NCBI GenBank assembly: GCA_902492505.1
Contig: CABULU010000002.1
Span: 18,908-82,907, forward strand
Direction of reading: 5' to 3'
Length of the DNA: 64,000 bases
From: an uncultured Eubacteriales bacterium
GTDB taxonomy: Bacteria; Bacillota; Clostridia; Oscillospirales; QAKW01
Shown here: piece by piece, positions 1 to 64,000 of the stretch
Layout of the letters: each line of letters opens with the position of its first letter
How positions within the stretch are numbered: the first letter of the stretch is position 1
Notes under the pieces: generated by a model
What the model was told of the DNA's origin: nothing
The model's database searches: none
Seen by the model: only the letters and a program-made list of their open reading frames with translations
Translations under genes and position numbers: made by a program

Positions 1-13
1 AGGAAGCAATACG

Positions 14-1102
14 ATGTATACTGCTTCTTTTAATAAAACTTATGGATTCACCAAAGATACCGGAGTTATTTTTAAATGTCTCAATACCGGAGAAACATTT
101 GAATTCATACCGGGTGAAAACAAACAGAATCATGAACTTCATAACAGCGGGTCAATTATCTCATATTATGACGCCAATATATCCATGACGGTAGGCAATG
201 TATATGAGATAACCCTGACCAATGTAAAAAACCACGGTACAGGAGAAATAATTGATTATACATATCGCAGCGTGTATGAATCCGCTTATGGTTCGGACTC
301 CTCAGATACTGCCACAGATATTTCTATGTCAAGCAGCAGTTTAACAATGGCAGTAAACCAGCGTGTGAAAATAAACGCCTCCGTTGTTCCCGATAACTGT
401 AAAAATAAAATGATTTTATGGTCCTCCGATAACAATGAAATTGCTACGGTAAATGAAAACGGTTATGTTACAGCGCATAAAACAGGTACTGTCACAATCA
501 GCGCTTCTACTGATAACGGCGTAGTAAAATACTGCACCGTAAATATACAGGCAACTCCGTTTACCGATCTTACCTCAAAATGGTATATACCGTTTGTTGA
601 AAAAGCATATCAGTGTGGAATAATGAGCGGTATGACTCCGACTACGTTTGAGCCGGCAACCAGCATGAGCCGGGCAATGTTTGTCAAAGTTATTGCAAAT
701 CTCGAAGGTTTGGATCTTGATAACACTGTACCGACAGTTTTTTCAGATGTTCAGGTCGGCAGATACTTTACGGGACCGATAGGCTGGGCAAGTCAGAACG
801 GTATTGTAAACGGAATTTCTCCTACCGAATTTGCTCCGAATTCTCCTATTACCCGCGAGCAGATGTGTGCTATGATTGTCAGATATGCCGAATATAAGAA
901 CATTGCATTTGATCAGAGTATATCCCCCGTAACATTTGCAGATGAGGATAAAATTTCAAAGTATGCCAAAGAGTATGTAAAAATTTGCCAGCGTGCAGGA
1001 TTTATTGACGGCATGACTCCAACGACCTTTGAACCGAAAGGCAATGCAACACGCGCTCAGGTAGCAAAAATATTTTCTATTTTTTATAACTATATTGACT
1101 AA
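14..1102 (+). CDS. Cell-surface protein with an Ig-like (Big_2-type) domain and three C-terminal SLH repeats; possibly 5'-truncated by the window edge
   Basis: 362-aa ORF. Ig-like segment 'VTISASTDNGVVKYCTVNI', then three SLH-like repeats (FTDL..WYIPFVEKAYQCGIMSG; FSDV..YFTGPIGWASQNGIVNG; FADEDKISKYAKEYVKICQRAGFIDG). The frame stays open back to nt 2. Confidence 0.7.
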   Translation: MYTASFNKTYGFTKDTGVIFKCLNTGETFEFIPGENKQNHELHNSGSIISYYDANISMTVGNVYEITLTNVKNHGTGEIIDYTYRSVYESAYGSDSSDTATDISMSSSSLTMAVNQRVKINASVVPDNCKNKMILWSSDNNEIATVNENGYVTAHKTGTVTISASTDNGVVKYCTVNIQATPFTDLTSKWYIPFVEKAYQCGIMSGMTPTTFEPATSMSRAMFVKVIANLEGLDLDNTVPTVFSDVQVGRYFTGPIGWASQNGIVNGISPTEFAPNSPITREQMCAMIVRYAEYKNIAFDQSISPVTFADEDKISKYAKEYVKICQRAGFIDGMTPTTFEPKGNATRAQVAKIFSIFYNYID

Positions 1103-1110
1103 ACATAAAT

Positions 1111-1144
1111 AAAAAATGCCGGCATTTAATGCCGGCATTTTTTA
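1111..1144 (+). terminator. Rho-independent terminator after the SLH gene
   Basis: AAAAAATGCCGGC-atttaat-GCCGGCATTTTTT: GC-rich stem followed by a T-run. Confidence 0.7.
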
Positions 1145-1197
1145 CTGTGACAGTTGAAACTGCCGTATATGTTTGATGAAATTTATCGTAAAAACAG

Positions 1198-1226
1198 TTT
1201 ACATCGGCTCCTTAAAATGTTATAAT
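1198..1226 (+). promoter_or_regulatory. Putative sigma-A promoter for miaB
   Basis: TTTACA, 17-nt spacer, TATAAT with upstream TGt (extended -10), about 30 nt before the miaB start. Confidence 0.45.
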
Positions 1227-1257
1227 TAATAATCAATACTATGTTTTATTAAGGGGA

Positions 1258-2646
1258 ATGGTTTTGCCTGATTTAAACTATAAACAGTTCACCGGCGCTT
1301 TAAGAAATTATTTTGCACAGGCTGGGAAAACACCGCGCGCTATGGTTGTTACATACGGCTGTCAACAGAATATAAGCGACAGTGAGATAATAAAAGGACT
1401 GCTTTCGCTTTGCGGTTATACATTTTGTGACTCATACAATGAAGCGGATCTCGTTGTTTTTAATACCTGTGCCGTGCGTGAGCATGCAGAGCTGCGCGTA
1501 TACGGCAATATCGGGGCGCTGAAGCCTGTCAAAAAAAGCCGCCCGGACTTGAAAATTGCAGTTTGCGGGTGCATGATGCAGCAGCAACAGGTTCAAAATG
1601 AAATAAAAACAAAATATAGGCATGTTGATATTGTTTTCGGGCCGTCGCTGATATATAAATTTCCTGAAATGCTGTTCAAATCGGTTTTGGAAGGTCAGAA
1701 AATATTTGACCGTTCTGAAAATCCCGATATCATAGAGGGTCTTCCGGTTCAACGTGCTAAAAACAATAAGGCTTGGGTTACTGTGATGTACGGCTGTAAT
1801 AATTTCTGTACATATTGCATTGTTCCGTATCTGCGAGGAAGAGAGCGAAGCCGCAAATCGTCGGACATAATCAGAGAAGTGAAAGAGCTTGTTGAATCCG
1901 GATTTAAGGATATAACCTTGCTTGGCCAAAATGTTAATTCTTACGGTAAGGACTTAGATCTCGGATATGATTTTGCTGATCTTTTAAATGAGCTTAATGA
2001 TATAGAGGGTGATTTTTGGCTTCGGTTTGTTACCAGTCATCCGAAGGATTGTACAAAGAAACTTATTGATACAATGGCATCATGTCAAAAGGTCTGCAAT
2101 CAGCTGCATTTGCCGTTTCAGTCCGGAAACGACCGTGTACTTAAGGAAATGAACAGAAATTATACGTTCGATAAGTATTTGAAACTTATTGAATATGCCA
2201 AGGAAAAGATGCCTGATATAACTCTTACAAGTGATGTTATTGTAGGTTTTCCGGGTGAGACTGACGAGGAATTTGAAGATACAGTGCGCCTTGTTGAGTG
2301 TGTGGAGTTTGATAATCTTTTTACGTTTATTTATTCAAAACGAACCGGAACACCGGCGGCTGTGATGGAAAACCAGATAGATGATAATATAAAATCTGCA
2401 CGCTTTAACAGACTTTTGGAAGTGCTTCACCCCATTTCCAAAAAGCGAAATGATTTGCTTTTGAACAAAACACTAAAGGTGTTTGTCGAGGGCATGAGCA
2501 AAACTGATTCCTGCGTATTGTCGGCAAAAACGGAAGGCGGAAAAACCGTAGATTTTAAGGGTGACAAGGCTCTTATCGGCCAGTTCGCATATGTAAAGAT
2601 AACACAGTGCAAAACGTGGAGTCTTGCCGGAGAACTTACTGAATAA
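1258..2646 (+). CDS. miaB: tRNA-2-methylthio-N6-dimethylallyladenosine synthase (MiaB)
   Basis: 462 aa. N-terminal MTTase motif 'TYGCQQN', radical-SAM 'CNNFCTYCIVP', C-terminal TRAM-like region. The true start may be TTG at 1264. Confidence 0.9.
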   Translation: MVLPDLNYKQFTGALRNYFAQAGKTPRAMVVTYGCQQNISDSEIIKGLLSLCGYTFCDSYNEADLVVFNTCAVREHAELRVYGNIGALKPVKKSRPDLKIAVCGCMMQQQQVQNEIKTKYRHVDIVFGPSLIYKFPEMLFKSVLEGQKIFDRSENPDIIEGLPVQRAKNNKAWVTVMYGCNNFCTYCIVPYLRGRERSRKSSDIIREVKELVESGFKDITLLGQNVNSYGKDLDLGYDFADLLNELNDIEGDFWLRFVTSHPKDCTKKLIDTMASCQKVCNQLHLPFQSGNDRVLKEMNRNYTFDKYLKLIEYAKEKMPDITLTSDVIVGFPGETDEEFEDTVRLVECVEFDNLFTFIYSKRTGTPAAVMENQIDDNIKSARFNRLLEVLHPISKKRNDLLLNKTLKVFVEGMSKTDSCVLSAKTEGGKTVDFKGDKALIGQFAYVKITQCKTWSLAGELTE

Positions 2647-2660
2647 TAAGGAGAATTAAA

Positions 2661-3065
2661 ATGACGGATATAGCACAGATTATTGAAAAAACAAAGGAGC
2701 TGGGAAAGCTTCTGTCCGACTCTGATCAGGTGCGCGCCATGTTGGCGGCGCGTCTGGCGTATGAGCAAAATACAGATATTCAGGAGCTGAACGGTCAATT
2801 TAATATACATAAAATGTCTATTGCAGCGCTATCAAAACAGGACAATCCTGACGAGGAACGTATTGCGGGACATGAGGAGAAGCTTCGTGAAATTTACGAT
2901 AAAATAATGTCGCATGAGTTGATGACGGAATACCAGACAAAAACACAGGTTGTAGAGCAGCTCATAGGTCAGATAAATAGTATTCTGAATTTCTATATTT
3001 CGGGTGAAAACCCGCAGGGTTGTACCGGTTCTTGTGCTACTTGCGGCGGATGTTCCGGTAAATAA
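2661..3065 (+). CDS. ricA: YlbF/YmcA-family regulator (RicA-like) with a Cys/Gly-rich C-terminal tail
   Basis: 134-aa helical protein placed between miaB and mutS, as ymcA is in B. subtilis (ymcB-ymcA-cotE-mutSL). Tail 'GCTGSCATCGGCSGK'. Confidence 0.55.
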   Translation: MTDIAQIIEKTKELGKLLSDSDQVRAMLAARLAYEQNTDIQELNGQFNIHKMSIAALSKQDNPDEERIAGHEEKLREIYDKIMSHELMTEYQTKTQVVEQLIGQINSILNFYISGENPQGCTGSCATCGGCSGK

Positions 3066-3091
3066 AGGTCAGCAAACAGAGGTAACTGAAA

Positions 3092-5680
3092 ATGGCAAAG
3101 ATTTCTCCCATGATGGAGCAGTATTTTGAAATAAAAAAACAGTACCCGGATCATATCCTGCTTTACAGGGTGGGTGACTTTTATGAAATGTTTTACGATG
3201 ACGCTGTGACTGTATCGCGTGAACTTGATATGACTCTTACCGGCAAGGACTGCGGGCAGGAAGAACGTGCGCCCATGTGCGGCATGCCGTATCATTCTTG
3301 CGACGGTTATATTGCACGCCTTATAGCAAACGGGCATAAGGTATGCGTATGTGAGCAGGTTGAAGATCCGAAAAGTGCAAAAGGGCTTGTAAAGCGCGAG
3401 GTAGTAAAGGTTATAACGCCGGGTACCGTAACAGACAGTGATATGCTTGACTCTGCAAAGAATAATTTTCTTGCGGCGCTTATGCTTAAATACGAGACTG
3501 CGGCGCTCTGCTTTGCCGATGTTTCGACGGGTGAACTGTTTTTGACATGTATTACCGACTTTACTGAACAGGATATAATTAACGAGCTTTGCAAATTTAC
3601 ACCGAGTGAGATACTTATTACATCCGAGGGGCTTGCATTTAAGGAAGTGACGGCGTATTGCAGTCAGAGGCTTTCTGCTCTTGTGTCTACCTTTGAGGAT
3701 AGCTTTGATATGAATGAAATATCGCAGCAGATTCTTCGTCATTTCAAGGCAGCGACGCTTTCCGAACTGGATATAGAAAATGAGGCTGAGCTTTCTGCTC
3801 TTTATGCCGTTTTATCTTATATAGTCGGTACTCAGAAAGGCGATATCGGTTATATAAATAAGTTAGAAGTTTACTCAAAAGCTCAGTTTATGGAGCTTGA
3901 TCTGAGCACTCGGCGTAATCTTGAAATAACTGAGAGCATGCGTCACGGGACAAAGCAGGGTTCTCTTTTAAATGTATTGGATAGGACAAAGACATCTATG
4001 GGCAGCCGCAAGCTGCGAACTATGCTTGAACGTCCGCTGATTAAGGTCAATGACATAAATAAGCGTCTTAGCGCGGTGGAGGAGCTAAAGCTCCGCGCTA
4101 TTGAACGGGACAGGCTTACGGACTGCCTGAAATCAATACACGACCTTGAGCGACTTATGACAAGGCTCATGCTCGGCAGCGGTAATGCCAAGGATCTTAT
4201 AGCGTTTAAAAATGCGTTCGAGGTTCTACCAAAAATAAAACAGTCGCTTTCCGGTTTTCAATCTAAGTTGCTAAAAACTCTTGATTCAAATATCATTGAA
4301 CAGAACGAACTTTACAATATTATTGAAAACTCAATTATTGACAATCCGCCTTTTACGGTGAAAGAGGGCGGAATAATAAAAGACGGATATGACAGCTCTG
4401 TTGATGAGAACAGGCATCTGATGAAAGACGCAAAAACGCTTATTTCGGAACTTGAACAGCGTGAAAAGGATGCGACAGGCATAAAGTCGCTTAAAATCAG
4501 TTACAACAGGGTGTTCGGGTATTATATTGAGGTTACAAAAATGTATTATGACCTTATTCCCGAAAACTATATCAGAAAACAAACTTTGGCAAACTGCGAG
4601 CGGTTTATAACTCAGGAACTTAAAGATCTTGAGACAAAGATACTTTATGCCTCCGAGCGTGTTCAGGCGAGAGAGTATGAGATATTCTGCTCAGTGCGTG
4701 ATATGGTAAAAGCGCAGTTTACGAGTATTAAGAGCACAAGTGAGTCACTGGCGATGCTGGATGTGCTGGCATCTCTTGCGGTTGTGGCTCAGCAGAATAA
4801 TTATGTGCGTCCCGATGTTGATGTGAGTGATGAAATAAATATTGTTGAGGGACGGCATCCGGTGGTTGAAACCGTTCTTAAAGACACGCTGTTTGTACCT
4901 AACAGTATGTATTTAGACTGTCAGAGCAGCCGCATGATGATATTGACCGGGCCTAATATGGCAGGTAAATCTACATATATGCGTCAGAACGCCATGATAA
5001 TACTTATGGCTCAAATCGGCTCGTTTGTACCTGCAAAGAGCGCACATATAGGTATTGTTGATAAAATATTCACACGCGTCGGTGCGTCGGATGATCTGGC
5101 TTCCGGTCAGTCAACCTTTATGCTTGAAATGCTGGAGGTTGCAAATATTCTGAAAAACGCTACTTCAAGAAGTTTTCTTGTGTTTGATGAGATAGGTCGC
5201 GGTACGTCTACCTACGACGGAATGAGTATTGCCAAAGCTGTTGTAGAATACGTTGTAAATAAGAAAAAAATTGGAGCTAAAACATTATTTGCAACGCATT
5301 ATCATGAATTGTGCGAGCTTGCTGATACTGTGGAGGGCGTTGTGAATTTTAATGTTGCCGTCAAAAAGCGCGGCGACAATATTGTATTTTTAAAGAAAAT
5401 TATACCCGGCGGCACTGATGACAGCTTTGGTATTGAGGTGGCGGCTCTTGCGGGTATTGACAGCTGGATTGTCAAACGTGCAAAAGAAATTTTGAAAGAG
5501 CTTGAAACTGACGGAAAGGTCAAGATAATCACAAAATACGAAAGTGATGACAGCCAGCTCTCTATGAGCGATATAAGCTCTTCTGAGATTATAGAAAGAC
5601 TTAAGTCCATAGACGTGAGCACAATAACGCCGCTTGAGGCGATGAGTATTCTGTATGAATTGTCCAACAAGGCAAAATAA
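3092..5680 (+). CDS. mutS: DNA mismatch repair protein MutS
   Basis: 862 aa. 'MMEQYFEIKKQYPD', Walker A 'GPNMAGKST', 'DEIGRGTSTYDG'. Confidence 0.97.
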   Translation: MAKISPMMEQYFEIKKQYPDHILLYRVGDFYEMFYDDAVTVSRELDMTLTGKDCGQEERAPMCGMPYHSCDGYIARLIANGHKVCVCEQVEDPKSAKGLVKREVVKVITPGTVTDSDMLDSAKNNFLAALMLKYETAALCFADVSTGELFLTCITDFTEQDIINELCKFTPSEILITSEGLAFKEVTAYCSQRLSALVSTFEDSFDMNEISQQILRHFKAATLSELDIENEAELSALYAVLSYIVGTQKGDIGYINKLEVYSKAQFMELDLSTRRNLEITESMRHGTKQGSLLNVLDRTKTSMGSRKLRTMLERPLIKVNDINKRLSAVEELKLRAIERDRLTDCLKSIHDLERLMTRLMLGSGNAKDLIAFKNAFEVLPKIKQSLSGFQSKLLKTLDSNIIEQNELYNIIENSIIDNPPFTVKEGGIIKDGYDSSVDENRHLMKDAKTLISELEQREKDATGIKSLKISYNRVFGYYIEVTKMYYDLIPENYIRKQTLANCERFITQELKDLETKILYASERVQAREYEIFCSVRDMVKAQFTSIKSTSESLAMLDVLASLAVVAQQNNYVRPDVDVSDEINIVEGRHPVVETVLKDTLFVPNSMYLDCQSSRMMILTGPNMAGKSTYMRQNAMIILMAQIGSFVPAKSAHIGIVDKIFTRVGASDDLASGQSTFMLEMLEVANILKNATSRSFLVFDEIGRGTSTYDGMSIAKAVVEYVVNKKKIGAKTLFATHYHELCELADTVEGVVNFNVAVKKRGDNIVFLKKIIPGGTDDSFGIEVAALAGIDSWIVKRAKEILKELETDGKVKIITKYESDDSQLSMSDISSSEIIERLKSIDVSTITPLEAMSILYELSNKAK

Positions 5681-5695
5681 AAATCGGAGACGAAA

Positions 5696-7684
5696 ATGCG
5701 AAAAATCAAAGTCTTAAATAAAAATCTGTCAAATATGATAGCCGCAGGCGAGGTGGTAGAGCGCCCCGCAAGTGTTGTGAAAGAATTGGTTGAGAATTCT
5801 ATTGACAGCGGTGCCGATATAATTACTGTGGAAATACGCGGCGGCGGGAAAACTTATATACGTGTTACGGATAATGGATGCGGCATGACAAAGGAGGATG
5901 CAAAAACCGCGTTTCTTCGTCATGCCACAAGTAAAATATCATGTGAGGCTGATCTTTTTAACATAAGTACTATGGGATTTCGCGGAGAAGCTCTGGCGGC
6001 TATCGCTGCTGTCTCAAAAGTTGAGCTTTTAACGGCGGTTTCTCTTGATTATTACGGTACGGAAATTATAACAGAGGGCGGAGAAGAGATAAGCTGCAAA
6101 GAAGTGGGGCTTCCCGAAGGTACGACAATAATCGTGCGCGATTTGTTTTATAATACTCCTGCAAGGATGAATTTTCTTAAAAAGGACGCAACGGAAAGTG
6201 CAAATATTGTTTCCCTGATAAATAAGTTTGCTATCGGTTATCCGAACATATCGTTTAAGCTCATAAACGACAATAGGATGCTTCTATCTACCGACAAAAG
6301 TCTGGAGCTTATTGATACTGTTTATTCGGTATTCGGAAAAGAAATAAGCGATTCTCTCATTAAAGCGGAACGTCTCGGAGAAGACGTCTGTGTGACAGGA
6401 TATGTCGGCTCACCGCGTTGTAGCCGTTCAAACAGAAATTATCAGCTTTTTTATATTAATAAACGTATAGTAAAAAGCAAAACAATTACGGCAGCGTTGG
6501 ATCGTGCATATCACAATCTGCTGATGAACGGGAAATATGCCGTATGCGTTTTATTTTTGAGTCTGCCGTATAATAAGGTGGACGTAAACGTCCATCCTAC
6601 AAAAACAGAAGTTAAATTTTCCGATGAAAAGAAAATATTTGATGCGGTTTACTATGCCGTTAAAGATGCACTTGAAAAGGAACCGCAGATTAACAATAGT
6701 GTGTTGGAGTTCTTTGAAAAAGCAAAATTACAGACAACGCACATAGATTCACCGATATACGAGAAACCTGCAGACAGTTTGACCGATAAATTTATACCTT
6801 TATCAGGTACACAAACAACAATTACACAGAAAGAGGATTTTAACAAAGGCGGCTTATCACGCGATGAACAAAAGTCTTTAAACCGCACTTGCGATTATAA
6901 TGTTATTACGGATGAAAAACGCTGTGAGATTCCGGATATTCCGACGGTAAATATTGCTCCTTTTGCATTGAACAGCAAAGAATCCGCAGCTGCCGAAGCT
7001 ATGCGTGACAGCGGGTATTTTACGCGTGAGTTAAAACTCGACCCCGATGAGTTATCTGAAAAGTTTTGCACAGATAATACTGACGACTCATATATGCTAA
7101 AACCCGAGATACCTTATAGATATATAGGTGAAATTTTTAAGACATATATTATAATTGAAAGCGGCAATAGTTTTTATCTGATAGATAAACATGCGGCTCA
7201 TGAACGCATACTTTTTAATAAAATATACGAAAGATATAAAAACAGCGAGAAATATTGTCAGCAGTTGCTTGCCGGTATTCCTGTTACACTTTCGCCCGAG
7301 GAGGCGGACATTGCGCGCCGTAACAAGGACAAACTTGCAAAGCTCGGGTATGAATTTGATGAGTTCGGGGATTATGATGTGATTTTGCGTACGATTCCAT
7401 ACGTTATTTCTCCCGGAGATACTGTTTCGGGATTTACGGAAATGATAGAAATTCTCAGCGCCGATAAAAATCAGGATATGACAGAATTTGAAAATGCAAC
7501 ACTTAAAATGTTATCCTGCAAGGCGGCAATAAAAGCAGGCTTTGACAGCAGCGATGAGGAGCTTGAGCGTTTTATTAAAAATTTATTGCTTGAGGGGAAT
7601 GTCAATTACTGTCCGCACGGCAGACCTATTATCTGCGAATACAGTAAAGAAAGCGTTGAAAAAGCTTTTAAGAGGATACTGTGA
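5696..7684 (+). CDS. mutL: DNA mismatch repair endonuclease MutL
   Basis: 662 aa. GHKL ATPase 'IAAGEVVERPASVVKELVENSIDSGA', 'DNGCGM', C-terminal dimerisation/endonuclease domain. Confidence 0.95.
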   Translation: MRKIKVLNKNLSNMIAAGEVVERPASVVKELVENSIDSGADIITVEIRGGGKTYIRVTDNGCGMTKEDAKTAFLRHATSKISCEADLFNISTMGFRGEALAAIAAVSKVELLTAVSLDYYGTEIITEGGEEISCKEVGLPEGTTIIVRDLFYNTPARMNFLKKDATESANIVSLINKFAIGYPNISFKLINDNRMLLSTDKSLELIDTVYSVFGKEISDSLIKAERLGEDVCVTGYVGSPRCSRSNRNYQLFYINKRIVKSKTITAALDRAYHNLLMNGKYAVCVLFLSLPYNKVDVNVHPTKTEVKFSDEKKIFDAVYYAVKDALEKEPQINNSVLEFFEKAKLQTTHIDSPIYEKPADSLTDKFIPLSGTQTTITQKEDFNKGGLSRDEQKSLNRTCDYNVITDEKRCEIPDIPTVNIAPFALNSKESAAAEAMRDSGYFTRELKLDPDELSEKFCTDNTDDSYMLKPEIPYRYIGEIFKTYIIIESGNSFYLIDKHAAHERILFNKIYERYKNSEKYCQQLLAGIPVTLSPEEADIARRNKDKLAKLGYEFDEFGDYDVILRTIPYVISPGDTVSGFTEMIEILSADKNQDMTEFENATLKMLSCKAAIKAGFDSSDEELERFIKNLLLEGNVNYCPHGRPIICEYSKESVEKAFKRIL

Positions 7685-8619
7685 TGGCAAACGATGTTAT
7701 TGTTGTTTGCGGACCGACCGCCTCTGGAAAAACTGCGCTTGCAGTTGAGCTTGCCAAACGGTTTGACGCCGAAATAGTATCAGCCGATTCAATGCAGATA
7801 TATAAAGAAATGAATATCGGTACGGCAAAGCCCGTTGAGAAAGAAAAACGCGGTATACCGCACCACATGATTGATATTGTTTCGGTTACTGAAGAGTACA
7901 ACGTGTCAAGATATGTTGAAGATGCAGCGGAGTGTATTGATAAAATCAGGGCGTCAGGCAAAAGAGTTATACTTGCAGGCGGCACAGGGTTATATATAGA
8001 CAGCCTGATAAATAATGTGAATTTTTTTGAAATAGAAAACGATTATGAATATCGGGAGCAGCTTTTTAGCGTTGCAAAATACAAAGGCGTTTTGGCTGTG
8101 CATAAGATGCTGGAAAGTGTTGACAAGCCGTCAGCTGACAGACTGCATCCAAACGATTTAAAGCGTGTAATACGCGCTTTGGAGGTGTATAAGGTGTGCG
8201 GCAGAACAATGACCGAAGTTCAGCTTGAGAGTGTTCGCAAACGTAAATACAATCCTACATTTATCGGTCTTGATTTCAGTGAAAGAGCCGTTTTATACAA
8301 TCGAATTGAAATGCGTGTTTTAGAAATGATAAAAAACGGACTGCTTAACGAAGCCCGTTCGCTTTTAGATTTTGATTTGTCATCGACAGCACGAGCGGCT
8401 ATCGGCTATCAGGAAATGTTTGACTTTCTCAATAATAAAATTACTTTTGAAAGTGCTGTCGGGAAAATCTGTAAAAGGACGCGTAATTATGCCAAACGCC
8501 AGCTCACGTGGTTTAGAAAAAATAAAGAAATTAATTGGTTATTTCCGGATATGTGCTCCGGCGGGCTGACTGAACTTAGCGATAAGGCGTCAGAAATCAT
8601 AAATTTCAGGGAGGATTGA
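7681..8619 (+). CDS. miaA: tRNA dimethylallyltransferase MiaA
   Basis: 312 aa. P-loop 'GPTASGKT', 'SMQIYKEMNIGTAKP'. ATGA overlap with the mutL stop. Confidence 0.93.
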   Translation: MMANDVIVVCGPTASGKTALAVELAKRFDAEIVSADSMQIYKEMNIGTAKPVEKEKRGIPHHMIDIVSVTEEYNVSRYVEDAAECIDKIRASGKRVILAGGTGLYIDSLINNVNFFEIENDYEYREQLFSVAKYKGVLAVHKMLESVDKPSADRLHPNDLKRVIRALEVYKVCGRTMTEVQLESVRKRKYNPTFIGLDFSERAVLYNRIEMRVLEMIKNGLLNEARSLLDFDLSSTARAAIGYQEMFDFLNNKITFESAVGKICKRTRNYAKRQLTWFRKNKEINWLFPDMCSGGLTELSDKASEIINFRED

Positions 8620-8620
8620 A

Positions 8621-9844
8621 ATGCGACTTAGATTTAATCTCATAAAATTTCTTTTCATTCTCTTTTTTATTTTTTTGCTTATAGTGGCAGTTTATCAGAT
8701 ATACTGTTATTTTTATGTGTCAGCATCCACAGAATATACAACCGTTATAGAATGTGAGGACACAGTTACTGTTTCAGGTTATTTTCTACGTGACGAATCT
8801 GTTATCAGGGCGGAAAATTCAAAGTATATCGATATAACGGTAAACAGCGGAGAAAAAATATCCAAAAACGGTATTATTGCCAATGTATACTCAACTGAAG
8901 ATTCTGCTAAAATTCAGTCACAAATAAGAGAACTTCAGCTAAGAATCGATGAGATGAACTCTGTGATATCAGCTGCTAACGGCTATAATACGGGTGCGAC
9001 TTATGAAAATGAAATTAAAAAATATGCTATCAACGTATCTTCAAATATTTCGGAAGGAAATATAACAGCTGCCTTTGAGGCGGCAGCGGATTTTTCTTCC
9101 AATATAATTAAAAGTAAGATTTCTGCCGGAGAAATAGTTGACTACTCTTCAAAGCTAAGCGAACTAAAAGCACAGATGGAGCAGCTGAAAGCCAAGTCGT
9201 CTGCCGTTACCAGCTATATCACAGCGCCGTCTGCGGGTTATTACGTTTCTAAAGCGGACGGGCTTGAGGATAAACTCAGCATGCAGCTCTCCGATGATAT
9301 TACGCCGGATAAGTTTGATAAAATAGTAAACACAATAAATGAGCAAACCGATTTTTCTTCAAATTATATAGGAAAGCTGGTATCCGGATCTCAATGGCGG
9401 GTTTGCTTTAAAACTGACAGCGATAAATTCGACAAAATAAAAGTCGGCTCAACTGTAAATATTCGTATTCCCTCAGTAACTGATACAAAAATTAAATGTA
9501 CTGTATTAGATATTAAATCAGTTGATGGTTTTACATATGTCGTTTTAGAATCAAATGTTATTTCTGGTGATATATTGCTTCAGCGCAGTTGTGAAATAGA
9601 CGTAATAATTGATTCGTACAGAGGCTTACGCGTTGATAAAAATGCCATCAGAAAGGTTGACGGCAAAGAGGGAGTATATGTACGAAATAACGGTATTTTG
9701 AAATACCGTGAAGTAGATATACTTTACATTGGTTCTACTTTTGCCGTAGTTAAATATGATGCGCTTAACACTTCGGGGTTACAGGCTTATGACGAGGTTG
9801 TAATAAAAGGTTCTGATTTGTATGACGGGAAGGTGGTCGCATGA
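8621..9844 (+). CDS. Membrane-anchored coiled-coil protein (HlyD / membrane-fusion-like), function unknown
   Basis: 407 aa. N-terminal TM helix, central coiled coil (IRELQLRIDEMN..LKAQMEQLKAK), C-terminal beta-rich region. No catalytic motif recognised. Confidence 0.4.
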   Translation: MRLRFNLIKFLFILFFIFLLIVAVYQIYCYFYVSASTEYTTVIECEDTVTVSGYFLRDESVIRAENSKYIDITVNSGEKISKNGIIANVYSTEDSAKIQSQIRELQLRIDEMNSVISAANGYNTGATYENEIKKYAINVSSNISEGNITAAFEAAADFSSNIIKSKISAGEIVDYSSKLSELKAQMEQLKAKSSAVTSYITAPSAGYYVSKADGLEDKLSMQLSDDITPDKFDKIVNTINEQTDFSSNYIGKLVSGSQWRVCFKTDSDKFDKIKVGSTVNIRIPSVTDTKIKCTVLDIKSVDGFTYVVLESNVISGDILLQRSCEIDVIIDSYRGLRVDKNAIRKVDGKEGVYVRNNGILKYREVDILYIGSTFAVVKYDALNTSGLQAYDEVVIKGSDLYDGKVVA

Positions 9845-10521
9845 ATTGCAAGATGAAAAATACGCTTATGGAACTGCTTGATGAAACATCAAAACGTGGT
9901 GTAAAGCTTATTGCCGTTACAAAGACGGTCCCGGTAGAAATTATAAATGAAGCTATTTCCTGCGGTGTAACTGCCATTGGTGAAAACCGTGTTCAGGAAC
10001 TGCTTGAAAAGTATAGCAGTCTTGATAAAAAAAACCTTGAAATCCATCTTATAGGCAGACTTCAGACTAATAAAGTGAAATACATAATAGATAAAGTTGA
10101 CCTTATTCACTCTGTTGACAGCTTTAAACTCGGCAGTACAATTGACAAATATGCAAAAATTAACTTAAAGGTGCAGGATGTTTTGGTTCAGGTAAATGTT
10201 GCAGGAGAACAAACCAAGGGCGGTGTAGCGCCGGGTGAGCTTGAAACTTTGCTTGTTTCACTTTCCGAACTTAAAAATATCAGGGTACGCGGACTTATGT
10301 GTATTCCGCCTGTGGAAAAAATTCCCGGCGAAAATAAGAGGTTTTTTAACCTGTTAAACAAAATGATGGTTGACAACAATAACAAAAACATAGATAATAT
10401 ATGTATGGATACTTTATCTATGGGAATGTCGGGCGATTACCGGACGGCAATTGATTGCGGCGCTACCATGGTGAGAATCGGTACAAAAATATTCGGAAAA
10501 AGAAATTATACGGAGGTTTAG
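9841..10521 (+). CDS. ylmE: YggS/YlmE-family pyridoxal-phosphate homeostasis protein
   Basis: 226 aa. 'LIAVTKTVPVEIINEAISCGVTAIGENRVQEL', 'LSMGMSGDY'. Sits upstream of sepF as in the Firmicute dcw-distal cluster. Confidence 0.85.
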   Translation: MNCKMKNTLMELLDETSKRGVKLIAVTKTVPVEIINEAISCGVTAIGENRVQELLEKYSSLDKKNLEIHLIGRLQTNKVKYIIDKVDLIHSVDSFKLGSTIDKYAKINLKVQDVLVQVNVAGEQTKGGVAPGELETLLVSLSELKNIRVRGLMCIPPVEKIPGENKRFFNLLNKMMVDNNNKNIDNICMDTLSMGMSGDYRTAIDCGATMVRIGTKIFGKRNYTEV

Positions 10522-10523
10522 CT

Positions 10524-10964
10524 ATGAGCTTTATGGATCATCTTAAAAAATTTGCAGGCGTTGAGGGTGAAGAGGAAAACGAAGAAACGAATTATGATCC
10601 TATCATCGACATGGGCAACGCGGCTGCAAAAGAGCAAAAGTCAGCTCCCGATAAAAAAGATAAAAACTATATGAATATCAATACTACGGCACAACTTCAG
10701 GTAGTGCTTGTAAAGCCTGAGGAGTTTGAAGATGCCCGTGAAATTGCCGACAACCTTATATCCAAAAGAACAGTTCTTCTCAATATTGAAAATCTGAATA
10801 AAGATCTTTCGAGACGTCTTATTGATTTTCTCAGCGGCGTGGCATACGCTCAGGGCGGTAATATAAAGCGCGTTGCCAATAGAACGTATATAATAACTCC
10901 GTACAATGTTGATATTTTAGGCGATGTGCTTGACGGTCTTAACCCGGACAGCTTTGAGTTTTAA
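10524..10964 (+). CDS. sepF: Cell division protein SepF
   Basis: Start refined to ATG 10524, with GGAGG 7 nt upstream. 'LVKPEEFEDAREIADNLISKRTVLLNIENL..AYAQGGNIKRV'. Confidence 0.85.
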   Translation: MSFMDHLKKFAGVEGEEENEETNYDPIIDMGNAAAKEQKSAPDKKDKNYMNINTTAQLQVVLVKPEEFEDAREIADNLISKRTVLLNIENLNKDLSRRLIDFLSGVAYAQGGNIKRVANRTYIITPYNVDILGDVLDGLNPDSFEF

Positions 10965-10966
10965 TA

Positions 10967-11233
10967 ATGGGCATTTTAGGATATATTAATTTAATTGCGT
11001 ATTCCGTTGTGTCTGCATTTGAGCTGATTCTTGTTATTTATTGCGTTTCCAGCTGGATTATAAGAGATCCGTTTAATAAGTTTATGCAAACACTCAGGGT
11101 TATAATAAATCCTGTGGTTGAGCCTGTGAGAAGTATACTGAGCCGCTTTGCGTTTTTCAGAAACAGCCCGATTGATTTTTCGGTTTTGATTGTTTTTATC
11201 CTATGCAGTATACTTATCAGTCTTCTGCGATAG
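10967..11233 (+). CDS. YggT-family membrane protein
   Basis: 88 aa with two TM helices, in the conserved position after sepF. Confidence 0.75.
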   Translation: MGILGYINLIAYSVVSAFELILVIYCVSSWIIRDPFNKFMQTLRVIINPVVEPVRSILSRFAFFRNSPIDFSVLIVFILCSILISLLR

Positions 11234-11238
11234 TAACA

Positions 11239-11976
11239 ATGATTGAACAAGGATCGCTGCTTTTGGCAAGAACGGATGATTTGATTCGCTGCGCTGATAA
11301 AAAAGGCATGGTATTCACCCATTTTTTAAGCGAAAGCGAGCTTGCCGTTGTTATGCCTTTGATATCAGGAAGCGGATTTAATTATAGTGTTTTCGGCGGA
11401 TATGACGATGCGCAGCGCTGTATTATAGGCATATCATCCTGTAATACGCCCTTGCATGAGTGGTTTCCGTTGAGGACGCTGCGTTTTAAGTTAGATTCTC
11501 GGCTGAACATTGTTCATCGTGATGTATTGGGTGCGCTTATGTCCTTAGGAATAAAGCGCGAGCTGATTGGTGATATATTATTTGCAGACGGATACTGTTA
11601 CTTTTTTGCCGAATCTTCAATTGCAGATTATATTATTAGCAATTTTTCGGGCGTTGCAAACAATTCTGTGGTGCCCGAGATATTTGACGGAGAAATCCGT
11701 TATAAAAAGGTGTATGAGGAGTTGACGTGCACTGTTACTTCTATGCGTCTTGATTGTATGACTGAGGCTGTGACTGCACGTTCGCGTTCAGAGGCGGAAA
11801 ACATGGTGTTGACCGGCACTGTCAGGTTAAACGGTATAGAAAACAGAAAGAAAGACGCACAGTTAAAATGTGGGGATATTTTAACTGTCAGGCGTTTCGG
11901 TAAGTATCGGATTGATTCTGTAATAGGTACTACCAAAAAAGGAAGAATGAGGATAAGGATTTTAAAATACAGTTAA
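11239..11976 (+). CDS. ylmH: YlmH-like RNA-binding protein (S4 domain)
   Basis: Start refined to ATG 11239, just after the yggT stop. C-terminal S4-like 'RLDCMTEAVTARSRSEAENMVLTGTVRLNG'. Synteny supports the call. Confidence 0.7.
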   Translation: MIEQGSLLLARTDDLIRCADKKGMVFTHFLSESELAVVMPLISGSGFNYSVFGGYDDAQRCIIGISSCNTPLHEWFPLRTLRFKLDSRLNIVHRDVLGALMSLGIKRELIGDILFADGYCYFFAESSIADYIISNFSGVANNSVVPEIFDGEIRYKKVYEELTCTVTSMRLDCMTEAVTARSRSEAENMVLTGTVRLNGIENRKKDAQLKCGDILTVRRFGKYRIDSVIGTTKKGRMRIRILKYS

Positions 11977-11985
11977 GGGGTTGAA

Positions 11986-12879
11986 ATGATGTTAAAGCCT
12001 GAGGAATTGAGAAATGAAGAATTTGAGGTAAGCGTACTGGGCGGTTATAAGCGTGAGGCTGTGGACGTATTCTTTAAAACAGTTGCTGACGATTATGAAA
12101 AGCTTTACAGCGAAAATGCCGAGCTTGTTCAAAAGCTTAAAGTTTGCGTCAGCAAAATTGAGGAATACAGAAAAGACGAGCAGTTTTTAAAAACCGCTAT
12201 TATAAATGCAGAAAAATTGAATGAAAATACACTGCGGGATATTGAAAATAGAGAAAAAGAGGCTGAACGTACTGCAAAGGAAACGGCGGAAAACATTTTG
12301 TCCCGTGCAAAAACAGAAGCTGAGAACATAGTTAAAAGAGCAAGGCTTGATTCAGAAGAATCGATACGCGCATATGAAATAAATGCCGACAGAAAAATAA
12401 ATGAAATCAAACGCAGTGTTCAGGCTGAAGAGCATAAGTTGGAGCTTATGAAAAAAGAAGTATCTGATTTTAAGGATACTTTATTTAAAATTTATAAGCA
12501 GCATTTGAGCTCAATAAGCAAGCTGCCGTCTTTGGCTAAGGAAGCGATGACCGAGCAGGATGAAAAAAAAGAGCACGATACAGAGCCTGAACAGCCTACG
12601 GAAATAAAAGAAAGTCCTGTTAAAGCCAATAATGAAACGTCCGTCAGCACCGAGAACCAAGCGTCGGATGTAAAACCGTCGACTGTAAATCACGAGGACG
12701 CGGATAGGATTCCAGTGTTTGCCGGTAATATGGCAAATAATGAAAAAACGGCTGAATTTGTAATAGAAAAAAAACAAAAGCAAAATGAGGACAGCAGGCT
12801 TCACGAAATGTTTGATAACAGCTTTAAGTTTAAAGATTTAAAATTCGGTACTGATTTTGATTTGAATAAAGATGAGTAG
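11986..12879 (+). CDS. divIVA: DivIVA-domain cell-division protein
   Basis: N-terminus 'LKPEELRNEEFEVSVLGGYKREAVDVFF', then a coiled coil and a long acidic low-complexity tail. Confidence 0.8.
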   Translation: MMLKPEELRNEEFEVSVLGGYKREAVDVFFKTVADDYEKLYSENAELVQKLKVCVSKIEEYRKDEQFLKTAIINAEKLNENTLRDIENREKEAERTAKETAENILSRAKTEAENIVKRARLDSEESIRAYEINADRKINEIKRSVQAEEHKLELMKKEVSDFKDTLFKIYKQHLSSISKLPSLAKEAMTEQDEKKEHDTEPEQPTEIKESPVKANNETSVSTENQASDVKPSTVNHEDADRIPVFAGNMANNEKTAEFVIEKKQKQNEDSRLHEMFDNSFKFKDLKFGTDFDLNKDE

Positions 12880-12891
12880 AAATTACTGAAT

Positions 12892-13419
12892 ATGACTGAA
12901 AAAATAAATTCAAAAATAATGTTGCGGCAAATAATGTGGATTTTAGCGACAGCTGCAATCGTTGCCTTGGATCAGATTACTAAGTATCTTGTTGTAAAAA
13001 ATATGGAATTATATGATGAAATTCCGGTTATCCCGGGCTTTTTTGGCTTAAATTATGTGCGCAATAAGGGCGCAGGGCTTGGAATTTTGTCTGGAGCCCG
13101 CTGGATATTTATGATAGTTACAACAGTGGTAATTATTGTTGTTACGGCCTTACTTTTTATTGATTTTTTTAAAAGCCGTCTGGCAGATACGGCACTTGTG
13201 TTTATACTTGCCGGAGGTGTCGGAAATATGATTGATCGCATTTTTTTAGGTGAGGTTGTGGATTTTTTTCAGTTTCAGATTAAACTTTTTGATTTTATTT
13301 TTAATGTGGCGGATGTATTTGTAACCTTCGGCACAGTGTTATTTGTTATATATTATCTTTTTTATTACGGAAAAGATAAGGAAAAAACGGATGTCAAACA
13401 GCAGCTTGAGCAAAATTGA
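12892..13419 (+). CDS. lspA: Lipoprotein signal peptidase II
   Basis: 175 aa. 'NKGAGLGI', 'GGVGNMIDRI', 'VVDFF'. Confidence 0.88.
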   Translation: MTEKINSKIMLRQIMWILATAAIVALDQITKYLVVKNMELYDEIPVIPGFFGLNYVRNKGAGLGILSGARWIFMIVTTVVIIVVTALLFIDFFKSRLADTALVFILAGGVGNMIDRIFLGEVVDFFQFQIKLFDFIFNVADVFVTFGTVLFVIYYLFYYGKDKEKTDVKQQLEQN

Positions 13420-14335
13420 ATTTATTGTTGATGAACAAGGCAGCTTTACGAGATTGGATAAGCTGCTTTGTTTGCGTATGCCGGAATTTACAAGAAATAA
13501 ACTTGTAACAATGATTGAGTCTGGGAATGTAACAGTAAACGGAAAAAATACCTTAAAAAATTATAAGACAAGATTAGGTGATAAAATCTGTGTTGAGATT
13601 GTCAAAGCACGTGAATTTGAAGCCTGTGCAGAAAACATACCGTTGGATATCATATATGAAGACGGCGATATAATTGTTGTAAACAAACCCAAGGGAATGG
13701 TTGTTCATCCTGCACACGGCAATGAGTCGGGTACGCTTGTAAATGCTCTTTTATATCATTGTAAAAATTCACTTTCCGGAATAAACGGGATAATGCGTCC
13801 CGGAATTGTCCACCGTATAGATAAGGATACAAGCGGGCTTATTGTTGCTGCAAAAAATGACTCTGCCCATAATTCTCTTGCTTTGCAGTTTAAGAAACAC
13901 ACTATAACAAGAGAATACCGTGCAATAGTATACGGCGTATTAAAGGAAGATAAGGGCGAAGTATGCAAGCCTGTCGGACGTCATCGAACGGAACGTAAAA
14001 AGATGTCGTGTAACACAAATACGGTAAATCCGAAACTCGCAGTAACACATTTTGAGGTTATTGAAAGATGCAACGGTTTTACTTATATTAAATGCAGACT
14101 TGAAACCGGCAGGACGCATCAGATTCGTGTGCATATGTCCGATATGGGTCATTTTATTATCGGCGACAGTGTTTACGGCAGAAAGGTATCGAAAATCAAT
14201 ATTGATTTTGAAGGTCAGTGCCTGCATGCTAAAAATTTGGGATTTGTTCACCCGTCAACCGGACGATATATGCTGTTTGACAGCGAGCTGCCTGACTATT
14301 TTAAAACCACGCTAAATAAAATACGCAGACTTTAA
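13391..14335 (+). CDS. rluD: RluA-family 23S rRNA pseudouridine synthase (RluD-like)
   Basis: Start refined to ATG 13391. S4 domain plus catalytic 'HRIDKDTSGL' and 'GRTHQIRVH'. Confidence 0.88.
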   Translation: MSNSSLSKIEFIVDEQGSFTRLDKLLCLRMPEFTRNKLVTMIESGNVTVNGKNTLKNYKTRLGDKICVEIVKAREFEACAENIPLDIIYEDGDIIVVNKPKGMVVHPAHGNESGTLVNALLYHCKNSLSGINGIMRPGIVHRIDKDTSGLIVAAKNDSAHNSLALQFKKHTITREYRAIVYGVLKEDKGEVCKPVGRHRTERKKMSCNTNTVNPKLAVTHFEVIERCNGFTYIKCRLETGRTHQIRVHMSDMGHFIIGDSVYGRKVSKINIDFEGQCLHAKNLGFVHPSTGRYMLFDSELPDYFKTTLNKIRRL

Positions 14336-14383
14336 AAGCAACAAGCTTTATTGTGAATTTTTTACTAATTTTAGCATTAGCTA

Positions 14384-14412
14384 TTTACAAAAGAACAGAT
14401 TTTTAATATTAT
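14384..14412 (+). promoter_or_regulatory. Putative sigma-A promoter for pyrH-frr
   Basis: TTTACA, 17 nt, TATTAT in the 153-bp spacer upstream of pyrH. Confidence 0.35.
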
Positions 14413-14488
14413 TATATAAGCGTTTTAAGCAATTTTGGAGTGTGTAATGATATTGTTATGCGTATAAAAGGTAAAAAGGAGTTAAAAA

Positions 14489-15223
14489 ATGGGAGAAAAG
14501 CTGGCATATAACAGAATATTGCTGAAATTGAGCGGAGAGGCGCTTTCGGGAGATAAAGGAACCGGCATTGATTTTGATTATGTACTGAAGGTTTCTGAAA
14601 CTATTAAAAAATGCGTTGAAATTGGAGCTCAGATAACAATTGTTGTCGGTGGCGGAAACTATTGGCGCGGACGCAGTAATCAGCACATGGACAGGACAAG
14701 GGCGGATCATATAGGTATGCTTGCAACCGCAATGAATGCACTGACGCTTCTTGATGGATTATCTCAGGTTGGTGTTGACGCGCGTGTGCAGACTGCCATT
14801 GAGATGCGTCAGATAGCAGAGCCGTATATTCGCAACAGGGCGGTAAGACATCTGGAAAAGGGCAGAGTCGTTATATTCGGATGCGGCACCGGCAATCCGT
14901 TTTTTTCAACAGATACATGCGCAGCTCTTCGTGCGGCGGAAATAGATGCGGATATCATTTTTAAGGCAACCAATGTTGACGGTGTTTATACCGCTGATCC
15001 TAAAAAGGATTCCGGCGCTAAAAAATACAGTGAGTTGAGTTTTATAGACGTTCTGAAAGACGAGCTTAAGGTTATGGATATGTCGGCAGCCGCCATGTGC
15101 AATGATAATAACATTCCGATTTTAGTTTTTGATCTTTCAGACCCTGACAATATCATTCGCGCTCTAAAGGGCGAGAAAATAGGAACAATTGTACACAGAG
15201 GAGGAACTACCCATGTCGAATAA
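14489..15223 (+). CDS. pyrH: UMP kinase
   Basis: 244 aa. '[10 protein letters not shown]', '[10 protein letters not shown]', '[11 protein letters not shown]'. Confidence 0.95.
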
Positions 15224-15767
15224 GTATCCCGAAATCGAAGAAAAAATGAACAAGGCATTAAACGTTCTCAACGAGCAGCTGCATACGCTGAGAGCAGGCA
15301 GAGCTAATGCTGCCGTACTTGATAAGATACGAGTGGAGTACTACGGAAGCATGTCTAAAATCAGCGAGGTTGCCGCAGTCAGCGTGCCTGAGCCGAGAAT
15401 GCTTGTTATTCAGCCGTGGGACGCTTCACTGATAAAAGAGATCGAAAAGGCTATTCAAACCTCTGATATAGGTATAAATCCCGCAAATGACGGAAAAGTT
15501 ATCCGTTTAATTTTTCCCCAGCCGACAGAAGAACGTCGTAGAGAGCTTGTTAGGGATTCTAAAAAGTACGGTGAAGATGCAAAAATTGCCGTAAGAAACA
15601 TCAGACGTGATTTTATTGAAAGATATAAGAAAATGCAGAAAAATAACGAGATAACCGAAGATGACCTGAAAGCGGTTGAAGCGGATATTCAAAAAATGAC
15701 TGACAGCTTTACCAAAAATATAGACGCTGTTATTTCCGATAAGGAAAAGGAAATTATGGCTGTCTGA
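15213..15767 (+). CDS. frr: Ribosome recycling factor
   Basis: Start refined to ATG 15213, with GGAGGA upstream. '[20 protein letters not shown]'. Confidence 0.93.
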
Positions 15768-15794
15768 TTTTGCAGCTTAAGGAGCGAAGTTTTA

Positions 15795-16532
15795 ATGCTC
15801 AAATCAGGAAGAGATGAAATCAAAGCGGACAGAAGCTGTCTGCCAAATCATGTTGGCATTATTATGGACGGTAACGGTCGCTGGGCAAAGAAACGCGGAT
15901 TGCCGCGTACCGCCGGACATGCGGTCGGCGTTAAAGTCTTTAAAAAGATTGTGTTTTATGCCAAGGATATGGGACTTAAAAATTTGACGGTTTTTGCATT
16001 CTCTTCGGAGAATTGGAAACGTCCCGAGCGTGAGATAAATAGGATAATGCAGCTCCTTGACCAAATGCTCGACGAGGCGCTTGAAGATTTTTTGAATCAG
16101 AAAGTACGTATACGGTTTTTGGGAGACAGGAGCCGCATCGGACAAAAGCTGCTTGAAAAGATGGAGCTTGTGACTAATTTGACTGCGCAATTTTCCGATA
16201 CCACACTTTATATTGCGTTGAATTACGGCGGACGGCAGGAGATAGTTTTTGCCGCCCGCAAAATAGCTTTAGATTTGAAAAACGGTTTAATCACTGAAAG
16301 TGATATTACTGTCGAAAATTTTGGCAAATATCTTTATTACGACGATTTGGAAAGTATAGATTTAGTAATACGTCCGAGCGGAGAACAGCGGTTATCTAAC
16401 TTTTTGCTTTGGCAGTCAGCATACGCTGAATTTTGGTACTCTGATGTGCTGTGGCCTGACTTTACACCCGAGCATCTTGAGCAGGCAATTTATGACTATC
16501 AGCTGAGAAATAGGAGATTCGGAGGAATATGA
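15795..16532 (+). CDS. uppS: Undecaprenyl-diphosphate synthase
   Basis: 'HVGIIMDGNGRWA', 'IRPSGEQRLSNFLLWQSAYAEF'. Confidence 0.93.
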   Translation: MLKSGRDEIKADRSCLPNHVGIIMDGNGRWAKKRGLPRTAGHAVGVKVFKKIVFYAKDMGLKNLTVFAFSSENWKRPEREINRIMQLLDQMLDEALEDFLNQKVRIRFLGDRSRIGQKLLEKMELVTNLTAQFSDTTLYIALNYGGRQEIVFAARKIALDLKNGLITESDITVENFGKYLYYDDLESIDLVIRPSGEQRLSNFLLWQSAYAEFWYSDVLWPDFTPEHLEQAIYDYQLRNRRFGGI

Positions 16533-17374
16533 AAAATTTTCTTACAAGACTTTTGACGTCGGTTTTAATATTGGCGATTTTTGGCGTTATGGTAATTGCA
16601 TCGTTTCATCGTTATGTATTTGAGTTAACAGTATCACTGATTTCTATGATGTGTATTTACGAGGCTGTTAACGCTATAGGCTTTGCAAAGTGCAAGCGTT
16701 TTCTTGTGCCGAGCCTTATTTACGCTTTTTTTGTTCCGCTTTCCTTTCTGCTTGTTGAGCATATAAATAAAAGTCCGTATTATCTCATAATTATCCTGAC
16801 TTTTATTTATATGATTTCATTTATTCTCATATCGATGCTCAATTTTAATAAAATTAAGTTTAACGATGCTGCGACAATAATGTTTGTTTCGCTTGTCATA
16901 ACCTGCTTTCTGTCAAACATAATATTGTTAAGACGGATGAATGAGCACGGACTGTTTTATATGCTGCTTGTTATAGTTTGTTTTTCATGGGCTACGGATG
17001 TTTTTGCTTATCTTGTCGGCATGTGCATAGGCAAGCATAGATTTGCACCTAATATCAGTCCCAAAAAAACGATTGAGGGTTCGGTAGGCGGCAGTGTTAT
17101 TTCGGTTGCGGTAACGTTTGCCGCTCTCATGATTTATAAAAACATTACCGGCGTATCCGTGAACTTCCCTTTGGCTTTAATCTATGCTCTGATTTGTTCT
17201 ATAGTAGGACAAATAGGTGATCTTGCGTTTTCATATATCAAGCGCAGCTATAAAATTAAGGATTTCGGTAATCTTCTTCCGGGACACGGCGGCGTTTTGG
17301 ACAGACTGGACAGCTTGATTTTTCTGTCTCCGTTTTTCTATATGCTGATAACTTTTAAGGAATTTTTAGTTTAG
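16529..17374 (+). CDS. cdsA: Phosphatidate cytidylyltransferase
   Basis: 281-aa polytopic protein. 'SYIKRSYKIKDFGNLLPGHGGVLDRLDS'. Confidence 0.88.
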   Translation: MKNFLTRLLTSVLILAIFGVMVIASFHRYVFELTVSLISMMCIYEAVNAIGFAKCKRFLVPSLIYAFFVPLSFLLVEHINKSPYYLIIILTFIYMISFILISMLNFNKIKFNDAATIMFVSLVITCFLSNIILLRRMNEHGLFYMLLVIVCFSWATDVFAYLVGMCIGKHRFAPNISPKKTIEGSVGGSVISVAVTFAALMIYKNITGVSVNFPLALIYALICSIVGQIGDLAFSYIKRSYKIKDFGNLLPGHGGVLDRLDSLIFLSPFFYMLITFKEFLV

Positions 17375-17384
17375 GTAAAAAATT

Positions 17385-18530
17385 ATGACTACTGTTTCCA
17401 TTCTCGGTTCAACAGGTTCGATCGGCAGACAGACTCTTGATGTCTGCCGAGATTTAAATATCAAGGTAAATGCAATCTGTGCATGTAAAAATATAGACTT
17501 ATTGGAGCGTCAGGCGCGTGAATTTAATGTAAAGCTTGTAAGTGTCTATGATAATACTGTGTACGGTGAGCTTAAAAGCCGCCTCGCGGATACCAACGTG
17601 TGCGTCATGTGCGGCTATGAGGGAAACATTGCAGTAGCTGAGTTTGCCGGCAGCCAGACGGTTATAGCGGCGATGTCAGGCATGATTGGTCTTATTCCGA
17701 CTATTGCCGCTGTCAAAGCGTCAAAACGTATTGGGATTGCTAACAAGGAAACACTCGTATGCGCAGGTCATATAATTATGCCGCTTGCAAGGGAGCATCA
17801 TGCTCAGATAATACCTGTTGATTCGGAACACAGTGCTATTTTTCAGTGTCTTAACGGCAGAGCGGGTAATAAAATCAGGAAAATAATGCTGACAGCGTCA
17901 GGCGGTCCTTTTTACGGAAAGAATAGAAATGAGCTTGAAAACGTAAGAAAGGAGGATGCCTTGCGCCATCCCAATTGGTCAATGGGTCCTAAAATCACTA
18001 TCGACAGCGCTACTCTTATGAACAAGGGGCTTGAGATGATTGAAGCCAAATGGCTTTTTGATATTGATATAGATGATATAGAGGTTCTTATACACAGAGA
18101 GAGTATTATTCATTCCGCTGTGGAATTTGAAGATAATTCAGTAATAGCTCAGCTCAGTGTACCTCAGATGTATCTGCCTATAAAATATGCGCTGACTTAT
18201 CCTAAACGCGTCGCAAGCGGTTCTCACAGCTTGTCTCTTGCCGGAAAAACACTGCATTTTGACTTTCCGGACAGACAGAATTTCAGATGTTTGGATCTTG
18301 CGGTTTCCGCCTCAAAGCTCGGCGGTTTTTACCCGGCAATCATGAACGCTGCAAACGAACAGGCAGTCGCGCTTTTTTTAAATAATAAAATTAAGTTCCT
18401 TGAAATAGCGGATATAATTGAAAAGTCAATTAATGGTATAAAATATACGGCAGATATAGATGACATAAATGCCGTAATCAAAGCGGATAGGATTACACGC
18501 CGCTTTGTTTTAAATATGGTAGGAGAGTAA
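17385..18530 (+). CDS. dxr: 1-deoxy-D-xylulose-5-phosphate reductoisomerase
   Basis: 'ILGSTGSIGRQTL', 'NKETLVCAG', 'DSEHSAIFQC'. Confidence 0.95.
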   Translation: MTTVSILGSTGSIGRQTLDVCRDLNIKVNAICACKNIDLLERQAREFNVKLVSVYDNTVYGELKSRLADTNVCVMCGYEGNIAVAEFAGSQTVIAAMSGMIGLIPTIAAVKASKRIGIANKETLVCAGHIIMPLAREHHAQIIPVDSEHSAIFQCLNGRAGNKIRKIMLTASGGPFYGKNRNELENVRKEDALRHPNWSMGPKITIDSATLMNKGLEMIEAKWLFDIDIDDIEVLIHRESIIHSAVEFEDNSVIAQLSVPQMYLPIKYALTYPKRVASGSHSLSLAGKTLHFDFPDRQNFRCLDLAVSASKLGGFYPAIMNAANEQAVALFLNNKIKFLEIADIIEKSINGIKYTADIDDINAVIKADRITRRFVLNMVGE

Positions 18531-18533
18531 ATC

Positions 18534-19571
18534 ATGCAGATTTTACAGACAGTTTTATACATCGTTGTTACATTGCTTGTATTCGGTGTTTTGATTTTAG
18601 CACACGAGGCGGGACATTTCTTTGTTGCCAAGGCATGCAAGGTTAAGATTAATGAATTCTCAATAGGTATGGGTCCGGCTGTTTTTAAAAAGCAGGGAAA
18701 GGAGACCCTTTACAGCATTCGCGCACTGCCTATCGGAGGATATGTCCAGATGGACGGCGAGGACGGCGACGGCACCGATGAAAATTCATTTAATAAAAAG
18801 CCGTACTGGCAACGGTTTCTTGTTCTTGTCACAGGCGCTTTTATGAATATATTATTAGGATTTATCCTGATTTGCATAATAAATTCTTTTTCAAAGCTGA
18901 TGCCTACTACGGTTATAGCTAAGTTTGACGACGGCGCCGTTTCGGCGCAAAGCGGCTTGAAAGAAAACGATAAGATTTTGAAAATCAATAATTACGGGGT
19001 AAACAGTTATCTTGATATTACTTACGGTCTGGCAACAGCGGGTACAGAACCTGTATCTGTCACGGTAGAGCGTGATGGTGAAACTGTTGTGTTAAACAAT
19101 GTTCAATTTCCCGTTGCGCAGGATGATAACGTAGGAGAATACTTAACGCTTGACTTTATGGTATTTGGTAAACATCCGTCATTTTTAAGTACGGTTAAAT
19201 ATTCGTTTGATTGGACAGTTTCAATTTCCAAATCTATTTATTCGTTTTTCGGTACTTTGTTTACAGGCCAGGCGGATTTAAACCAGATATCCGGTCCGGT
19301 AGGTACTACAACGGCTATCGGTGAAAGCGTAAAGGTTGGGCTGGACTCACTTTTACTTGTTGTGGCTTTAATATCCATTAATCTGGGAATAGTGAATCTT
19401 TTGCCGTTTCCCGCACTTGACGGCGGTCGTATCCTGTTTCTCGCAATCGAGGCTATACGCAGAAAACCTATAAGCCAGAAAGTCGAATATGCCGTTAATG
19501 CGACTGGGCTGCTACTTTTACTTGCACTTATGGCTGTAATTACTATAAAGGATGTAATACATTTATTTTAA
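18534..19571 (+). CDS. rseP: RIP metalloprotease RseP/RasP (site-2 protease)
   Basis: 'HEAGHF' zinc motif, a single PDZ-like region, 'NLLPFPALDGGR'. Confidence 0.88.
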   Translation: MQILQTVLYIVVTLLVFGVLILAHEAGHFFVAKACKVKINEFSIGMGPAVFKKQGKETLYSIRALPIGGYVQMDGEDGDGTDENSFNKKPYWQRFLVLVTGAFMNILLGFILICIINSFSKLMPTTVIAKFDDGAVSAQSGLKENDKILKINNYGVNSYLDITYGLATAGTEPVSVTVERDGETVVLNNVQFPVAQDDNVGEYLTLDFMVFGKHPSFLSTVKYSFDWTVSISKSIYSFFGTLFTGQADLNQISGPVGTTTAIGESVKVGLDSLLLVVALISINLGIVNLLPFPALDGGRILFLAIEAIRRKPISQKVEYAVNATGLLLLLALMAVITIKDVIHLF

Positions 19572-19590
19572 ATTTAAGGAAATATAAGCT

Positions 19591-20625
19591 TTGAAAACTG
19601 TTAAAATCGGAAATTTAATTTTGGGTGATAAACGCGAGATTTATGTTCAGTCTATGCTGTCTACACGCAGAGACGATATCGACGGCGCCATATTGCAGGC
19701 AAAGAATCTGGAAGCCGCAGGCTGCCGCATACTAAGGCTTGCAGTTCCCGACATTGATTCCGTAAATACTGTATATGCACTAAAAAAAAATATAGGAATG
19801 CCGATAGTGGCAGATATACATTTTGATTATAAGCTTGCCCTTGAATGTGTGGCGGCCGGTGTTGATAAGATACGAATAAATCCCGGTAATATAGGCAATG
19901 ACGAAAAAGTTCATGCAGTTGCACGTGCATGTTCTACAGCAGGAGTGCCAATACGTATTGGTGTGAACGGCGGTTCGCTTGAAAAAAAAATTCTCGCAAA
20001 ATACGGAGGACCGACTGAAAAAGCACTTGTTGAAAGCGCTCTTTATCATGTATCGCTGCTTGAAAAATTTGACTTTGACGATATAGTTATTTCCATTAAA
20101 TCATCTGATGTAAAGACTATGATAAACGCTTACAGAAGCTTAGCATCATTATGTGATTATCCTTTGCATCTCGGTGTTACCGAAGCGGGAACTTACAAAA
20201 TGGGCGTTATTAAAAACGCGATAGGTATAGGCGCACTTCTTGCAGACGGCATTGGTGATACGATCCGTGTTTCACTGACTGCGGAGCCAGTGCTTGAGGT
20301 AAAAGCAGGATATGATATACTGCGTGCTCTCGGTCTCTGCAAAACTAATGTTCAGTTTATATCCTGTCCGACCTGCGGAAGATGCCAGATTGATCTTATA
20401 CCGCTTGCCGAAAGAATAGAAGCAGCCCTTGAGGGCTGCAAGAAAAATATTAAGGTTGCTGTCATGGGATGTGCAGTCAACGGTCCGGGGGAAGCGCGTG
20501 AAGCGGATATAGGCATTGCCGGAGGCCGTGATGAAGGGCTTATATTTAAAAAGGGTGAAATTCTGAGGAAAGTGCCTTACGACAGGCTTTTTGATGAATT
20601 TATGAAGGAAATAGATAAATTATAG
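19591..20625 (+). CDS. ispG: 4-hydroxy-3-methylbut-2-enyl-diphosphate synthase
   Basis: TTG start. 'ADIHFDY', C-terminal Fe-S motif 'CPTCGRC...GCAVNGPGEA'. Confidence 0.93.
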   Translation: MKTVKIGNLILGDKREIYVQSMLSTRRDDIDGAILQAKNLEAAGCRILRLAVPDIDSVNTVYALKKNIGMPIVADIHFDYKLALECVAAGVDKIRINPGNIGNDEKVHAVARACSTAGVPIRIGVNGGSLEKKILAKYGGPTEKALVESALYHVSLLEKFDFDDIVISIKSSDVKTMINAYRSLASLCDYPLHLGVTEAGTYKMGVIKNAIGIGALLADGIGDTIRVSLTAEPVLEVKAGYDILRALGLCKTNVQFISCPTCGRCQIDLIPLAERIEAALEGCKKNIKVAVMGCAVNGPGEAREADIGIAGGRDEGLIFKKGEILRKVPYDRLFDEFMKEIDKL

Positions 20626-20647
20626 GATAATTTAACAGGTAATATAA

Positions 20648-23600
20648 ATGGCTGATAAACAACTTCTCGCATTGTTTAAACGTTGCGAGTTTGATAAAAA
20701 TGAAAAATTGCTTTACAATGACGCAAAAGTAACTCGTGTTGCCGCAAATACTCAATACAGAAAGCTAAAGGTTGACATAACTTTCTCGCGTTATGTCAAC
20801 TTCAGCAATTTTTTATCCTTTGTCGACAAGGTTAAGCGCGTATACGATTTATCTTCTTTTGATGTGAATTATCGCTATGAAGGGGTAGATTTTATACCCG
20901 AACATTGGGACGATCTTATTCAGGAAGTAAAATTCAAAAATCCGGCTGCAAACGGTTTCCTTAATGATTCTGATTTTAAAATCGAAGACGGAAAAATAGT
21001 AGTCTCCATTTTGCACGGCGGTATAGAACTCTTAAATGAAATGAATGTTTCGCGCGAAATATCCGAAATTTTCAGACAGAGATACGGAATTACATATAAG
21101 GTGGAATTTAATTTAAAAAACAATATAAGTGCATTCCCCGAGAGCAGCTTTTATACAAGTGAGAATGTTCCCATACCGCCGCCTCCCAAAATGAGTGATA
21201 ATGATTTTAGACGTGAAAGCAAATTTCAGAGTAATGGTGTTTCTATTAGAAGACCATCTTCAATGGAGCCCTTAAAGGTTACAACTCCGTTCAATGTTGA
21301 CGAACAATCGCTTGTTCTTGGAAAAAAAATAGGCAATAATTTTGTTTTGCTAAAGGATACCGGCGATACATATTTATCGGGTGTGACTGTTGTCGGTCAA
21401 ATTTTTAAATATGATTCAAAGCCAACTTTTGATAAATAAGCAGTGTTTTATATATCTCTATGACACGACAAATTCTATCGTGGTTAAACTGACAATTCCT
21501 ATGGATAAGGCTGATGAAGTCGAAAGTGAGTTTAAGGCTGGAAAATGTATTGCGGTTACGGGTGATATAACTTACGATAAATATGAGGAAGATTATATTC
21601 TCAGCGCTAAGGCGATAGCACGTGCATCACGTATTTACCGCACCGATGAATCGGAGCAAAAGCGTGTTGAATTGCATCTGCATACCAACATGTCTTCAAT
21701 GGACGCTACCAACGATATCAGTGATTTTGTCAGCGCTGCTGCTTCATGGGGGCATACGGCGATAGCGCTTACCGATCACGGAAGCCTTCAGGCATACCCT
21801 GCGGCTCAGTCTGCGGCAAAGAAGAACAACATCAAACTTATTTACGGCGTCGAGGGATATCTTGTCGACGACTGTCTGCATGACGAATATATTGTTTTTG
21901 ACATCGAAACAACCGGACTTAAAGCACATGAAGAAAAAATAACGGAAATCGGAGCATGCCGTGTACGAGACGGAAATATAGTTGATGAATTTCAGTCTTT
22001 TGTAAATCCCGGAAAACATATTCCCGGGGAAATAACCGAACTTACAGGTATTACCGATGAAATGGTAAAGAATGCGCCGTTCATTGATGAAGTTTTGCGG
22101 AAATTTATCGAATTTTGCGGTGACGCCCCTACGCTGGTGGCGCATAATTCGAAATTTGACTGCTCGTTTATAGATGTCGCATGTCAGGAGAATGATATTC
22201 GCTTTATTTACCGTCAAATTGATACGGTTCCTTTATGCAGAAAGGCATTCCCGGAACTTGACAAGGTAAAGCTCAATATGGTTGCTCAGCATCTTGGATT
22301 TAATGAGTTTAATCATCACCGTGCAATAGATGACGCAAAAATGTTGGCAAAAATTTTTATTGTATTATGCAAAAAAGGTGTAGTAAAAGTTCCGGGCGGA
22401 TGTCGACCTAATCCTGATTTTAATTATAAGTCAAAAGAAAATCATAGGTATCATATTATACTTTTGGTTAAAAATAAAAAAGGACTTAAAAATCTTTATA
22501 AGTTGGTCACTTTTTCTGAAATAAATCATTTTTACCGCAGACCTCTGATGTACAGAAGTGAAATTGCCAAGCTGCGTGACGGATTGATTGTCGGAAGTGC
22601 ATGTGAAGCCGGTGAGCTTTACAGAACTGTTCTTGCCGGAGCAAACGAAAATGATTGCTCTGTTGTCGCATCATTTTATGATTTTATGGAAATTCAGCCG
22701 TTGGGCAATAACATGCATCTTATGCGAGAGGGATATGTTGACAGCATAGAAGCTCTTCAGCAGATAAATATTAAAATCATAAAGATTGCCGATAAGCTCG
22801 GCAAGCCGATTGTAGCAACAGGAGACGTACATTTTCTTAATAAAGAAGATGAGTGCTTTAGACGTATTCTTATGGCAGGTCAGGGGTTTTCGGACGCCGA
22901 TACACAGCCTCCGCTGTATTTCAGAACAACTGATGAAATGCTAAAGGAGTTTGCCTATTTAGGTGAAACGGAGGCAAGACGAGTTGTTATAGACAACACC
23001 AATGCAGTAGCCGACATGGTTGAGAATCTGACGCCTATACCGGACGGAATGCATGCGCCGGAGCTTGAGGGTTGCGAGCAGGAGCTTCGGGATATTGCTA
23101 TTTCTAACTGTAAACGGTTGTACGGTGATCCTATTCCCGAATATGTTGAAAAGCGGCTGACAAGAGAGCTTGATTCTATCATTAATAACGGTTATGCCGT
23201 TATGTATATGATAGCTCAAAAGCTTGTAAAGAAATCGAATGACGACGGTTTTTCAGTCGGCTCACGTGGTTCGGTAGGCTCGTCCTTTGTCGCGTCAATG
23301 GTTGGAATTTCTGAAGTTAATCCGCTTGTTCCGCACTACCTCTGTCCGAAATGTCAGTATAGTGAATTCTTTCATGACGGTTCGGTCGGCTCGGGCTTTG
23401 ACCTGCCGGATAAGGATTGTCCTAAATGCGGTGCAAGGCTTAAAACCGACGGTCATGATATACCGTTTGAAACCTTTCTCGGATTTAAAGGAGATAAGGT
23501 TCCTGATATCGATCTGAATTTTTCCGGTATATATCAAGGAAAAGCACATAAGTATGTTGAAGAGCTTTTCGGTGAAGGTTATGTTTTCAAAGCCGGTACG

Positions 23601-24929
23601 ATAGGCACACTTGCAGACAAAACAGCTTACGGCTTTGTAAAAAAGTATCTTGAATCAAAGGAAATCGTCTGTAACAAAGCGGAGATACAAAGACTTGTTG
23701 AGGGGTGTATCGGTGTGAGACGCACCACAGGTCAGCACCCCGGCGGTATGGTTGTTATACCTAAAAAATACAGCGTATATGATTTTTGCCCTATTCAGCA
23801 CCCTGCCGATGATCAGACAAGCGATATACTGACAACGCACTTTGATTTCCATTCGCTTCATGATACAATACTTAAGCTCGATATTCTCGGACATGATGTG
23901 CCTACAATGCTTAAATATCTGAATGATATTCAAGATATGCAGTTTGAAGATATACCGATGAACGACAAAGACGTTTACAGTCTTCTTACAAGTCCCAAAA
24001 AACTCGGTGTTTCTCCTCAAGATATAAATTGTGAAACCGGTACTCTGGCTTTACCCGAAATGGGTACCAACTTTGTACGTCAGATGATGATGGAAGCGAA
24101 ACCACAGAATTTTTCGGATCTTTTGCAGATTTCAGGTCTTTCACACGGTACAAATGTGTGGACCGATAATGCTCAGGAGCTTATAAAGCAGGGAATATGC
24201 GATATCAGTCAGGTTATTGGTACACGTGATAATATTATGGTTTATCTGATCCACAAGGGTCTTGACAGCAGTTTGGCGTTCAAAATCATGGAAATTGTGC
24301 GTAAGGGCAACGCTACTAAATTTCTTACCGAAGATATGATAGCGGAAATGAAAAAGCATGATGTTCCCGATTGGTATATCGATTCGTGTATGAAGATAAA
24401 GTATATGTTTCCAAAAGCGCATGCGGCAGCATATGTTATTTCTGCAATGAGGCTGGGCTGGTACAAAATAAACCGACCTTTGGAATTTTATACTGTATAT
24501 TTTACGGTTCGTCCTGACGGATTTAACGCAGTTGACGTAATGAAAGGGAAGAATTATCTCAGTGATTTGATAAATAAGCTCCAGTCTCAGGGCAAGCTAA
24601 AGCAAAAGGACGCGGAGATTGTAACTACATATCAGATTGTTATTGAGGCACTTGCACGCGGAATTGAATTTCTTCCCGTTGATGTATATAAATCGGAGGC
24701 TTTTGACTTTAAGATTGAGAACGGAAAAATAAGAATGCCTTTTTCAGTATTCAGCGGAGTCGGCGGCAGTGCAGCTGAGAATATAGTAAAATCACGCGAA
24801 GGCGGTCCTTACATATCCCAGGAAGAATTCAGAACACGTTCAGGCGTGTCAGTAAGTGTTATGGAAATGTTTGATGAGGCGGGTGTTTTCGGCGATATAC
24901 CGAAAACAAGCCAGCTATCTCTGTTTTGA
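20648..24929 (+). pseudogene. polC: DNA polymerase III PolC-type; reading frame broken once (+1) at about 21431-21440, probably a base-call error
   Basis: ORF 20648-21439 covers the N-terminal domain and the start of the OB fold, ending 'GQIFKYDSKPTFDK*'. ORF 21390-24929 carries PHP 'VELHLHTNMSSMD', exonuclease 'FDIETTGL..HNSKFDCSF..HRAIDDA', Zn finger 'CPKCQY..CPKCG' and the polymerase core. Joined, they give about 1426 aa, the normal PolC length. Confidence 0.9.
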
Positions 24930-24944
24930 TTTGGAGTTGTTTTA

Positions 24945-25841
24945 ATGACAAAATTTACCGATTTTTTAAGCAGTGCAAATATTGTTTACAGTTTAAATGC
25001 GTCCTTAAAGGAATTGTCGTCGTTTAAGATAGGCGGAAGCGCTGCAATCATATGCTATCCGGACTGTGCGGAAAAAGCGGCAGCACTGGTTAAATACTGC
25101 AATGAAAATGGTATGAAGTATATGACTTTTGGCAGGTGTTCAAATGTTCTGTTTCCTGACAGCGGACTTTTAACGCCTATCATTAAAACAGACAAAATGA
25201 ACAGCATGGTATTTTCCGACGGGCTGTTTTGCTTTGGCGCCGGAGTAATGCTTGCCAAAGCTTCAAAGTACACTGTGGACAAAGGCTATGCAGGCATGGA
25301 ATTTGCTTACGGGATTCCAGGCAGCGTCGGGGGAGCTGTATACATGAACGCTGGTGCGTACGGCGGTGAGATGTCGCAGTGTATTGAAAAAACAGAGTAT
25401 GTGGATGATAGAGGAAATATTTGCGTGCTTGAACAGAAACTTCATGAATTCGGTTACAGGCATTCGTATTTTTCTGATAAAAATTATATAATAACCAAAA
25501 CCTATGTTTCATTGGAAAAAGGTGATAGGTCAAATTCTGCGGCTCTCATAGATGAATTTCAGAGTGCGAGAAAAAGTAAACAGCCACTTGATATGCCAAG
25601 CGCCGGCTCCGTTTTTAAAAGACCTCAGGGTTATTTTGCGGGAAAGCTTATCGAGGACAGCGGACTTAAAGGGGCTTTTGTCGGCGGAGCAATGGTTAGT
25701 ACCAAGCACAGCGGATTTATTGTAAATTATGATAATGCGTCAGAAAGGGATGTCAGAGAGCTTATTTCAGTTATTCAGAACAAGGTCATGGAGAAATATG
25801 GCGTTTTGCTTGAGTGTGAACTTAAATTTATAGAGGACTGA
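24945..25841 (+). CDS. murB: UDP-N-acetylenolpyruvoylglucosamine reductase
   Basis: 298 aa. FAD-binding 'FKIGGSA', 'PSAGSVFKRP', 'STKHSGFIVN'. Confidence 0.93.
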   Translation: MTKFTDFLSSANIVYSLNASLKELSSFKIGGSAAIICYPDCAEKAAALVKYCNENGMKYMTFGRCSNVLFPDSGLLTPIIKTDKMNSMVFSDGLFCFGAGVMLAKASKYTVDKGYAGMEFAYGIPGSVGGAVYMNAGAYGGEMSQCIEKTEYVDDRGNICVLEQKLHEFGYRHSYFSDKNYIITKTYVSLEKGDRSNSAALIDEFQSARKSKQPLDMPSAGSVFKRPQGYFAGKLIEDSGLKGAFVGGAMVSTKHSGFIVNYDNASERDVRELISVIQNKVMEKYGVLLECELKFIED

Positions 25842-25843
25842 TT

Positions 25844-26710
25844 ATGGAAATTGTTGTAATTACCGGAATGAGCGGCGCCGGAAAATCTGCGGCAGTAGAT
25901 GTATTTGAGGATTTGGGGTTTAACTGTGTTGATAATATGCCGCCCGTTCTTATTTCAAAATTTATTGAGGTATGTTCTTCGTCAAACGCAAAATTTGAAC
26001 GCCTTGCCATTGTTGTTGATATGCGTACCGGCGTGCTGTTTGACAGTATATTGGATGAACTTACAAAATTCCGTGAAAGCGGCGTAAATATAAAAATACT
26101 GTTTTTAGAAGCATCGGATGATGCACTGATAAAGCGATATAAGGAAACTCGCCGTCGTCACCCTCTTATAAAGACAGCCGGTTCTTTGATAGGCGCCGTC
26201 GAAAAGGAACGGATAAAGCTTGCATCTGTTCGTGCAATTTCAGATTATGTTATAGACACATCTTTTTTAAGAACAAAGAACCTGCGTGATCAAATCGTAC
26301 AGAAATTCAGTAATGCCGGAACCGCATTGCAGATAACTGTAATTTCATTCGGTCAGAAGTACGGTCCGCAGTTGGATGTGGATATGCAGTTTGACGTTCG
26401 GTGCCTGCCGAATCCGTTTTATGTAAGCGAATTAAAGCCGCTTACCGGTATGGATTCCGAGGTTTACGATTATGTGTTTGGGTTCAACTCCGCTAAGGAG
26501 TATTATAAGCGAATATATGAAATGATTTCCATGCTGCTTCCGCAGTTTTGTTATGAGGGGAAAACCAATCTTACAATAGGATTTTGCTGTACGGGCGGTA
26601 AACACCGCAGTGTGGCGTTTGCTTTAAAGCTCGGTCAAGATCTTCTCAGTAAAGGCTATAACATATCTGTTATACACAGAGATATTGATAAAACAGACAG
26701 GAAAGAATAA
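25844..26710 (+). CDS. rapZ: RNase adapter protein RapZ (YvcJ)
   Basis: Walker A 'ITGMSGAGKS', C-terminal 'CTGGKHRSV'. Confidence 0.92.
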   Translation: MEIVVITGMSGAGKSAAVDVFEDLGFNCVDNMPPVLISKFIEVCSSSNAKFERLAIVVDMRTGVLFDSILDELTKFRESGVNIKILFLEASDDALIKRYKETRRRHPLIKTAGSLIGAVEKERIKLASVRAISDYVIDTSFLRTKNLRDQIVQKFSNAGTALQITVISFGQKYGPQLDVDMQFDVRCLPNPFYVSELKPLTGMDSEVYDYVFGFNSAKEYYKRIYEMISMLLPQFCYEGKTNLTIGFCCTGGKHRSVAFALKLGQDLLSKGYNISVIHRDIDKTDRKE

Positions 26711-27610
26711 ATGTCTTTTTCTTTTGATACAAAATGCGAATTATGTGATATTAAGCTGAAAAATGACTGTTGCAGGCTTGCTCAGCTTTACGGTATGATT
26801 TTATTTGCTCAGCATATCGGAAGTGATTCTCTTAAAATAATGACCGAGAATGTACTGGTTGTCAACAGACTGAATGAACTCTCAAACAGTGTACTCGGGA
26901 TCTATTTTAATATAGATGAAACTGTTAATTTATATACGTTAGTAATTGACGGTGAGCGTCTTAAAAAGCTGTATGACGTTATGTATATAGATGTCAATGG
27001 GAAAATCGATCTGACAGTCAGCGCAGCACTTACAGAAAATGACTGCTGCATTGACGCATTTCTTCGCGGTGCATTTCTCATAGGCGGTTATACTTCAAAT
27101 CCTGAAAACAGTTATCATTTTGAAATTTCCACACCGTATTATACACTTGCAAAATCCATGCGCGACTTTATGCTTCGGCTTGATTTCCCTGTTAAAACCG
27201 TTGTAAGAAAATCAAATTATATTGTTTATATGAAGGACAGTGAAGCTATCGAAAAGTTTTTATACAGGGTTGGAGCCAAAGCTTCTGCATTTTCATTTAT
27301 AGATTCAAAAATCCAAAAGGAAATGAACAATTACAGTAATCGGGTGAACAATACAAAGCTGCATAATATAGAAAAAACACTTAATAAATCGGTGGAGCAG
27401 ATAAAAGCAATAAATCTAATCTCAGATAAAATCGGACTTGATTCACTTGAAAGTGATTTAGCTTATGCAGCAAGACTGCGATTTAACAACCCGGATAAGT
27501 CTCTGAATGAGCTTGTCCAGATAAGTCACGGAAAATTCAGTCGCTCGGGACTAAATCGCAGACTTAACAAGCTTACTGAGATTGCATCAAAGCTAAATCA
27601 GAAAGAGTAA
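26711..27610 (+). CDS. whiA: DNA-binding protein WhiA
   Basis: 299 aa. Degenerate LAGLIDADG-like middle 'FLRGAFLIGG', C-terminal HTH 'LRFNNPDKSLNELV'. Follows rapZ directly. Confidence 0.9.
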   Translation: MSFSFDTKCELCDIKLKNDCCRLAQLYGMILFAQHIGSDSLKIMTENVLVVNRLNELSNSVLGIYFNIDETVNLYTLVIDGERLKKLYDVMYIDVNGKIDLTVSAALTENDCCIDAFLRGAFLIGGYTSNPENSYHFEISTPYYTLAKSMRDFMLRLDFPVKTVVRKSNYIVYMKDSEAIEKFLYRVGAKASAFSFIDSKIQKEMNNYSNRVNNTKLHNIEKTLNKSVEQIKAINLISDKIGLDSLESDLAYAARLRFNNPDKSLNELVQISHGKFSRSGLNRRLNKLTEIASKLNQKE

Positions 27611-27627
27611 GACGGGAGAATTATAAA

Positions 27628-30600
27628 ATGAATGAATTCGTTCATCTACATGTTCATACCGAATACAGTCTTCTTGACGGCGCATGCCGCATAGAAGACT
27701 TGATTTCACGTGTTCAAAGTCTTGGCCAAAATGCTGTTGCAATTACCGACCACGGTGTTATGTACGGTGTTGCTGAATTTTATAAAAAGGCAAAAGAAAA
27801 GGGAATTAAGCCGATAATTGGCTGCGAGGTGTATGTCGCTGCACGTTCAAAACTTCAAAAGGAACACGGTATAGATTCAAAATACGGACATCTTATCCTG
27901 CTTGCTAAGGATAATGCGGGCTACAAAAACTTATTAAAAATTGTATCCGATGCCTTTATTGAGGGATTTTATTACAAACCGCGTACAGACATGCAGACGC
28001 TTGCCCAGTATGCAGATGGACTTATCGCACTTTCTGGTTGTCTTGCCGGCGATGTGCAGCGCATGATTTTGGAGGGGAATTCAGACGGCGCGTTGGAAAA
28101 AGCTCTTGAATATCGTGATATTTTCGGAAGTGATTTTTATCTTGAACTTCAGGATCATATGCTTGAAGAGGATAAAAGCGTTATTCAGGGCCTTATGCGC
28201 ATTTCCGAACAAACAGGAATTGAACTTGTTGCCACAAACGACGTACATTATATCGATAAGCCTGATGCGTATATTCAAAAGGTTCTTATGTGCATCAGCA
28301 TGAACAAAAGCATATATGAGGACAATCCTCTAACATTTCAAAAAGATGAATTTTATATAAAATCATACGGTGAAATGCATGAACTCTTTGAATATATTCC
28401 CAAAGCCCTGTCAAATACTGTAAAAATTGCCGAAAGTTGTAATGTCACCCTTGATTTTGAAAGTATGCATCTTCCTCATTTTCATTTGAAGAAGGGTAAG
28501 GACAGCTTTGAATATCTTAAACAACTGTGTTATGACGGACTTGAGCGCCGATACGGTCGGCGTGATATACACACTCAGCGATTGGATTATGAACTGTCGG
28601 TGATACGTGACATGCAGTTTGTTGACTACTTTCTCATTGTTGGTGATTTTGTCGGATATGCCAAGTCAAACGGTGTTGCAGTCGGGCCGGGCAGAGGAAG
28701 TGCTACCGGCTCCATTGTTTCGTTCTGCCTTGGTATTACCGATATTGACCCGATGAAATACGGTCTTATTTTTGAACGTTTTTTAAATCCAAGTCGTGCC
28801 TCGATGCCGGATATTGATATTGACTTTTGTGTTGAGCGGCGGCAGGAGGTATTGAACTATGTGATTAAAAAATACGGGCATCAGTGTGTAGCTCAGATTA
28901 TCACTTTCGGTACGCTTGCGGCGAGAGCGGCTATTAAGGATGTTGGGCGCGTGCTGGAAATATCATATTCTACAGTAGACGCTGTGTCTAAACATTTTCC
29001 TACAAAACCGGGAATTACAATTTCCTCGGTGCTTGAAAACGATAATGAACTGCAAAAAAAATATGAGGGCAATGAAGATGTAAGAAAACTTATAGATACG
29101 GCGCTCAGGGTTGAAGGGTATCCGCGTCACGGCTCAACTCACGCGGCGGGTGTTGTAATTACCGAAGGACCTGTCAGTGATTATGTTCCGCTTTCAAAAA
29201 ATGATGATATTATAGTTACTCAGTTTCAAAAGAATGAGGTTGAACAGCTTGGTCTTTTGAAAATTGATTTTTTGGGTCTGCGCAATATTACTGTTATTGA
29301 TAAAACAGAGAAGCTTATCCAGAGTACTGAACCGAATTTTAAAATCGAAGAAATCCCCGATGACGACAAAAAAACATTTGATATGATAAGCGAGGGAAAT
29401 ACTTTCGGTGTATTTCAACTTGAAAGTCCGGGTATGCGTAAAATGCTGACAAGACTTAAGCCGTGTTCGATGAACGACATTATTGCAGCAGTTTCGCTTT
29501 ACCGTCCCGGCCCTATGGAGTCTATACCGCAATATTTAAAAAACAGACTTAACCCGGATAGTATAGTTTATAAAACTGAAAAGCTTCGCCCTATATTGAG
29601 CGAAACATACGGATGCATAGTATATCAGGAGCAGGTTATGCAGATAGCACGTGAGATAGCGGGGTACAGCTATGGTCATGCCGATGTCTTGCGCGCGGCG
29701 ATGAGTAAAAAGAAATACTCTGTTATGGAAAATGAGCGCCGTTTGTTTATTGATGGCGCTGTAAAAAACGGTATATCAAAAGAAATTGCAAAGTCGATTT
29801 TTGAGGAAATGAGCGAGTTTGCTCGCTACGGATTCAATAAATCCCACGCTGCGGGATATGCCGTCATTGCTTACCGTACGGCTTATCTTAAAGCAAATTA
29901 TCCCTCAATGTTTATGGCGGCACTTTTAACAAGCGTTATCGGAAATATTCCTAAAATTAAGGAATATATAGCTGAATGCCAGCGTTTGGGCATAAATGTC
30001 TTGCCTCCTGATGTAAATAGAAGTAAAAATATTTTTTACGCAGATGAAAACGGGATATATTATAGTTTGGGTGCAGTTAAAAATGTCGGCAGGAAATTGG
30101 CTGAAAAAATCAGTATTGAGCGCGAAAAAAACGGCATCTATTCAGATTATGCGGATTTTATTGCGCGGCTATCCGGAGATGAGCTTAATCGCAGGGCAGT
30201 TGAATATCTTGTAAAATGCGGTGCGTTTGACAGCTTTGGATTTTCCCGCAGACATATGCTTTCTGTTTATGATAAGGTAATGGCAGATGTTATTTTGGAA
30301 AAAAAGCGTGAATCGGAAAGTCAGCTCAGTTTTTTCGATGACGGAAGTCAGATAGAATATAATCCCGATTATTTTTCCATGCCGCTTGACGAGTTTGATA
30401 TTTCTAAAAAGCTTGCAATGGAAAAGGATAGTTTGGGTCTGTATTTGTCAGAACATCCCTTGAGGCAGTATGCATCGGTTTATAAAAACGAAAAATACAG
30501 TAAAATCAGCGCCTTAAATTCTGATAACATCGGAAGGGTTAAGATTTTTGGCATAATAGATTCAATTCGTGTTATTTCTACAAAACAACAAAAGGATATG

Positions 30601-31020
30601 GCGTATATATCAGTTGAAGATATTACGTCGTCAATTGATGTTGTTATCTTCCCGAAAACCTTTGAAGTGTTTAAAACACAGCTGGAGGTAGGAGAATTTG
30701 TAGAGATTGAAGGAGAGCTTTCTACTCGAGACGGGGAGGCATACCAGCTGAAATGTATGTCATTGCGCTTTATTAATAAAGATGATTTACTTGAAAAATA
30801 TAAAAAAATTTACCTGAATTTTGTTTCGGAAACCACTCAGACATACCGGAAAGTTTTAAAACTTCTGCAAAGTTACCCCGGTGATACTGTTTGTGTCTTT
30901 CATTTTGCCGATACGGGAAAAACCGTTACGACGGTAAACAGATTAACGGTTAAGCCCGAATATTCACTGATAAAAGAGCTTGAAGCGATGCTCGGACAAG
31001 AAAATATTGTAATAAAATAG
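27628..31020 (+). CDS. dnaE: DNA polymerase III alpha subunit, DnaE-type
   Basis: 1130 aa. PHP 'FVHLHVHTEYSLLDG', 'GPGRGSATGS', 'PDIDIDF', 'FNKSHAAGYA', C-terminal OB fold. Confidence 0.95.
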   Translation: MNEFVHLHVHTEYSLLDGACRIEDLISRVQSLGQNAVAITDHGVMYGVAEFYKKAKEKGIKPIIGCEVYVAARSKLQKEHGIDSKYGHLILLAKDNAGYKNLLKIVSDAFIEGFYYKPRTDMQTLAQYADGLIALSGCLAGDVQRMILEGNSDGALEKALEYRDIFGSDFYLELQDHMLEEDKSVIQGLMRISEQTGIELVATNDVHYIDKPDAYIQKVLMCISMNKSIYEDNPLTFQKDEFYIKSYGEMHELFEYIPKALSNTVKIAESCNVTLDFESMHLPHFHLKKGKDSFEYLKQLCYDGLERRYGRRDIHTQRLDYELSVIRDMQFVDYFLIVGDFVGYAKSNGVAVGPGRGSATGSIVSFCLGITDIDPMKYGLIFERFLNPSRASMPDIDIDFCVERRQEVLNYVIKKYGHQCVAQIITFGTLAARAAIKDVGRVLEISYSTVDAVSKHFPTKPGITISSVLENDNELQKKYEGNEDVRKLIDTALRVEGYPRHGSTHAAGVVITEGPVSDYVPLSKNDDIIVTQFQKNEVEQLGLLKIDFLGLRNITVIDKTEKLIQSTEPNFKIEEIPDDDKKTFDMISEGNTFGVFQLESPGMRKMLTRLKPCSMNDIIAAVSLYRPGPMESIPQYLKNRLNPDSIVYKTEKLRPILSETYGCIVYQEQVMQIAREIAGYSYGHADVLRAAMSKKKYSVMENERRLFIDGAVKNGISKEIAKSIFEEMSEFARYGFNKSHAAGYAVIAYRTAYLKANYPSMFMAALLTSVIGNIPKIKEYIAECQRLGINVLPPDVNRSKNIFYADENGIYYSLGAVKNVGRKLAEKISIEREKNGIYSDYADFIARLSGDELNRRAVEYLVKCGAFDSFGFSRRHMLSVYDKVMADVILEKKRESESQLSFFDDGSQIEYNPDYFSMPLDEFDISKKLAMEKDSLGLYLSEHPLRQYASVYKNEKYSKISALNSDNIGRVKIFGIIDSIRVISTKQQKDMAYISVEDITSSIDVVIFPKTFEVFKTQLEVGEFVEIEGELSTRDGEAYQLKCMSLRFINKDDLLEKYKKIYLNFVSETTQTYRKVLKLLQSYPGDTVCVFHFADTGKTVTTVNRLTVKPEYSLIKELEAMLGQENIVIK

Positions 31021-31089
31021 TTGATTTTCAATGGTGCATGTTGTAAAATATTTTGGTAATAGAAATACTTAAGGGAGGTTTGAATTTAA

Positions 31090-32061
31090 ATGAACAATAA
31101 TATTAAAAAGATAGGCGTTCTTACAAGCGGCGGTGATGCTCCCGGAATGAACGCGGCTATAAGAGCTATTACGCGTACCGCGCTTGCCAAGGGTATAAAG
31201 GTTGTCGGAATAAAAAGGGGATATCAAGGACTGATTGAAGGCGATTTTGTAGAACTCGGCTATACAAGTGTTTCGAGAATTATAAACAGGGGCGGTACTT
31301 TTCTGTACTCTGCCAGATGTGATGAATTCAGATATGAAGCAGGAATAAAAAAAGCCGTTGATATGTGCAGAAAAAACGGCATAGACGGTGTTGTCGCAAT
31401 AGGCGGTGACGGAACCTTCAGGGGAGCTGCAGATCTTTCGGCTATGGGTATCCCGTGTATAGGAGTACCCGGAACCATAGACAATGATATTGGCATCAGC
31501 GAGTATACAATCGGTTTTGATACTGCTGTAAACTGTGTTATTGATATGGTTGACCGTTTGAGAGATACAATGGAATCACATCAGCGCTGCTCGGTTGTTG
31601 AGGTAATGGGACGCCATGCCGGATACATTGCGCTTTATTCGGCTATTTCCACCGGCGCTACGGCAGTAGCTATTCCCGAAGTAGAGTTTAAGTATGAGGA
31701 CATCCTTGCTAAAATAAAGGATTCTCAGGCGGCCGGAAAAACTCATTTCATTGTTATAGTTGCCGAAGGAATAGGAAACAGTGAGGAAATTGCAGCGCGA
31801 ATTGAGGAAGATACCGGCATAATCACAAGAGCTACAGTGCTCGGTCATGTACAGCGCGGAGGCGCTCCTACTGCTGATGATAGAGTGAATGCAACAAAAA
31901 TAGGTCATTATGCCGTGGAGCTTATAGCTAACGGTTACAGCAATAAGGTTTGTGGTATACAAAAGGGTGAGCTTGTAAATTTTGATGTTCAGGAGGCTTT
32001 AAAAATTAAAAAGCCGTTTCCGATAGAACTGTATAAAATTTTTCTTGAGACGAGCAAATAA
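31090..32061 (+). CDS. pfkA: ATP-dependent 6-phosphofructokinase
   Basis: 'GVLTSGGDAPGMNAAIR', 'GGDGTF', 'PGTIDND', 'MGRHAGYIA'. Confidence 0.95.
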   Translation: MNNNIKKIGVLTSGGDAPGMNAAIRAITRTALAKGIKVVGIKRGYQGLIEGDFVELGYTSVSRIINRGGTFLYSARCDEFRYEAGIKKAVDMCRKNGIDGVVAIGGDGTFRGAADLSAMGIPCIGVPGTIDNDIGISEYTIGFDTAVNCVIDMVDRLRDTMESHQRCSVVEVMGRHAGYIALYSAISTGATAVAIPEVEFKYEDILAKIKDSQAAGKTHFIVIVAEGIGNSEEIAARIEEDTGIITRATVLGHVQRGGAPTADDRVNATKIGHYAVELIANGYSNKVCGIQKGELVNFDVQEALKIKKPFPIELYKIFLETSK

Positions 32062-32074
32062 ATTAAAAACACCC

Positions 32075-32103
32075 TTGATATTTTTGACCATATAATGTAT
32101 AAT
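32075..32103 (+). promoter_or_regulatory. Putative sigma-A promoter for tRNA-Leu
   Basis: TTGATA, 17 nt, TATAAT preceded by TG, about 68 nt upstream of the tRNA 5' end. Confidence 0.4.
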
Positions 32104-32170
32104 ATTATTGTTTTTGTAAAACTACCCGGTCGTGTAACCGTCCGGGTAGTTAAAACACAGTTTAATATTT

Positions 32171-32257
32171 GCCGGAATGATGGAATTGGCAGACGTGCCG
32201 GACTCAAAATCCGGTCCTGGCGACAGGGTGCGGGTTCGACCCCCGCTTCCGGCACCA
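32171..32257 (+). tRNA. tRNA-Leu (anticodon CAA), CCA encoded
   Basis: Hand-folded cloverleaf: acceptor GCCGGAA/TTCCGGC, anticodon arm CCGGA-CTCAAAA-TCCGG, long variable arm, T-arm GCGGG-TTCGACC-CCCGC, 3' ACCA. Confidence 0.93.
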
Positions 32258-32487
32258 TCGTGGCGCTGAATTCAATTTGTTTTGAATTTAGCGTTATTTT
32301 TCTTATACATCGGAAATAATACATAAAAAATAGTATTTGAATTTAATTTACTTAAAATATTCAAATTTTGAAAACCGTTTTAAATACTGACTTTTTCATC
32401 TATATAAAAAAACATTTATATGTCGTATAAACGAGGTCAACGGCAGGCATAACCTGCTCATCTCGATCGTTGACGAAGGGACAAAGC

Positions 32488-32940
32488 ATGAATAAATATA
32501 CCTATGTGACTTTAAGACAAAAGCCAGAATTAAAAAACGAAGCTGCCGCATGGTTTCATGATAAGTGGAAAGTGCCGCAAGAATCTTATCTTAAATGTAT
32601 GGAAGCTTATCTTAATGATGAAACAGAATATGGTTGGTATCTTTGCATGGACAGAGAGCGCATTGTAGGCGGGCTTGGAGTAATCGAAAATGATTTTCAT
32701 AACAGGAAAGATCTTACACCCAATGTATGTGCAGTATATACCGAAAAAGAATATCGTTGTCAGGGAATAGCAGGACAATTACTTGATATAGTTGTAAAGG
32801 ATATGAAATCCAAAGGGATAACTCCAATCTATTTGATTACTGACCATACAAGTTTCTATGAAAGATATGGCTGGGAATTTTTATGTATGGTGCAAGGGAA
32901 TGATGAACCTATTATGACAAGGATGTATATTCATAGATAA
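32488..32940 (+). CDS. GNAT-family N-acetyltransferase
   Basis: Start refined to ATG 32488. Acetyl-CoA motif region 'VYTEKEYRCQGIAGQLLD', C-terminal 'FYERYGWEF'. Confidence 0.8.
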   Translation: MNKYTYVTLRQKPELKNEAAAWFHDKWKVPQESYLKCMEAYLNDETEYGWYLCMDRERIVGGLGVIENDFHNRKDLTPNVCAVYTEKEYRCQGIAGQLLDIVVKDMKSKGITPIYLITDHTSFYERYGWEFLCMVQGNDEPIMTRMYIHR

Positions 32941-32954
32941 ATATGAATAGAGAG

Positions 32955-32992
32955 AAAAAAATAAGGCCTTACTTTCGTAAGACCTTATTTTT
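32955..32992. terminator. Bidirectional terminator between the GNAT gene (+) and dapB (-)
   Basis: A6, then ATAAGGCCTTAC-tttc-GTAAGACCTTAT (11 of 12 pairs), then T4. Confidence 0.5.
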
Positions 32993-33734
32993 ATACTATA
33001 TCTTTCATACTGTACAGTCCATTAGGTTGTCTTGTAAGCCATTTTGCTGCATTAAGAGCTCCGGCAGCAAAAATCTTTTTGGAATAAGCTGTGTGCTTTA
33101 TTTCTATTAACTCATCTATCCCTGCGAATAAAACACTGTGTTCTCCTACGATGCTTCCGCCTCTTACAGAGCTGATTCCAATTTCATTTTTATCACGCGG
33201 ACGCTTTTGTTGGTGTCTGTCATAAATATACGAATATTTACCATCATTATTAATAGCATCGGCAAGCATTATAGCTGTACCGCTCGGAGCATCTATCTTT
33301 TTGTTATGATGTTTCTCAATAATTTCAATATCAAATCCGTCTCCGAGTATTTTTTTTGCCATAACGGCAAGTTCAGTTATAAGACTAATTCCTAAAGACA
33401 TATTGTAGGAAAAAAATATCGGACAATTTTCTGACGCGATTTTTATTTTTTGTATATCCTCTTCAGAATTACCTGTTGTAGCTATAACAGTCGGTTTATT
33501 TTTTGATTTTGCAAAGCTTAAGATACCGTTTAAAAGCGACGGATGTGAAAAATCCACTATCACATCAGCATGTTCTCTTACATCGGATATATCGCTGTAA
33601 ATAGGGTATTCGGCGGTAAGGTCATTTTTTAAATCCACGCCGGCGGTTATTCTAAGATCGCTGCGCTCATTTACAAGCTCTGTAATGGTTTTCCCCATAT
33701 GACCTTGACAGCCGCATAAAATTATATCAGTCAT
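32991..33734 (-). CDS. dapB: 4-hydroxy-tetrahydrodipicolinate reductase
   Basis: Start refined to the ATG (MTDIIL) with AAGGA upstream. 'CGCQGHMGK', 'IEKHHNKKIDAPSGTA'. Confidence 0.9.
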   Translation of the reverse strand: MTDIILCGCQGHMGKTITELVNERSDLRITAGVDLKNDLTAEYPIYSDISDVREHADVIVDFSHPSLLNGILSFAKSKNKPTVIATTGNSEEDIQKIKIASENCPIFFSYNMSLGISLITELAVMAKKILGDGFDIEIIEKHHNKKIDAPSGTAIMLADAINNDGKYSYIYDRHQQKRPRDKNEIGISSVRGGSIVGEHSVLFAGIDELIEIKHTAYSKKIFAAGALNAAKWLTRQPNGLYSMKDIV

Positions 33735-33763
33735 TTTTAACATCCTTTATTTTTTATATTGTT

Positions 33764-34645
33764 TTATATCAATTCAAGCTCACTCATACATGACTTCAGC
33801 ATTTGAAGATTTTGTTCATTCATTTCGCAGAGCGGAAGCCGTAACGGACCTACATTCATTCCTATTAAATTCAAAGCGGTTTTAACAGGAATCGGGTTTA
33901 CTTCGCAAAATAATGCATTTATAAAATTTAAATATTTAAGCTGCATTTGGCGTGCACGCTGAAATTCTCCGTCAAGCATATAACGGCAAATAGCATGAGT
34001 CTCCCGCGGTAAAATATTTGCCAAGACAGATATAACCCCTATACCTCCGAGCGACATTATGGGTACAATCTGATCGTCGTTTCCGCTGTAAATGTTAAGG
34101 TCACAGCATTGTGCAATTCGAGCAATTTGAGATATATTACCTGAAGCTTCTTTAACGGCAACAATGTTTTCTATCTCAGAAAGCCTTTGATATGTATCTG
34201 TTTCTATATTCATTCCCGTTCTGGACGGAACGTTGTATAAAATACATGGGAGGTCCGTGGCAGCAGCGATAGTTCCGAAGTGTCTGATAAGCCCTTTTTG
34301 CGTAGTTTTATTATAATAAGGCGTAACAAGCAGTAACGCGTCAGCACCGGCTTTTTTTGCATATTTTGACAGCTTTACGGAATATGCCGTATCGTTGCTA
34401 CCTGTACCGGCAATAACCGGCACTCTTCCTGAAGCTGCTTCGACAGAATATTTAATTACATTTTCGTGTTCCTCGTTTTCAAGCGTTTTGCTTTCGCCTG
34501 TCGTACCGCAGATTATAAGTGCGTCTGTGGAATTATTTATCTGAAATTCAATAAGCTCGCCGAGCTTTTTATAATTTACAGAACCGTCCTCCTGCATCGG
34601 TGTTATAAGTGCGACTCCCGAACCGGTAAAAACGGGTGAACTCAT
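33764..34645 (-). CDS. dapA: 4-hydroxy-tetrahydrodipicolinate synthase
   Basis: 293 aa. 'GTTGES', 'YNVPSRTG', active-site Lys context 'VAVKEASG'. Confidence 0.93.
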   Translation of the reverse strand: MSSPVFTGSGVALITPMQEDGSVNYKKLGELIEFQINNSTDALIICGTTGESKTLENEEHENVIKYSVEAASGRVPVIAGTGSNDTAYSVKLSKYAKKAGADALLLVTPYYNKTTQKGLIRHFGTIAAATDLPCILYNVPSRTGMNIETDTYQRLSEIENIVAVKEASGNISQIARIAQCCDLNIYSGNDDQIVPIMSLGGIGVISVLANILPRETHAICRYMLDGEFQRARQMQLKYLNFINALFCEVNPIPVKTALNLIGMNVGPLRLPLCEMNEQNLQMLKSCMSELELI

Positions 34646-34662
34646 AGAAACATCTCCTGAAA

Positions 34663-35748
34663 TTAATCCATATAACCCTGAGCGTACAGCAATTCAGCGA
34701 GCAGTACGGCGCCTCCGGCAGCACCTCTCAGAGTATTGTGTGAAAGACAAACAAATTTATAATCAAATATTTTGTCTTCGCGCAGACGACCTATATTAAT
34801 TGCCATTCCGTGCTCATTATCACGGTCAAGCTTTGTCTGCGGACGGTTATCCTCCTCAAAGTAATGAAGAAACTGTTTAGGTGCGCTGGGTAGATTAAGC
34901 TTCTGCGGCACGCCCGAATATTCCTTCCAGATATTGAGTATTTCTTCCTTGGTTGGTTTTATATCCTTAAACTTTATGAATACCGCAGCCATATGCCCAT
35001 TTGAGGCGGCGACGCGCAGGCACTGTGCCGTAATAACGGGAGAAACTGCATTTTCAATGCCGTTTTCAGTTACTTTGCCCCATATTTTCAGAGGTTCCTG
35101 CTCACTTTTTTCTTCCTCACCGCCAATAAACGGAATTACGTTGTCAACCATTTCCGGCCATCTTTCAAATGTTTTGCCGGCGCCGCTTATAGCTTGATAT
35201 GTACATGCCAGAGCGCTGTCAATCTCGTATTTTTGCATAAGAGGATGCATGGCGGGAACATAGCTTTGAAGCGAACAATTTGATTTAACCGCTATAAAAC
35301 CGCGCTTTGTACCGAGCCTTTTACGCTGAAACTCTATTACTTTGGCATGTTCCGGATTTATTTCCGGAACAATCATAGGAACGTCCGGCGTACCTCTGTT
35401 TGCGGAATTATTGGAAATTACGGGACATTCTAATTTAGCATATGCCTCTTCAAGTTTTTTTATTTCATCCTTAGGCATATCGACGGCGCAGAATACAAAT
35501 GAAACCATACCGGCAATTTTTTCTTTATCACTGTCAGCATCGTATACATACATGTTTGCTAAATTATCAGAAAGCGCGCTGTCCATACACCATCTGCCGC
35601 CCAAAGCCTCTGAGTATTTTTTACCTGCACTTCTGGATGATGCGGCAAGTACCTTAATATTAAACCAGGGATGATTTTCGAGCAGAGTTATAAACCTCTG
35701 ACCGACCATTCCGGTGGCGCCTATAATTCCTACATCGCATTTTTTCAT
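34663..35748 (-). CDS. asd: Aspartate-semialdehyde dehydrogenase
   Basis: 361 aa. 'GATGMVGQRF', catalytic Cys 'SNCSLQ', 'SHNTLRGAAG'. Confidence 0.93.
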   Translation of the reverse strand: MKKCDVGIIGATGMVGQRFITLLENHPWFNIKVLAASSRSAGKKYSEALGGRWCMDSALSDNLANMYVYDADSDKEKIAGMVSFVFCAVDMPKDEIKKLEEAYAKLECPVISNNSANRGTPDVPMIVPEINPEHAKVIEFQRKRLGTKRGFIAVKSNCSLQSYVPAMHPLMQKYEIDSALACTYQAISGAGKTFERWPEMVDNVIPFIGGEEEKSEQEPLKIWGKVTENGIENAVSPVITAQCLRVAASNGHMAAVFIKFKDIKPTKEEILNIWKEYSGVPQKLNLPSAPKQFLHYFEEDNRPQTKLDRDNEHGMAINIGRLREDKIFDYKFVCLSHNTLRGAAGGAVLLAELLYAQGYMD

Positions 35749-35766
35749 TTTGTTTCTCCTTAACTA

Positions 35767-35796
35767 TTGAAAATATATCTGTTTCTGTATTATAAT
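35767..35796 (+). promoter_or_regulatory. Putative sigma-A promoter for queA-tgt-yajC
   Basis: TTGAAA, 18 nt, TATAAT in the divergent asd/queA spacer. Confidence 0.4.
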
Positions 35797-35842
35797 AATA
35801 TATCATTATACTTTTTTTATGTCAATAAAAAGGAAAGAAAAT

Positions 35843-38027
<2,185 letters not shown>

Positions 38028-38091
38028 AAGCACTTGATTTTTATAAGTGTATAACATATAATATTTAAAAACAGATTTGAGAGGAAATAAA

Positions 38092-38370
38092 ATGGCTGAA
38101 TTTTTTACCCAATACGGCACATTGCTGTTTATGATTATTTTGATGGTGGTAATGTATCTTATCATGTTCCGTCCGCAGAAAAAGCGCGAGAAAGAAATTA
38201 AGCAGATGCGCAATAACCTTGAGGTAGGAGATATGGTTGTAACCGAAAGCGGAATTGTAGGCAAGGTTATATCTACAAAGGATATTGACACCGTAACTAT
38301 CGAAACGGGCGCCGACAAGACCAAGCTTAAGTTCAAAAGATGGGCGATAATAAGTAAAGAGCAGCAATAA
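38092..38370 (+). CDS. yajC: Preprotein translocase subunit YajC
   Basis: Start refined to ATG 38092. 'MFRPQKKREKE', 'GDMVVTESGIVGKV'. Confidence 0.88.
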   Translation: MAEFFTQYGTLLFMIILMVVMYLIMFRPQKKREKEIKQMRNNLEVGDMVVTESGIVGKVISTKDIDTVTIETGADKTKLKFKRWAIISKEQQ

Positions 38371-38412
38371 GTGACGCAGAAAAATAATACGACGTACATT
38401 TCAGAATAATTT

Positions 38413-38456
38413 AACACCCCCTTGAATACTTTATAGTATCTAAGGGGGTTATTTTT
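38413..38456 (+). terminator. Rho-independent terminator after yajC; its 3' stem arm is also the only SD-like sequence for the next ORF
   Basis: ACCCCCTT, 18-nt loop, AAGGGGGT, then ATTTTT. ATG 38457 follows the T-run directly. Confidence 0.6.
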
Positions 38457-38861
38457 ATGCGCTCATATATGGAAAAAAACGAACCGTCAGCTTGGTGGCT
38501 TAAGCCTCTGAAAATTGCTACTGTAATTTTGGCGTCAATTGCTGTAATGATGATTTTAACGATGATTTGCAGCGTGATTATTTTAAACAGCAAACTGCCG
38601 GAAAGCTCCGGAAGCGTAATGATGATGATAGTTTCCGCAATAACGTCAATTTTAATGTCTGTTCTTTTGACATTAAACACAAAATCCAAAGCTATTCTGA
38701 GTGCGCTGTTAGCGTTTGCGGTAATGTTTATTTTAAAGCTGATACTTACAAATATAATTGCACACGACATAGCATTCGGGCGCCAGGGGATAGTAGGTAT
38801 AATTTTTACGGCGGTATTCTGTATTATAGGTTCTCTCATAGGTGCCAACATTAAAAAATAG
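38457..38861 (+). CDS. Small polytopic membrane protein (YrzE/TIGR04086-like by position)
   Basis: 134 aa, about 4 TM helices, downstream of yajC as yrzE is in Bacillus. No motif recognised. Confidence 0.45.
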   Translation: MRSYMEKNEPSAWWLKPLKIATVILASIAVMMILTMICSVIILNSKLPESSGSVMMMIVSAITSILMSVLLTLNTKSKAILSALLAFAVMFILKLILTNIIAHDIAFGRQGIVGIIFTAVFCIIGSLIGANIKK

Positions 38862-38974
38862 CATTTTGCATAAAAATTAAAAATTATAAAATAACTATTG
38901 ACTTTTTTATTCGGCATATATTGTTTTTTTAAATAACTTTATTCAATATATTGTCTTAAAGCATTAGCCGCGAA

Positions 38975-39017
38975 GCCGGTTTACATAATCTTTTCATGCC
39001 GGTTTACATAATCTTTT
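38975..39017 (+). repeat. Perfect 20-bp direct repeat GCCGGTTTACATAATCTTTT x2, 23-bp period
   Basis: Copies at 38975-38994 and 38998-39017 are identical and separated by CAT. Confidence 0.95.
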
Positions 39018-39180
39018 ATAAACTATTAACAAAAAAGAGTTATTTTAATAAAACATCTTGATTAACCGCTTTTATTAGTGTAAAATTAATGCGTTGTCTG
39101 AATGCGGCTAATATATGATTTACATAATTTTTTGATAAGATTTACATATTTTAATCATAATATCAACGGCTTGTACATAA
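38978..39180 (-). promoter_or_regulatory. Array of five same-orientation XerD-arm-like half-sites (TTATGTAAAY on the - strand)
   Basis: On the + strand: GGTTTACATAA (38978, 39001), GATTTACATAA (39117), GATTTACATAT (39139), CTTGTACATAA (39170). The reverse complement TTATGTAAACC matches the XerD arm of B. subtilis dif (TTATGTAAACT) at 10 of 11 positions. Confidence 0.4.
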
Positions 39181-39209
39181 GTATTTACCGGGTTTAACCG
39201 GAGGTGTGT

Positions 39210-39785
39210 ATGTTGAAGTTTAAAAAAGCCGTTAATTTTATTTTTGAGTGTGAATTTAAAGTTGCAGCCGCACTTTCACTTTTCTTTATATTGGGAATGG
39301 TGTTTGGTGCTTTTTACAGCTGTAAGATGGATTTATCCGCAGATATGGCAGGCAACCTGATTACTGATGACGTTTTGTCTCTAATTCTTAAAAATCTACT
39401 GCTTCTTACAGTTGTCTTTTTAATGGGGTATACCGTAATCGGAGCCCCTCTTATTTGTTTTATTATTGTATACAGCGGCGTAAGCTGCGGTATGTTTCTT
39501 GGCATTTTTACAGGCTTTTACGGTTTTCGCGGATGCGTTGTAGCGGCAATTTGTTTCTATCTGTTTTATCTGATTAATCTAATGTCGCTTGTGTTTGTAT
39601 CTTTTTCGTCGCTGAGACTTTCTCTTGCGCTGTATAATGTCTTTAAAAATAATACGCGGTATGTTTCACCCGGAATTTATTCTAAGCCGCATATAGTTAA
39701 ATTCTCGGTTTTTGCTGCGCTTACATTATTTTCATGCTTATATTATGTTTATATCGCAAGGGGACTTGCTTTAATCTTGATTTGA
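39210..39785 (+). CDS. spoIIM: Stage II sporulation protein M-like membrane protein
   Basis: 191 aa from ATG 39210, with GGAGG 5 nt upstream. 'SLFFILGMVFGAF' and 'GYTVIGAPLICFIIVYSGVSCGMFLG' parallel B. subtilis SpoIIM. Adjacent to xerD as in Bacillus. Confidence 0.65.
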   Translation: MLKFKKAVNFIFECEFKVAAALSLFFILGMVFGAFYSCKMDLSADMAGNLITDDVLSLILKNLLLLTVVFLMGYTVIGAPLICFIIVYSGVSCGMFLGIFTGFYGFRGCVVAAICFYLFYLINLMSLVFVSFSSLRLSLALYNVFKNNTRYVSPGIYSKPHIVKFSVFAALTLFSCLYYVYIARGLALILI

Positions 39786-39799
39786 AAGGAGGAATTGTA

Positions 39800-40694
39800 G
39801 TGATTGAACTGTTTGAGGATTTTTGTGTCTATCTTAAAACCAAAAAAAAGATGTCTGAAAATACTCTTTCCTCATACAGACGCGATATTAAAAATTTTAT
39901 AATATTCCTCCAGAGTATTAACGTATATGCAATCGATAAAGTGGATGCGCAAATAATCTCGCAATATATTTCTTATCTTAAAAAACACAAAAAGAGTTGC
40001 GCTACGATTTCGAGAAACCTTTCAAGTATGCGTTGCTTTTTTAAATATCTTATTATGAAAAAGGTTATTACGTTTAATCCGACTACAGGCATTAAAAACG
40101 AGAAAAGTACGTCTTCGCTTCCGGAAATAATGTCCTCTCAGGATGTGGACACGCTTCTTTCGTCTCCTGATACAACCACTGTTCTGGGAATGCGCGACAA
40201 AGCCATGCTGGAACTTTTATACGCAACGGGAATCAGGGTCAGTGAGCTTTTAAATATAACTGTTTTTGACATCAATCTTGACGTTGGATATGTGAATGTT
40301 AAAAACAGCTCCACAAAGGAGCGCATTGTACCGTTGTATCCCATGGCGGTGGAGGCATTAAGATGTTATCTGAATTTATCAAGGGACAAGCTGGTTGATG
40401 GAAAAAGTGGGTCTGATATCCTCTTTCTTAATTCTACGGGCAGTCAAATGACAAGACAGGGATTTTATAAAACAGTATGCAAGACTTACTAAAATAAACG
40501 CGGTTATAACGCCTAAAATTCTGCGGCATTCTTTTGCTACACACCTACTTGAAAACGGTGCTGATATTAATGTAATAAAAGACATGCTCGGCCACACCGC
40601 CATTTCCTCCACAAAAGTGTATACAAAGGTTATAAAGAATAAATATATGAATGTATATGCCAACTGTCATCCTCGTGCAAAGCATATGCAGTGA
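39800..40694 (+). pseudogene. xerD: Tyrosine recombinase XerD; frame broken once (+1) in the A4 run 40469-40472, probably a base-call error
   Basis: GTG 39800 with AAGGAGG upstream. The N-terminal SAM-like domain and 'ATGIRVSEL' are in frame A, which stops at 40492. Frame B encodes '[54 protein letters not shown]' (HxxR, H, catalytic Y) to 40694. Joined length is 297 aa. Confidence 0.88.
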
Positions 40695-40723
40695 TATAAT
40701 AGATAAGAAGGAGACAGCAGCTG

Positions 40724-41464
40724 ATGGGTATATTTAATGACTATATGCGCGAAGGTCGCGGTATTGACAAGGGTCCAGATGAAAGACCACGATTTATAGT
40801 TTTTTTTGATATTTTATTCAGAAAATTCTGGAGTCTGATTAAAGTAAATCTATTGTTTGTTCTTGCGTGCATTCCTGTTGTAACTATCGGTCCTGCTATT
40901 GCCGGCATGACAAAAATATTACGTAATTATGCAAGAGAAGAGCACGCTTTTATATGGGCGGACTTTTGGGAGACCTTCAAGAAAAATTTCGGCAAAGCAA
41001 TGCTTATTGGAATTATAGATATTGTTGTTGCAGCAATCATTACATTTGATCTTTACATGTATACATCGCTTAACAGCTCTGCAATGGTGCGTACAATTGC
41101 ACTGGCTCTTATGTTTATTACTGCAACAATTTTTATATTTATGAATTATTATATTTTCCCTATGCTTATAACATTTAGACTGACCTTTAAGCAGCTTATC
41201 AAAAACGCATTTATATTTGCGTGGGTGGGCTTTTTCAGAAATCTTTTTGTTACTGTTTTAATTGCAGTTCTGACGCTGATAGCAGTACTTTATTTTCCGA
41301 CATTTGGCTATGTTTATGTTCTGCTTATATATTTCAGCCTGTGTGGGTTTATAATTAATTTTGCAACGTATCCGCTAATAAAGAGATATATGATAGACGG
41401 ATACGATCCCAACACGGGTGAGCGGCTTGAAGACACCGATAAAAATGAAGCATATGATGAATAA
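40724..41464 (+). CDS. DUF624 (YesL-family) membrane protein
   Basis: 246 aa. 'FFDILFRKFWSLIKVNLLFVLACIPVVTIGPAIAGMTKILRNY' is typical of YesL-like proteins. Confidence 0.7.
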   Translation: MGIFNDYMREGRGIDKGPDERPRFIVFFDILFRKFWSLIKVNLLFVLACIPVVTIGPAIAGMTKILRNYAREEHAFIWADFWETFKKNFGKAMLIGIIDIVVAAIITFDLYMYTSLNSSAMVRTIALALMFITATIFIFMNYYIFPMLITFRLTFKQLIKNAFIFAWVGFFRNLFVTVLIAVLTLIAVLYFPTFGYVYVLLIYFSLCGFIINFATYPLIKRYMIDGYDPNTGERLEDTDKNEAYDE

Positions 41465-41466
41465 TA

Positions 41467-41499
41467 AAAAGCAGACCGTTTTTACTGGTCTGCTTTAAT
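41467..41499. terminator. Bidirectional terminator at the convergence point of + and - transcription
   Basis: AAAGCAGACC-gtttttact-GGTCTGCTTT, flanked by A-run and T-run. Confidence 0.65.
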
Positions 41500-42466
41500 T
41501 ATTAATTTTTATATCGGAAACAGGATTTGCGTTTATAGCATTTTTGATTTTTTCACTGTCTACATGAGTGTAAATTTGAGTTGTGCCAAGATTTTCGTGA
41601 CCGAGAATTTCCTGAAGTACGCGTATGTCCACATTACCGTAGCGGTACATGAGCGTTGCCGCCGTATGACGCAGCTTATGAGTTGAATAATGCTTGTCAC
41701 CCAGACCGCTTTTTTTCAGACATTCTTCTACTATCTGCTGTACGCGGCGGCGGGTAATACGGTTTCCGTTTCGACTAACAAAAAGTGCCTGCCTTGCATC
41801 ATCTTTAAGATTATTATACGGTCGTTCGTTTTTTAAATAATCGTCAACAGCGTCTTTGCATGCTTTATTCAGGTAAATGCTACGCTGTTTGTTTCCTTTG
41901 CCGGTAATAGTTATATAGTCGTTGCCCAAATCACTTAAATTTATAGAAATAAGTTCTGCAAGGCGCATACCGCAATTTAAAAACAATGTAATCATAGCAA
42001 AGTCGCGTTTGCTGTTACTGCCGTCTTTCGCGGCACTTAAAAGCTGTTCACATTCGCTTAATGACAAGTGTACGGGCAGGGTATGGGGTAGAGCGCTGCT
42101 CTCGAGATTCTCAACAGGATTGCTTGTCAAAGCACCTGTTTTATTGCACATATACTTAAAGAAGCCTCGTATACTGCAGCATCTGCGGTTGAGCGTACGA
42201 TTGTTGCATTTGCGGTTTTCTTTCATGTAATAGAGATATTCATATGTATCTTCCAAAGTGACTTTTTTTAAGAATTCAATATCGACATCCGTGATATCTA
42301 TACTGTCTATGCTTTTACCAGTTTTGCATTTTATACTTTTAATAAAACGAAAATAACAACGTAAATCAAGGTAATACTCGTAAATAGTATTTTTTGATTT
42401 ACCTGTAACCACATCAAGATAAAACAGAAAATCCTTTATGGGTTTTGAAACGTCATCATAAGCCAT
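41495..42466 (-). CDS. Tyrosine-type site-specific recombinase (XerC-like/integrase family), intact
   Basis: 323 aa. N-terminal SAM-like domain; catalytic 'GMRLAEL', 'HKLRHTAATLMY', 'LGHENLGTTQIYTHV'. Confidence 0.85.
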   Translation of the reverse strand: MAYDDVSKPIKDFLFYLDVVTGKSKNTIYEYYLDLRCYFRFIKSIKCKTGKSIDSIDITDVDIEFLKKVTLEDTYEYLYYMKENRKCNNRTLNRRCCSIRGFFKYMCNKTGALTSNPVENLESSALPHTLPVHLSLSECEQLLSAAKDGSNSKRDFAMITLFLNCGMRLAELISINLSDLGNDYITITGKGNKQRSIYLNKACKDAVDDYLKNERPYNNLKDDARQALFVSRNGNRITRRRVQQIVEECLKKSGLGDKHYSTHKLRHTAATLMYRYGNVDIRVLQEILGHENLGTTQIYTHVDSEKIKNAINANPVSDIKINN

Positions 42467-42498
42467 TTAGATAATACACCACGCTTTTATTTTATTAT

Positions 42499-42527
42499 AT
42501 TCTATCATGTATAATTATTTTTTTCAA
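42499..42527 (-). promoter_or_regulatory. Putative sigma-A promoter for the recombinase gene
   Basis: On the - strand: TTGAAA, 17 nt, TGaTAGAAT (extended -10). Confidence 0.4.
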
Positions 42528-42556
42528 TAATAGGGAGGTAATTTCATTAATCGTTC

Positions 42557-42586
42557 AACTACACAAAATGAATATTTTGTGTAGTT
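42557..42586. repeat. 13-bp perfect inverted repeat AACTACACAAAAT-gaat-ATTTTGTGTAGTT
   Basis: Read directly from the sequence. Lies between the P-loop gene stop (42638) and the recombinase promoter; no flanking U-tract. Confidence 0.9.
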
Positions 42587-42637
42587 AAGGGGACAAAAAA
42601 ATAAAACCTGATATTATAGCTCAGATTTTATTTTTAC

Positions 42638-43132
42638 TTACAATGTAGAAATTATTTCTGCTGTTTGATATTCATTTATATTTGATGTGTCGATTTTTAG
42701 TGTTTTTAAAGAACTATAACAAGCAAGACGGTTAACGCTTCGATCAATTATATCATTGTTTCGTTTTCCCGATAATATATCTTTTTCTAAACGCTTTATC
42801 AGATTTTTTTGATCACATACAAGCGAAATATTTATAATTTCACAATCAGACAAATTGATACGTGATAAGATTGTATCTATAATTTCCTGATTATGCAAAA
42901 CCCAACAAAATATTATATTTTCAATTTCATTACAGCCAATAAAATTGTTCAGCATATAACAGATATTATCCAAAACTAATTTTTTCGTACAGCTGTTTAC
43001 TATAAACGGATTAATATCCCAGCACCAATCGCCGTCAAGCATTACGCTCATATCAAGACGTTTTTTCAGTATATTACAAACTGTTGTTTTTCCAACGCCC
43101 ATCGTACCGCCAATTATATATAATTTTTTCAT
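42638..43132 (-). CDS. Small P-loop NTPase / nucleotide-kinase-like protein (AAA-family annotation class)
   Basis: 164 aa. Walker A 'GGTMGVGKTT'. GC is roughly 23-33% in two 60-nt lines counted by hand, against about 40-43% in neighbouring genes. Confidence 0.6.
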   Translation of the reverse strand: MKKLYIIGGTMGVGKTTVCNILKKRLDMSVMLDGDWCWDINPFIVNSCTKKLVLDNICYMLNNFIGCNEIENIIFCWVLHNQEIIDTILSRINLSDCEIINISLVCDQKNLIKRLEKDILSGKRNNDIIDRSVNRLACYSSLKTLKIDTSNINEYQTAEIISTL

Positions 43133-43926
43133 TTTTTGCTTAGATAATTATAAAGCTCACGTACATTTTTGTAAATAAATGTAGGAGAAAAATCAAATTC
43201 CTTTAAGTCATTTAGTGTAGATTCACCGCTTAGCATCAACATTGTATCTATGCCGGCGTTATGACCGCTCGCAATATCGGTGTACAATCTATCTCCTAAA
43301 AGCACAGACTGTTCCTTTGTAAAACCGGATTTTTCAACAGCAAGCTCAACCATTGTAGCTTCCGGTTTTCCTATAAACTTAGGCTTGCGTTTTGTGGCAT
43401 TAAAAAGCATTTGCGCCACCGAACCGCAATCAGGTACGTAACCGTATTCCGTAGGGCACACCCAGTCCGGATTGGTAGCAATGTAGTCTACTCCCCTGCC
43501 CAATAAAATAGAAGCATCCTCCAGCTTTTGAAATGTAAGCTCGGTATCAAAGCCCATAACAAGACAGTCGATATCATCCGCAAGTTCATCGGTTATATTA
43601 AGACCGTACAAAGATAGCTCTTCCTTTAAAGATCTTGTACCAAATACATAAATTTTATTTGTTTTATTATGCTTTTGAAGATACAGCCCCGTTGCCTGCG
43701 CTGAGGTAGTAAAATCCTCTTTATGGGCAGCAATGCCCATTTTATCAAGCTTTTCTATGTATTTATCCACGCTTTTGGATGAATTGTTTGTTAAGAACAT
43801 GTATCTGCCGCCGTTTCCTTTGACCCAGTTTAAAAAATCAATCGTACCGTCAAAAATCTCATTGCCGAGATATATTGTTCCGTCCATGTCAAGCAGAAAC
43901 AGTTTCTTATCACGAAGTTCAGACAT
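43129..43926 (-). CDS. HAD-IIA family hydrolase (NagD/YutF-like sugar-phosphate phosphatase)
   Basis: 265 aa. 'FLLDMDGTIY', 'FLTNNS', 'GKP', 'LGDRLYTDI'. Confidence 0.8.
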   Translation of the reverse strand: MSELRDKKLFLLDMDGTIYLGNEIFDGTIDFLNWVKGNGGRYMFLTNNSSKSVDKYIEKLDKMGIAAHKEDFTTSAQATGLYLQKHNKTNKIYVFGTRSLKEELSLYGLNITDELADDIDCLVMGFDTELTFQKLEDASILLGRGVDYIATNPDWVCPTEYGYVPDCGSVAQMLFNATKRKPKFIGKPEATMVELAVEKSGFTKEQSVLLGDRLYTDIASGHNAGIDTMLMLSGESTLNDLKEFDFSPTFIYKNVRELYNYLSKK

Positions 43927-43941
43927 TTATTATTCCTTTCA

Positions 43942-44307
43942 TTACATATGACAATGGTTTGAGTATTCAGATAGCTTCAGCACAAACACACCATTATTTA
44001 AAGTGAAACCCAAAGACTTTGCTGTCTGCTCATATTTACAAGGCAGTGTGACGACTCTGACTATCGAAACATCACATTTAAAAAGCAGAGCTTTAATTAG
44101 TCCGTCGGCTAACGCAAAATCGTCTGAAATGCAAGAAATAAATTTAATTTTCAGCTTATCCCCGCAGATTTCATATTGTATAAATCCAATTACGTCATCG
44201 TGTGAAAAAGCGCCGAGCAGAAAATCGTCAGAACCAAGCTTCAGCTGAAATTCATTTGCTAATTTATCTGCGATTTTTACGTCATTTATTTTTCGAATAT
44301 CTATCAT
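43942..44307 (-). CDS. Hypothetical small protein (possibly GNAT-like fold)
   Basis: Start refined to the ATG right after the sigK stop. No acetyl-CoA motif recognised; called only from ORF length and operon position. Confidence 0.35.
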   Translation of the reverse strand: MIDIRKINDVKIADKLANEFQLKLGSDDFLLGAFSHDDVIGFIQYEICGDKLKIKFISCISDDFALADGLIKALLFKCDVSIVRVVTLPCKYEQTAKSLGFTLNNGVFVLKLSEYSNHCHM

Positions 44308-44308
44308 T

Positions 44309-45001
44309 TTACTGTTGATCTTTCCCGTCAAATTTATATTTTAGTTTATCAAGTGCCTTCTTTTCTATACGTGAAACATAGCTACGCGAAATTCGCATTT
44401 TTTTTGCAACTTCTTTTTGTGTAAGGCTTTTTGTATTATAAAGACCGTAACGCATGGTTATTATCATTTTTTCTCGTTCCGGCAGATCCTTGATGTATGA
44501 ATACAGACGTTTTGTGTTTATTTTGAGGTCAATGCAGTCGGCGATATCATCTTCCTGACATACAATGTCCATATATGTCAGCGAATTTCCGTCATCGTCA
44601 ACGTCAATCGGATCGCTTATAAAAGTCTCATTTTGCGTTTTACGCTGCGAACGGAAAAACATTAAAATCTCATTTTCAATACATTTAGCGGCGTATGTTG
44701 CAAGCTTGGTTTTTTTTACCGGCTTGTATGACGTAATGCCTTTTATAAGACCTATTGTACCTATTGAAATTAAATCCTCCTGGTCAGAGCTGTTTGCATA
44801 ATATTTTTTGATAACGTGCGCGACCAGACGCAAATTCCGCTCAATAAGAATGTCTCTGGCTGCTTTGTCACCCTGAGCAAGCTTTTCAATGTAATATTGC
44901 TCTTCACTCGGAGTAAGCGGTTTCGGAAAAGATGCGCCGTTTGATATATATAATATCAAAAACATAAAATTATCAAAGAGACTGCTGAATAGTTCAAACA
45001 T
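44309..45001 (-). CDS. sigK: Sporulation sigma factor SigK (pro-sigma-K), uninterrupted
   Basis: 'YISNGASFPKPLTPSEEQYYIEKLAQGDKAARDILIERNLRLVAHVIKKY' and 'ISRSYVSRIEKKAL' parallel B. subtilis pro-sigma-K (YVKNNAFPQPLSSSEE..; ISRSYVSRIEKRAL). Confidence 0.85.
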   Translation of the reverse strand: MFELFSSLFDNFMFLILYISNGASFPKPLTPSEEQYYIEKLAQGDKAARDILIERNLRLVAHVIKKYYANSSDQEDLISIGTIGLIKGITSYKPVKKTKLATYAAKCIENEILMFFRSQRKTQNETFISDPIDVDDDGNSLTYMDIVCQEDDIADCIDLKINTKRLYSYIKDLPEREKMIITMRYGLYNTKSLTQKEVAKKMRISRSYVSRIEKKALDKLKYKFDGKDQQ

Positions 45002-45048
45002 ATAATCACCCTTGATAATATATATGTCAGCCAAATTTTCGTATACCG

Positions 45049-45078
45049 TGAAAAAATAGCCGCAATGCGACTATTTTT
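45049..45078 (-). terminator. Terminator after lysC
   Basis: On the - strand: ATAGTCGC-att-GCGGCTAT (8 bp including one G-U) followed by a T-run. Confidence 0.55.
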
Positions 45079-45083
45079 ATCAT

Positions 45084-46292
45084 TTATTTATTTATAAATT
45101 TAGAGTGGATTGTATTGACTGCTATATCTGCAAGATCTTTGTCGATAAGCACGGAAATTCTGATTTCACTTGTAGAAATCATCTGTATATTTATATGTGC
45201 GTCATACAGTGCTTCAAACATCTTTGCAGCAACACCGGTATTGTTTATCATGCCGGCGCCTACTATCGATACTTTTGCTATCGATGTGTCAGATATTACC
45301 TCTGATGCACCGAACATTTCTTTGTTTTCATTTATTACCTCAAGAGCTGTTTCGAGTGATGAGAGAGTTGTTGTAAATGAAATATCTTTTTTAGAGTCTC
45401 GTCCGACGGATTGTAAAATAATATCAACATTTACGCCCTTTTTAGCAAGAAGCGAAAACATATGAAATGCAATACCCGGCTCATTGTTTACACCTATAAC
45501 AGAAATTCTTGCAACGTCGCAGTCTTTTGCTACGCTGCTGACTAACATTTTTTCCACAAATATTCCTCCTTTAACCTCTGTACCCGGCTTCCTGCTAAAG
45601 CTGGAGAGAACCTCCAATTTAACATTATATTTTTTAGCCATTTCAACACTTCTGTTATGCAGAACCTGCGCACCGCAGGAAGCAAGCTCCAGCATCTCAT
45701 CATATGATATTTCACTGCGAAGCACTGCATCCTTTACCTTGCGCGGATCCGCAGAATAGACACCGTCTACATCGGTATATATTTGACATGCATCTGCTTT
45801 TAAAGCCGCTGCAAGCGCCACGGCGCTTGTATCCGAACCGCCGCGTCCGAGCGTTGTTATATCGTCGTATTTATTAATACCCTGAAATCCCGCAACAATT
45901 ACAATGTTATGTCTGTCAAGCTCTCTTGCAACACGTTCGGATTCTATCTTTTTGATTCTGGCAGCATTATATGCGCTGTCTGTCATAACGCCCGCCTGCC
46001 AACCGGTTAGAGAAATTACAGGAAAGCCAAGTCCTTGAATAGCCATGGCAAGCAGTGACATAGAAATCTGCTCACCTGTTGAGAGTAGCATATCCATTTC
46101 CCTTTTAGAGCTTTTGGGGTTGATTTCCTGAGCTTTTGCAATAAGGTCATCGGTTGTATCACCCTGTGCGGAAACAACAACCACAACATCGTTTCCGGCC
46201 TTATAAGTGGTAGTTACAATATCTGCAACATTTCTGATGCATTCGGCATTAGCTACCGATGAACCGCCGAATTTTTGAACAATTAATCCCAT
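45084..46292 (-). CDS. lysC: Aspartate kinase
   Basis: 402 aa. 'IVQKFGGSSV', 'GRGGSDTSAVALAA', two C-terminal ACT domains. Confidence 0.93.
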   Translation of the reverse strand: MGLIVQKFGGSSVANAECIRNVADIVTTTYKAGNDVVVVVSAQGDTTDDLIAKAQEINPKSSKREMDMLLSTGEQISMSLLAMAIQGLGFPVISLTGWQAGVMTDSAYNAARIKKIESERVARELDRHNIVIVAGFQGINKYDDITTLGRGGSDTSAVALAAALKADACQIYTDVDGVYSADPRKVKDAVLRSEISYDEMLELASCGAQVLHNRSVEMAKKYNVKLEVLSSFSRKPGTEVKGGIFVEKMLVSSVAKDCDVARISVIGVNNEPGIAFHMFSLLAKKGVNVDIILQSVGRDSKKDISFTTTLSSLETALEVINENKEMFGASEVISDTSIAKVSIVGAGMINNTGVAAKMFEALYDAHINIQMISTSEIRISVLIDKDLADIAVNTIHSKFINK

Positions 46293-46323
46293 TTTTCCTC
46301 ACCAATTTCTTATATAAACTCTT

Positions 46324-47547
46324 TTATATACTGAATACCCGTATAACGGCTGCCGCTTTACAAGAACATTTAGTCTCAAGCTTTGCCAACGCTTTATCAA
46401 AATCATATTCATTCAAATCTCCTGTTATGAAAACAAGACTGTCGGCCTCTTGCGTACATTCTAAAACTGTAAATGCTTCTTGGATATCCGCACGTGTAAT
46501 ACCGCTGATAAATCTGACATATCGTTTGCAGAGCATCTTTTTATAATCCTGAATAAAGCTGCCGTCAGATGATTTCCAGTAAAGATATTTGCGCGCCTTG
46601 ATATGTTTTGCGCAGTCTATAACGTCAGCTACAACAGCAGACGCTGTTGGGAGCTTGCCTGCTCCCCTGCCGTAAAACAGTGAAATTCCCACTGCGTCGC
46701 CTTCCACAAGTATTGCATTATATACATCTTCAACGCCCGAAAGAGGAATGGATTTTTCCACAAGAAAGGGAGCAACCATTATAAACAATGTATTGTCATC
46801 ATTTTTGCGTATCGTGCCAAGCAGCTTAACTGAGTATCCCATTTTATCCGCATAACGTATATCTTCAAGCTTTATTTCTGTAATTCCCTCGGTATAAACC
46901 TTATCGGGATTTACGTGCTCACCGTAGGCAAGCGACGCCAAAATAGCAATTTTACGGCATGAGTCGATCCCTTCTATATCTGCAGCCGGATTTGCCTCAG
47001 CGTAACCGAGTTGTTGAGCATTTTTCAGCGCATCTTCAAAGGAATAGTTTTCTTTAACCATTTTTGTAAGGATAAAATTAGTAGTTCCGTTAAGAATGCC
47101 AGAGATAGATTCGATTTCATTTGCAGCAAGACATTGATTTATCGGTCTGATAATCGGTATGCCTCCTCCGACGGATGCTTCAAACAAGAAGTTTTTATTA
47201 TTGTCTTTAGCTATCTGTAAAAGCTCGTCACCGTACACAGATACAAGCTCCTTGTTGGATGTAACCACGCTTTTACCCGCAAGCAGAGAATCTTTTACAA
47301 ACCGATAAGCCGGATTCAGCCCTCCGATTACTTCGACTACAACGTCAATTTCAGGGTCATTCAATATAATGTTAAAGTCCTTGATAAACAAATGCTTAAA
47401 CGGACTGTCATTAAAATCTCTTATATCAAGTATATATTTAATTTCGATATCCGTACCTGCTTTGGCATTAATACTTTCGGGATTTTTATGCATAAGCTCT
47501 ACAACGCCGCTTCCGACAACACCGTAGCCTAATACTGCAATTTTCAT
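46324..47547 (-). CDS. hom: Homoserine dehydrogenase
   Basis: 407 aa. 'IAVLGYGVVGSGV', 'LNGTTNFILT', C-terminal ACT domain. Confidence 0.92.
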   Translation of the reverse strand: MKIAVLGYGVVGSGVVELMHKNPESINAKAGTDIEIKYILDIRDFNDSPFKHLFIKDFNIILNDPEIDVVVEVIGGLNPAYRFVKDSLLAGKSVVTSNKELVSVYGDELLQIAKDNNKNFLFEASVGGGIPIIRPINQCLAANEIESISGILNGTTNFILTKMVKENYSFEDALKNAQQLGYAEANPAADIEGIDSCRKIAILASLAYGEHVNPDKVYTEGITEIKLEDIRYADKMGYSVKLLGTIRKNDDNTLFIMVAPFLVEKSIPLSGVEDVYNAILVEGDAVGISLFYGRGAGKLPTASAVVADVIDCAKHIKARKYLYWKSSDGSFIQDYKKMLCKRYVRFISGITRADIQEAFTVLECTQEADSLVFITGDLNEYDFDKALAKLETKCSCKAAAVIRVFSI

Positions 47548-47560
47548 TAATTTGTTCCTT

Positions 47561-47998
47561 TCAGTTTTTTCCTATTACCTCAACCTTAAGTATTCCGCTA
47601 ACCTTTGAAATTATTTCAACAAGCTCGTCCGGCGTACAAGTGAGCTCCCGTGTTGTCAGCGACACGGTAACGGGCGCAATATCATCAAACGGAATATTTT
47701 GATTTATAGTAAGAATACTTGCGCCGTAATTTGATAATAATGTTAATAGGCTGGAAAGCAATCCCTTTTGATCGCTCAGTATAAGATTAAGTGACAGTAT
47801 ATGTGCTTCGCTGCTGTCTACATATACGGAGACGTCATCTTTATACTTGTAAAAGGCGCTTCGCGAAATACCTGCTTCTTTTGCGGCTTCATTGACTGTT
47901 TTACATTTTCCCGTATATAAAAGCTTTTTAACCATAACGACTTTTTCATATACGGAAGGTAGCGCATTTTTATTTATAATATAGTATTTTTCGTCCAT
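47561..47998 (-). CDS. UPF0735 ACT-domain protein (PheB-like)
   Basis: 145 aa. 'ISRSAFYKYKDDV' matches B. subtilis PheB 'LSRSAFYKYRDAV'; C-terminal ACT domain. Confidence 0.8.
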   Translation of the reverse strand: MDEKYYIINKNALPSVYEKVVMVKKLLYTGKCKTVNEAAKEAGISRSAFYKYKDDVSVYVDSSEAHILSLNLILSDQKGLLSSLLTLLSNYGASILTINQNIPFDDIAPVTVSLTTRELTCTPDELVEIISKVSGILKVEVIGKN

Positions 47999-48056
47999 TT
48001 AAGCACCGCCTGTGTATTCGCAAGAAAAACAAGTGTATCTGCACGATGTACATAAT

Positions 48057-48085
48057 ATCATATTGGCACTTATTTTTCAAGTCAA
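48057..48085 (-). promoter_or_regulatory. Putative sigma-A promoter for the pheB-like-hom-lysC operon
   Basis: On the - strand: TTGACT, 17 nt, TATGAT. Confidence 0.45.
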
Positions 48086-48122
48086 AACCAAGAAAAAGAA
48101 TTAAAAACGGGGATTTTTATGT

Positions 48123-49211
48123 ATGACTAATAATTCAAATAGCAAAAAGATAAGTTTTATCATCAATATTGTATATATTATGATAATTTTATTTGTCATA
48201 TATATTATTCTGCGTTATGCATTTCCCGTATTTTTACCGTTTATTATTGCTCTCGCAGTCAGTTACCTAGCTGAGCCTGCAATTAAATTTTTAACATCTA
48301 AGTTGAAGATAAAAAGAAGCATTTGTTCTGTGGTATGTATAACATTTCTCTTATTTTTACTTATCGGAGCTTTCGCTTTAATGTCGGTAACGGTTATTTC
48401 AAAGCTAAAACAGATGTATGAAGATATGCCGAAAATCATTGAGCAAATTACTGCATATTTTGACAATCTAAGAATAAAAAATGACTATGATCTGATAACT
48501 CCATTTGAACAACTAACGCTCAGGTTATTTGAATATTTAAAAAATATTGATATAATCACGTTGTTCAGCGGAAGTTTCGGAAGCGTTGCATTACGCTCAT
48601 TCTCCGGATTTGTAGCTACTATTCCGTATGCGCTGATGACTCTTATTATCACCTTTGTATCGTCTATTTTCATATCTGTTTCATTTTGTGAAATCAAAAC
48701 ATTTATATTGATGCAATTCAGCGAAAATAACAGACAACTGATTTTTGAAACCAAACGAAGTACAGCAGGGATATTTAAAAATTATGTAAAATCCTATGCA
48801 GCACTTATGCTTATTACTTTTTTAGAATTAACACTGTTTTTTATAATATTTGATATAAAACCCGCCGCTTCAATCGCACTAATAATCGCTGTGGTGGATA
48901 TCCTGCCGGTGCTCGGAGTCGGAACGGTCATGATACCATGGGCGATCATATGCTTTATAGGTGGAAATATTACAAAAGGATTGATTCTATTATCAATTTA
49001 TGCTGTAATCACCATTGTCAGGCAAATAATAGAGCCTAAAATTATAGGTGAAAATATCGGTTTGCATCCAATTGTTACGTTAATTGCCATATATGTCGGT
49101 CTGAAGCTTTTGGGAATACTCGGTATGTTTATAATGCCGATACTGATAATGCTTGCAAGGGACTTACAAAAAAAGGGGTATATTCATCTATGGAACGAAA
49201 AAAACAGTTGA
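48123..49211 (+). CDS. AI-2E family transporter / sporulation integral membrane protein YtvI-like
   Basis: 362 aa, about 8 TM helices. 'DILPVLGVGTVMIPWAI' and 'IVRQIIEPKIIGENIGLHP' are typical of PF01594. Confidence 0.7.
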   Translation: MTNNSNSKKISFIINIVYIMIILFVIYIILRYAFPVFLPFIIALAVSYLAEPAIKFLTSKLKIKRSICSVVCITFLLFLLIGAFALMSVTVISKLKQMYEDMPKIIEQITAYFDNLRIKNDYDLITPFEQLTLRLFEYLKNIDIITLFSGSFGSVALRSFSGFVATIPYALMTLIITFVSSIFISVSFCEIKTFILMQFSENNRQLIFETKRSTAGIFKNYVKSYAALMLITFLELTLFFIIFDIKPAASIALIIAVVDILPVLGVGTVMIPWAIICFIGGNITKGLILLSIYAVITIVRQIIEPKIIGENIGLHPIVTLIAIYVGLKLLGILGMFIMPILIMLARDLQKKGYIHLWNEKNS

Positions 49212-49236
49212 CAAAGTAAATCAACAGGTTTATAAT
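49208..49236 (+). promoter_or_regulatory. Consensus sigma-A promoter driving the THF riboswitch
   Basis: Perfect TTGACA, exactly 17 nt, perfect TATAAT. The -35 overlaps the ytvI-like stop codon. Confidence 0.65.
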
Positions 49237-49243
49237 CGTATGC

Positions 49244-49339
49244 ACAGAGTAGAAATACACGCGTAAAGTGTTCTGCGGACGGGGAGTTGCCGCAGAAACG
49301 AAAAGCTTATCTTGCGGTGTGTGTTTCGCATCCCGCTGT
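49244..49339 (+). promoter_or_regulatory. THF (tetrahydrofolate) riboswitch aptamer
   Basis: ACAGAGUAG...CGCGUAAAGUG...GGGGAGUUG...ACGAA...GCGGUG...GCAUCCCGCUGU follows the conserved blocks of the E. siraeum THF aptamer as I recall it (AGAGUAG / CGCGUUAAGUG / GGGAUGU / ACGAA / GCAUCCGCU). P1 is ACAG/CUGU. Confidence 0.8.
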
Positions 49340-49358
49340 TGAACTTTATAAAGAATTT

Positions 49359-49397
49359 AACCTCCTTATAAATTTCAGCAGAAATTTTAAGGAGGTT
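49359..49397 (+). promoter_or_regulatory. Expression-platform hairpin sequestering the SD of the downstream transporter
   Basis: AACCTCCTTA pairs with TAAGGAGGTT (10 bp), plus an inner 6 bp (AAATTT/AAATTT), with loop CAGCAG. The SD AAGGAGG lies in the 3' arm, 6 nt before ATG 49403. Confidence 0.55.
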
Positions 49398-49402
49398 TTA
49401 TT

Positions 49403-49981
49403 ATGTCTGACTTTTTAAACTCAAAAACAAAATTCAATTCCCGTTTTACTGCGCAACGCCTGTGCACAGATGCAGTTCTTATTGCGCTTGTCGTCGTTTT
49501 TGATATCATTTCCATTAAAATCGGAAATGATATCAAAATAACATTTGGAGGTCTCCCCATTATACTGTGCACGCTGCTGTACGGAATTGCAGACGGCGCT
49601 ATCGTCGGTATGGCAGGCGCATTTATCGGTCAGCTTTTTACTTACGGATTAACTGCAACAACCGTTTTATGGATAATTCCCTCAGGCGTGCGCGCGTTAG
49701 TGATAGGATTGTTGTTTATTGCTTTTAAAAAATCCATAAATCCTGTTTTACTAACCATAAGCATGATTATAAGCTCAATTGCAGTTACATTTGTCAACAC
49801 AGGTGTAATGTACATAGACAGCCTTGTTTATCATTATCCTCACGGTATAGTGCTTATTACTACTATATTTAGATTTGTAAGCGGAATATTGTCCGCCGTA
49901 ATTTATTCGGCAATAATTTGTCCTATATTATATGCTGTTAAAAGACACGCTAAAAGCAACAGATTTAGCTCCGAAACATAA
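49403..49981 (+). CDS. folT: ECF-transporter S component, probably folate-family (FolT-like)
   Basis: 192 aa, 5-6 TM helices. 'LIALVVVFDIISIKIG..ITFGGLPIILCTLLYG'. Substrate assigned from the THF riboswitch upstream. Confidence 0.65.
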   Translation: MSDFLNSKTKFNSRFTAQRLCTDAVLIALVVVFDIISIKIGNDIKITFGGLPIILCTLLYGIADGAIVGMAGAFIGQLFTYGLTATTVLWIIPSGVRALVIGLLFIAFKKSINPVLLTISMIISSIAVTFVNTGVMYIDSLVYHYPHGIVLITTIFRFVSGILSAVIYSAIICPILYAVKRHAKSNRFSSET

Positions 49982-49983
49982 AA

Positions 49984-50694
49984 TTAATACAAAGGAATTA
50001 TCGAGCCAATATCGCAAAGCCCTGAATTTGTGTGATATATCGGCTCGATTTTTTCTTTTTCAAGGACGTTAATAAGATTTTCAAAACACTCAAGCTTTGA
50101 TATATCGCCGTTAAAAAACAACTTGTCTTTGTCAATCAGTCCACAGGTGCCGCCCCAAAAGCCGTGGTCATAGCCTGCAAGCCCTATTTCATCATCGGGT
50201 AAAATGTAAGTTCTTATACCGCTTTGGGCTGCTGCTGTTGATATAGAACGGTCTGAAGTAATCAATGCGTTTTCATTAAGTATACAAATATTGCATTTTG
50301 TATAGCCCTGATTTACCGTGATACAATCAAATTCGCAGAGCTGAAGCTTTTCCTGCTGATATCTTGTCGAAAAGCATTTTTTTTGCATAACCGTTATATT
50401 AAGCAAACAGTCGTTCGGATATGGTGAATGAATACCGTATACAGGCAGCAGTAGGTAATCAGGTAAAAACTCTTTGTATTTAATATAAGCGTCACTGCAA
50501 ACAAGTGCCTTTTTCTCCCCTATCGGCACAAACTGCATATCCGGATGCGTGGCAGTGCTGTCGGTGATGTCAGGCAGTTTCATTGAAAAAAACACCTGTA
50601 TTCCGTATTCTTTCAGCTTATTCAGCGCTCCGTTTGATATATTGCGATCTGCAAGCACTGCCTTAACGGGAGATTCAGGTAAGTTAGGAGTCAT
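49984..50694 (-). CDS. Conserved hypothetical protein, possible GME-fold (guanidino-modifying-enzyme-like, DUF6873-type)
   Basis: 236 aa. 'THPDMQF', 'VNQGYTKCN', 'GFWGGTCGL'. Its start overlaps the radA stop by 11 nt. Confidence 0.4.
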   Translation of the reverse strand: MTPNLPESPVKAVLADRNISNGALNKLKEYGIQVFFSMKLPDITDSTATHPDMQFVPIGEKKALVCSDAYIKYKEFLPDYLLLPVYGIHSPYPNDCLLNITVMQKKCFSTRYQQEKLQLCEFDCITVNQGYTKCNICILNENALITSDRSISTAAAQSGIRTYILPDDEIGLAGYDHGFWGGTCGLIDKDKLFFNGDISKLECFENLINVLEKEKIEPIYHTNSGLCDIGSIIPLY

Positions 50695-52075
50695 TTTTGC
50701 CGCTTTCGATTAACCCTTTTGTTTTATAAACCGCCTGACTAAGTGATGATACACGGATAACATCTATACCGTTAAAATTCTTTGACAGCTTATTGCGGGA
50801 GGGTATCATAATATGTTTAAATCCGAGTCGCTGTGCTTCGCTTATACGCTGTTCGATATACGATACGGCGCGAATTTCCCCCGACAGCCCAACTTCCCCT
50901 ACAGCAATAAAATCAGACGGCATTTCAAAATCGGCAAGCGCAGACGCTGTGGCAAGTGTTATTGCAAGGTCTGCGCTGTTGTCTGTAAGTCTAAAGCCTC
51001 CGACTACATTAACATATGCATCCATTGAAAACAGAGAGTAATTTGCCCTTTTTTCCAAAACGGCAAGCAAAAGGGACATGCGGTTGTAATCCACGCCTGA
51101 AGCCATTCTTCTCGGCGCAGGATAGCTTGTTTTGGTAACCAGTGCCTGAACTTCCGCCAAAATTGCGCGCGTACCCTCCATAACGCAGGTTACACAGGTA
51201 CCCGGAACATTTTCCGGTCTTCCGTCTAAAAACATTTTTGACGGATTATCGATTTCAGCAAGACCTGTTGACTGCATGTCAAAAACCGCAATTTCATTTG
51301 TAGAACCAAACCGATTTTTGATACTTCTCAGAACACGAAAGCTGAGACTTTTATCGCCCTCAAAATATAGTACCGTATCCACCATATGCTCAAGCACCTT
51401 GGGACCGGCAAGCGAGCCCTCCTTTGTAACATGACCGATAACAAATACGGTAATTCCGTTTTCCTTGGCAAGACGCATAAGATGAGCCGTTGCCTCTTTA
51501 ATCTGCGAAACGCTTCCAGCACCTGAGCTGACCGAGCTGCAAAACATTGTCTGTATAGAGTCTACAATAAGAATATCCGGCGGAGACGATGTGCAGAGAT
51601 TTACTATACTTTCAATATTTGTCTCAGACAGCAGCATAAGATTATCACTTTTGACTCCGAGCCTGTCCGCGCGAAGTTTTATTTGACTTTTAGACTCTTC
51701 TCCGGAAACATAATAGCAAGTTTTCTCCTTGCAAAAACTATTGCAAATTTGCAGTAAAAGAGTAGATTTACCTATTCCCGGGTCTCCTCCGACAAGAATA
51801 AGCGAACCGAGAACCACACCGCCGCCGAGCACACGGTCAAGCTCCCTCATACCTGTAGAAAATCGTATTTCCGCAGATATGTCTACCGATGTTATAGGTA
51901 CAGGCTTAATATTCGTGGTCAAAGAATCGGATGATGCAGGCTTGCCGCCGGAGGCTATAACAGTCTGCTCCTCGTATGTATTCCATTCACCGCAGGCATA
52001 GCACTTTCCCATCCATTTAGGGCTTTCGTTACCGCAGTTTGAACAGACAAAAACTGTTTTTGATTTATTAGGCAT
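50684..52075 (-). CDS. radA: DNA repair protein RadA
   Basis: Start refined to the ATG (MPNKSK) with GGAAGTG upstream. Zn ribbon 'CSNCGNESPKWMGKCYACGEW', 'GDPGIGKSTLLLQ', 'KNRFG', Lon-like C-terminus. Confidence 0.93.
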   Translation of the reverse strand: MPNKSKTVFVCSNCGNESPKWMGKCYACGEWNTYEEQTVIASGGKPASSDSLTTNIKPVPITSVDISAEIRFSTGMRELDRVLGGGVVLGSLILVGGDPGIGKSTLLLQICNSFCKEKTCYYVSGEESKSQIKLRADRLGVKSDNLMLLSETNIESIVNLCTSSPPDILIVDSIQTMFCSSVSSGAGSVSQIKEATAHLMRLAKENGITVFVIGHVTKEGSLAGPKVLEHMVDTVLYFEGDKSLSFRVLRSIKNRFGSTNEIAVFDMQSTGLAEIDNPSKMFLDGRPENVPGTCVTCVMEGTRAILAEVQALVTKTSYPAPRRMASGVDYNRMSLLLAVLEKRANYSLFSMDAYVNVVGGFRLTDNSADLAITLATASALADFEMPSDFIAVGEVGLSGEIRAVSYIEQRISEAQRLGFKHIMIPSRNKLSKNFNGIDVIRVSSLSQAVYKTKGLIESGKNDS

Positions 52076-52808
52076 TTGTATCACTTCCGGATAATTTATA
52101 TGTTATTACTTCTGCAATGGCTTTTGCTATACCGTTTTGGAATTCCGGGTCTTTCAGCTTTGCAAGATCGTCGCTGTTGGTGAGAAAACCGCATTCGGCA
52201 AGAACACAATTATTGTCAATGTGACTAAATAAATATACGTTGGCAGGTATAGGTTTCGATACTTTAGTATTTTCAGGCTGATATTTCAGATTAATTATGT
52301 TTTGAATTTCCATGGCAATATTTTTGGAAATATCACTGCCAGATTTATAAAAAACCTGAGCGCCGTGAACGTCAGATGTGGTATAGGTATTCATATGTAT
52401 GCTTATAATAAACGCATCAGAATTGTTTCTTGCTATTTCAACTCGTCTTTTTATATCGGATACTTTTTTTGCATGTATGGTATTTCCGTCTGTAAAAATG
52501 CTGTTTTCATCAGACCGCATCATTAGGCAATCAAATCCGACGGCGTTCAGTTTTTCATAAACGAGCTTTGCAATTGCAAGATTGAGATCAGATTCAATTG
52601 TACCATCCGCCGCAACAGCCCCACCGTCCGGCAGACCGTGCCCCGCGTCTATTATTATTTTCTGCTTACCAACAGAAAACACAGGCTTATCTGTAAAACC
52701 GCCTATATACAAAACTGTGCATATTACAATACATATGGATAAAAGTAAAGTTATTTTCAAAGCCGTAAATGTTTTATTCAAGTATATCACCCAATAAACA
52801 ATATTCAC
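52068..52808 (-). CDS. N-acetylmuramoyl-L-alanine amidase (Amidase_3; CwlD-like)
   Basis: 246 aa. Signal anchor, 'IIIDAGHGLPDGGAV', 'ISIHMN', 'AECGFLTN'. Confidence 0.8.
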   Translation of the reverse strand: MNIVYWVIYLNKTFTALKITLLLSICIVICTVLYIGGFTDKPVFSVGKQKIIIDAGHGLPDGGAVAADGTIESDLNLAIAKLVYEKLNAVGFDCLMMRSDENSIFTDGNTIHAKKVSDIKRRVEIARNNSDAFIISIHMNTYTTSDVHGAQVFYKSGSDISKNIAMEIQNIINLKYQPENTKVSKPIPANVYLFSHIDNNCVLAECGFLTNSDDLAKLKDPEFQNGIAKAIAEVITYKLSGSDTNA

Positions 52809-52831
52809 GGCATAGAAAAATTATTTAGGTT

Positions 52832-53368
52832 TTATTTAGACGGTTTAATTTTTAGAGCTTTATAGATTTTATCGCTGATAACAAAATTTTTATATCCCGC
52901 AATATAGCCAATCATAGGAAATACAATAAGTCCCACAAGCGAAGAAAGCAGCACTTCAAGTGTATGATTTGGAAATATATTGCACATCGGCCAGTTATAG
53001 TACATAGCTATTGCACGAGCGTACAATTTTGCGCTTTGAGATATAATTACATTATCGTAACATGCGACATACACAATAATGAGAATCAACATAGGAACAG
53101 CAGAAATAAGTCCTGCAAGCGCACCCTTGAACAAAAAGCTTTTGCTGTTAGGGGCATTGCGCCGGTTACTGTCATGAAAGCCGTGGTAAAATGCGCAACG
53201 GTATTCAATATATATAAAAAACGGATAAGCGAACAGCAAAAAGATAACATGAGCCATAATGGTGTCACCCGCAAGAAAATACGCAAACAGTATACACATT
53301 GCCCCGCCGATTGATGCTAAGAACTGGTTACCTATCAGTGAGAGACTGAGTTTAAGAATTTTTTTCAT
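52832..53368 (-). CDS. Polytopic membrane protein of unknown function
   Basis: Start refined to the ATG (MKKILKLSL) one nt after the hslO stop codon. 178 aa, about 5 TM helices. The longer ORF-track version overlaps hslO and is rejected. Confidence 0.4.
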   Translation of the reverse strand: MKKILKLSLSLIGNQFLASIGGAMCILFAYFLAGDTIMAHVIFLLFAYPFFIYIEYRCAFYHGFHDSNRRNAPNSKSFLFKGALAGLISAVPMLILIIVYVACYDNVIISQSAKLYARAIAMYYNWPMCNIFPNHTLEVLLSSLVGLIVFPMIGYIAGYKNFVISDKIYKALKIKPSK

Positions 53369-53369
53369 A

Positions 53370-54248
53370 TTACTTTCCCTTCGCGGATATAAGCAGTGTT
53401 TCAAGCTGCGTTTTATCAAACATATATTTTTTCTTGCAAAAATGACAGCAAAGTTCAGCTTTCCCATCTTCCTCAATGATTTTTTCAAGCTCGTCCCGAC
53501 CGAGTGATATAAGAGCTTTTCCCATTCTTTCTTTACTGCAATTACACTTATATTTGGGGGTAATAATTTCGTGTATATCAAAGTCAAAACCGAGCAAAAG
53601 CTCATAAGCCATACGCTCAACGTCCATCCCCTGCGAAAGCATTTCAGTAACGCTCTGAAGCGTATATACATTTGCCTCCAGCTTGGATATTATTTCATCG
53701 TCCGCACCCGGGAGCAGCTGAATTATATACCCTCCCGCAGCTTTTATGCTATAATCAACATCAACGAGCACACCCAAAGCCACAACCGAGGGAGTTTGCT
53801 GTGAATTCATAAAATAGTATGCGATATCCTCGGCAATTTCGCCTGTTTGAAGTTCAACTCTGCCGATATAAGGCGCTTTCATGTGCAAACTGCGCACAAC
53901 TGTTAAGTGTCCGCAGCCCACCGCCTTTGAAACGTCTAATTTTCCGTTTTTGAGCGGAAGATCAACAATGGGGTTTTCTATATATCCGCGCACGTTGCCG
54001 CAGCAGTCTGCAACCGTTACAACCGCACCGATAGGTCCGTCTCCGTCTATTTGTATAGATATCGTCTCCGATTGATTTTTGAGATCCAGTCCCATAATTG
54101 ACGCAGCTGTTAACGTTCTGCCCATTGCAGCCGCCGCAACAGGAGATAAACCATGAATTGCGGCGGCATGATTTACAATGACCGTTGTTTCGGCAACAAA
54201 TGCACGAAAAGCACCGTTTTTTTCAGTAATTCGTAAAATTCTATCCAT
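53370..54248 (-). CDS. hslO: Redox-regulated chaperone Hsp33
   Basis: Start refined to the ATG (MDRILRIT). 'RAFVAETT', zinc centre 'CNCSKERM...CHFCKKKY'. Confidence 0.92.
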   Translation of the reverse strand: MDRILRITEKNGAFRAFVAETTVIVNHAAAIHGLSPVAAAAMGRTLTAASIMGLDLKNQSETISIQIDGDGPIGAVVTVADCCGNVRGYIENPIVDLPLKNGKLDVSKAVGCGHLTVVRSLHMKAPYIGRVELQTGEIAEDIAYYFMNSQQTPSVVALGVLVDVDYSIKAAGGYIIQLLPGADDEIISKLEANVYTLQSVTEMLSQGMDVERMAYELLLGFDFDIHEIITPKYKCNCSKERMGKALISLGRDELEKIIEEDGKAELCCHFCKKKYMFDKTQLETLLISAKGK

Positions 54249-54312
54249 GCAAGACTCCGTAAATTTATTTATAATATTATATCGCACTTTGCTCGTAAAA
54301 GCAATATAGAGG

Positions 54313-54348
54313 AAAACAAAAAAGCTCTTGATTATTTTCAAGAGCTTT
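54313..54348 (-). terminator. Rho-independent terminator ending the tRNA cluster
   Basis: On the - strand: AAAGCTCTTGA-aaataa-TCAAGAGCTTT followed by TTTGTTTT. Preceded by a second 12-bp hairpin (54351-54378) that abuts the tRNA-Cys CCA. Confidence 0.7.
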
Positions 54349-54378
54349 AAATAATTGTTCCGCATTTCGGAACAATTA

Positions 54379-54453
54379 TGGAGGTGCCACCCGGATTTGA
54401 ACCGGGGAATAAAGGTTTTGCAGACCTTGGCCTTACCACTTGGCTATGGCACC
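54379..54453 (-). tRNA. tRNA-Cys (GCA), CCA encoded
   Basis: Acceptor GGTGCCA/TGGCACC, anticodon arm AAGGT-CTGCAAA-ACCTT, T-arm CCCGG-TTCAAAT-CCGGG. Confidence 0.93.
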
Positions 54454-54456
54454 GTA

Positions 54457-54490
54457 TAAAAAAGACAAAAACAAGCAAATGTTTTTGTCT
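54457..54490 (-). terminator. Terminator-like hairpin between tRNA-Phe and tRNA-Cys
   Basis: On the - strand: AGACAAAAACA-tttgct-TGTTTTTGTCT (11 bp, perfect) followed by TTTTT, 4 nt before the tRNA-Cys 5' end. Confidence 0.55.
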
Positions 54491-54493
54491 CGG

Positions 54494-54569
54494 TGGTGCC
54501 TCCGGGCGGAATCGAACCACCGACACGGGGATTTTCAGTCCCCTGCTCTACCGACTGAGCTACAGAGGC
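54494..54569 (-). tRNA. tRNA-Phe (GAA), CCA encoded
   Basis: GCCTCTGTAGCTCAGTCGGTAGAGCAGGGGACTGAAAATCCCCGTGTCGGTGGTTCGATTCCGCCCGGAGGCACCA folds as a canonical cloverleaf. Confidence 0.95.
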
Positions 54570-54575
54570 AAAAAT

Positions 54576-54652
54576 TGGCGACCCGGAACGGGTTCGAACC
54601 GTCGACCTCTAGCGTGACAGGCTAGCGTTCTAACCAACTGAACTACCGGGCC
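54576..54652 (-). tRNA. tRNA-Asp (GTC), CCA encoded
   Basis: GGCCCGGTAGTTCAGTTGGTTAGAACGCTAGCCTGTCACGCTAGAGGTCGACGGTTCGAACCCGTTCCGGGTCGCCA folds as a canonical cloverleaf. Confidence 0.95.
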
Positions 54653-54718
54653 ATTTATAACGGCAACGTGATTAGTTTACTATAAAAGCATATCAAAGTC
54701 AATAGTTTTTTTAAAATT

Positions 54719-55459
54719 CTATTTATTTATTTTCATTACATAAGTAATTCTTTCGGTATGCTCCGTAACAACTTTTGAGGTATAGTTATCGCAGATTTGA
54801 AGGATTTCGAAAGAATACTCCTTTGCAATATTTTGGATATATTCATTACTGTAAAAACGCTGTTCCTGAAAGCTGTCAAATCGTTCAAAATTACCATCCT
54901 TATTTCTTTCAAAATATGTTAGTTCATGAAAACACTTACCGCTTTTCTGTTCGTAGTCAGATTGCCAGCAACAGAAAATGTCATCAAAATCATAAATAAA
55001 TTTTCCGTCGGCTAAAGTGCTCTTAAATTTATATTCAGAATTAATATCAAAAATGAAAAGTCCGCCGTAATTAAGATAATTTTTTACAAGATAGAAAAGT
55101 CCGCGCAGCTCTTTCTTATACAATATATAGTTCAGCGTATCCAATGTTGAATAGATTACATCTACGGTGCCGTACAACTCGAAATTGGTTATATTTTGAT
55201 TCAACAGCAAAACGCTGTCTATTCCGAGTGAAGATAATTTTTCCCTGGCCTGCATAAGCATATTTTCACTTTCATCAATCCCAATCATATCGTAGCCCAG
55301 TTTTGCAAGACGAGATATAATACACGCAGTCCCGCAGCCAAGGTCGCATATTAGCTGTGAATCATTTTTATATTGCTTTACAGCTTTATCAATAAACTTT
55401 GAAATCAGATCATAATCTGCACCGACAAATTTATCGTAATATTTTGAAAATAAATCCAT
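54719..55459 (-). CDS. Class I SAM-dependent methyltransferase
   Basis: 246 aa. Motif I 'ICDLGCGTAC', 'GIDESENML'. Confidence 0.75.
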   Translation of the reverse strand: MDLFSKYYDKFVGADYDLISKFIDKAVKQYKNDSQLICDLGCGTACIISRLAKLGYDMIGIDESENMLMQAREKLSSLGIDSVLLLNQNITNFELYGTVDVIYSTLDTLNYILYKKELRGLFYLVKNYLNYGGLFIFDINSEYKFKSTLADGKFIYDFDDIFCCWQSDYEQKSGKCFHELTYFERNKDGNFERFDSFQEQRFYSNEYIQNIAKEYSFEILQICDNYTSKVVTEHTERITYVMKINK

Positions 55460-55460
55460 T

Positions 55461-55961
55461 TTAACCCCTGTAACCCATTAGACGTCTACTAATCATATTA
55501 GATATACCTCCGGTTAAAAGCCCTGTAAAAATCGATATAAAAAGCATTACCGGCAGATATTCAAATATATATTTACTGCCGAGCATAACGGCTGCTGCTG
55601 CAATTTGGCCTATATTATGAAGCGCCGCACCGAAAACGCTGATTCCGTAAAGCGAAAATATTTTGTTAAACTTGATTAACAAGCTCATACCGCAAAGAGC
55701 CAAAAAACCGCCGGAAAGAGAAAACACAAGCGATGTTATGCCGGAAAAGAATACTGCCGTGACTGAACTTTTTATCAGTAAAACGGAAAATGCGCTAAAA
55801 AAACCATATTTTAAAAGCACAAATAAAATAATGCAATTCGAAAGTCCGAGTTTTATGCCGGGAAGCGGCACTAACGCTTGTAAAGGTATAAGCCTTTCCA
55901 GTGATGAGACGACTATCGCAACAGCCGAAAAAACACCGCATTTGGCAATCTTCTCTGTCAT
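55461..55961 (-). CDS. Gx transporter family membrane protein (PF07456-type)
   Basis: 166 aa. 'LERLIPLQALVPLPGIKLGLSN' and 'HNIGQI'. Usual partner of NusG_II-domain proteins. Confidence 0.6.
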   Translation of the reverse strand: MTEKIAKCGVFSAVAIVVSSLERLIPLQALVPLPGIKLGLSNCIILFVLLKYGFFSAFSVLLIKSSVTAVFFSGITSLVFSLSGGFLALCGMSLLIKFNKIFSLYGISVFGAALHNIGQIAAAAVMLGSKYIFEYLPVMLFISIFTGLLTGGISNMISRRLMGYRG

Positions 55962-56297
55962 TTTGATATCACATCCGTTTCATGCTTTTTGGACACAACG
56001 GAAAGCAGCACTTTATTTGGTAAACAGCAAATTGTTTCTCCGGACTTTGATATTTTTTTGCTGTGAACACAAACCTTATCAGGGCAATTTGATTCTGATA
56101 TAAAAGCGTATCCGTTTTCAATAACAAGCTTGTTATCAAATAAACCGTGAAATATATATTCTGTATTTTTATCAAGGTCAAACACGGCAACTTCTTTTCC
56201 GTTACAGGTCACCGCTGCTTTTTTTAGGAACAATCATTATCATTGCAGCTAAAAGTATGGCCGAGATTATTATTAAATCACCGATTTTAAGTTTCAT
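55958..56297 (-). pseudogene. NusG domain II-containing protein; frame broken (+1) in an A7 run (T7 on + at 56219-56225)
   Basis: ATG 56295-56297 overlaps the obg TAA by 1 nt and encodes the TM anchor 'MKLKIGDLIIIISAILLAAMIMIVPKK', then stops. The +1 frame continues 'AAVTCNGKEVAVFDL...CPDKVCVH'. With A6 instead of A7 the gene is an intact 112 aa. Confidence 0.6.
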
Positions 56298-57574
56298 TAT
56301 TTTACAAAATCAAACTCAAAATCATAAATACTGACAGTATCGCCTTCTTCTATTCCCATTTCCTCAAGCTTGTCAATAATACCGCTTGTACGCAAAACAC
56401 GCTGAAAATAATTCATTGCCTCATAATCGTTATAGTTTATTTTTGACATAAGTTTAGCCAGCCACTGAGCTTCTACATAGTAGATACCGTCATGTACATA
56501 AACACTGAATTCTCTCGAGGATTTGTCTTGCTCCTGAATTACTTCCGCTTCTATTTCAGGTTCATATACAAGAGTGTCAGGCAATGTGTCAAGTTCTTTG
56601 ACAACTTTAGCGATTACATCAGCAATCCCCTGCTTTGATGCGGCGGAAATCAAATAAAACGAATATCCCTTATCTTCCACGTAAGCTTTAAATCTTGAAA
56701 TAATTGTTTCATCACTCACTATATCGGCTTTATTACCGACAACTACTTGCATAAGTCCCGACAAACGTGAGGAATATTTTTGCAGTTCTTTATTAATTGC
56801 GTCAAAATCCTCTATCGGGTCTCTGCCCTCACTTCCTGATATGTCTACCATATGAATAAGCAATCTGCATCTGTCTACATGGCGCAAAAAAGACGTGCCG
56901 AGTCCAACACCGTCGGCGGCACCTTCTATAAGTCCCGGAATATCGGCAAGAACAAAACTTTTATCTTCGAAAGCTTGGACAACACCAAGATTAGGAACAA
57001 GCGTGGTAAAATGATAATTCGCGATTTTAGGCTTGGCAGAGGATACAACAGATAAAAAGGTTGATTTGCCTACATTCGGGAATCCTACTAACCCGACATC
57101 GGCAATCAGTTTGAGTTCCAGCTGAATTTCGCGCTCTTCACCAGGTAAACCGGGCTTTGAAAAACGAGGAATCTGCCGTGTAGGAGTAGCAAAGTGCTGA
57201 TTACCCCAGCCGCCGCTTCCGCCTTTTGCAGCAACAAAACGCTCCCCATCAGACATATCTTTTATAATTAACCCTGTTGCTGCGTCTTTTATGAGTGTTC
57301 CGCGTGGGACCTTTATTATAAGATCCGGCGCATTTGCACCGGAGCAGTTGTTTTTACCGCCGTTTTCACCGTTTGCTGCGACATATTTACGCTTATATCT
57401 AAAGTCCATAAGCGTATTCATGTTGCTGTCCGAGACAAAAACAATACTTCCGCCTTTTCCTCCGTCGCCGCCGTCCGGTCCGCCCGCCGCTACATATTTT
57501 TCACGATGAAAAGCGACCGCACCGTCGCCGCCGTCCCCTGCTTTAATATAAATTTTAGCGATATCTATAAACAA
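56297..57574 (-). CDS. obg: GTPase Obg
   Basis: Start refined to TTG (MFIDIAKIYIKAGDGGDG) with AGGAG upstream. G1 'GFPNVGKST', 'DIPGLIEGA', C-terminal OCT domain. Confidence 0.95.
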   Translation of the reverse strand: MFIDIAKIYIKAGDGGDGAVAFHREKYVAAGGPDGGDGGKGGSIVFVSDSNMNTLMDFRYKRKYVAANGENGGKNNCSGANAPDLIIKVPRGTLIKDAATGLIIKDMSDGERFVAAKGGSGGWGNQHFATPTRQIPRFSKPGLPGEEREIQLELKLIADVGLVGFPNVGKSTFLSVVSSAKPKIANYHFTTLVPNLGVVQAFEDKSFVLADIPGLIEGAADGVGLGTSFLRHVDRCRLLIHMVDISGSEGRDPIEDFDAINKELQKYSSRLSGLMQVVVGNKADIVSDETIISRFKAYVEDKGYSFYLISAASKQGIADVIAKVVKELDTLPDTLVYEPEIEAEVIQEQDKSSREFSVYVHDGIYYVEAQWLAKLMSKINYNDYEAMNYFQRVLRTSGIIDKLEEMGIEEGDTVSIYDFEFDFVK

Positions 57575-57587
57575 TTTAATACTCCTA

Positions 57588-57615
57588 TAAAAAAGCCCCG
57601 GAAACATCCGGGGCT
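57588..57615 (-). terminator. Terminator/attenuator between rpmA and obg
   Basis: On the - strand: AGCCCCGG-atgttt-CCGGGGCT followed by TTTTT. Confidence 0.6.
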
Positions 57616-57621
57616 GATTAA

Positions 57622-57906
57622 TTACTGTTCTACTGAATAAACTGAAACTTTCTTTCTGTCTTTGCCCATGCGCTCAAATTTGACTTTACCGTCAACCAGC
57701 GCAAAAAGCGAGTCATTTGAGCCACGACCCACATTAGTGCCGGGATGTATCTTTGTTCCCCTTTGTGTAACAAGAATATTTCCCGCAAGAACAAACTGAC
57801 CGTCTGCTCTTTTAACACCAAGACGCTTTGACTCTGAGTCTCTTCCGTTCTTGGTAGAACCCATTCCTTTTTTATGTGCAAAGAATTGAATATTAAACTT
57901 AATCAT
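57622..57906 (-). CDS. rpmA: 50S ribosomal protein L27 with N-terminal propeptide
   Basis: '[10 protein letters not shown]|[22 protein letters not shown]'. The QFFA extension is the Prp cleavage substrate type. Confidence 0.96.
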
Positions 57907-57909
57907 TGT

Positions 57910-58230
57910 CTACACCTCCGTAAATTCATAATTAAAATAATCCGGATACTGCTGCGCCATACTATCAGCAAAACCGGCAAGCACTGCCAGCTGCTTATCA
58001 GCATCTTTAAGCGGCACCCGACAGCGTAAAATTATTTCGGCGCTGTTTTCATTGACAACAAGCTCTGTATCATCCTTACAAAATCTTGTAAGAAATTCAG
58101 CGGAAAGCTGAACAGCGGCAGAAACCGCCGCACATACGATATCCTCACCGGCAGCTGCATAGCCTGAATGACCCCTGCAGCAAAAGCCGAGATAATGACC
58201 GTTGTCTTTGAAAAATGTAAGTTGAGTCAT
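57910..58230 (-). CDS. prp: Ribosomal-processing cysteine protease Prp
   Basis: 106 aa. 'CRGHSGYAAAGEDIVCAAVSA'. Sits between rplU and rpmA. Confidence 0.88.
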   Translation of the reverse strand: MTQLTFFKDNGHYLGFCCRGHSGYAAAGEDIVCAAVSAAVQLSAEFLTRFCKDDTELVVNENSAEIILRCRVPLKDADKQLAVLAGFADSMAQQYPDYFNYEFTEV

Positions 58231-58235
58231 CTATC

Positions 58236-58547
58236 TTACGAGTTGATAGCAGTGATCTGTACCTTTGTATAGGGCTGTCTGTGACCCTGCTTTCTTCTGT
58301 AATTCTTTTTAGGTTTCATTTTGTAAACGATGATTTTCTTTGCTTTGCCGGTTTTGACAACGTTTGCTTCTACAGTTGCACCGTCTACATAAGGAGCACC
58401 GACTTTGATACCGTCATCGGCACCGACTGCAACAACCTTGTCGAAAACGAATTTAGAATCGTTTTCTGCATTGATTTTTTCAATAAAAATGACGTCACCG
58501 TCCTGCACCTTGTACTGCTTACCGCCTGTTTCAATAATTGCGTACAT
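58236..58547 (-). CDS. rplU: 50S ribosomal protein L21
   Basis: Start refined to the ATG ([14 protein letters not shown]). 103 aa. Confidence 0.96.
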
Positions 58548-58562
58548 TACAAAGCACCTCAC

Positions 58563-58632
58563 TTTCTTTAAGAAAACTCGCTACGGCGGGTAACTTTACG
58601 TTTTTATAACCCGACATATGCGGCCGAGAATA
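58563..58632 (-). promoter_or_regulatory. Structured 5' leader of the rplU operon (possible L21 ribosomal-protein leader/attenuator)
   Basis: On the - strand: CTCGGC...GGGT-loop-ACCC-GCCG..CGAG, an imperfect hairpin, followed by TTTTCTT and then the SD GTGAGG. Identity with the Rfam L21 leader is not verified. Confidence 0.3.
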
Positions 58633-58662
58633 ATTATAGCATATAGCCGTAATATAAGTCAA
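58633..58662 (-). promoter_or_regulatory. Putative sigma-A promoter for rplU-prp-rpmA
   Basis: On the - strand: TTGACT, 18 nt, TGcTATAAT (extended -10). Confidence 0.5.
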
Positions 58663-58698
58663 TATTTTTTTACAAAAAGACAATTTATATTTATCTGA

Positions 58699-60381
58699 TT
58701 ATTTTGCGCTTTTTATCAGTTCATCAGCTGTTTTCAAAAGCTGATCAGTTATATCAATGCCGCCCATAATTCGCGCAATTTCTGCCCGCCTCTCGTCTTC
58801 AGACAAAAGCTGTATATCAGAACGCGTATTTAATCCTTCTGTTTTTTTTTGGACTCTGTAATGATGGTCAGCCATAGCCGCAATCTGTGCAAGGTGCGTT
58901 ATACAAAACACTTGCTTGTCTTTGGAAAAGTTCTTCAGCTTATATCCTATTTTCTGTGCGGTGCTTCCCGAAACACCACTGTCGATTTCATCATATATAA
59001 CAGTTGAGCAATCTGTCTTTGCATTGTTCAGCGTACTTTTAAGACACAGCATTATACGCGAAAGCTCTCCGCCGGATGCAATTTTTGAAATAGGTCGAGG
59101 CTTTAGACCAGTATTTGCCGATATTAAAAATTCGACTCTGTCATATCCGTTGACGCTATATTTATTGCCGCCGCGCATATTTTTACTGCGTGTTATGCTC
59201 ACTTCAAACTTAACGTTTGGCATATCCAGCTCTTTAAGCTGCGCACAAATATTCTCGGAAAGTTTATTTGCACCGCTTGAGCGCAGTTGTGACAATGTTT
59301 GAGCGCACTCCTCCAGTTCCGAAAGTGATTTTTTATATTCCGAAGCCGCTCTTTCAAGTTCAAACTCATTATCGGCAAGTGAATCGAGTTCAGCTTTATA
59401 CTGCTTCAGCATGTGAGCGGCGTTTTCCTCGCTAAAATACTTTCTTATTATATTCTCAATGGTGTACAACCTGCTTTCAATATATTCAGGCGAATATTCA
59501 CTTTCCTCATGATCTAAAACAAGCTCGCCGACAGCAAACGCGGCTTCTTCGATTTGCGCTTTAACATTTTTCAAAATATCAAGGGACTTTGAGACAGACG
59601 GAAAAATGTCCAGTATCTTTTCCAACTCTGCAACAGCAGATGATACTCCATTCAATACACAATTTTCATCCTGAGCTAAAACATTATCGGTTAAATACAG
59701 CGCTTTTGAAATAACAGCGCTGTTTTGAGCTGATGTCCGAGCACTTTTTAATTTTTCATACTCACCGATATTTATATTTGCATTTTCAAGCTCGCCTATT
59801 TTAAATTTAAGTGCTGATTCAAGCTCATCCTTTTGATTTTTAATTTCAGTTAAACTATCAAGTTTATTCCTCAGCTTTTTGACAGATTCATACTTCTTGC
59901 GATAATTCTCAAGCTGCTGTTCGATACCGCAATATTCGTCAAGATAAACTATATGGCTTTGCGGCTCAAGAATTTTTGAACCGTCATGCTGACCGTGAAT
60001 ACTTACAAGCAGTAAAGCAACCTCTTTAAGCGCTGTTACCGAAACGGCGGCATCGTTAATTTTCGCAATGTTTCTTCCGTCGCCGGATATTCTTCGGAAT
60101 ATTATTACGTTGCCGTCCTCATCGGGAGTTATTCCGAGATTAGCAAGCCCCTCCTTTTGACCGTCGGTAAAATCAGTAAAAACAGCACTTACAACTGCTG
60201 CCGTTCCGTAAGGTCCTATAAGTTCCTTAGAGCTTTTAACGCCTGTGAGCAAAGCGATAGAATCAATAATTATGCTTTTACCGGCTCCGGTTTCACCCGT
60301 TAGCACATTAAATCCGTTATAAAAGTCTATATCGCTCTTGTCTATTATTGCAATATTTTCAATATGCAGACTTAAAAGCAT
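58699..60381 (-). CDS. recN: DNA repair protein RecN
   Basis: 560 aa. Walker A 'GETGAGKSI', coiled coil, signature 'SGGELSRIMLCLK', 'VIYDEIDSG'. Confidence 0.95.
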   Translation of the reverse strand: MLLSLHIENIAIIDKSDIDFYNGFNVLTGETGAGKSIIIDSIALLTGVKSSKELIGPYGTAAVVSAVFTDFTDGQKEGLANLGITPDEDGNVIIFRRISGDGRNIAKINDAAVSVTALKEVALLLVSIHGQHDGSKILEPQSHIVYLDEYCGIEQQLENYRKKYESVKKLRNKLDSLTEIKNQKDELESALKFKIGELENANINIGEYEKLKSARTSAQNSAVISKALYLTDNVLAQDENCVLNGVSSAVAELEKILDIFPSVSKSLDILKNVKAQIEEAAFAVGELVLDHEESEYSPEYIESRLYTIENIIRKYFSEENAAHMLKQYKAELDSLADNEFELERAASEYKKSLSELEECAQTLSQLRSSGANKLSENICAQLKELDMPNVKFEVSITRSKNMRGGNKYSVNGYDRVEFLISANTGLKPRPISKIASGGELSRIMLCLKSTLNNAKTDCSTVIYDEIDSGVSGSTAQKIGYKLKNFSKDKQVFCITHLAQIAAMADHHYRVQKKTEGLNTRSDIQLLSEDERRAEIARIMGGIDITDQLLKTADELIKSAK

Positions 60382-60411
60382 TACAACCTTCCTTTTCTTT
60401 TCAGATAAAAA

Positions 60412-60849
60412 CTATTTTATACGTGTTACAAGAATTTCCCTTATATTTTCAGCTGTTATATTGTCCGATGAAGCGATGAATATGGTATCATCACCTGCAA
60501 GAGTACCGACAAGCCCACAAAGCTCAAGACTGTCGATATACACACAGATGGCGTTTGCCATACCCGCAGCACATTTAATTATGACTAAATTCTGAGCCGT
60601 TTTGACAGACAAAACGGAGTTTTTTAAAATTAAACTGTGCTCGCCCGTTTCCGTTTCTTTTTTCAGAACATACTTATTAACTCCATCTTCAAACGATTTG
60701 ATTAGACCCAGCTTTTTAATGTCCCTTGATACGGTGGCCTGCGTGACATTATAACCGTCTTTATTAAGAATATCAACAAGCATATCCTGAGTTGTAATAT
60801 CAAATTCCAATACAAGTTCTTTTATGCGTGTCAGTCTTTCTTTTTTCAT
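60412..60849 (-). CDS. argR: Arginine repressor ArgR/AhrC
   Basis: 145 aa. Winged helix 'VTQATVSRDIKKLGLIK', 'GTLAGDDTIFI'. Confidence 0.9.
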   Translation of the reverse strand: MKKERLTRIKELVLEFDITTQDMLVDILNKDGYNVTQATVSRDIKKLGLIKSFEDGVNKYVLKKETETGEHSLILKNSVLSVKTAQNLVIIKCAAGMANAICVYIDSLELCGLVGTLAGDDTIFIASSDNITAENIREILVTRIK

Positions 60850-61712
60850 TTTCGTTTACCTCTGGATCTGAATTTATTTTTAAGTACCGTGTAAAAATCA
60901 CAGTCGGACAGCTGAACAAGCCGCAGATATTTATTGTTTTTATGTATAACAACACGGTCGCTGTTCTGAATAAAAAATACATGTCTGCCGTCAACACTTA
61001 TAAGTGAATTATTATTTTTTGATGAACTGACTTTACATTCCAGTTTTTTGTCTGCATTGAAAACGAGTGAGTGAGAAGACAGTGTGTGAGGAGAAATCGC
61101 CGAGACAAGAATAGCTTCCATTGTAGGATCCATTATCGGGCCTCCGACACTTAATGAGTACGCAGACGATCCTGTTGGCGTAGAAAAAATCAGTCCGTCG
61201 CAAAAATAGTCGGCAATTATGCCGCTTTCACCGTACAAATCGATACTGACGGGTTTTAAAACGGCACTTCTTGTAACAACAACATCGTTAAGCGCGCTGT
61301 ATTCATATATTTTTTTATTATTACGAATTACAGAGGCACTCAGCATCATTCGTTTTTGAAAGGAAAGATTATTTTTTAATATTTCCGGTATTCTGTCTAT
61401 TTCAGTTCTGTCTATCTGTGCCAAATACCCGAGAGTTCCGAGATTTACTCCCAAAAGCGCTACATCATATCTCACTGCCAAATCGGCAACATTCAAAAAA
61501 GTCCCATCGCCGCCAAGCGCTATGACCATCGAACACTTTTTAAACATATCCTCAAGCGTTGTTTTCACATAATCACTTTCCGGAAAAATGCTGCTATATT
61601 CGCTTGATACAAACGGACAGAAGCCGCTGTCCTTTATAATTCTTGCGACGTACCTGAAATTTTTGAATTTTGGATCCTTCTTATTGTTTACTATAATACC
61701 GATATTTTTCAT
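60846..61712 (-). CDS. nadK: NAD kinase
   Basis: Start refined to the ATG (MKNIGIIVN), an ATGA overlap with the tlyA stop. 'GGDGTFL', 'NLGTLGYL'. Confidence 0.9.
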   Translation of the reverse strand: MKNIGIIVNNKKDPKFKNFRYVARIIKDSGFCPFVSSEYSSIFPESDYVKTTLEDMFKKCSMVIALGGDGTFLNVADLAVRYDVALLGVNLGTLGYLAQIDRTEIDRIPEILKNNLSFQKRMMLSASVIRNNKKIYEYSALNDVVVTRSAVLKPVSIDLYGESGIIADYFCDGLIFSTPTGSSAYSLSVGGPIMDPTMEAILVSAISPHTLSSHSLVFNADKKLECKVSSSKNNNSLISVDGRHVFFIQNSDRVVIHKNNKYLRLVQLSDCDFYTVLKNKFRSRGKRK

Positions 61713-62491
61713 TTTACCTCTTGTATTCTTTTTTCTATGAACTTGTTGGAAATGCTGCTGCAACCGGAGATTTTTTTCATATACAGAAGATACTCCATAT
61801 TGCCGCTTTCACCTGCAAGCTCTGAAAAGCAGATATCCTTTACATATAATCCGAGCAAACGTGCAAAATCAGCTATATCGCACACGGCCTTGACATGCAA
61901 TTTTTTGTTCTTTACCACACCGTTTTTGCCAATGTAGTCAGGTCCTACCTCAAATTGTGGCTTTACAAGACATATAAGCTCGCCGCCAAAACGCAGAATT
62001 TCAAACGCCGCCGGAAGAATACAGCGCAAAGATATGAATGAAAGGTCACATGTAACAACATCTATTTCCTCGGAAAACATAGACTTTTCCAGATACCTTG
62101 CATTTGTATTTTCCATGCTGACAATACGCTTGTCTGTTTTCAGCGTATGATGTAGCTGATTTGTCCCTATGTCTACGGCATATATTTTTGCTGCTCCGTT
62201 TTCCAGCATAACCTGACAAAATCCGCCGGTTGACGCGCCGAGATCAACCACAGTTTTTCCGATAAAATCAACATTAAAATTTTTTATTGCCGTTAACAGT
62301 TTTTTAGCGGAACGCGCTACATACTGCTTTTCAGCAATGTGCACTGTTACCGAATCGTCATTTCCAACGATAAACGCCGGCTTTGTAATACAAACGCCGT
62401 TTACATAAATATTGCCGGAGCAAATCAGAGCAGCCGATTTATTTCTGCTTTCACAGTACTTTTCTTTTACAAGATAAACATCAAGACGCAT
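61709..62491 (-). CDS. tlyA: TlyA-family rRNA 2'-O-methyltransferase
   Basis: 260 aa. S4 'RLDVYLV', FtsJ motif 'DLGASTGGF'. Confidence 0.88.
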   Translation of the reverse strand: MRLDVYLVKEKYCESRNKSAALICSGNIYVNGVCITKPAFIVGNDDSVTVHIAEKQYVARSAKKLLTAIKNFNVDFIGKTVVDLGASTGGFCQVMLENGAAKIYAVDIGTNQLHHTLKTDKRIVSMENTNARYLEKSMFSEEIDVVTCDLSFISLRCILPAAFEILRFGGELICLVKPQFEVGPDYIGKNGVVKNKKLHVKAVCDIADFARLLGLYVKDICFSELAGESGNMEYLLYMKKISGCSSISNKFIEKRIQEVK

Positions 62492-62492
62492 T

Positions 62493-64000
62493 TTAATGCT
62501 CCGTAATTTTTGAAATAAAACATTTGAGAGAATCGCTGTCCAATCCGCAGTCCGCTTTTACTGATTTTGGCGGAGCATGTTTTATAAACCGATTTTTAAT
62601 AGAAATATTATAAAAGTTACCTTTAAAACCGCAGTTGTTAAGCTCGGCCTGTAACAGCATACCTACGCCGCCTATATAATAACATTCCTCTGCAAAAATT
62701 ATGTTTTTATAATTTGACAGTTTTAATAAAAGGCTTTTTTCAAAAAAATTTATGACATTTAGCTTTATTATATCTACCTTTTTACCGGAAGCTGCTATCA
62801 ATACGTCCGTAATTTCACGCCCGTATGAAACTACGACCGTTTCATAACCGTTTGCAATTATATCCCAGTCTTCCCGAGCTTTTTTAAACGGCAGCTCTGT
62901 ATATTCAATGCAATTTCCGCGCGGATATCTTATTACACAGGATTTAGTTTCTATATTAACTGCCCTTTCAAGCATAACGGAAAGCTCAGTACCGGTAGAC
63001 GGCGAGAAAATCACAATATTCGGTATCGGCAGCAGCATCGGTATATCAAACAATCCCTGATGTGTTTCTCCGTCATCACCTACAATTCCTGCCCTGTCTA
63101 CTGCAAAAATAACTTTTAAGTTCTGAAGTGACACATCATGTATTATTTGGTCGTACGATCTTTGCAGAAACGTAGAATACACTGCAAAAACAGGTAAATA
63201 ACCGTTTTTGGCAAGACCGCCCGCAAACGTGACGGCATGCTGTTCGGCGATTCCGACGTCAAAATACCGTTTAGGAAACTTTGACTTAAAGCAGGAAAGC
63301 CCGCAGCTCGGACCCATAGCCGCTGTTATAGCACATATTTTATTATTTTTCTCGGCAAGAGATACAAGAGCCTTTCCGAAAGCGTCGGTAAACGACAGTT
63401 GAACGCTTTGGCTCGTATTTCCGGTGCCTATATCAAATTCACCGACACCGTGAAATTCGCGCGGTTTGCTTTCTGCAAATGTATAGCCCTTTCCCTTTTT
63501 AGTATTTACATGAACAAGCACCGGACGTTTCAAGGATTTTGCGCGGGAAAGAACACGCGTTAAAAGGTCAATATTATGCCCGTCGATAGGGCCTATATAT
63601 TTAAATCCCATGCTTTCAAAAATATTTGACGAATAAAAATAAGATTTGATTGCAGACTTTAAACGATTAAGTCGTCGATAAACTGGCTTTCCTATATACG
63701 GAATTTTTACAAGCGCGCTGCCGAGCGCATCTTTAAACCGAAAATATCCGCTTTTGCTTCGCAGCCGCGTCAGCGTCTTTGAAATAGCACCGACATTTTT
63801 TGAAATGCTCATTTTATTATCATTCAGGATGACGACAAGGTTTTTTTCCGAGCTTCCTGCATTGTTAAGCCCCTCGTACGCAAGTCCTCCTGTCATTGAG
63901 CCGTCACCGATTACAGCGACGACAGAAGAATTGTCATCACCTGACAGACTTTTTGCATAAACAAGGCCGAGCGCAGATGAAATGGATGTAGAGCTATGGC
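62493..64000 (-). CDS. dxs: 1-deoxy-D-xylulose-5-phosphate synthase (5' end beyond the window)
   Basis: The frame stays open to nt 64000 ('HSSTSISSALGLVYAK..VAVIGDGSMTGGLAYEGLNNAG'). 'DVGIAEQHAVTFAGGLA'. The ORF-track start at 63896 is an internal Met. Confidence 0.93.
   Translation of the reverse strand, partial: HSSTSISSALGLVYAKSLSGDDNSSVVAVIGDGSMTGGLAYEGLNNAGSSEKNLVVILNDNKMSISKNVGAISKTLTRLRSKSGYFRFKDALGSALVKIPYIGKPVYRRLNRLKSAIKSYFYSSNIFESMGFKYIGPIDGHNIDLLTRVLSRAKSLKRPVLVHVNTKKGKGYTFAESKPREFHGVGEFDIGTGNTSQSVQLSFTDAFGKALVSLAEKNNKICAITAAMGPSCGLSCFKSKFPKRYFDVGIAEQHAVTFAGGLAKNGYLPVFAVYSTFLQRSYDQIIHDVSLQNLKVIFAVDRAGIVGDDGETHQGLFDIPMLLPIPNIVIFSPSTGTELSVMLERAVNIETKSCVIRYPRGNCIEYTELPFKKAREDWDIIANGYETVVVSYGREITDVLIAASGKKVDIIKLNVINFFEKSLLLKLSNYKNIIFAEECYYIGGVGMLLQAELNNCGFKGNFYNISIKNRFIKHAPPKSVKADCGLDSDSLKCFISKITEH

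Follow-up and report, generated by a model that had tools for sequence, protein, structure and literature searches.

The spacer upstream of a spoIIM-like gene and xerD in this stretch of DNA (the window, 64,000 nucleotides at its full length) holds a series of short repeats on one strand and raises the question of which protein reads them, and with what effect. The preliminary description had counted five copies of (G)RTTTACATAA in a 348-bp spacer, the first two within a perfect 20-bp direct repeat, and had read them as a cluster of XerD half-sites next to the xerD gene. The spacer contains the following features:

38862..39209, + strand: intergenic spacer of 348 bp, between the DUF3792/TIGR04086 membrane-protein gene and the spoIIM-like gene.
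38975..38994, + strand: repeat unit 1, GCCGGTTTACATAATCTTTT, with the core GGTTTACATAAT at 38978-38989.
38998..39017, + strand: repeat unit 2, GCCGGTTTACATAATCTTTT, with the core at 39001-39012, starting 23 bp after the start of unit 1.
39058..39086, + strand: predicted sigma-A-like promoter, TTGATT-17-TAAAAT, between copies 2 and 3 (9 of 12 matches).
39117..39128, + strand: copy 3, GATTTACATAAT, at about +24 relative to the predicted sigma-A start.
39139..39150, + strand: copy 4, GATTTACATATT (GATTTACATAT at 39139-39149), a degenerate half-site with ATAT for ATAA.
39155..39183, + strand: candidate promoter of the sigma-E type, TCATAAT, a 14-bp spacer and CATAAGTA.
39170-39180, + strand: copy 5, CTTGTACATAA, a near copy with its 9-mer register from 39172.

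Units 1 and 2 repeat the 20-bp GCCGGTTTACATAATCTTTT with 100% identity at a period of 23 bp. A third exact TTTACATAA was found at 39119, within copy 3, and the near copies 4 and 5 have their 9-mer register at 39141 and 39172. The start-to-start distances of the five copies, all on the + strand, are 23, 116, 22 and 31 bp. The length of the spacer, the perfect repeat, the later spacings of 22 and 31 bp and the coordinates and common strand of the copies were therefore as first described, but an exact fit to (G)RTTTACATAA is confined to copies 1-3: copies 4 and 5 have one mismatch each in the 9-mer, and copy 5 has four mismatches to the 12-mer. The reverse complement of the core GGTTTACATAAT is ATTATGTAAACC, a half-site of the XerD-arm type. 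Over the 64 kb, RTTTACATAA occurred four times for 0.88 expected, a number reached in 0 of 100 shuffles, and three of the four lie in the spacer 38862-39209. The Poisson probability of at least three exact 9-mers in a spacer of the same composition is about 1e-5. Sixteen spacers were found in the window; the 15 besides this one, 4.8 kb in total, gave a single match, with one mismatch. The cluster of copies in the spacer is beyond chance and is no effect of composition.

The genes around the spacer, and the switch that lies beyond them, are the following:

38457-38861: DUF3792/TIGR04086 membrane-protein gene, the upstream border of the spacer.
39210..39785, + strand: gene of a 191-aa polytopic membrane protein, a sub-threshold member of the SpoIIM family.
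39800..40694, + strand: xerD; the best solved relative of its intact allele is E. coli XerD 1a0p (E = 4.6e-54).
40724..41464, + strand: gene of a DUF624 membrane protein, the last of the + strand block, with synteny kept.
41000..42000, no strand: sign change of the GC skew and switch of gene orientation, the apparent replication terminus (from skew and orientation).
41495..42466, - strand: gene of a second Xer-type tyrosine recombinase, XerC-like and sub-threshold, convergent with the xerD block.

The name spoIIM given to the first gene of the operon is a weak assignment: the window copy falls below the TIGR02831 cut-off (26.4 bits for a cut-off of 100) and has no Pfam match, although 6 of 10 members of its family match PF01944 (best E-value 1.4e-9) and relatives reach 42-61 bits; it is called SpoIIM-like here. 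An 8-bp deletion after 40464 shifts the frame of the window xerD, and a stop follows at 40492. In contigs of the same species xerD is intact and its product has 300 aa (TIGR02225, 331.9 for an equivalog cut-off of 329.6), and the array of these strains is identical to that of the window. The second recombinase scored 229.7 with TIGR02224, for a cut-off of 335, and a 30-bp hairpin separates its converging gene (41495-42466) from the + strand block (xerD, DUF624).

The GC skew runs from +0.11 to +0.20 between 1 and about 33 kb and from -0.05 to -0.15 between 42 and 64 kb. The cumulative skew is maximal at 41-42 kb, where the genes converge, and contigs of the same species prolong the - strand block by 8.5 kb. 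As a change from positive to negative skew (at about 41.5 kb) marks the terminus, the array lies about 2.4 kb from it, and skew and gene orientation thus agree with the location in the terminus region that had been suggested. No mirror array was found across the switch in the 30 kb examined, which gave one isolated site inside a gene at 48782. In many of the xerD-linked loci of other clades gene orientation also flips, 1-3 kb past the operon; in the sister clade there is no such flip, and + strand genes run for more than 4 kb past it.

The spacer is nearly identical within the species, and the SpoIIM-like protein is present in many gut and rumen metagenome assemblies. Its homologues at 83, 74, 65 and 56% identity gave four species beyond that of the window, and the spacer was aligned over the five. 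In each of them yajC is followed by DUF3792, a spacer of about 350 bp, spoIIM-like, xerD, DUF624 and the convergent recombinase; the length of the spacer and its internal blocks are kept across species. The five copies stand out as invariant islands amid diverged sequence, with 50 of 60 columns invariant inside the motif and 93 of 278 in the remaining spacer (Fisher p = 9e-13). Unit 1 is invariant at 11 of 12 columns, TTTACATAA of copy 3 is invariant throughout, and copy 4 is kept in its degenerate ATAT form. Between copies 1 and 2 the bases vary while the 23-bp period is kept, and this period was the same in all 16 representatives of the clade in the genome scan described below (groups A_win and A_sis), with a further copy at +139 to +146. 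Because the bases between copies 1 and 2 vary while their period holds, recent duplication and decayed remnants are ruled out. An alignment of orthologous upstream regions had been proposed as a check, and it showed the array to be conserved in all five species. The idea of decayed dif copies, raised in the same place, did not survive it: every copy and the 23-bp period are kept in 16 species representatives, which excludes remnants of dif and of an IMEX alike.

The motif was then compared with known dif sites. TTATGTAAACC matches the XerD arm of B. subtilis dif, TTATGTAAACT (PMC3025954 supplement), at 10 of 11 positions, the count given originally. When 18 published dif predictions served for comparison, TTATGTAAACC (twice) and TTATGTAAATC were found to fit the XerD-arm pattern TTATGTHAANT. 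Variants among the loci follow ATTATGT[A/T/C]AAC[C/T], with a variable 7th base as in the XerD half of dif. Predicted XerD halves of Firmicutes and Tenericutes dif include ATTATGTAAACT, ATTATGTTAACT and an Acholeplasma site ending in TTATGTTAACC (PMC3025954). The supplement of Kono et al. 2011 (PMC3025954) gives predicted dif sites ending in ATATATTATGTAAACT for Bacillus, Staphylococcus and Lactobacillus, in ATTATGTTAACT for the B. cereus group, in ATTATGTCAAGT for Alicyclobacillus and in ATTATGTTAACC for Acholeplasma laidlawii. By its letters, the motif cannot be told apart from a XerD half in Firmicutes dif sites. A dif profile (PWM) was built from the 18 published sites, and known sites score 22-42 bits with it. 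A Lachnospiraceae locus (L121) carries a canonical dif, ACGTCTGATAA TAAATA TTATGTAAACC, that falls inside this range with 28.0 bits; one copy of its motif pair is the XerD arm of this dif and the second stands 44 bp outside, in the same orientation. Because the L121 dif contains one copy, the 12-mer is a XerD arm actually used in a Clostridial dif.

Genomes of 185,579 species, one for each, were searched for pairs of the 12-mer on the same strand, 5-35 nt from each other. The scan returned 110 loci, where fewer than one pair was estimated to occur by chance. Eleven of them were false positives, being either coding Gly-Leu-His-Asn repeats (L088, L071, L079, L051/57) or long tandem repeats (L040/41, L043, L072, L083, L094). 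A phage origin was rejected, with only 12 matches in 2.9 million viral contigs. In 25 of the 110 loci, xerD follows on the same strand 0.8-1.0 kb downstream (0.2 kb in L089), with 36-79% identity to the XerD described here and TIGR02225 as best match of the recombinases (305-350 bits); eight more tiles stop before xerD yet share the array architecture or the upstream genes. This linkage of the array to the xerD operon across lineages is what an autoregulatory operator calls for. Three architectures were distinguished: a period of 23 with a copy about 140 bp downstream in the clade of the window; three copies with periods of 14 and 20 in an Oscillospiraceae group; and periods of 33-36 and 13 in an Acutalibacteraceae/Ruminococcus group (group C), where the predicted -35 box is GGTTGACATAAT. 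In all three, the copies are on the xerD strand and at least one lies beyond a predicted sigma-A-like promoter. The array of L089 stands directly before xerD, with no spoIIM-like gene between. Two Acholeplasmataceae loci have a pair beside a hemN-like gene, and in L075, the one with xerD in view, the pair precedes a hemN-like-xerD operon.

The other 66 loci comprise some 55 intergenic pairs or triples, mostly from Lachnospiraceae, with periods of 17-47 bp. The Lachnospiraceae pairs occupy spacers that abut the starts of unrelated housekeeping genes in either orientation: dnaN-yaaA, yaaA-recF, the spacer downstream of recF, soj-spo0J, mreB, cdd, argB, aroK and pyrB-pyrI. Skew is uniform on either side of these pairs, with no switch. 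Some genomes have several pairs per 8 kb on both strands, and a motif cluster occupies every spacer of the tile in L096 and L127. Since the Lachnospiraceae pairs adjoin unrelated housekeeping genes, the motif is confined neither to the terminus nor to xerD. Apart from the genes that flank xerD-linked arrays, no family was a neighbour in more than three of the 110 loci; the recurrent neighbours (SpoIIM-like, DUF3792, an SDR-type protein and a DnaD-domain protein) all flank xerD-linked arrays.

Both hexamers of the predicted sigma-A-like promoter are kept across species (blocks CTTGA and TGTA.AATT), also in the sister clade. In the sigma-E-type candidate, ATA (39157-59) and CATAAGTA (39176-83) are separated by 16 nt, within the 16-18 bp that part the -35 'ATA' and -10 'CATA' of the C. 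difficile and B. subtilis consensus (PMC3789822), and TCATA and GCTTG.ACATA are invariant with fixed spacing in the five species. We treated copy 5 as a promoter element because of its four mismatches to the 12-mer: to judge by this fit, a -10 box of the sigma-E type is a more probable reading of it (39169-39180) than a XerD site. Several other promoter readings were discarded. Sigma-70 pairs formed by the repeats themselves (TTTACA as -35, the next CATAAT as -10) have spacers of 20-21 nt, which is too long; a scan match TTGATA-18-CATAAT scored high as a sigma-70 promoter yet is not conserved; and for sigma-G, -F and -K readings of copies 1-4 the spacings misfit and the gene sets elsewhere are not those of sporulation. 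A structured RNA or DNA was likewise rejected. Rfam at E <= 1 gave only chance matches elsewhere, and fold z-scores ranged from -0.1 to +0.6, about 0 on both strands in both array halves. The orientation of the motif relative to transcription is mixed among loci, which removes an RNA-level element.

We give an even chance to the proposal that XerD binds the array and thereby controls its own operon. Copies 1-3 and, more weakly, copy 4 would be XerC-independent sites for XerD, the product of the operon just downstream. Each would correspond to the XerD half of dif without its partner arm, and such sites would for this reason bind the recombinase but support no recombination. The E. coli protein occupies its half of dif independently. 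For the binding of XerD to XDS sites in B. subtilis, XerC is not needed, according to two papers that cite the original study (PMC11840125, PMC10945525). The pair is about 90-110 bp upstream of the predicted sigma-A start and one or two sites are 25-50 bp downstream of it, so placed that bound XerD may feed back on spoIIM-like-xerD transcription by a roadblock and/or by bridging upstream and downstream sites. Autoregulation was our first choice because this bracketing of a predicted promoter recurs with different spacings in three architectures. As the operon lies 2.4 kb from the terminus, a dense XerD platform could also act like the XDS of B. subtilis and unload SMC; the array perhaps also organises the terminus. 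We infer XerD binding, the sign of the regulation and any SMC effect, XerD having been assigned from the identity of the motif with the dif arm. We found no report of xerD autoregulation in the searchable literature. As for the XerD half-site cluster first described next to xerD, the arm identity, the lack of a XerC arm and the conservation all speak for it, but the motif is not specific to the terminus, as the Lachnospiraceae pairs at housekeeping genes show.

Identity with a dif arm also raises the question of whether the array is, or flanks, a functional dif, one copy being joined to a diverged XerC-like arm for the second recombinase and the others being accessory. We consider this very unlikely. 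Both Xer-type recombinase genes do flank the skew switch, and no canonical dif was detected with the profile in the 64-kb window or in the 8.5 kb past it on conspecific contigs; but dif may simply lie outside, as the distance between predicted sites and the skew shift can reach about 1.4% of the genome (1 sigma), and up to 3% in outliers (PMC3025954). The best 28-mer of the window reached 7.9 bits, far from the 22-42 bits of known sites and within the 6.7-14.6 reached by shuffled sequence. An inverted arm does lie 6 bp from a copy in L062, L018, L106, L104 and L026, and L121 and L080 pair a dif-like site with extra half-sites. In the window, however, no copy has an inverted partner at this distance, all five being direct repeats, and the 11 bp beside the copies where a partner arm would lie show no conservation in the five to seven closest species. 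The array thus has neither the inverted 11-bp arms with a 6-bp centre nor the full-site profile, and it has several copies close to the GC-skew shift, where dif is expected once per chromosome. That no copy has a convincing XerC arm and that the array is not a canonical dif, as originally stated, were both borne out. A candidate XerC arm by copy 2 in the sister clade (L062: AATCTGCATAA ATTACA TTATGTAAACC) was rejected, since in 5 of 12 species it is displaced by 1 nt, and the central region would thereby change in length; from its sequence, a degenerate third copy or a -35-like GGTTTKACAAAAA is the better reading of this block. The other alternative had been iterated operators through which a sporulation regulator acts on spoIIM; widened to iterated promoter elements and taken as unrelated to Xer, it is hardly credible for the array as a whole. 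B. subtilis spoIIM is sigma-E dependent, the motif contains CATAAT, and copy 5 with TCATAAT makes a good candidate for a sigma-E-type promoter (ATA-16 nt-CATA) with invariant spacing. As judged from these elements, the sporulation-promoter reading holds for copy 5 only: the 22-23 bp periods give no sigma-E, -K or -G spacing for copies 1-4, and the array persists in L089, where the spoIIM-like gene is missing, and in the non-sporulating Acholeplasmataceae. Moreover, the SpoIIM-like gene of C. difficile is neither sigma-E nor sigma-F dependent (PMC3789822).

Two further readings deserve more weight, though we regard both as unlikely. The array might be primarily chromosomal, a natural tandem XDS at which XerD, bound in the absence of XerC, would block or unload Smc-ScpAB coming from the origin; its adjacency to xerD would then merely follow from the position of xerD at the terminus. 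The nearby skew switch, the orientation flips past the operon in other clades and the extra half-site beside dif in L121 would suit such a role. Unloading by XerD and XDS is established in B. subtilis, where an artificial XDS array blocks SMC translocation (as quoted in PMC11840125), and clustered sites have been argued to be better traps for a large-stepping extruder (PMC10945525). Against it, the switch has no matching array on its far side, only the lone intragenic site at 48782; the sites hold a fixed relation to the operon promoter in three architectures; the sister clade continues its + strand genes past the operon; and pairs also occur in origin-proximal operons of Lachnospiraceae. The dispersed Lachnospiraceae pairs, which abut gene starts of unrelated housekeeping genes on both strands, lend some plausibility to operators of another DNA-binding protein, such as a nucleoid-associated protein or a global regulator in Clostridia, with a likeness to the XerD arm that would be coincidental; so does the 11-12 bp sub-period of TTTACA-N5-TTTTCA-N6-TTTACA in copies 1-2, as in OmpR-family sites. 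However, all 12 positions are conserved, including the ATTATG that a TGTWAH half-site of the OmpR type does not need, and periods of 13, 14, 20, 23 and 33-36, elsewhere 17-47 bp, offer no fixed dimer geometry. The recurrent partner is xerD (25 of 110 loci), no other family recurring independently, and the motif is found in Clostridia as well as in Acholeplasmataceae, as broad a range as XerD/dif specificity typically has. Among particular candidates, repeats of the OmpR/WalR/PhoP or LytTR type were rejected because they need a fixed 11 or 21-22 bp, where 13-47 bp and 12 fixed bases are observed, and the BirA operator (TGTAAACC...GGTTTACA) because it is an inverted repeat and the window copies are direct.

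Two observations tell against autoregulation. The roughly 55 loci of unrelated housekeeping operons are better suited to a dispersed regulator or an architectural protein than to an operator peculiar to xerD or an element of the terminus, and the array of the window is unchanged although its xerD is frameshifted. The best reading that the comparative pattern affords is nonetheless that the sites serve mainly as autoregulatory operators, a role that it favours at least as strongly as one in SMC unloading. The spread of the 12-mer in Lachnospiraceae suggests that the XerD half-site may be co-opted well beyond the terminus. A wider and rather speculative possibility, to which we lend little credence, is that XerD of Clostridia (or a close Xer paralogue) acts as a recombination-independent, sequence-specific factor with a genome-wide 'regulon' or roadblock network. 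Half-site arrays would then stand at its own promoter, beside dif and in dozens of spacers (dnaN-recF, soj-spo0J, pyrB-pyrI), and the system would be genome-wide, not restricted to the terminus.

While dif and XerD-only sites are known already, a conserved natural tandem array of putative half-sites in the promoter region of xerD appears to be new, and we found no description of one in the literature. XerD-only sites come so far, to our knowledge, from one B. subtilis study and supporting S. aureus data. The tandem array described here is natural and conserved, lies by the terminus and is carried by a large group of Clostridia from gut and rumen that are uncultured. Should XerD bind to it, a housekeeping recombinase would set its own synthesis via recombination-dead half-sites, a form of self-control that we know of for no Xer protein. 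In that case the array would also be a compact, portable and natural tool with which to measure the number of closely spaced XerD sites that SMC arrest or unloading requires.

With the 28-bp dif, the array shares the 11-12 bp sequence of the XerD arm and a position near the GC-skew shift; it differs in having several direct copies, no inverted XerC arm at 6 bp and a far lower PWM score. The XDS of the B. subtilis terminus (Karaboja et al. 2021, Mol Cell), as papers citing that study define them, are XerD halves without a functional XerC half, located at the terminus, and both properties were found here. XDS and array would thus have in common a dif-like sequence, XerD without XerC, their location and the fact that they are not recombination substrates. 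Compared with XDS so defined, the array is a tight, same-strand set of 3-4 copies within about 170 bp, lies in the xerD promoter region and is conserved in Oscillospirales, and other Clostridia have its motif outside the terminus too. The matS sites of E. coli are likewise short and repeated in the terminus domain, where matS with MatP keeps the SMC complex out (PMC10945525). They are palindromic, bound by an unrelated protein and dispersed over hundreds of kb, whereas the array is tandem. The resolvase of Tn3/gamma-delta represses its own gene via the res sites in the tnpA-tnpR intergenic region. Several recombinase sites in the promoter region of the recombinase's own gene, which in resolvase lead to autoregulation, are thus a common feature of res and, as predicted, of the array; but resolvase is a serine recombinase and res also a recombination site, while the array would be read by a tyrosine recombinase and its sites are apparently recombination-incompetent. 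The arm-type sites of lambda-family integrases are direct repeats outside the crossover core, bound by a separate N-terminal domain. Binding of direct repeats by a tyrosine recombinase outside the crossover core is what we predict for the array as well, but arm-type sites have a non-core sequence and need an N-terminal domain that XerD lacks, whereas the repeats of the array are core-arm sequences.

The spacer in front of the xerD operon holds other conserved elements besides the array of XerD-half-site-like copies. ATATATTGT occurs twice, 31 bp apart, at window positions 38915-38923 and 38945-38954. The second copy falls within CAATATATTG, a 10-bp palindrome that precedes array copy 1 by about 25 bp, and is conserved across species; in the sister clade a conserved TGTG is found at the same distance as this element. 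The block TAGCAnnTTGCATAAA (window 38863-38876), which opens the spacer and overlaps the upstream gene's stop codon, was conserved in all five species aligned. TTTGCATAA was observed 11 times in the window, compared to 2.46 expected (0 of 100 shuffles), and its occurrences are mostly in coding sequence and share no flanks.

The xerD gene of the window (39800-40694) lacks 8 bp (TTGGAAAA) at 40464/40465 that are present in the conspecific contigs L001 and L004. The loss causes a frameshift with a stop at 40492, by which the C-terminal catalytic part is lost. Contig L003 has the deletion too. It may represent a genuine pseudogene allele or else have arisen as an assembly variant.

Beyond the array, the region from the skew switch onwards contained the following features:

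41468-41494, GC-rich hairpin that separates the converging DUF624 and recombinase genes at the skew switch itself
42556-42647, AT-rich palindrome on the 5' side of the recombinase gene
44309-45034, minus strand, sigK, 3 kb past the terminus (TIGR02846, 305 bits vs a cut-off of 299)
48782-48792, plus strand, lone TTATGTAAAAT within an AI-2E-family transporter gene, 7 kb past the skew switch

The hairpin is likely a bidirectional terminator. The AT-rich palindrome gave 'mir-374' Rfam matches, which were weak and found on both strands and were taken as chance. The sigK gene is uninterrupted, with no intervening element. The lone TTATGTAAAAT is in mirror-image orientation relative to the array, has no XerC arm and is probably a chance occurrence.

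In other genomes, half-sites were found next to dif-like sites. A Lachnospiraceae locus, L121 (2908-2980), carries a canonical dif, ACGTCTGATAA TAAATA TTATGTAAACC, scoring 28 bits with the Firmicutes dif profile, and an additional XerD half-site in the same orientation 44 bp outside the XerD arm; locus L080 resembles it but is weaker (19 bits), with four motif copies in about 120 bp. In a Sedimentibacter MAG (L026:360-430), three direct copies follow a 21-bp period and the third makes up a near-perfect 11-6-11 palindrome, GGTTTACATAA ATAAAA ATATGTAAACC; this palindrome may be the dif of that organism, flanked by two half-sites.

The motif is also dispersed. Pairs of ATTATGTAAACC in Lachnospiraceae (loci L033, L067, L073 and L090; also L109, L125 and L046/L028) occupy spacers of origin-proximal operons (dnaN-yaaA, yaaA-recF, recF-downstream and soj-spo0J), as well as the pyrB-pyrI spacer and positions directly before mreB and aroK; the genes beside these pairs share no common functional theme. 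Finally, two related small-gene tiles, L096:3000-7200 and L127:2400-4650, bear a motif cluster in every intergenic spacer, with the copies ordered minus, minus, plus. Although they contain no 11-6-11 sites, these clusters are reminiscent of the 'dif modules' of plasmids.
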